Virus record (IMG/VR): IMGVR_UViG_3300011831_000014
From: a virus
Lineage: Duplodnaviria; Heunggongvirae; Uroviricota; Caudoviricetes
Length of the DNA stretch: 4,891 bases
Direction: 5' to 3' (one strand)
Shown: in pieces, positions 1 through 4,891 of the stretch
How the letters are laid out: each line of letters begins with the position of its first letter
How positions within the stretch are numbered: the stretch's first letter is position 1
Notes under the pieces: generated by a model
Databases searched by the model: none
The model's input: only the letters and a program-made list of their open reading frames with translations
Told to the model about the DNA's origin: nothing
Translations under genes and position numbers: made by a program

Positions 1-698
1 TTGAGATCAAAAAAGGGCTGGTTTCGATCCAAGTATACGAAGAAACAGCGGGGATCGGACCAGGAGAGCCCGTAGAAACGACAGGCGCACCATTGTCTGT
101 CGAACTAGCACCAGGTTTGTTGACTCAGATGTTTGATGGGATGACCGATGCGCTGGGTGATTTTGTCACGACAGGCAAGGCAAATTTTCGTTCTTTCGCT
201 ACTTCCGTGATTTCGGATCTTAGTCGAATAGCATTAAAGGCTTCAATTACTGGGATTTTCGACAGCATTAGTAACAGTTCTTCTGGGGGGATTTTAGGAA
301 CTATCGGGAGTGCTATTAGTAAATTTATTCCGAATGCAAAGGGCGGTGTTTATGAGTCTCCGTCATTGAGCACGTATTCGAACGGTATTTATGATTCCCC
401 GCAATTTTTTGCTTTTGCAAAAGGGGCTGGTGTTTTTGGTGAGGCTGGACCGGAAGCCATTATGCCATTAACACGAACTTCCGATGGTTCTCTTGGTGTC
501 AGAGCTATTAATAGTAAAAGTGGTAATGGAGGCGGAGATATTACCTATGCCCCTGTATACCAAATCACTATTCAAAATGACGGCCAGAATGGAGAGATTG
601 GCCCTCAGGCAATAAAAGCACTTATGGGGATGGTTGATCAGCGGGTGCAGGGCAATCTGTTAAATATGCGACGTGATGGGGGAATGTTAAGTGGCTAA
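1..698 (+). CDS. H: Tail tape-measure protein, C-terminal portion (5'-truncated by window start); lambda gpH-like but divergent
   Basis: Open reading frame is continuous from position 3 to TAA at 696-698 with no upstream stop; the 'M' at 93 in the ORF track is a TTG codon inside the frame, not a real start. Sits immediately upstream of M-L-K-I-J. C-terminal motif ...[16 protein letters not shown]...[10 protein letters not shown] resembles the lambda gpH C-terminus as I recall it (...NDGTNGQIGPAALKAV...MRDGGLFSG). AT-rich relative to downstream genes. Confidence 0.85.
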
Positions 699-1029
699 TA
701 CGGAAGAATTTCACTGGTTACCAGAGGATGGAATGAAAACAGAAAATAAACCATCGATAAAAACTGTAAGATTTGGCGATGGTTATGAGCAACGAAGTCC
801 AAATGGACTTAATCATTCTCTGCGCGTTTTCACCTGTGATTTCAAAGTTGAGGCGAATGAACGTGATTCATTTGAAAAATTTTTAGCCCGGCATGAAGGC
901 TATAAATCTTTTTTTTGGCGCCCGCCGGGTATTAACAGAAAAATCAGAGTGGTGTGTCGAACGTGGTCAGCGACAGAACATATCACCTATACCGATTTTT
1001 CGTGTCAGTTTGACGAAGTGGTGATCTGA
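691..1029 (+). CDS. M: Minor tail (tail-tip assembly) protein M, divergent lambda gpM homologue
   Basis: 112-codon ORF beginning at GTG 691, overlapping the H stop; alternative ATG start at 733 preceded by GAGGA. Conserved VRFGDGY...KSF.W.PP...E.VV block matches gpM as recalled; size about that of lambda gpM (109 aa). Stop TGA 1027-1029 overlaps the L start (TGATG). Confidence 0.85.
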
Positions 1030-1727
1030 TGCAGGACATACAACAGGAAACGCTGAATGAATGCATTCGTGCGGAGCAGTCGGCCAGCGTGGTGCTCTGG
1101 GAAATCGACCTGACCGAGGTAGGCGGGGATCGCTACTTTTTCTGTAATGAGCAGAACGAAAAAGGTGAGTCTGTCACCTGGCAGAGTCGGCAGTATCAGG
1201 CCTATCCCATTCAGGGGAGTGGATTTGAGATGAACGGCAAGGGCAGTGCTGCCCGTCCGACACTGACGGTCTCTAACCTGCACGGCATGGTCACCGGGAT
1301 GGCGGAAGACCTGCAGAGTCTGGTCGGCGGAACGGTGGTCCGGCGTAAGGTTTACGCCCGCTTTCTGGATGCGGTGAACTTCGTCAACGGAAACAGCGAA
1401 GCCGATCCGGAGCAGGAGGTGATCAGCCGCTGGCGCATCGAGCAGTGCAGCGAACTGAGCGCGGTCAGTGCCTCTTTTGTACTGTCCACGCCGACGGAAA
1501 CGGACGGTGCCGTTTTTCCGGGACGTATCATGCTGGCCAACACCTGCACCTGGACCTATCGCGGCGATGAGTGCGGTTATAGCGGTCCGGCGGTCGCGGA
1601 TGAATATGACCAGCCAACGTCCGATATCACGAAGGATAAATGTAGCAAATGCCTGAGCGGTTGTAAGTTCCGCAATAACGTCGGCAACTTTGGCGGCTTC
1701 CTTTCCATTAACAAACTTTCGCAGTAA
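1029..1727 (+). CDS. L: Minor tail protein L (tail-tip protein with C-terminal cysteine-rich Fe-S cluster domain)
   Basis: 232-aa ORF; translation [12 protein letters not shown]...NTCTWTYRGDECGYSG...KDKCSKCLSGCKF...FLSINKLSQ is near-identical to lambda gpL as recalled. ATG overlaps the M stop. Confidence 0.95.
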   Translation: MQDIQQETLNECIRAEQSASVVLWEIDLTEVGGDRYFFCNEQNEKGESVTWQSRQYQAYPIQGSGFEMNGKGSAARPTLTVSNLHGMVTGMAEDLQSLVGGTVVRRKVYARFLDAVNFVNGNSEADPEQEVISRWRIEQCSELSAVSASFVLSTPTETDGAVFPGRIMLANTCTWTYRGDECGYSGPAVADEYDQPTSDITKDKCSKCLSGCKFRNNVGNFGGFLSINKLSQ

Positions 1728-1732
1728 ATCCC

Positions 1733-2476
1733 ATGACACAGACAGAATCAGCGATTCTGGCGCACGCCCGGCGATGTGCGCCAGCGGAGTCGTGCGGCTT
1801 CGTGGTGAGAACGCCGGAGGAGGAAAGATATTTTCCCTGCGTGAATATCTCCGGTGAGCCGGAGGAGTATTTCCGGATGTCGCCGGAGGACTGGCTGAGT
1901 GCAGAAATGCAGGGAGAGATTGTGGCGCTGGTCCACAGCCACCCCGGTGGTCTGCCCTGGCTGAGTGAGGCCGACCGGCGGCTGCAGGTGCAGAGTGATT
2001 TGCCGTGGTGGCTGGTCTGCCGGGGGACGATTCATAAGTTCCGCTGTGTGCCGCATCTCACCGGGCGGCGCTTTGAGCACGGGGTAACGGACTGTTACAC
2101 GCTGTTCCGGGACGCTTACCATCTGGCGGGAATTGAGATGCCGGATTTTCATCGCGGGGATGACTGGTGGCGTAACGGTCAGAATCTCTATCTGGATAAT
2201 CTGGAGGCCACAGGGCTGTATCAGGTGCCGTTGTCATCAGCACAACCGGGCGATGTGCTGCTGTGCTGTTTTGGTTCATCGGTGCCGAATCATGCCGCCA
2301 TTTACTGTGGTGACGGCGAGCTGCTGCACCATATTCCTGAACAACTGAGCAAACGAGAGAGGTACACCGACAAATGGCAGCGACGCACACACTCCCTCTG
2401 GCGTCACCGGGCATGGCACGCATCTGCCTTTACGGGGATTTACAACGATTTGGCCGCCGCATCGACCTTCGAGTGA
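1733..2476 (+). CDS. K: Tail-tip assembly protein K (N-terminal MPN/JAB metalloprotease-like domain plus C-terminal NlpC/P60 cysteine peptidase domain)
   Basis: 247-aa ORF starting 5 nt after the L stop; near-identical to lambda gpK as recalled. JAMM motif H-x-H-x7-S-x2-D (HSHPGGLPWLSEAD) at nt 1934-1975; NlpC/P60-like Cys (DCYTLF, codon 2093-2095) and His (PNHAAIY, codon 2291-2293). Internal ATG at 1877 with upstream GGAGGAG would give a 199-aa form. Confidence 0.9.
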   Translation: MTQTESAILAHARRCAPAESCGFVVRTPEEERYFPCVNISGEPEEYFRMSPEDWLSAEMQGEIVALVHSHPGGLPWLSEADRRLQVQSDLPWWLVCRGTIHKFRCVPHLTGRRFEHGVTDCYTLFRDAYHLAGIEMPDFHRGDDWWRNGQNLYLDNLEATGLYQVPLSSAQPGDVLLCCFGSSVPNHAAIYCGDGELLHHIPEQLSKRERYTDKWQRRTHSLWRHRAWHASAFTGIYNDLAAASTFE

Positions 2477-3015
2477 AAACGGGGTCCGAAGCCATCCGGG
2501 CGCTGGCCATGCAGATCCCGGCGTTTCGTCAGAAACTGAGCGACGGCTGGTACCAGGTACGCATTGCCGGGCGTGATGCAGGTGAAACCGAATTGTCTGC
2601 CCGTCTTAATGAGCCGCTGGAAAATGGTGCCGTGATCCATATCGTGCCGCGTCTGGCAGGAGCCAAAAGTGGCGGTGTGTTTCAGGCTGTGCTGGGGGCG
2701 GCTGTTATGGCGGTTGCTATATGGATGCCGGGGGTAGGAATTATGGCGAGTAATCTGCTGTTTTCTCTCGGTGCCAGTATGACGCTTGGCGGTGTTGCAC
2801 AGATGCTGGCCCCTAAACCCAAAACCCCCCGCACACAGACAACGGATAACGGCAAACAGAACACCTATTTTTCTTCTCTGGATAACATGGTTGCCCAGGG
2901 CAATGTTCTGCCGGTTCTGTACGGTGAAATGCGCGTGGGGTCACGCGTGGTTTCTCAGGAGATCAGCACGGCAGACGAAGGGGATGGTGGTCAGGTTGTG
3001 GTGATTGGTCGCTGA
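2374..3015 (+). CDS. I: Tail-tip assembly protein I (N-terminal ubiquitin-like beta-grasp domain, Gly/Ala-rich hydrophobic segment, conserved C-terminus)
   Basis: 213-aa ORF; translation MAATHTLPLASPGMARICLYGDLQRFGRRIDLRV...NGKQNTYFSSLDNMVAQGNVLPVLYGEMRVGSRVVSQEISTADEGDGGQVVVIGR matches lambda gpI as recalled. Start overlaps the 3' end of K by 103 nt in a different frame, as in lambda. Confidence 0.93.
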   Translation: MAATHTLPLASPGMARICLYGDLQRFGRRIDLRVKTGSEAIRALAMQIPAFRQKLSDGWYQVRIAGRDAGETELSARLNEPLENGAVIHIVPRLAGAKSGGVFQAVLGAAVMAVAIWMPGVGIMASNLLFSLGASMTLGGVAQMLAPKPKTPRTQTTDNGKQNTYFSSLDNMVAQGNVLPVLYGEMRVGSRVVSQEISTADEGDGGQVVVIGR

Positions 3016-3030
3016 TGAAAAACGTTTATG

Positions 3031-3060
3031 TGAAACCGCCTCAGGGCGGTTTTGTCGTTT
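3031..3060 (+). terminator. Stem-loop (AAACCGCC-TCAG-GGCGGTTT) followed by a T-rich tract in the I-J spacer; possible weak intrinsic terminator, attenuator or mRNA-stability hairpin
   Basis: Perfect 8-bp inverted repeat 3033-3040 / 3045-3052 with 4-nt loop, GC-rich core CCGCC/GGCGG, followed by TTTTGTCGTTT. Located in the only sizeable non-coding gap in the window. Confidence 0.3.
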
Positions 3061-3062
3061 CT

Positions 3063-3066
3063 GGAG
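3063..3066 (+). promoter_or_regulatory. Shine-Dalgarno sequence for J
   Basis: GGAG 8 nt upstream of the J ATG at 3075; a second purine-rich GAGGA lies immediately adjacent to the ATG. Confidence 0.5.
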
Positions 3067-3074
3067 CGTGAGGA

Positions 3075-4891
3075 ATGGGTAAAGGCAGCAGTAAGGGGCA
3101 TACCCCGCGCGAAGCGAAGGACAACCTGAAATCATCCCAGATGCTGAGCGTGATAGACGCCATCAGCGAAGGGCCGGTTGAAGGTCCGGTGGACGGATTA
3201 AAAAGTGTGCTGCTGAACAGTACGCCAGTGCTGGACAGTGAGGGGAATACCAATATCTCCGGTGTCACGGTGGTTTTCCGGGCAGGTGAGCAGGAGCAGA
3301 CACCGCCGGAGGGATTTGAATCCTCCGGCTCCGAGACGGTGCTGGGTACGGAAGTGAAGTACGACACGCCGATTACCCGGACCATCACGTCGGCAAACAT
3401 CGACCGTCTGCGCTTTACCTTCGGTGTGCAGGCACTGGTGGAAACCACCTCAAAGGGGGACAGGAATCCGTCGGAAGTCCGCCTGCTGGTTCAGATACAG
3501 CGTAATGGTGGCTGGGTGACGGAAAAAGACATCACCATTAAAGGCAAATCCACCTCACAGTATCTAGCATCGGTGGTGGTGGGTAACCTGCCGCCGCGCC
3601 CGTTCAATATCCGGATGCGCAGGATGACGCCGGACAGCACCACAGACCAGCTGCAGAACAAAACGCTCTGGTCGTCATACACCGAAATCATCGATGTGAA
3701 ACAGTGCTACCCGAACACGGCACTGGTCGGCGTACAGGTGGATTCGGAGCAGTTCGGCAGCCAGCAGGTGAGCCGTAATTATCATCTGCGCGGGCGCATT
3801 CTGCAGGTGCCGTCGAACTATAACCCGCAGACGCGGCAATACAGCGGTATCTGGGACGGAACGTTTAAGCCAGCATACAGCAACAACATGGCCTGGTGTC
3901 TGTGGGATATGCTGACCCATCCGCGCTACGGCATGGGGAAACGTCTTGGTGCGGCGGATGTGGACAAATGGGCGCTGTATGTCATCGGCCAGTACTGCGA
4001 CCAGTCAGTGCCGGACGGCTTTGGCGGCACGGAGCCGCGCATCACCTGTAATGCGTACCTGACCACACAGCGCAAGGCGTGGGATGTGCTCAGTGATTTC
4101 TGCTCGGCGATGCGCTGTATGCCGGTATGGAACGGGCAGACGCTGACGTTCGTGCAGGACCGACCATCAGATAAGGTGTGGACCTATAACCGCAGTAATG
4201 TGGTGATGCCGGATGATGGTGCGCCGTTCCGCTACAGCTTCAGCGCCCTGAAGGACCGCCATAATGCCGTTGAGGTGAACTGGATTGACCCGAACAACGG
4301 CTGGGAGACGGCGACAGAGCTTGTTGAAGATACGCAGGCCATTGCCCGTTACGGTCGTAATGTCACGAAGATGGATGCCTTTGGCTGTACCAGCCGGGGG
4401 CAGGCACACCGCGCCGGGCTGTGGCTGATTAAAACAGAACTGCTGGAAACGCAGACCGTGGACTTCAGCGTGGGTGCCGAAGGGCTTCGCCATGTACCGG
4501 GCGATGTCATTGAAATCTGCGATGATGACTATGCCGGTATCAGCACCGGTGGTCGCGTGCTGGCGGTGAACAGCCAGACCCAGACGCTGACGCTCGACCG
4601 TGAAATCACGCTGCCATCCTCCGGTACCACGCTGATAAGCCTGGTTGACGGAAGTGGTAATCCGGTCAGCGTGGAGGTTCAGTCCGTCACCGACGGCGTG
4701 AAGGTGAAAGTGAGCCGTGTTCCTGACGGCGTTGCTGAATACAGCGTATGGGGGCTGAAGCTGCCGACGTTGCGCCAGCGCCTGTTCCGCTGCGTGAGTA
4801 TCCGTGAGAACGACGACGGCACGTATGCCATCACCGCCGTGCAGCATGTACCGGAAAAAGAAGCCATCGTGGATAACGGGGCGCACTTTGA
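3075..4891 (+). CDS. J: Tail tip / central tail fibre host-specificity protein J, N-terminal ~605 codons (3'-truncated by window end)
   Basis: ATG at 3075 opens a frame with no stop through the window end, which is why it is absent from the ORF track. Translation MGKGSSKGHTPREAKDNLKS...VLLNSTPVLDSEGNTNISGVTVVFRAGEQEQTPPEGFESSGSETVLGTEVKYDTPITRTI... matches lambda gpJ N-terminus as recalled. Confidence 0.95.
   Translation, partial: MGKGSSKGHTPREAKDNLKSSQMLSVIDAISEGPVEGPVDGLKSVLLNSTPVLDSEGNTNISGVTVVFRAGEQEQTPPEGFESSGSETVLGTEVKYDTPITRTITSANIDRLRFTFGVQALVETTSKGDRNPSEVRLLVQIQRNGGWVTEKDITIKGKSTSQYLASVVVGNLPPRPFNIRMRRMTPDSTTDQLQNKTLWSSYTEIIDVKQCYPNTALVGVQVDSEQFGSQQVSRNYHLRGRILQVPSNYNPQTRQYSGIWDGTFKPAYSNNMAWCLWDMLTHPRYGMGKRLGAADVDKWALYVIGQYCDQSVPDGFGGTEPRITCNAYLTTQRKAWDVLSDFCSAMRCMPVWNGQTLTFVQDRPSDKVWTYNRSNVVMPDDGAPFRYSFSALKDRHNAVEVNWIDPNNGWETATELVEDTQAIARYGRNVTKMDAFGCTSRGQAHRAGLWLIKTELLETQTVDFSVGAEGLRHVPGDVIEICDDDYAGISTGGRVLAVNSQTQTLTLDREITLPSSGTTLISLVDGSGNPVSVEVQSVTDGVKVKVSRVPDGVAEYSVWGLKLPTLRQRLFRCVSIRENDDGTYAITAVQHVPEKEAIVDNGAHF

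Follow-up and report, generated by a model that had tools for sequence, protein, structure and literature searches.

Mosaicism among lambdoid phages has been described since the earliest heteroduplex and genome comparisons. At the mosaic joints of lambda, HK97, HK022, and the mEp and Stx phages, near-identical sequence gives way sharply to unrelated sequence at or near a gene boundary, and synteny is conserved. Tail genes have been found to move as a block, in a co-transfer module that consists of tail proteins only, and the individual tail-tip genes are not discussed in that study (PMC9836094). In the lambda virion, gpM forms a six-fold distal-tail ring stacked on the tube, and gpL, gpJ, and gpI form a three-fold hub; the E-loops of gpM touch the three-fold ring of gpL and gpJ electrostatically, and the C-terminal helix of gpH sits on the gpI tripod (PMC10721106). 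Experiments have shown that lambda undergoes relaxed homologous recombination with Rac or other defective prophages (PMC3945230).

The sequence analyzed here, referred to as the window, is a stretch of 4,891 nt from the IMG/VR record IMGVR_UViG_3300011831_000014. Positions 122-4891 very probably represent the tail-tip region of a Rac-type lambdoid prophage in which two modules of different ancestry meet at the boundary between genes M and L, the lambda-like L-J genes having been acquired by homologous recombination. The joint is a case of ordinary lambdoid mosaicism, which is already known, and the same arrangement has been sequenced and annotated hundreds of times. It differs in nothing of kind from the lambdoid joints listed above; here M parts from L within the tail gene block. 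No description of the M/L joint itself was found in the accessible literature.

The features of the window are collected in Table 1. All Pfam families passed their gathering thresholds, with bit scores (thresholds in parentheses) of 64 (23) for Tape_meas_lam_C, 109.8 (39) for Phage_min_tail, 328.7 (25) for Phage_tail_L, 53.3 (25) and 47.7 (23) for Prok-JAB and NLPC_P60, and 83.9 (23.8) for Lambda_tail_I. Gene I was started as in lambda; RefSeq starts the homologue in the prophage of strain EC93 at the position equivalent to 2413. The reading frames on both sides of the M/L joint are all intact.

Table 1. Features of the window, with positions in nucleotides from its first base
Feature	Position	Strand	Remarks
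Enterococcus V-type ATPase catalytic subunit A fragment (ntpA, about residues 44-90)	1..142	+	Pfam ATP-synt_ab_N; E. hirae NtpA structure, E=6e-16
Exact 21-nt word GACTCAGATGTTTGATGGGAT, codons T-Q-M-F-D-G	122..142	+	Common to Enterococcus ntpA and the prophage tape-measure gene (three-way alignment); crossover zone
Tape-measure gene 3' end (lambda H analogue, last 192 codons)	122..698	+	Pfam Tape_meas_lam_C, E=1e-17; stop TAA 696-698
Gene M, distal tail protein, 112 aa	691..1029	+	Pfam Phage_min_tail, E=1e-31; GTG start overlaps H end; stop TGA 1027-1029; low-GC lineage
Mosaic-joint breakpoint zone	1007..1091	+	Final 22 nt of M, TGATG overlap, initial ~60 nt of L
Gene L, hub protein with iron-sulfur domain	1029..1727	+	Pfam Phage_tail_L, E=1e-98; lambda-like GC-rich cassette
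Gene K, 247 aa, JAB/MPN and NlpC/P60 domains	1733..2476	+	Pfam Prok-JAB, NLPC_P60; lambda-like cassette
Gene I, tail-tip plug/insertion protein	2374..3015	+	Pfam Lambda_tail_I; lambda-like cassette, divergent central patch
Gene J, central tail fibre/hub, 5' 605 codons	3075..4891	+	Open frame from ATG 3075; continues beyond window

The preliminary description of this DNA had taken its first bases as part of gene H. This assignment was withdrawn for positions 1-121, which are Enterococcus DNA and foreign to the prophage. Searches with these positions gave no phage or E. coli match, all such matches beginning at 122, and they do not align with the tape-measure genes of the relatives; the ntpA residues that they encode are in a frame that continues into the tape-measure gene. 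The donor was found by a degenerate DNA pattern search of metagenome contigs, an earlier short-peptide search for a V-ATPase donor having returned only fragmented long-read gene calls. Two metagenome contigs, L132 and L130, match the window over 1-142 and then continue as a normal ntpA gene, and the L132 protein is 99% identical to that of Enterococcus sp. DIV0840c and 92% identical to that of E. gallinarum. The two sides of the join are therefore near-identical to different, unrelated genomes (99.3% to Enterococcus ntpA and 98.5% to an E. coli prophage), and they meet in an exact shared word of about the length of an assembler k-mer, 21 nt being the smallest k-mer in common use by metagenome assemblers. 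Because the codons of this word are common to both genes, the fusion is automatically in frame. The join was absent from the relatives examined, from the exact-protein index, and from 7 donor-type metagenome loci, which match the window only through base 142; a look-up of the exact window L protein yielded nothing but normal Rac-type prophages, in which the tape-measure gene has its full 1077 aa. As a rough estimate, a 4.8-kb contig holds ~10^4 21-mers and a complex metagenome ~10^9 distinct ones, out of 4.4x10^12 possible, which gives on the order of one chance collision and makes a join of this kind unsurprising. The join in 1-142 is almost certainly an assembly chimera, as judged from these matches. 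It should not be read as Enterococcus/E. coli biology, and the short ends of contigs from this data source should be checked.

Base composition was analyzed over the remainder of the window. The overall GC fraction is 0.431 at 122-1028 versus 0.577 at 1029-4891, and the values of GC and GC3 for individual genes are 0.455 and 0.37 (H 3' end), 0.41 and 0.345 (M), 0.565 and 0.69 (L), 0.59 and 0.67 (K), and 0.57 and 0.58 (I). A single-change-point likelihood scan placed the GC break at 1067, with a 2-log-likelihood support interval of 1011-1081 and a log-likelihood ratio (LLR) of 33.7, versus a maximum of 6.9 among 200 shuffles. The same type of scan placed the GC3 break at 1020, where GC3 rises from 0.346 to 0.679 (LLR 55). 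The TGATG overlap between the M stop and the L start occupies 1027-1031, and the composition shift at this boundary is real and far beyond chance; the discontinuity in both scans fits different histories for the two sides. The preliminary description had reported an abrupt shift near M/L from two 60-nt lines of about 40% GC (241-300) and about 62% GC (1261-1320). These values were recomputed as 40.0% and 61.7%, and the sliding GC and codon-composition plots that it had proposed as a check gave the predicted break, with change points at about 1010-1080. The interval to which it had assigned the junction, 690-1035, contains the shift at its right-hand edge, but its span is that of gene M.

BLAST detects similarity to lambda from window position 1007 onward, and matches to the other lineages begin at 1007, 1026, or 1077. 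Over consecutive 100-nt segments, identity to lambda is 38-52% across 101-1000, which amounts to unalignable sequence, and 81-100% thereafter, except for a patch in gene I where nucleotide identity is 63-79% over 2501-2800. At the protein level, identity to lambda is 30% for the H C-terminus, 42% for M, 94% for L, 97-98% for K, 79-84% for I, and 98% for the N-terminal 605 aa of J, so that H and M are recognizable yet much diverged, as had been stated in the preliminary description. Its statement that L onward is near-identical holds for the L, K, and J proteins; the L-J DNA is only ~93% identical to that of lambda, and the center of gene I is divergent. The L-K-I-J genes of the window share with lambda their order, their overlaps (TGATG at M/L, and K/I), and their Pfam families. 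The differences from lambda are the AT-rich composition of H and M, the divergent center of gene I together with a 10-aa indel, and gene K, which is a full 247-aa frame in the window but is broken in two in the lambda reference by a 1-nt difference. The low GC content is not a property of these genes in lambda, where GC3 is 0.62-0.66 across V, G, H, and M (0.66 for H and 0.65 for M), and lambda's own H-3'/M, which had been named as a possible source of the same sequence and composition, is thus unlike that of the window.

The same switch was observed with other phages. PhiR49_1 carries a lambda-type H/M, 640R1 a Stx-type H/M, and mEp460 a cdtI-type H/M; relative to the window, H and M of these three phages are 27-51% identical and L, K, and J are 94-99% identical. 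All four H/M types, namely those of lambda, 640R1/Stx, mEp460/cdtI, and the window, adjoin L, K, and J genes whose products are 94-99% identical in amino acid sequence to those of the window, and gene I ranges from 79 to 100% across the four. The change points in identity to the window lie at 1017 for lambda, 1043 for PhiR49_1, 1091 for 640R1, and 1088 for mEp460, which is an abrupt change with conserved gene order in four lineages within 1017-1091. Of the records in the phage collection, 116 carry the L allele (at least 90% amino acid identity) and 10 the M allele; these 10 are at least 99% identical in M, and the next best match is below 50%. A literature search found no published description for the PhiR49/mEp332 phage records. 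The comparison of per-gene identities to lambda and other lambdoid phages, a further check that had been suggested, thus also came out as predicted, with the switch at M/L.

The relationships of the genes on either side of the boundary were compared by all-against-all identity matrices. By M, the window clusters with the metagenome contig ENA33 (83%) and a prophage of Citrobacter sedlakii (75%), and its identity to the M proteins of lambda, 640R1, mEp460, and the Stx type is 40-51%. The L/K/J matrices place the window with lambda, 640R1, and mEp460 (94-99%), and ENA33 and the C. sedlakii prophage fall outside (79-92%). Overall, the cassette is common to the window, lambda, and two or more further E. 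coli phage lineages at 92-99% protein identity for L, K, and J, next to H/M genes only 40-51% identical to those of the window. The relationships across the boundary are accordingly incongruent in these unrooted matrices. Since the groupings by M and by L differ in a way that differences in rate alone cannot produce, recombination must have occurred between M and L at least once. It could be argued instead that there was no exchange and that the GC shift is intrinsic to the genes (for example, through amino acid or codon selection), with H and M merely evolving faster, and it is true that H and M generally vary more than L, K, and J among siphophages. This explanation is extremely improbable and is already refuted by the incongruent matrices. 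In addition, the GC3 of M tracks lineage, from 0.28-0.37 in the window type through 0.65 in lambda to as much as 0.98 in Burkholderiaceae prophages, and DNA identity leaps from unalignable to more than 90% within ~80 nt. Modular exchange at the TGATG gene boundary, as had been proposed in the preliminary description, is supported by the change points and the incongruent identities.

The closest relatives of the window were found in E. coli chromosomes. Of 5,426 complete E. coli genomes, 709 have the same joint and match 122-4891 in one piece at up to 98.5% identity, the best relative being the prophage of strain EC93. Uniform identity to one reference across 1-4891, which had been named as an observation that would speak against a joint, does not hold for lambda, yet the EC93 prophage matches 122-4891 without interruption. 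Because hundreds of complete genomes match in this way, the joint is old and widespread and was not an event of this particular window. About 10 phage records have the same arrangement, including vB_EcoS-683R6 and Salmonella phage SPF_0923, which are named as isolates; SPF_0923 is 99.9% identical to the window left of the joint and ~95% identical overall. It was also considered whether the M/L joint might be an assembly artefact, given that the window does hold one chimeric join, at 122-142. This explanation is refuted, and its probability is negligible, by the contiguity of H-M-L-K-I-J at 95-98.5% in the 709 genomes, in the phage isolates, and in ~65 IMG/VR or genome loci.

The tape-measure 3' end of the window is 100% identical to the tape-measure gene of the EC93 prophage and belongs to the Rac-type low-GC lineage. 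In EC93, the low-GC stretch (GC 0.41-0.51, GC3 0.35-0.50) starts with the head genes, includes the 1077-aa tape-measure gene, and ends with M, and GC is 0.55-0.59 across L-K-I-J-lom. The preliminary description had named H-3' and M as the low-GC partner; both belong to it, but in the relatives this partner takes in the entire Rac-type structural module from the head genes to M, about 10 kb. The EC93 prophage has the same gene order as the cryptic prophage Rac of K-12 and is 99.7% identical to it across ydaY and the tape-measure 5' end (ynaA) and 95-98% identical across lom, stfR, and tfaR (98% and 95% being the values after 99.7% when ydaY, ynaA/tape-measure 5', lomR, stfR, and tfaR are compared in order). 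K-12 Rac lacks the tape-measure 3' end, M, L, K, I, J, and the 5' end of lom, which is the segment covered by the window, and the Rac-type membership of the window, which covers only the part deleted in K-12, therefore goes via EC93. Since identity between EC93 and Rac jumps from the tape-measure 5' end to lom, K-12 Rac is a deletion derivative. The low-GC side of the joint represents the Rac-type prophage tail module in its intact form. An origin of H and M in low-GC enterobacteria (Providencia, Morganella, Xenorhabdus) was considered and dropped, because the M proteins of these genera are at most 44% identical and no origin is nameable.

Variation among loci of the window type was examined by tblastn. 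Window-type M occurs at ~65 IMG/VR or genome loci, where H and M are 94-100% identical to those of the window, mostly 100%, and at the same loci L varies from 91 to 100% and I from 79 to 100%. The matching E. coli genomes have a median of 3 places per genome that match the window, so that recombination partners are available. Variable L and I beside constant H and M, together with the several matching places per genome, indicate that exchange among co-resident prophages is continuing. One pair of loci, L070 and L072, was set aside as an example of 100% identical M next to very different L/K/I; their DNA is 95% identical with indels, and the low protein scores are due to frameshift or indel effects.

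The joint itself was inspected in a seven-lineage alignment, in which the breakpoints are spread across ~85 nt and differ between lineages. No linker common to all lineages was found at the joint; the seven have in common only the final part of M and the beginning of L, both under coding constraint, and divergence enters L to varying depth. No Chi sites were found in the window, no direct or inverted repeats in 600-1500, and no mobile-element end at the joint, and promoter- and terminator-like matches were weak, with none positioned at the joint. These results bear on whether M/L is a dedicated exchange site, with a conserved linker or a site for a specific recombinase, as opposed to a passive edge of homology. 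Such a site would account for the breakpoints of four lineages falling within so short a distance and for the conservation of the final ~22 nt of M and the initial ~25 nt of L next to an otherwise unalignable M. It is nevertheless very unlikely, as the conserved bases are explained by coding (the C-terminal F-[DE]-x-V motif of the M family and the L N-terminus MQDI), the breakpoints are not identical, the repeats and Chi sites are missing, and in mEp460 the TGATG overlap is replaced by a 10-nt spacer with its own ribosome-binding site. The scatter of breakpoints over 1007-1091 agrees with homologous recombination at the left-hand limit of the homology that the lineages share. Between lineages, L-J DNA is ~75-80% identical, and M and H are unalignable; because L-J can be aligned and M/H cannot, the leftmost possible crossover lies at the start of L or in the last codons of M, which places the joint at the gene boundary.

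The most likely history of the window is as follows. The ancestor would have borne its own L-J genes of the same gene family, as ENA33 and the C. sedlakii prophage still do, and homologous recombination with lambdoid phages or prophages, co-resident or co-infecting, would have replaced these ancestral genes by the lambda-like allele or homogenized them with it. ENA33 looks like a version of the module whose tail tip was not replaced by the lambda-like allele; its L is low in GC (GC3 0.38), and a change-point scan of ENA33 against the window found no identity break at M/L. Because ENA33 and the C. sedlakii prophage diverge from the window to a similar degree on either side of M/L, the pairing of the M family with the L-J gene family is old, and the state of the window could stem from many small conversions instead of one replacement.

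Composition suggests that transfer was from the lambda-like to the Rac-type lineage, the GC3 of the cassette genes being 0.58-0.71, which is like that of lambda V, G, H, and M and unlike that of the Rac-type module. The reverse direction, in which L-K-I-J would be native to the Rac-type lineage and lambda and the 640R1-type and mEp460-type phages would have acquired it there, is considered unlikely. In each of its three sub-lineages (window, ENA33, and C. sedlakii), the window-type M family does accompany L-J genes that belong to one family, and Rac-type prophages are common enough, in the 709 genomes, to be possible donors; against this direction, a cassette GC3 of ~0.67 equals that of the four lambda genes and not the 0.35-0.50 of the Rac-type head-to-M region, and the L alleles of the Rac-type relatives, ENA33 and C. 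sedlakii, are only 77-80% identical to the shared cassette.

With the lambda-like cassette placed next to a Rac-type M, the position of the joint can be compared with the lambda virion. The M/L joint coincides with a structural boundary, and in hybrids cut there the components of each sub-assembly would remain adapted to one another. Over its last 40 residues, the tape-measure protein is ~45% identical to that of lambda (counted from the alignment) versus 30% overall, which is consistent with retention of the contact between the gpH C-terminus and gpI. We infer from the prevalence of the arrangement that the M protein of the window may be compatible with lambda-like L and J. Indirect signs that the hybrid may be viable are its intact frames and its occurrence in the isolate-named records vB_EcoS-683R6 and SPF_0923 and in the 709 genomes.

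A more general proposal is offered tentatively, at somewhat below an even chance. M/L may be a preferred, structurally defined exchange point, between the six-fold tube and distal-tail ring and the three-fold L-J-I hub, and a single lambda-like L-K-I-J cassette, spread by recombination between prophages resident in the same genome, may at present be sweeping through four or more siphophage lineages of E. coli that share only 30-50% identity in their tape-measure and M proteins. If this is true, the contacts between gpM and the hub and between the gpH C-terminus and gpI would be generic enough to function across that degree of divergence.

The window displays the part of the Rac-type tail region that is deleted from the K-12 reference. 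For the lambdoid phages, it follows that the tail gene block is not a single unit of exchange, the receptor-binding tip (L-K-I-J) traveling apart from the tape measure and the distal tail protein, and this separate movement matters for the engineering of host range and for prophage typing.

The window opens with part of the gene for subunit A of an Enterococcus V-type ATPase (see the table). Its reading frame runs on into that of the prophage tape-measure gene, and the two sequences meet in a 21-nt word (122-142) that is identical in both. This fusion was not found in any relative examined. Its most likely origin is a chimeric join made during de Bruijn-graph assembly of a gut or faecal metagenome.

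Coordinates of the foreign fragment in the window and of the gene block in the Citrobacter sedlakii relative
Feature	Locus	Coordinates	Position	Identity
Enterococcus V-type ATPase subunit A gene fragment	window	1-142	5' end	99.3% to metagenome contigs L132 and L130
Antirepressor-type gene block	L032 (Citrobacter sedlakii)	1225-5047		

The C. sedlakii locus became similar to the window from about window position 536, within the tape-measure gene, and the similarity extended without a break past the M/L boundary. A gene block of this locus, which is about 4 kb long and carries KilA-N, Arc-like, P22_AR_N, and ANT (antirepressor-type) genes, separates ydaY from the tape-measure gene.

Variation was also detected within the L-K-I-J cassette. 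The DNA identity to lambda of the 5' part of L (window 1029-1300, the first ~270 nt) was 81-87%, and that of the remainder of the gene was 94-100%; the lower values may represent an additional sub-boundary or, alternatively, an L N-terminal domain that is co-adapted with its M partner. The centre of gene I had a DNA identity to lambda of only 63-79% and a 10-aa indel, compared with 88-98% at the ends of the gene, and the identity of the I protein to that of the window ranged from 79% to 100% across loci that share an identical M. A second, smaller mosaic patch lies inside the cassette, in gene I at window 2501-2800. Gene K differed by a single base, with GGAGGAGTATT in the window (about 1866) and in phage PhiR49_1 and GGAGG-CTATT in the lambda reference (about 5267 in L002), which is one base shorter. 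The 247-aa K frame (JAB + NlpC/P60) is interrupted in the lambda reference by this missing base, and the lambda K annotation is consequently only 199 aa long, with an internal start.

Two related IMG/VR loci, L070 and L072, shared about 95% DNA identity with the window. Both carry indels in L-K-I that measure roughly 100 nt and ruin the protein matches to the window. Either decay of the prophage copies or assembly errors may account for these loci.

Comparison of E. coli K-12 Rac (L047, about 17389/17390) with an intact Rac-type prophage locus (L001, 7278 to 15622) revealed an 8.3-kb deletion, through which the 3' two-thirds of the tape-measure gene, M, L, K, I, J, and the 5' end of lom are missing from K-12 Rac. 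This deletion accounts for the shortened 'tape measure domain' gene, ynaA, of K-12 Rac and for its fusion to lomR. The K-12 cryptic prophage Rac is derived by deletion from the intact prophage type that includes the window.

Follow-up and report, generated by a model that had tools for sequence, protein, structure and literature searches.

The 4,891-nucleotide stretch of viral DNA analysed here (the window) carries tail-tip genes of the lambdoid type; it opens with the 3' part of H and continues with M, L, K, I and the start of J (Table 1). K stands between L, recognized by Phage_tail_L, and I, recognized by Lambda_tail_I, which is the position of lambda gpK, the TAPK of Iyer, Burroughs and Aravind (2006), and the order M-L-K-I-J is the same in homologous annotated records. 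DNA identity of the K region to many lambda-like phages of E. coli is 94-98%, with PhiR49_1 as the best match (98.3%). M and the 3' part of H, on the other hand, belong to another module than in lambda, one that is richer in AT. M and L overlap as TGATG, and the I ORF overlaps the last 103 nt of K in a different frame, a stretch in which the variation among close relatives tracks the I frame. No sigma-70-like promoter was found within positions 1600-3200.

Table 1. Features of the tail-tip module in the window, with positions counted from the first nucleotide of the stretch
Feature	Position	Strand	Basis
M	691..1029	+	ORF
L, tail tip protein L, 232 aa	1029..1727	+	ORF; Pfam Phage_tail_L PF05100, 328.7 bits, residues 29-230
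L-K spacer ATCCC, 5 nt, without Shine-Dalgarno sequence	1728..1732	+	sequence
Gene K, long form, 247 aa, 28.4 kDa; tail tip assembly protein, JAB/MPN+ then NlpC/P60	1733..2476	+	ORF, 744 nt
JAB/MPN+ (JAMM) metalloprotease domain, residues 3-104	1739..2044	+	Pfam Prok-JAB PF14464, 53.3 bits; Foldseek
Codon 19 (GAG), Glu19 in ExCG, predicted JAMM general acid-base catalyst	1787..1789	+	alignment
Predicted RNA hairpin, GGAGG paired with UCCGG just 5' of ATG 1877	1849..1888	+	folding prediction
SD-like GGAGGAG inside K, codons P43-E44-E45	1861..1867	+	sequence; anti-SD dG -9.5 kcal/mol
Internal in-frame ATG, Met49; short form starts MSPEDWL	1877..1879	+	sequence
JAMM zinc-site motif H68-S-H70-x7-S78-x2-D81	1934..1975	+	alignment
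NlpC/P60 cysteine peptidase domain, residues 111-224; Cys121, His187, His199	2063..2404	+	Pfam PF00877
I ORF	2374..3015	+	ORF; Pfam Lambda_tail_I
J start	from 3075	+	ORF list

Two candidate starts in the K reading frame

Where does K begin? The nearest in-frame stop 5' of ATG 1733 is a TAA at 1709-1711, and no start-type codon lies between the two, so that 1733 is the sole possible start of a long form. The stop codon of L is the TAA at 1725-1727. Upstream of ATG 1733 the calculated duplex with the anti-Shine-Dalgarno (anti-SD) sequence has a free energy of +0.7 kcal/mol, that is, there is no SD, as against -9.5 kcal/mol upstream of the in-frame ATG at 1877. Initiation at the latter, codon 49, would yield a protein of 199 residues and 22.9 kDa. 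An earlier reading of the window, made without database searches (the sequence-only reading), had described just this layout, with an ATG five nucleotides past the L stop that lacks an SD and an internal GGAGGAG followed by an in-frame ATG for a 199-residue product; its coordinates are correct throughout, and the duplex energies bear out what it says of the two SDs. It had also given 199 residues as the classical size of lambda gpK, and this is indeed the size of K in NC_001416 (14276..14875).

Domain architecture and predicted fold of K

In the long form, the Prok-JAB family (Pfam PF14464, gathering cut-off 25 bits) is matched over profile positions 3-112 of 114 with 53.3 bits; in the 199-residue form only positions 64-112 are left, and the score of 23.1 bits falls under the cut-off. 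The NlpC/P60 family (PF00877, cut-off 23 bits) is matched over its whole profile, positions 1-105 of 105, with 47.7 bits. The JAMM signature E-x(n)-H-S/T-H-x7-S-x2-D is complete in K, with E19, H68-S69-H70, S78 and D81, and its positions are kept in 52-55 of 55 aligned homologues: Glu19 is found in 54 of them, C21 in 53 and G22 in all 55, H68, H70 and D81 are invariant, and position 78 is serine or threonine throughout (55/55). The NlpC/P60 triad is likewise in place, C121 being present in 54 of the 55 sequences and H187 and H199 in every one. Within the JAMM motif, the residue equivalent to E19 is E22 in AfJAMM, where it is the proposed general acid-base catalyst, and E56 in Csn5, whose activity is abolished by its mutation (E56A) (PMC300881). 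Glu19 itself is encoded 5' of the internal ATG.

An AlphaFold2 model of K built on the 55-sequence alignment (pLDDT 97, pTM 0.91) shows that residues 1-48 supply one helix (3-15) and two strands (21-26 and 31-36) of the MPN fold. In Foldseek comparisons, the JAB half matches PfJAMM1 (5ld9/5lda) over 107-109 columns with a TM of 0.65-0.69 and an rmsd of 2.5-2.7; AMSH, Csn5 and Rpn11 are matched as well, and the C-terminal half matches the NlpC/P60 enzymes MepS and Acd33800. The closest solved relative by sequence, PDB 2kks_A, aligns to K residues 7-105, the alignment opening at residue 7 with the pairing of ILAHARRCAPAESCG with MLAHARQALPNEACG. Thus, K shares the full motif and the fold with the JAMM/MPN+ proteases AfJAMM, PfJAMM1, Rpn11, Csn5 and AMSH, but differs from them in being a minimal domain of ~105 residues fused to NlpC/P60. 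The sequence-only reading had argued that initiation at 1877 would deprive the MPN/JAB fold of its N-terminal ~48 residues and that the long form is the more plausible one for an active domain. Both arguments hold up: the short form loses the Pfam call together with helix 1 and strands 1 and 2, and the predicted catalytic E19, the fold and the Pfam match all need residues 1-48.

Conservation and selection upstream of the internal ATG

An exhaustive HMMER search returned 2759 homologues of K. Those of full length (230-260 aa, 35-50% identity), the N-termini of which are automated gene calls, begin to align at residues 4-10 of the query and at residues 3-15 of their own sequence, and their N-termini thus coincide with that of the long form. 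In the alignment of 55 sequences, which are 33-58% identical to the window protein, the mean identity to it is 35% over residues 1-48 versus 38% over residues 49-104; G22 and N38 never vary, and conservation reaches at least 90% at P17, E19, C21 and F47.

Among closer relatives, ~110 fetched loci span the region and yield 58 distinct gap-free K alleles, a family that is shallow. Here dN/dS falls from 0.26 in codons 2-48 to 0.18 in codons 50-104 and 0.07 in the NlpC/P60 part, and 15 of the 23 variable sites in codons 2-48 fall at codon position 3. Indels in 1733-1876 are confined, among the ~110 loci, to the lambda reference and three indel-ridden assemblies. In the L-K spacer, 1-nt changes in length are common (4-5 nt, up to 10 nt in loci L027 and L113), as is expected of non-coding sequence. 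Judged by these substitutions, codons 2-48 are under purifying selection. The sequence-only reading had looked to amino acid conservation ahead of the internal Met, and to the balance of synonymous and non-synonymous change there, to tell the two forms apart; residues 1-48 proved to be conserved and constrained, and the long form stands.

It is therefore exceedingly improbable that only the 199-residue form is real and that 1733-1876 is untranslated or a spurious extension of the ORF. Such a reading could appeal to NC_001416 and several other records that annotate K in this way, some with an explicit RBS, to the thousands of 199-residue entries produced by gene callers, and to the canonical SD at 1877 where 1733 has none. 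However, it is contradicted by the comparative sequence data: residues 1-48 are conserved down to 33% identity, catalytic glutamate included, they show the dN/dS of 0.26, the third-position bias and the freedom from indels described above, they are integral to the predicted fold, and without them the Pfam JAB call is lost. The lambda annotation, for its part, is explained by a missing base (see below). A start codon lying in frame between 1733 and 1877, such as GTG 1841 with a product of 211 residues, is scarcely credible either. An SD-like GGAGG lies upstream of it (dG -9.3), and it is the start used in GenBank KT232076 and JGI cluster P0040, but at ~17-21 nt this SD is too far away, the conserved segment HA..P.ExCG and strands 1 and 2 would be removed, and the homologues align from residues 4-10.

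The L-K junction

The long form opens a few nucleotides past the L stop without an SD of its own, and this arrangement recurs in relatives. In Atlantibacter, Enterobacter and Pseudocitrobacter, the relatives of 47-50% identity in which the position of the L stop was determined, this stop and the K start overlap as TGATG, and the same TGATG stands at the K start of Erwinia, Pantoea, Hafnia, Rahnella and Phytobacter (47-50% identity). SD pairing at the K start of the relatives in this range of identity is weak, with a dG of -3.4 to -4.6. The L-K gap is 12 nt in Citrobacter, and three metagenomic relatives (35-41% identity) have spacings between -1 and +11 nt.

In the mechanism that we propose, ribosomes that have just terminated on L would reinitiate at ATG 1733, five bases on, and such termination-reinitiation coupling would explain why 1733 has no SD. 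The sequence-only reading had likewise taken the junction to be consistent with translational coupling; given the lack of an SD, the 5-nt gap and the recurrence of a tight L/K junction in relatives, we judge coupling probable, and it is most likely the way in which K is actually initiated. Coupled gene pairs of phage late operons (e.g., TGATG) provide the precedent for a start that is near a stop and lacks an SD. In contrast to coupled stop-start overlaps, the L/K junction of the window has a short spacer and no overlap.

The internal Shine-Dalgarno sequence and ATG

What, then, is the status of the internal site? The pattern GGAG-N4-11-ATG occurs four times in the window versus 5.6 +/- 2.4 times in shuffled sequences, so the internal SD-ATG is no more than chance gives. 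The five plus-strand genes contain 27 internal in-frame ATGs, of which two others equal it in their SD (2743, -9.9; 1907, -9.3). Every one of the 58 close alleles retains ATG49 and the GGAGG core. As 31% of third positions vary, however, invariance of the three synonymous sites in the SD has by our own estimate a p of ~0.33, and no excess synonymous conservation was found at the internal SD among these alleles. In the 55 homologues, position 49 is Ile in 39, Met in 7, Leu in 6, Val in 2 and Ala in 1; the Citrobacter homologues (75-78% identity) have Met49 but no SD (dG +0.4), and the homologues of 47-50% identity have Ile at this position and neither ATG nor SD. The pair of SD and ATG is thus confined to the close E. 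coli group, and start and SD are not conserved beyond coding need, as they would be in a nested internal start.

At the RNA level, the predicted fold of 1837-1916 has an MFE of -33.1 kcal/mol and a z-score of -3.5, with 0 of 200 shuffles as good, and the predicted mean unpaired probability at -18..+6 is 0.37 for ATG 1877 versus 0.77 for ATG 1733. Ribosomes coming from 1733 would melt the hairpin at 1849-1888.

Nested in-frame starts are an established device of lambda, as in C/Nu3 and S107/S105, and the K gene of the window likewise has an internal ATG that is in frame and preceded by a good SD. Two products could accordingly be envisaged, the 247-residue protein from 1733 and a nested 199-residue isoform from 1877, either NlpC/P60-only or regulatory. 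The strong SD, with its pairing energy of -9.5 kcal/mol and a spacing of 9 nt, and the presence of SD core and ATG in 58/58 close alleles make some internal initiation at 1877 mechanistically plausible, and NlpC/P60-only versions of TAPK are reported from some prophages (PMC1779556). Even so, we consider a nested isoform unlikely, as Met49 is replaced by Ile, Leu, Val or Ala in 48 of the 55 homologues, Citrobacter has the Met without the SD and the relatives of 47-50% identity have neither, the invariance of the synonymous SD sites is not significant, equally strong SD-ATG pairs lie elsewhere inside genes of the window, and a predicted hairpin would sequester the internal site. The short form would moreover contain an unfoldable MPN half that lacks helix 1 and strands 1 and 2 of the AlphaFold2 model. 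Unlike the starts of C/Nu3 and S107/S105, that of K is conserved only in the close family, and it cuts through a domain instead of falling between domains. One distant homologue of 202 aa, P0247, whose match seemingly begins at about query residue 46, was considered as a natural short form and rejected, being the downstream half of a frameshift-split gene on a contig of 2x coverage.

That 1861-1879 is a genuine second start in the E. coli lambda-like lineage only, giving a 22.9-kDa NlpC/P60 isoform without a functional JAMM domain, is very unlikely. If it were so, weak L-K coupling, or the melting of the hairpin at 1849-1888 by ribosomes from upstream, would give rise to this isoform, and the ratio of the two K forms would tune tail-tip assembly. 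In the single-start reading that we prefer, GGAGGAG is the spelling of the Pro-Glu-Glu codons (in the close alleles, Pro-Glu followed by Glu, Ala or Asp) and Met49 falls where most relatives have Ile; for these reasons, the internal GGAGGAG and ATG are best read as incidental. The sequence-only reading had allowed for the production of both forms, an idea that finds no support in the comparison of homologues. A low-level internal product may be made, and nothing in the alignments indicates selection for one.

A base missing from the lambda reference

Compared with the window, phage 434 and PhiR49_1, the lambda reference NC_001416 has a single-base gap ~10 nt upstream of the 199-aa ATG. The long K ORF is therefore split in the reference, its upstream piece appearing as a 76-codon ORF that begins MTQTESAILAHARRCAPAESCGF. 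Five lambda or lambda-derived records, deposited independently of one another, have GGAGGCGTATTTCC in place of the GGAGGC-TATTTCC of the reference, namely lambda imm434 (OM418626), Lambda_AGU (LC730321, 48,503 bp), PV340536, KT232076 and DE3 (EU078592). With the G restored, lambda K has 247 codons, starts MTQTESAILAHARRCAPAESCGF and is as long as K of the window, whose GGAGGAG (E45) corresponds to GGAGGCG (A45) in lambda. Presumably it is this base that vendor sequence notes list as a G inserted at 14266 of lambda.

The reference allele is rare. In 5426 complete E. coli genomes, not one of the 7328 places that match has it, and it occurs in 4 of 122 phage records, two of which are the reference itself (J02459/NC_001416). 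The other two were rejected as independent support: OR474059 is marked 'UNVERIFIED', and OR974322, a chicken-swab 'isolate', has coordinates identical to those of the reference. The exact lambda K with the G was found in 17 fetched loci, 10 of which are contigs in unrelated bacterial assemblies, several at ~1x coverage; these 10 are evidently lambda DNA contamination. A programmed -1 frameshift as the cause of the split lambda K was likewise dismissed, since resequenced lambdas contain the extra G. On the strength of these records, the real lambda K ORF is of 247 codons too, and the 199 residues are the result of one base missing from the 1982 reference. The sequence-only reading was thus right about the size of the annotated lambda protein, but not in treating it as an alternative start on the same ORF, as the short annotation was forced by the omission of one nucleotide.

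Current annotation of K

The database record of K is divided. The 247-residue form is annotated by PGAP in E. coli genomes and in the records of phage 434 and PhiR49_1. The lambda imm434 record (OM418626) has the 199-residue start together with an RBS feature, although its long ORF is intact, and the 199-residue clusters P0052, P0055, P0058 and P0067 begin MSPEDWL or MAPEDWL. It is because of the internal SD that gene callers have repeated the truncation in thousands of database entries. A recent review still gives 199 residues for gpK (PMC7291167). Mass spectrometry of virions did not detect the protein, and cryo-EM did not resolve it (PMC10721106, PMC12617516); since it is absent from virions, virion proteomics does not help with its N-terminus.

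Discussion

What can be concluded about the K gene of this phage? The protein family is already known, and the question is an ordinary one of start-site annotation. The window shares with lambda the gene order M-L-K-I-J and the combination of JAB and NlpC/P60 domains in K, and across lambda-like phages the K-region DNA is 95-98% identical to that of the window. K almost certainly opens at its first ATG, 1733, and encodes a two-peptidase protein of 247 residues. We are highly confident in the joint reading of the evidence, in which K runs from 1733 to the TGA ending at 2476, its start is most likely coupled to L, the internal SD-ATG is incidental and the 199-residue form is a legacy of annotation. 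The apparent ambiguity of the start is thus an incidental SD-ATG compounded by a legacy error in the lambda reference. The value of the result lies in a clean start-site assignment and in a reason for the conflicting annotations, and not in a new biological mechanism.

Papers of 2003-2006 described the architecture of TAPK, JAB followed by NlpC/P60, and proposed that it acts on the ubiquitin-like protein I (PMC300881, PMC1779556), the product of the neighbouring gene I, which has a ubiquitin-like domain, being the candidate substrate (PMC1779556). The peptidase domains of K are probably active, and probably on protein I as proposed there. Papers of 2025-2026 still term the role and the location of gpK unknown or unclear (including PMC12617516), and among the assembly factors of the lambda tail tip it is the least understood. 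The 199-residue entry in NC_001416 lacks the catalytic glutamate of the JAMM motif as well as three elements of secondary structure in the MPN fold; work that proceeds from it therefore misses the metalloprotease half of the protein.

The lambda reference and truncated K entries

The lambda reference sequence (J02459/NC_001416) is without one G, at positions 966-967 of its locus in our set (L001; lambda ~14266), a site homologous to window 1867-1868. Every independently sequenced lambda that was examined has this base, as does every related prophage. Without it, K in the reference is split into two ORFs, one of 76 codons and the annotated one of 199 codons. The lost base lies inside a G/C-rich CCGGAGG/CUCCGG repeat. 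Such repeats encode Pro-Glu-Glu (codons 28-30 and again 43-45) and Pro-Glu-Asp (codons 51-53), and they make up a predicted stable RNA hairpin within K.

A metagenomic K homologue of 41% identity (locus L146, 1074-1809, on a contig of 2x coverage) is broken inside the JAB domain into ORFs of 59 aa and 202 aa. Its split resembles the artefact of the lambda reference and shows how truncated entries of this kind originate.

Contigs with a lambda-type K were also observed in assemblies labelled Neobacillus, Pseudoxanthomonas, Shewanella, Chromatium, Paenibacillus, Bradyrhizobium and others, the loci in question (L092-L103, L111-L125 and others) having been obtained from genome-contig matches. Ten contigs from these assemblies carry a K string identical to that of lambda, and the names of several contigs with a lambda-type K state a coverage of ~1x. 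Almost certainly, the lambda-type K of these assemblies represents lambda DNA contaminating the sequencing libraries.

Features of K, I and the I-J gap in the window
Feature	Position	Property	Remark
CCGGAGGA copies	1814, 1859, 1883		
Predicted RNA hairpin	1849-1888	z-score -3.5	within K
I start, upstream candidate	ATG 2374	anti-Shine-Dalgarno duplex energy -9.3 kcal/mol; K overlap 103 nt	equivalent ATG chosen in lambda and phage 434
I start, downstream candidate	GTG 2473	overlaps K stop as GTGA	chosen by PGAP and other records
G+C-rich hairpin	~3040-3060	AAACCGCC-TCAG-GGCGGTTTT, then T-rich run	in the I-J gap (I stop 3015, J start 3075)

The K/I overlap and neighbouring boundaries

As with K, the annotated starts of I conflict between records. 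Across 58 distinct gap-free K alleles of close relatives, the stretch 2393-2475 has 15 variable sites, 10 of them at I codon position 3 (position 2 in the K frame), and I residues 1-34 are identical in 53 alleles; the Pfam match to Lambda_tail_I spans I residues 14-97. Since the variation in the overlap thus sits mostly at I position 3, the I N-terminus is nearly invariant and the Pfam match begins at residue 14, these sequence comparisons favour the upstream start over the GTG. The K tail (residues 214-247) varies among the same alleles, with an apparent K-frame dN/dS of 22, which suggests that the final 34 residues of K are under weak constraint.

The hairpin in the I-J gap was not flagged by a simple terminator scan. 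The homologous site in phage 434 (OL657226) carries a terminator annotation. GC content is 42-46% across the 3' end of H and M (1-1030); near the M/L boundary it jumps, and the rest of the window (1030-4891) stands at 55-61%. This jump suggests a mosaic joint, at which a non-lambda H-M module was joined to a lambda-like L-K-I-J module.

What the first reader, a model, noticed from the sequence alone, without database searches (positions are those of the whole stretch)
1934..2300. gpK carries two peptidase-like domains: JAMM/MPN motif and NlpC/P60 Cys-His
The sequence directly shows HSHPGGLPWLSEAD, matching the JAMM H-x-H-x7-S-x2-D metal-binding motif (nt 1934-1975), followed by an NlpC/P60-like catalytic Cys in DCYTLF (2093-2095) and His in PNHAAIY (2291-2293). 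A JAB deubiquitinase-like domain fused to a papain-like peptidase in a tail assembly protein is an established but still mechanistically unresolved observation for lambda gpK; the substrate is not definitively known.
Basis: partly seen in the sequence, partly recalled or inferred. Interest (0 to 1): 0.45.

Follow-up and report, generated by a model that had tools for sequence, protein, structure and literature searches.

The report
Lambda gpK: two-peptidase tail assembly protein
The stretch encodes a near-copy of phage lambda's tail-tip assembly protein K, which really does join a JAMM-type metallopeptidase to an NlpC/P60 cysteine peptidase; this has been known for about twenty years, so the finding is correct but ordinary.

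Summary
ORF 1733-2476 (+, 247 aa) is 97% identical to re-sequenced lambda gpK and lies in the lambda order H-M-L-K-I-J. HSHPGGLPWLSEAD is at aa 68-81 (nt 1934-1975), C121 at 2093-2095 and H187 at 2291-2293.

Both domains pass Pfam's curated cut-offs: Prok-JAB at aa 3-104 and NlpC/P60 at aa 111-224. Both are also recovered by an AlphaFold2 model searched against the PDB. In 92 homologues of 31-58% identity, the residues E19, H68, H70, S/T78, D81, C121, H187 and H199 are kept in 91-92 sequences each.

The architecture was published between 2003 and 2006. Iyer et al. 2006 predicted that the JAB domain cuts the ubiquitin-like N-terminal domain off the next gene's product, gpI. A 2025 conference report says the Davidson lab has shown this. 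Only the substrate of the NlpC/P60 half remains open.

One useful side result: the lambda reference sequence (J02459/NC_001416) lacks one G just upstream of its annotated K start. Its 199-aa gpK therefore lacks the first 48 JAB residues, including the catalytic Glu. Independent lambda records and 161 of 177 IMG/VR loci carry the 247-aa gene seen here.

Novelty: already known. Interest: low.

The parts
1733..2476 (+). Gene K: tail tip assembly protein K, 247 aa. Its ATG lies 5 nt after the stop of gene L.
   Evidence: ORF list. It is 97% identical to re-sequenced lambda gpK. Synteny is with lambda H-M-L-K-I-J. The 247-aa form is the usual database call and is found in 161 of 177 IMG/VR loci.
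1739..2044 (+). JAB/MPN+ (JAMM) metallopeptidase domain, aa 3-104.
   Evidence: Pfam PF14464, E 2.9e-14, profile positions 3-112 of 114. Sequence match to the PDB JAB protein 2kks. The family profile matches 2kks, 2kcq and PfJAMM1 5lda/5ld9. Foldseek's top hit is PfJAMM1 bound to SAMP2, followed by Rpn11, CSN5 and AMSH.
1787..1789 (+). E19, the JAMM general-base glutamate (in AESCGF). It lies upstream of the start annotated in the lambda reference.
   Evidence: Aligned with the E of EACG in 2kks and EVCG in PfJAMM1. Kept in 91 of 92 diverse homologues.
1934..1975 (+). JAMM core motif HSHPGGLPWLSEAD. H68, H70 and D81 are the presumed zinc ligands, and S78 is the conserved serine.
   Evidence: for the coordinates. 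H68, H70 and D81 are kept in 92 of 92 homologues, and S78 is S or T in 92 of 92. They align with the HSH...PS..D of solved JAMM proteins.
2063..2404 (+). NlpC/P60 (MEROPS C40, papain-like) cysteine peptidase domain, aa 111-224.
   Evidence: Pfam PF00877, E 1.6e-12, profile positions 1-105 of 105. Foldseek hits to MepS, C. difficile Acd33800 and 7v6s/t/u. The family profile matches Spr/MepS, CwlO and LytE.
2093..2095 (+). C121, the presumed nucleophile of the NlpC/P60 domain. It lies at the start of the predicted helix 121-131.
   Evidence: Kept in 91 of 92 homologues, and the preceding D120 in 92 of 92.
2291..2293 (+). H187, the presumed catalytic histidine (in PNHAAIY).
   Evidence: Kept in 91 of 92 homologues. 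Aligned with the histidine of RHVGIY in Spr.
2327..2329 (+). H199, the presumed third triad residue (in LLHH).
   Evidence: Kept in 91 of 92 homologues, with Q in the other one. Aligned with the histidine of FVHA in Spr.
2405..2473 (+). C-terminal tail of K, aa 225-247, beyond the Pfam domain. It is conserved among lambda-like homologues and overlaps the start of gene I in another frame.
   Evidence: Invariant W228, F233, T234, G235, I236, N238 and D239 in A1. Modelled as a helix at low confidence. Distant homologues mostly stop aligning near aa 226.
2374..3015 (+). Gene I: tail tip protein I, the proposed substrate of the JAB domain. It is 213 aa from ATG 2374, or 200 aa if translation starts at M14 (ATG 2413).
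   Evidence: Pfam Lambda_tail_I PF06805 at aa 14-97, E 1e-23. The family profile matches lambda gpI chains in PDB entries 8iyk and 9e7m. Many database homologues are called at 200 aa.
2413..2676 (+). Ubiquitin-like (MoaD/ThiS/SAMP-type beta-grasp) domain of gpI, aa 14 to about 101. It ends in PRLAGAKSGG, and the conserved diglycine G100-G101 (nt 2671-2676) is the likeliest cleavage point.
   Evidence: The secondary structure of the model fits a beta-grasp, and order ends near residue 98. The top Foldseek hits are SAMP1, MoaD-related protein, Urm1 and MoaD, but the E-values are only about 1e-3 from a low-confidence model. G96, A97, K98 and G101 are invariant in A4. GG followed by [AV]F..VLG is kept in a 32%-identical homologue. 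The cleavage site itself is an inference.

Best explanation
Gene K encodes a non-structural maturation enzyme of the siphophage tail tip. Its N-terminal JAMM/MPN+ domain is a zinc peptidase of the desampylase/deubiquitinase type. This domain recognises the MoaD/SAMP-like ubiquitin-like domain at the N-terminus of gpI, the product of the next gene. It cuts after the terminal glycines of that domain, most likely G100-G101 in PRLAGAKSGG.

The cut releases the C-terminal part of gpI, which stays in the tip as the plug that holds the C-terminus of the tape-measure protein. The cut acts as an assembly checkpoint, and gpK then leaves, so it is absent from virions.

The fused NlpC/P60 domain is also an active Cys-His-His peptidase. 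It acts in the same assembly step on a substrate not yet identified, such as a second cut in gpI or another tip or tape-measure protein.

Shown here: both domains, their intact and conserved active sites, the neighbouring ubiquitin-like gene, and conservation of this module in distant phages. Taken from the literature: the cleavage of gpI and the absence of gpK from virions. Inferred: the exact cleavage site and any role of the NlpC/P60 domain.
For: Both Pfam domains are above their curated cut-offs.

The AlphaFold2 model (mean pLDDT 76.9, with the JAB half mostly around 90) has PfJAMM1 in complex with the ubiquitin-like SAMP2 as its best PDB match. Rpn11, CSN5 and AMSH follow for the JAB half, and MepS and other NlpC/P60 enzymes for the second half. 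A weak, below-cut-off NCBIfam hit to 'desampylase' points the same way.

The catalytic residues of both sites are kept in 91-92 of 92 homologues at 31-58% identity. They align with those of solved JAMM and Spr/MepS proteins.

The downstream gene I carries PF06805. Its N-terminal domain models as a beta-grasp whose best PDB matches are SAMP1, MoaD and Urm1. That domain ends in a conserved diglycine.

A distant viral contig keeps the order TMP-M-L-K(JAB+NlpC/P60)-I.

Literature. [quoted passage not shown] A conference report states that gpK cleaves it after gpI joins the tip (PMC12908700). gpK was not detected in virions by mass spectrometry (PMC10721106). Only gpI residues 134-222 are resolved in the tip (PMC12617516).

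In F-pyocin, the gpK homologue PA0639 is absent from particles and its deletion gives tip-less tubes. The N-terminus of the gpI homologue is present in stalled tips and absent from mature particles (bioRxiv 10.64898/2026.02.24.707460).
Against: The experimental claim for cleavage rests on a conference summary. I found no primary paper in the searched library.

The gpI model is of low confidence (mean pLDDT 46.6), and its fold matches have E-values of about 1e-3 only.

No docking or complex prediction could be examined, so the contact between the JAB site and the gpI tail is not shown here.

The cryo-EM papers do not say whether the N-terminus of gpI is cleaved or merely disordered. The F-pyocin authors do not attribute the cleavage to PA0639, and they report that host proteases can remove the N-terminus when the protein is expressed alone.

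Nothing here identifies the substrate of the NlpC/P60 domain. Its closest structural relatives are peptidoglycan endopeptidases.
Confidence: 0.75

Rival explanations
1. The NlpC/P60 domain, and so gpK, is a cell-wall hydrolase that helps the tail cross the peptidoglycan at infection, as a virion-associated lysin.
For: The closest solved relatives of the second domain are murein endopeptidases: MepS/Spr, CwlO, LytE and Acd33800. There is a weak hit to NCBIfam 'putative phage cell wall peptidase, NlpC/P60 family', at 22.7 bits against a cut-off of 81.9. The triad is intact and conserved.
Against: gpK was not detected in lambda virions by mass spectrometry (PMC10721106) and is not resolved in any tail structure (PMC12617516). 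Its F-pyocin homologue is absent from mature particles. A protein that does not travel with the particle cannot act at entry. No signal peptide or cell-wall-binding module is evident in the 247 residues, where Pfam finds only the two peptidase domains.
Confidence: 0.07
2. The JAB domain is primarily a counter-defence enzyme. It strips ubiquitin-like proteins that bacterial Bil-type systems conjugate to the central tail fibre gpJ.
For: Hor et al. speculate exactly this for DUB domains in siphophage tail assembly proteins (bioRxiv 10.1101/2023.09.04.556158). gpK acts on the J-containing initiator complex, and its fold is that of enzymes that remove ubiquitin-like modifiers.
Against: [quoted passage not shown] The JAB gene is always next to a phage-encoded ubiquitin-like domain of its own. 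That gives it a built-in substrate and explains its conservation without any defence system. The two roles are not mutually exclusive.
Confidence: 0.08
3. One or both peptidase domains are catalytically dead scaffolds, and gpK works only as a chaperone for the tip complex.
For: Inactive MPN- and NlpC/P60-like domains exist in other families (established knowledge). The lambda reference annotation implies a 199-aa protein without the JAMM glutamate.
Against: All catalytic residues of both sites are present here and kept in 91-92 of 92 homologues down to 31% identity. Such conservation is not expected of dead domains. The 199-aa form comes from a one-base gap in the reference sequence.
Confidence: 0.05
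4. The motifs are chance matches in an unrelated protein.
For: Short motifs such as H-x-H or a single Cys and His can arise by chance.
Against: Full-length profile matches to both families are far above their curated cut-offs. Structural matches exist for both halves. The motif is expected 0.05 times per shuffled window.
Confidence: 0.01

Closest known systems
Bacteriophage lambda tail tip assembly protein K (gpK; UniProt P03729 by my recollection, RefSeq NP_040598)
   Same: It is 97% identical over 246 residues to gpK of re-sequenced lambda. It has the same position between L and I, the same overlap with I, and the same two domains.
   Different: Eight substitutions, none at a catalytic residue. 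The reference lambda records annotate only residues 49-247 (199 aa) because of a missing G upstream. This window has the intact 247-aa frame.
Archaeal JAMM desampylases (Pyrococcus furiosus JAMM1, PDB 5ld9 and 5lda with SAMP2; Haloferax HvJAMM1) and the bacterial JAB proteins 2kks and 2kcq
   Same: A minimal single-domain MPN+ fold with the E...HSH...S..D zinc site. They are the best sequence and structure matches. Their partner is a MoaD/SAMP-type ubiquitin-like protein ending in glycines.
   Different: About 21-26% identity. Here the ubiquitin-like domain is the N-terminal part of a structural protein and is cut off from a linear fusion, rather than removed from a lysine conjugate. There are no E1 or E2 genes nearby. 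The JAB domain is fused to a second peptidase.
NlpC/P60 murein endopeptidases (E. coli MepS/Spr, B. subtilis CwlO and LytE)
   Same: A papain-like fold with a Cys-His-His triad. The catalytic histidines align.
   Different: About 15-21% identity in the structure alignments. gpK has no signal peptide, lipobox or wall-binding domain. It acts in the cytoplasm during tail assembly and is not in virions, so peptidoglycan is an unlikely substrate.
Pseudomonas aeruginosa F-pyocin PA0639 / PA0640 pair
   Same: These are homologues of gpK and gpI in a tail-like bacteriocin. PA0639 is an assembly factor absent from particles, and the N-terminus of PA0640 is removed on maturation.
   Different: A tailocin rather than a phage. 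The authors did not assign the cleavage to PA0639. I did not compare the sequences directly.
Rpn11 / CSN5 / AMSH (eukaryotic JAMM isopeptidases)
   Same: The same fold and metal site. The lambda K motif is listed alongside theirs in PMC300881.
   Different: These are larger proteins that work in multi-subunit complexes on isopeptide bonds. Their homology to gpK is distant.

Membership tests
JAMM/MPN+ metallopeptidases (Pfam Prok-JAB PF14464) | Profile match over the whole domain, above the curated cut-off. | tested here: met
   53.3 bits against a cut-off of 25, aa 3-104, profile positions 3-112 of 114.
JAMM/MPN+ metallopeptidases (Pfam Prok-JAB PF14464) | Complete E-x(n)-H-S/T-H-x7-S-x2-D motif, aligned with that of solved members. 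| tested here: met
   E19, H68, S69, H70, S78 and D81 are present. They align with 2kks, 2kcq and PfJAMM1. They are kept in 91-92 of 92 homologues.
JAMM/MPN+ metallopeptidases (Pfam Prok-JAB PF14464) | MPN fold. | tested here: met
   The AlphaFold2 model's first 100 residues score mostly between 85 and 94 pLDDT per block of ten (lowest 70), and the top Foldseek hits are 5lda, 5ld9, 2kks, Rpn11 and CSN5, all with probability 1.00. This is a predicted model, not a solved structure.
JAMM/MPN+ metallopeptidases (Pfam Prok-JAB PF14464) | Zinc binding and peptidase or isopeptidase activity. | not testable with these tools
   Only a conference summary reports cleavage of gpI by gpK (PMC12908700).
NlpC/P60 (Pfam PF00877, MEROPS C40) | Profile match over the whole domain, above the curated cut-off. 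| tested here: met
   47.7 bits against a cut-off of 23, aa 111-224, profile positions 1-105 of 105.
NlpC/P60 (Pfam PF00877, MEROPS C40) | Catalytic Cys at a helix start, plus a His and a third polar residue (His, Asn or Gln). | tested here: met
   C121 is at the start of predicted helix 121-131, and H187 and H199 lie in strands. H187 and H199 align with the two Spr histidines. Each is kept in 91 of 92 homologues. The alignment of the Cys with a solved member rests on the Pfam profile and the fold match, not on a printed residue alignment.
NlpC/P60 (Pfam PF00877, MEROPS C40) | Papain-like alpha+beta fold. | tested here: met
   Foldseek hits to MepS (8xup, 8xud), Acd33800 (9ubf) and 7v6s/t/u, with E-values from 1e-4 to 1e-3. 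This half of the model has a pLDDT of only 52-90.
NlpC/P60 (Pfam PF00877, MEROPS C40) | Hydrolysis of a gamma-D-Glu-mDAP or similar peptidoglycan bond, the activity typical of the family. | not testable with these tools
Its cytoplasmic, non-virion location argues for a different substrate.
Lambda gpK orthologues (tail tip assembly protein K) | Near-identity to lambda gpK and the gene order H-M-L-K-I-J. | tested here: met
   97% identity. Pfam families of the neighbours. Lambda annotation. 94-98% DNA identity to lambdoid phages.
Lambda gpK orthologues (tail tip assembly protein K) | Essential for tail tip assembly and absent from the virion. | not testable with these tools
   Literature on lambda and F-pyocin only.
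JAB + ubiquitin-like 'TAPK/TAPI' module of Iyer et al. 2006 | An adjacent gene encoding an N-terminal MoaD/ThiS-like beta-grasp domain that ends in conserved glycine, followed by a linker and a C-terminal domain. | tested here: met
   PF06805 at aa 14-97 of gpI. Invariant G96 and G101. The GG is kept in a 32%-identical homologue. The beta-grasp fold is supported only weakly: the model has pLDDT of about 60 in that domain, and the top hits SAMP1, MoaD and Urm1 have E-values of about 1e-3.

The most novel reading that the evidence does not exclude
The NlpC/P60 half of gpK is not a wall hydrolase. It is the missing protease of another tail maturation step. [quoted passage not shown] Another is a second cut in gpI that removes its hydrophobic linker. 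Alternatively, the JAB half doubles as a counter-defence enzyme that removes Bil-type ubiquitin-like tags from gpJ. None of these is excluded by the evidence, and none is supported beyond the conserved, apparently active site and the timing of gpK action.
Probability: 0.15. Interest if true: 0.55.

Novelty: already known. Interest (0 to 1): 0.2.

Why it matters
The finding adds nothing new to biology. This is a standard lambdoid tail gene, and its two-peptidase architecture and ubiquitin-like partner were described between 2003 and 2006.

Its value is as a well-preserved example of a prokaryotic JAB and ubiquitin-like pair used as an assembly checkpoint. It also points to the one piece that is still open: what the conserved, apparently active NlpC/P60 domain cuts.

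A practical by-product concerns the lambda reference record, which is still used as the template for annotation and read mapping. A one-base gap makes it truncate gpK by 48 residues. As a result, the reference protein (199 aa, 'C40 family peptidase') hides half of the JAB domain and its catalytic glutamate.

Tried and rejected
**Programmed -1 frameshift making a K-I fusion.** Gene I lies in the -1 frame of K, with a 103-nt overlap, and databases contain K-I fusion proteins. I rejected this idea. The seven fusions examined are clusters of only one or two sequences, they join at different positions, and several carry other frame errors. They are independent indels or assembly errors.

**Using a natural K-I fusion (P0035) as a pseudo-complex for AlphaFold2.** I did not run this. 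The tool returns no coordinates or PAE, so docking of the gpI tail into the JAB site could not have been judged.

**Co-occurrence test of JAB and the ubiquitin-like domain across diverse loci.**
- A 12-sequence alignment returned only loci 95-98% identical to the window.
- One distant protein found nothing.
- Another gave two loci, one of which was analysed.
So the test rests on a single distant example plus Iyer et al. 2006.

**gpI structure.** The model is of low confidence. Its fold matches are suggestive only.

**Literature.** The search for a primary paper on gpK cleaving gpI, or on the error in the lambda reference, found nothing beyond the conference report. Anantharaman & Aravind 2003 is not held.

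**RNA families and promoter or terminator scans.** Nothing relevant was found.

Full report
**What is in the window.** The 4891-base window is a lambdoid tail-tip module, all on the + strand:
- the C-terminus of the tape-measure protein H, to 698 (Pfam Tape_meas_lam_C);
- M, 691-1029 (Phage_min_tail);
- L, 1029-1727 (Phage_tail_L);
- K, 1733-2476;
- I, 2374-3015 (Lambda_tail_I);
- the start of J.

The DNA is 94-98% identical to many E. coli lambdoid phages and prophages. The order matches lambda's annotated H-M-L-K-I-J. No Rfam family and no promoter-like site lie around the finding. The antisense ORFs of 120-134 aa across 1748-2423 are unsupported mechanical ORFs.

**Check of the observation.**
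- HSHPGGLPWLSEAD is aa 68-81, nt 1934-1975;
- C121 is nt 2093-2095;
- H187 is nt 2291-2293.

The JAMM core pattern occurs once in the six frames, against 0.05 expected in shuffles. More to the point, the whole protein matches two Pfam families. Prok-JAB matches aa 3-104 at 53.3 bits (cut-off 25). NLPC_P60 matches aa 111-224 at 47.7 bits (cut-off 23). Each match covers essentially the full profile.

By sequence, the protein matches the solved JAB protein 2kks. E19, HSH and S..D align with the corresponding residues of that chain. A profile built from 92 homologues matches 2kks, 2kcq, PfJAMM1 (5ld9, 5lda) and AfJAMM on the JAB side. On the other side it matches Spr/MepS, CwlO and LytE. There the histidines of NHAAIY and LLHH align with the two catalytic histidines of Spr.

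**Structure.** An AlphaFold2 model of the 247-aa protein has a mean pLDDT of 76.9. The JAB half is mostly near 90 and the NlpC/P60 half is 52-90. The domain linker (107-111) and the last 11 residues are the weakest parts. C121 sits at the start of a helix and H187 and H199 sit in strands, as in papain-like enzymes.

Against the PDB, the best hit is Pyrococcus JAMM1 bound to the ubiquitin-like SAMP2. It is followed by 2kks, Rpn11, CSN5 and AMSH, interleaved with MepS, Acd33800 and other NlpC/P60 peptidases. No solved structure of gpK itself is in the PDB copy.

**Conservation.** An exhaustive search of 1.84 billion representative proteins found 2759 relatives at E<=0.001. In 92 full-length homologues at 31-58% identity:
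- H68, H70 and D81 are invariant;
- S78 is S or T in all;
- E19 is kept in 91;
- C121, H187 and H199 are each kept in 91 (the exception at 199 is Gln);
- D120 is invariant.

Both active sites are therefore under strong selection. That argues against dead scaffold domains.

**Gene model, and a flaw in the lambda reference.** The lambda RefSeq record annotates K as 14276..14875, giving 199 aa. That corresponds to M49 of the ORF here and leaves a 148-nt gap after L. Aligning the two sequences shows that the reference reads GGAGGC-TATTTCC where this window has GGAGGAGTATTTCC.

Four other lambda-derived records all read GGAGGCGTATTTCC: PV340536, LC730321 (48,503 bp), KT232076, and the DE3 prophage of BL21(DE3). 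All four give an uninterrupted 247-aa frame from the ATG five bases after the L stop. PV340536 annotates K that way.

The reference version of this 31-mer has no exact match in 2.9 million IMG/VR contigs. The version with the G has at least 120. Of 177 IMG/VR loci carrying the K motif, 161 have a 247-aa ORF and one has a 199-aa ORF. Residues 1-48 are conserved in distant homologues and include E19, G22 and N38.

The 199-aa reference protein is therefore most likely the product of a one-base omission in the 1982 sequence, in a G+C-rich run. I cannot exclude a real mutation in that stock. Two further records (OR974322, OR474059) share the reference reading, though they may be reference-guided. 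One consequence is visible in a 2020 review that analysed the 199-aa protein: it reported only one peptidase domain, at residues 52-182 (PMC7291167).

**The partner gene.** gpI has the Lambda_tail_I domain at aa 14-97. Its AlphaFold2 model is poor, with a mean pLDDT of 46.6 and about 60-66 in the first 100 residues. It does show a beta-grasp-like succession of strands and helices, and order ends at about residue 98. Its best PDB matches are all ubiquitin-like proteins: SAMP1, a MoaD-related protein, Urm1, MoaD and ubiquitin. Their E-values are only about 1e-3. I treat this as consistent with the sequence-based assignment of Iyer et al. 2006, not as independent proof.

The domain ends in PRLAGAKSGG, and G96, A97, K98 and G101 are invariant among close homologues. 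In a distant viral contig, L205, the order TMP-M-L-K-I is kept. Its K-like protein again has Prok-JAB plus NLPC_P60. Its I-like protein is 32% identical and keeps VP..GA..GG followed by [AV]F..VLG. The diglycine G100-G101 is therefore my best guess for the scissile site. This is an inference.

**What the literature adds.**
- The JAMM motif of lambda K was tabulated in 2003-2004, with 'function unknown' (PMC300881).
- Iyer, Burroughs and Aravind (2006) described the JAB+NlpC/P60 architecture of 'TAPK' and the MoaD/ThiS-like domain of 'TAPI'. They predicted that the JAB domain releases the ubiquitin-like domain at its C-terminal glycine, and that the NlpC/P60 domain might also process it (PMC1779556).
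- gpK was not found in virions by mass spectrometry (PMC10721106).
- Only gpI residues 134-222 are seen in the tip, bound to the C-terminus of gpH (PMC12617516).
- In F-pyocin, the gpK homologue is an assembly factor absent from particles. The N-terminus of the gpI homologue is present in stalled tips and missing from mature particles.

I found no primary paper on the cleavage.

**Mechanism.** The best-supported reading is that gpK is a transient maturation enzyme. [quoted passage not shown]

The NlpC/P60 site (C121, H187, H199) is intact and conserved, so it is probably active, but its substrate is unknown. A role as a wall-degrading virion enzyme is unlikely, because gpK is not in the particle. 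An anti-Bil deubiquitinase role has been suggested. That would be an addition to the assembly role, not an alternative, because K is needed for assembly in hosts without Bil.

**Verdict.** The novelty class is 'already known'. Interest is low. The main by-product worth passing on is the truncated K gene in the lambda reference record.

Noticed in passing
window 1733-1879; lambda NC_001416 14133-14276 (locus L001 2134-2277): The lambda reference sequence (J02459/NC_001416) lacks one G, reading GGAGGC-TATTTCC about 12 nt upstream of its annotated K start. This splits the K frame, so K is annotated as 199 aa without the first 48 JAB residues. Four other lambda-derived records have the G and a 247-aa K. 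So do at least 120 IMG/VR contigs, and 161 of 177 IMG/VR loci carry the 247-aa ORF.
   Followed up: yes
window 2374-2476: The start of gene I is ambiguous, with three candidates. ATG 2374 gives 213 aa and a 103-nt overlap with K. ATG 2413 (M14) gives 200 aa; it is a very common database call (PGAP-named clusters of up to about 2,500 sequences), the Pfam domain begins there, and a distant homologue starts at the equivalent position. GTG 2473 overlaps the K stop as GTGA and is the equivalent of the start used in record PV340536, but it would remove the first strand of the ubiquitin-like domain.
   Followed up: partly
window 2374-2476 (K/I overlap); proteins P0013, P0035, P0066, P0077, P0093, P0099, P0119: Gene I lies in the -1 frame of K, and databases hold K-I fusion proteins (and L-K fusions). 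The seven K-I fusions examined are clusters of one or two sequences with different junctions, so they look like indel or assembly errors, not programmed frameshifting.
   Followed up: yes
window 2405-2473: The last 23 residues of K (HRAWHASAFTGIYNDLAAASTFE) lie outside the NlpC/P60 profile yet are nearly invariant among lambda-like homologues, although this DNA also encodes the N-terminus of gpI in another frame. Most distant homologues stop aligning near residue 226. The tail could be a docking peptide; its function is unknown.
   Followed up: no
window 2680-2790 (gpI aa ~103-139): The hydrophobic, glycine-rich linker of gpI is 10 residues shorter here than in lambda (213 against 223 aa). It is the most variable part of the protein among close homologues, with several length variants.
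   Followed up: no
L205 (IMGVR_UViG_3300009838_000043) 1951-4277: A distant metagenomic viral contig keeps the TMP-M-L-K-I order. It has a JAB+NlpC/P60 K-like gene and an I-like gene that Pfam's Lambda_tail_I model does not detect, although the protein aligns along its whole length with gpI at 32% identity.
   Followed up: partly
window 1530-1724 (gpL C-terminus): gpL carries the cysteine-rich C-terminal segment (CTWTYRGDECGY...CSKCLSGC) that the literature links to a 4Fe-4S cluster in lambda gpL. It lies immediately upstream of K, whose ATG follows the L stop by 5 nt with no obvious Shine-Dalgarno sequence, which suggests translational coupling.
   Followed up: no

Follow-up and report, generated by a model that had tools for sequence, protein, structure and literature searches.

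Does the ubiquitin-like domain at the N-terminus of the tail-tip protein gpI serve as a substrate for the JAB metalloprotease encoded by the overlapping gene K, and does the hydrophobic stretch of this gpI, shorter than that of lambda, bear on such processing? We addressed these questions in a lambdoid tail-tip locus of 4,891 bases, referred to below, at its full length, as the window. According to our best explanation, which we hold at a probability of about 85%, gpI is composed of a ubiquitin-like domain (Ubl), a tail, a hydrophobic hairpin and a plug, and the Ubl is cut off by the JAMM domain of gpK during tail assembly. The gene identities, folds, motifs, length difference, selection on the junction and K-I synteny that enter this explanation come from the present analysis; for the structural role of the C-terminus and the cleavage by K we rely on published work. 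Neither the gene pair nor its fold assignment nor the processing hypothesis is new, and the mechanism has reportedly been solved.

The tail-tip locus and its overlapping genes

The window is the L-K-I-J portion of a lambdoid tail-tip operon. Its late-operon genes all lie on the positive strand: the 3' portion of the tape-measure gene H (to 698), M (691..1029), L (1029..1727), K (1733..2476), I (2374..3015) and the start of J, the central tail fibre gene, which runs off the window (3075..4891; translation beginning MGKGSSKGHTPREAKDNLKS). No intrinsic terminator was called between I and J by a terminator scan. From position 1007 onward (1007..4891, including the J segment) the DNA is 92% identical to phage lambda, and upstream of 1007 there was no nucleotide match to lambda. 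[quoted passage not shown] Among deposited phages, Escherichia phage PhiR49_1 is the closest, its gene I being 99.7% identical, and gpI sequences identical to that of the window were found in E. coli and Shigella prophages.

Gene K, annotated as such in PhiR49_1, encodes a tail-tip assembly protein of 247 amino acids and shares 93 to 100% nucleotide identity with lambda K in most 60-nt intervals of a sliding identity profile. Residues 3 to 104 (1739..2044) form a JAB/JAMM metalloprotease domain (Pfam Prok-JAB, PF14464; 53.3 bits, cutoff 25, E = 2.9e-14) that can be aligned to the JAMM protein 2KKS; its nearest NCBIfam model is a desampylase (E = 7e-7, under that model's cutoff). The complete JAMM catalytic pattern, E...H-x-H-x7-S-x2-D, is present, with Glu19 (E-S-C-G; codon at 1787..1789) followed by the zinc-binding motif H68-S-H70-PGGLPWL-S78-EA-D81 (1934..1975). 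Residues 111 to 224 (2063..2404) form a papain-like NlpC/P60 domain (PF00877; 47.7 bits, cutoff 23, E = 1.6e-12) with the Cys-His-His/polar triad C121, H187 and H199/H200, which is conserved in K homologues. Among 34 open reading frames (ORFs) abutting gene I, about 30 of them true K homologues, Glu19 and S78 were each kept in 29, and H68, H70 and D81 in 31; essentially all of the true homologues retain both the JAMM residues and the NlpC/P60 triad. Lambda gpK (TAPK) has the same two domains and catalytic residues, together with high nucleotide identity. Unlike the 247-residue product of the window, however, the lambda reference annotation of K is 199 amino acids long and lacks the JAB N-terminus, because one G is missing from NC_001416. 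The length is 247 amino acids in the window, in resequenced lambda and in 17 of 17 lambda-type contigs.

Gene I encodes a protein of 213 amino acids when read from M1. This orthologue of lambda gpI matches Pfam Lambda_tail_I/TAPI (PF06805) over residues 14 to 97 (83.9 bits against a cutoff of 23.8, E = 1e-23) and PHROG 32, 'tail assembly protein' (E = 1.5e-83). Alignment with lambda gpI (TIPI_LAMBD; NC_001416 14773..15444, 223 amino acids) gave 84% identity with one gap. The two proteins are alike in their three-part architecture, their position between K and J and their overlap with K, and residues 1 to 68 and 148 to 213 are near-identical.

The K/I overlap spans 103 nt (2374..2476), with I in the -1 frame relative to K, so the preliminary description was right to report that I overlaps a K gene with a JAB domain, and that domain proved catalytically intact. 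Of the 14 natural variants in codons 14 to 34 of I, ten are silent for gpI and every one is non-synonymous in the K frame; both variants in codons 1 to 13 follow the same pattern. Thus, the I frame dominates selection across the whole overlap. The variants in codons 1 to 13 give a weak hint in favour of M1 as the gpI start, the one used in the lambda annotation. If translation began at M14 (2413) instead, the protein would have 200 amino acids; NCBI-named 200-residue homologues, which cover 94% of the gpI query, are consistent with this start, and the majority of distant homologues begin at the equivalent position. The PhiR49_1 record begins instead at a GTG codon (V34), which would delete the first beta-strand. 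Public annotation is therefore unreliable for both genes, with K shortened in lambda and gpI given three start codons across records.

The -1 frame of I and the existence of K-I fusion proteins in databases led us to consider a programmed -1 frameshift producing a K-I fusion, which we rejected. Inspection of the overlap by eye found no slippery heptamer of the form X XXY YYZ. Each database fusion is a singleton with its own junction, and these proteins are best explained as probable products of deletions or sequencing errors.

A ubiquitin-like domain at one end of gpI and a probable plug at the other

The ubiquitin-like beta-grasp domain of gpI was assigned to residues 14 to 93 (2413..2652). 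Residues 14 to 103 alone were modelled with AlphaFold2 from an alignment of 54 sequences that included Salmonella, Pasteurellaceae and Pseudomonas homologues. The model (pLDDT 83.3, pTM 0.73) has the order beta-beta-alpha-alpha-beta-beta-alpha-beta, with the last six residues disordered; a model of full-length gpI was poor (mean pLDDT 42.8). Together with the PF06805 match, the prediction supports a ubiquitin-like beta-grasp fold for the N-terminal domain, in line with what had been proposed from the sequence at first reading. The closest folds are Ubls of the MoaD/SAMP/CysO type.

The gpI Ubl is internal, with at least 110 residues following it, and has no free C-terminal Gly-Gly, features that do not fit a ThiS/MoaD sulfur carrier; no E1-like (ThiF/MoeB) gene is encoded within the window. 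gpI thus shares the ThiS/MoaD fold but is not a sulfur carrier. The window likewise contains no E1 or E2 genes of Ubl conjugation systems (Bil, CBASS type II, SAMP), and the neighbours of gene I, namely H, M, L, K and J, do not make up such a system.

At the opposite end, the region corresponding to the plug and beta-augmentation segment of lambda (residues 148 to 213; 2815..3012) is identical to lambda gpI at 63 of 66 positions, so that the C-terminus is indeed conserved, as had been noted. Lambda gpI is contained in the structures PDB 8IYK, 8IYL, 8K35, 8XCG and 9E7M. Its residues 135 to 223 form a trimeric plug in the lumen of the tail tip; this plug supports the coiled coil at the C-terminus of the tape-measure protein and is joined to gpJ through beta-augmentation (PMC10721106). 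From the identity to lambda we infer that the C-terminus of the window gpI is probably the same trimeric structural plug of the tail tip.

Between the Ubl and the plug, gpI would carry a flexible glycine-containing tail (residues 94 to 101) and a hydrophobic hairpin (residues 102 to 147). In the proposed arrangement, a trimer of plug and hairpin would line the inside of the gpJ/gpL cone as a built-in part, touching the tape-measure C-terminus and closing the tube.

A length-variable hairpin on a recombining cassette

The Gly/Ala-rich hydrophobic stretch is present in the 213-residue ORF exactly as quoted in the preliminary description. It corresponds to a helical hairpin, H1/H2, of 46 residues (102 to 147; 2677..2814), with a Kyte-Doolittle hydropathy maximum of 2.04; the low-confidence full-length model places helices at residues 104 to 117 and 122 to 135. 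In lambda, the H1/H2 helices, for which a transmembrane location is predicted, are described as visible while the tail tip is closed; they vanish once the tip opens on LamB and have been proposed to insert into the outer membrane (PMC11101478). The plug domain of phage T5 pb3 is comparable in that it is a trimeric tail-tube plug and has a hydrophobic segment for which, as for gpI, entry into the outer membrane has been proposed. However, the T5 plug is an insertion inside the hub protein and, unlike gpI, has no separate gene, Ubl or JAB partner. For a hairpin of this kind, the Ubl would most likely be a removable solubility or assembly handle.

The hairpin is 56 residues long in lambda. The earlier remark that the stretch is some 10 residues shorter than in lambda was borne out by protein alignment, in which a single gap of 10 codons (30 nt) falls in the H1-H2 turn, after window residue 125 (2748..2749); lambda residues 126 to 135, WGAAIGAGGM, are absent from the window gpI. 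The gap is not the only difference in this part of the gene. A sliding identity profile and a codon table delimit a divergent mosaic cassette of about 250 nt (approximate bounds 2580..2800; about residues 69 to 142, and comprising residues 69 to 135 of the window protein) in which nucleotide identity to lambda falls to about 62%, as opposed to 93 to 100% in the flanks. Judged from sequence comparison, this drop inside gene I is the signature of a recombined cassette.

We then asked which of the two lengths is typical of the family. In representatives clustered at 50% identity, the stretch between the GG and a conserved Pro measures about 40 to 56 residues (mode 46), and the 56-residue cases are all lambda-like. 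The turn is also the length-variable block in an alignment of 39 sequences made of homologues 30 to 57% identical. Since 46 is the family mode and 56 is confined to lambda-like proteins, the window has the typical length and the indel is best read as a probable insertion in lambda rather than a deletion in the window. Among enterobacterial alleles, counted by cluster membership, about 8,200 sequences have 48 residues, about 6,500 have 56 (the lambda type) and about 4,600 have 46 (the window type). A natural hybrid gpI allele, P0005, has a hairpin of 49 residues.

Linkage between the hairpin allele and the C-terminus of the tape-measure protein seemed plausible because gpH contacts gpI and the window gpH C-terminus is only 28% identical to lambda. 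We rejected it, as the 46-residue allele occurs with lambda-identical as well as unrelated tape-measure types: of 80 viral loci with this allele, eight have a lambda-identical gpH C-terminus and gpM, four have the window type and the others are different. An artefact or a decayed prophage allele was also rejected, given the roughly 4,600 database sequences and the presence of the allele in the isolated phages PhiR49_1 and mEp332. We read the 10-residue difference as natural allelic variation in the length of the H1-H2 turn, which travels with a recombining cassette and leaves the junction between Ubl and hairpin unaffected. Of the earlier suggestion of a tolerated indel in a linker or membrane-associated segment, tolerance therefore stands, as shown by the natural combinations with tape-measure and gpM types; the stretch itself is the H1/H2 hairpin and no passive linker, and its difference from lambda is not an isolated deletion. 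The H1-H2 turn accommodates lengths of about 40 to 58 residues whichever tape-measure protein and gpM accompany it, which is useful for tail-tip engineering.

The constrained tail and its proposed processing by gpK

The last beta-strand, flexible tail and junction with the hairpin, GAVIHIVPRLAGAKSGGVFQ (residues 85 to 104; 2626..2685), make up the predicted JAB cleavage region. Although this region lies within the cassette and 16 of its 20 codons differ synonymously from lambda, it contains only one amino acid change, compared with changes at 11 of 16 positions in residues 69 to 84 and 13 of 21 in residues 105 to 125. P92 and G96 never vary across 39 diverse family members, which also conserve G101, G108, G133 and G140. 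Strong purifying selection acts on the final strand, the tail and the beginning of H1, a pattern that fits a region recognized and cut by a protease. In the model of residues 14 to 103, the tail has a pLDDT below 50. This constrained island in a diverging cassette would pinpoint where K must recognize and cut gpI.

Iyer, Burroughs and Aravind (2006) found a Ubl with a conserved C-terminal glycine in 'TAPI', noted the K-I-J gene neighbourhood and suggested that TAPI is probably processed by TAPK, whose JAB domain would free the Ubl at its C-terminal-most glycine (PMC1779556). Their description fits the window gpI, in which a conserved glycine closes the beta-grasp, with a Gly-rich hydrophobic segment and then a small C-terminal domain coming after it. 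The candidate processing pair put forward in the preliminary description is the same as their prediction, and according to a 2025 meeting report the Davidson laboratory has shown that gpK cleaves the Ubl from lambda gpI (PMC12908700). The report adds that gpI was cut only once it had been assembled with other tail-tip proteins, a dependence that keeps assembly in order (PMC12908700). We found no full paper with data on gpK/gpI cleavage; the sole experimental statement that we found is this conference summary.

By analogy, G96 (…VPRLAG) may be the glycine equivalent to those ending MoaD (…PPVTGG) and ubiquitin (…LRLRGG). G100-G101 is an alternative candidate cleavage site, and the first ordered residue in 8IYK was reported at about position 101. 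In the mechanism that we propose, gpK would act as an assembly factor absent from virions, and its JAMM domain would cut the conserved P-x3-G-A-K-x-G-G tail once gpI has docked, thereby removing the Ubl and ordering assembly; the exact scissile bond within the tail is our inference. In agreement with such a role, gpK was undetected in virions (PMC10721106).

Gene order was examined in diverse loci. In the window, I sits between K, with its JAB and NlpC/P60 domains, and J, an order that recurs across them. In a Pfam scan, 30 of 34 ORFs abutting I had both Prok-JAB and NlpC/P60 domains, and a JAMM motif was found in 35 of 41 loci from Enterobacterales, Burkholderiales, Pseudomonas, Xanthomonas and others. 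As for the exceptions, K is located one small gene further upstream in two loci (L118 and L143), and the abutting K-like ORF of L125 has a motif that deviates from the search pattern. The other three (L127, L129 and L149) had no JAB ORF in the stretch examined and nevertheless keep the P-x3-G-A motif of gpI; recognition by a JAB domain may therefore not be the only reason why this motif is conserved. Overall, the synteny and the conservation of the JAMM residues and gpI tail are consistent with an account in which K processes gpI.

Could the Ubl instead stay on virion gpI as a flexible domain, with the JAB of K acting on another substrate or on none? Residues 1 to 100 of gpI are resolved in no published structure, which a flexible uncleaved domain would explain equally well. 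Virion mass spectrometry, having recovered only one gpI peptide of unstated position, is uninformative on Ubl retention. Retention is nonetheless quite improbable in view of the direct cleavage by gpK described in the meeting report (PMC12908700), the near-universal adjacency of I to K genes with intact JAMM residues, the strong constraint against amino acid change in the tail and junction, and the gpI chain of 8IYK, described as resolved from about residue 101, directly past the conserved GG (PMC11101478).

The same gap in the structure is seen in the F-type pyocin, a tailocin rather than a phage, in which the tip plug PA0640 and the gpK homologue PA0639 form the corresponding pair (PDB 25VF). 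PA0640 is 37% identical to the window gpI and shares its architecture, including a 46-residue hairpin. Only its C-terminal part is visible in the particle, from which PA0639 is absent. The authors of that structure left open whether the remainder is 'highly flexible or proteolytically cleaved', the first of which would suit a retained Ubl.

A second alternative accepts cleavage of gpI but attributes it to the NlpC/P60 domain of K or to a host protease, leaving the JAB as a Ubl-binding module. C121, H187 and H200 are as well conserved as the JAMM residues, and some phages have a K with NlpC/P60 only (PMC1779556). However, conservation of all five JAMM catalytic residues is unexpected for a module that merely binds, and JAMM enzymes are known processors of MoaD/SAMP/CysO-type Ubls, the folds closest to that of gpI. 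The meeting report speaks of gpK with 'a deubiquitinating domain' cleaving the Ubl, without naming the responsible domain (PMC12908700). We consider this alternative very improbable and favour the JAMM domain as the cutter.

The JAB domain could, finally, serve mainly in counter-defence by stripping host Bil-type conjugates from J, with its adjacency to gpI being secondary. Such a primary role is hardly credible, since K is essential for lambda tail assembly in Bil-free hosts (established lambda genetics) and the conserved partner encoded beside it is itself a Ubl with a constrained tail. Hör et al. have raised the possibility that the K JAB acts on Bil-type conjugates of J. That K might do this during assembly, in addition to processing gpI, and, separately, that the hairpin cassette (46, 48 or 56 residues) might tune outer-membrane insertion or the triggering of ejection and so be non-neutral, are speculations that we regard as unlikely.

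Processing of gpI by the JAMM domain of gpK would differ from the Ubl-JAMM pairs with which we compared it, namely archaeal SAMP1/HvJAMM1, mycobacterial CysO/Mec+ and eukaryotic ubiquitin with Rpn11/AMSH. Unlike in these pairs, the Ubl of gpI forms the N-terminus of a structural protein, from which it would be released by peptide-bond processing, without isopeptide conjugation. SAMP1, CysO and ubiquitin end in a free GG, whereas the tail of gpI, AG-AKSGG, runs on into the hydrophobic hairpin.

Termini of gpI and the length of lambda K

Three different start codons are used for gene I in public records. The ATG at window position 2374 (M1), which is used for lambda, gives a protein of 213 aa in the window, and the ATG at 2413 (M14) fits the 200-aa proteins named by NCBI. 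The third, the GTG at 2473 (V34), is used in the record of PhiR49_1, the nearest deposited phage, where the protein has 180 aa; beta-strand 1 of the ubiquitin-like domain would be lost with this start. At the other end of the protein, the gpI homologues of Salmonella enterica (P0301-P0354; 240-251 aa) carry an additional C-terminal extension of about 27-37 residues past the position at which the E. coli and lambda proteins end in VVVIGR.

Gene K is annotated as 199 aa in the lambda reference (NC_001416 14276..14875). The 5' region of the gene was compared between the window (1733..1880) and lambda (NC_001416 14133..14280; L003 4134..4280). NC_001416 reads GAGGC-TATTT, whereas GAGGCGTATTT or a same-length equivalent is found in the window, in OM418625 and KT232076, two independently sequenced lambda derivatives, and in all lambda-type contigs (17/17). 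The added G brings lambda K to 247 aa, and the protein then contains the N-terminal part of JAB, catalytic Glu included. The 199-aa start of K has been carried over in several records despite an intact ORF.

Fused, spurious and probable contaminant matches

In five singleton proteins (P0128, P0123, P0143, P0147 and P0002), K or its NlpC/P60 part is joined to gpI, and PHROG families 28576 and 35166 are K-I fusion profiles too. The junctions of the five proteins all fall inside the equivalent of the K/I overlap (window 2374..2476). Because the junction is different in each protein, their sequences suggest that the fusions are independent small deletions or sequencing errors. A giant tandem-repeat protein of 2783 aa (P0267) matched gpI with an E value of 9e-26 via 20 short repeats resembling CLYGDLQRFGRRIDLRV; this match was driven by the repeats, and P0267 was rejected as a spurious homologue.

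The search of genome contigs also returned gpI and K identical to those of lambda at loci L096-L107 and L112-L117, in assemblies labeled Neobacillus, Paenibacillus, Shewanella, Bradyrhizobium, Leeuwenhoekiella, Pseudomonas, Enterococcus, Amycolatopsis and others. Several of these contigs are about 48.4 kb in size, and several have coverage labels near 1x. The lambda-identical genes in these assemblies are almost certainly contamination by lambda control DNA.

Other features of the window

The 59-nt gap between the stop codon of I and the start of J contains a hairpin (3033..3052) with a perfect 8-bp stem and a 4-nt loop, AAACCGCC-TCAG-GGCGGTTT, followed by TGTCGTTTC; the consensus scan did not call it as a terminator. 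Two long antisense ORFs on the negative strand, one of 244 aa opposite L (1005..1739) and one of 239 aa opposite J (4167..4886), were assumed to be non-coding. Comparison with lambda shows that the window is mosaic, with the joint lying where M meets L. Upstream of the joint (1..1006), the DNA is unrelated to that of lambda, and the amino acid identity is 28% for the C terminus of H and 42% for M, whereas the downstream part (1007..4891), which holds L, K, I and J, shares about 92% identity with lambda.
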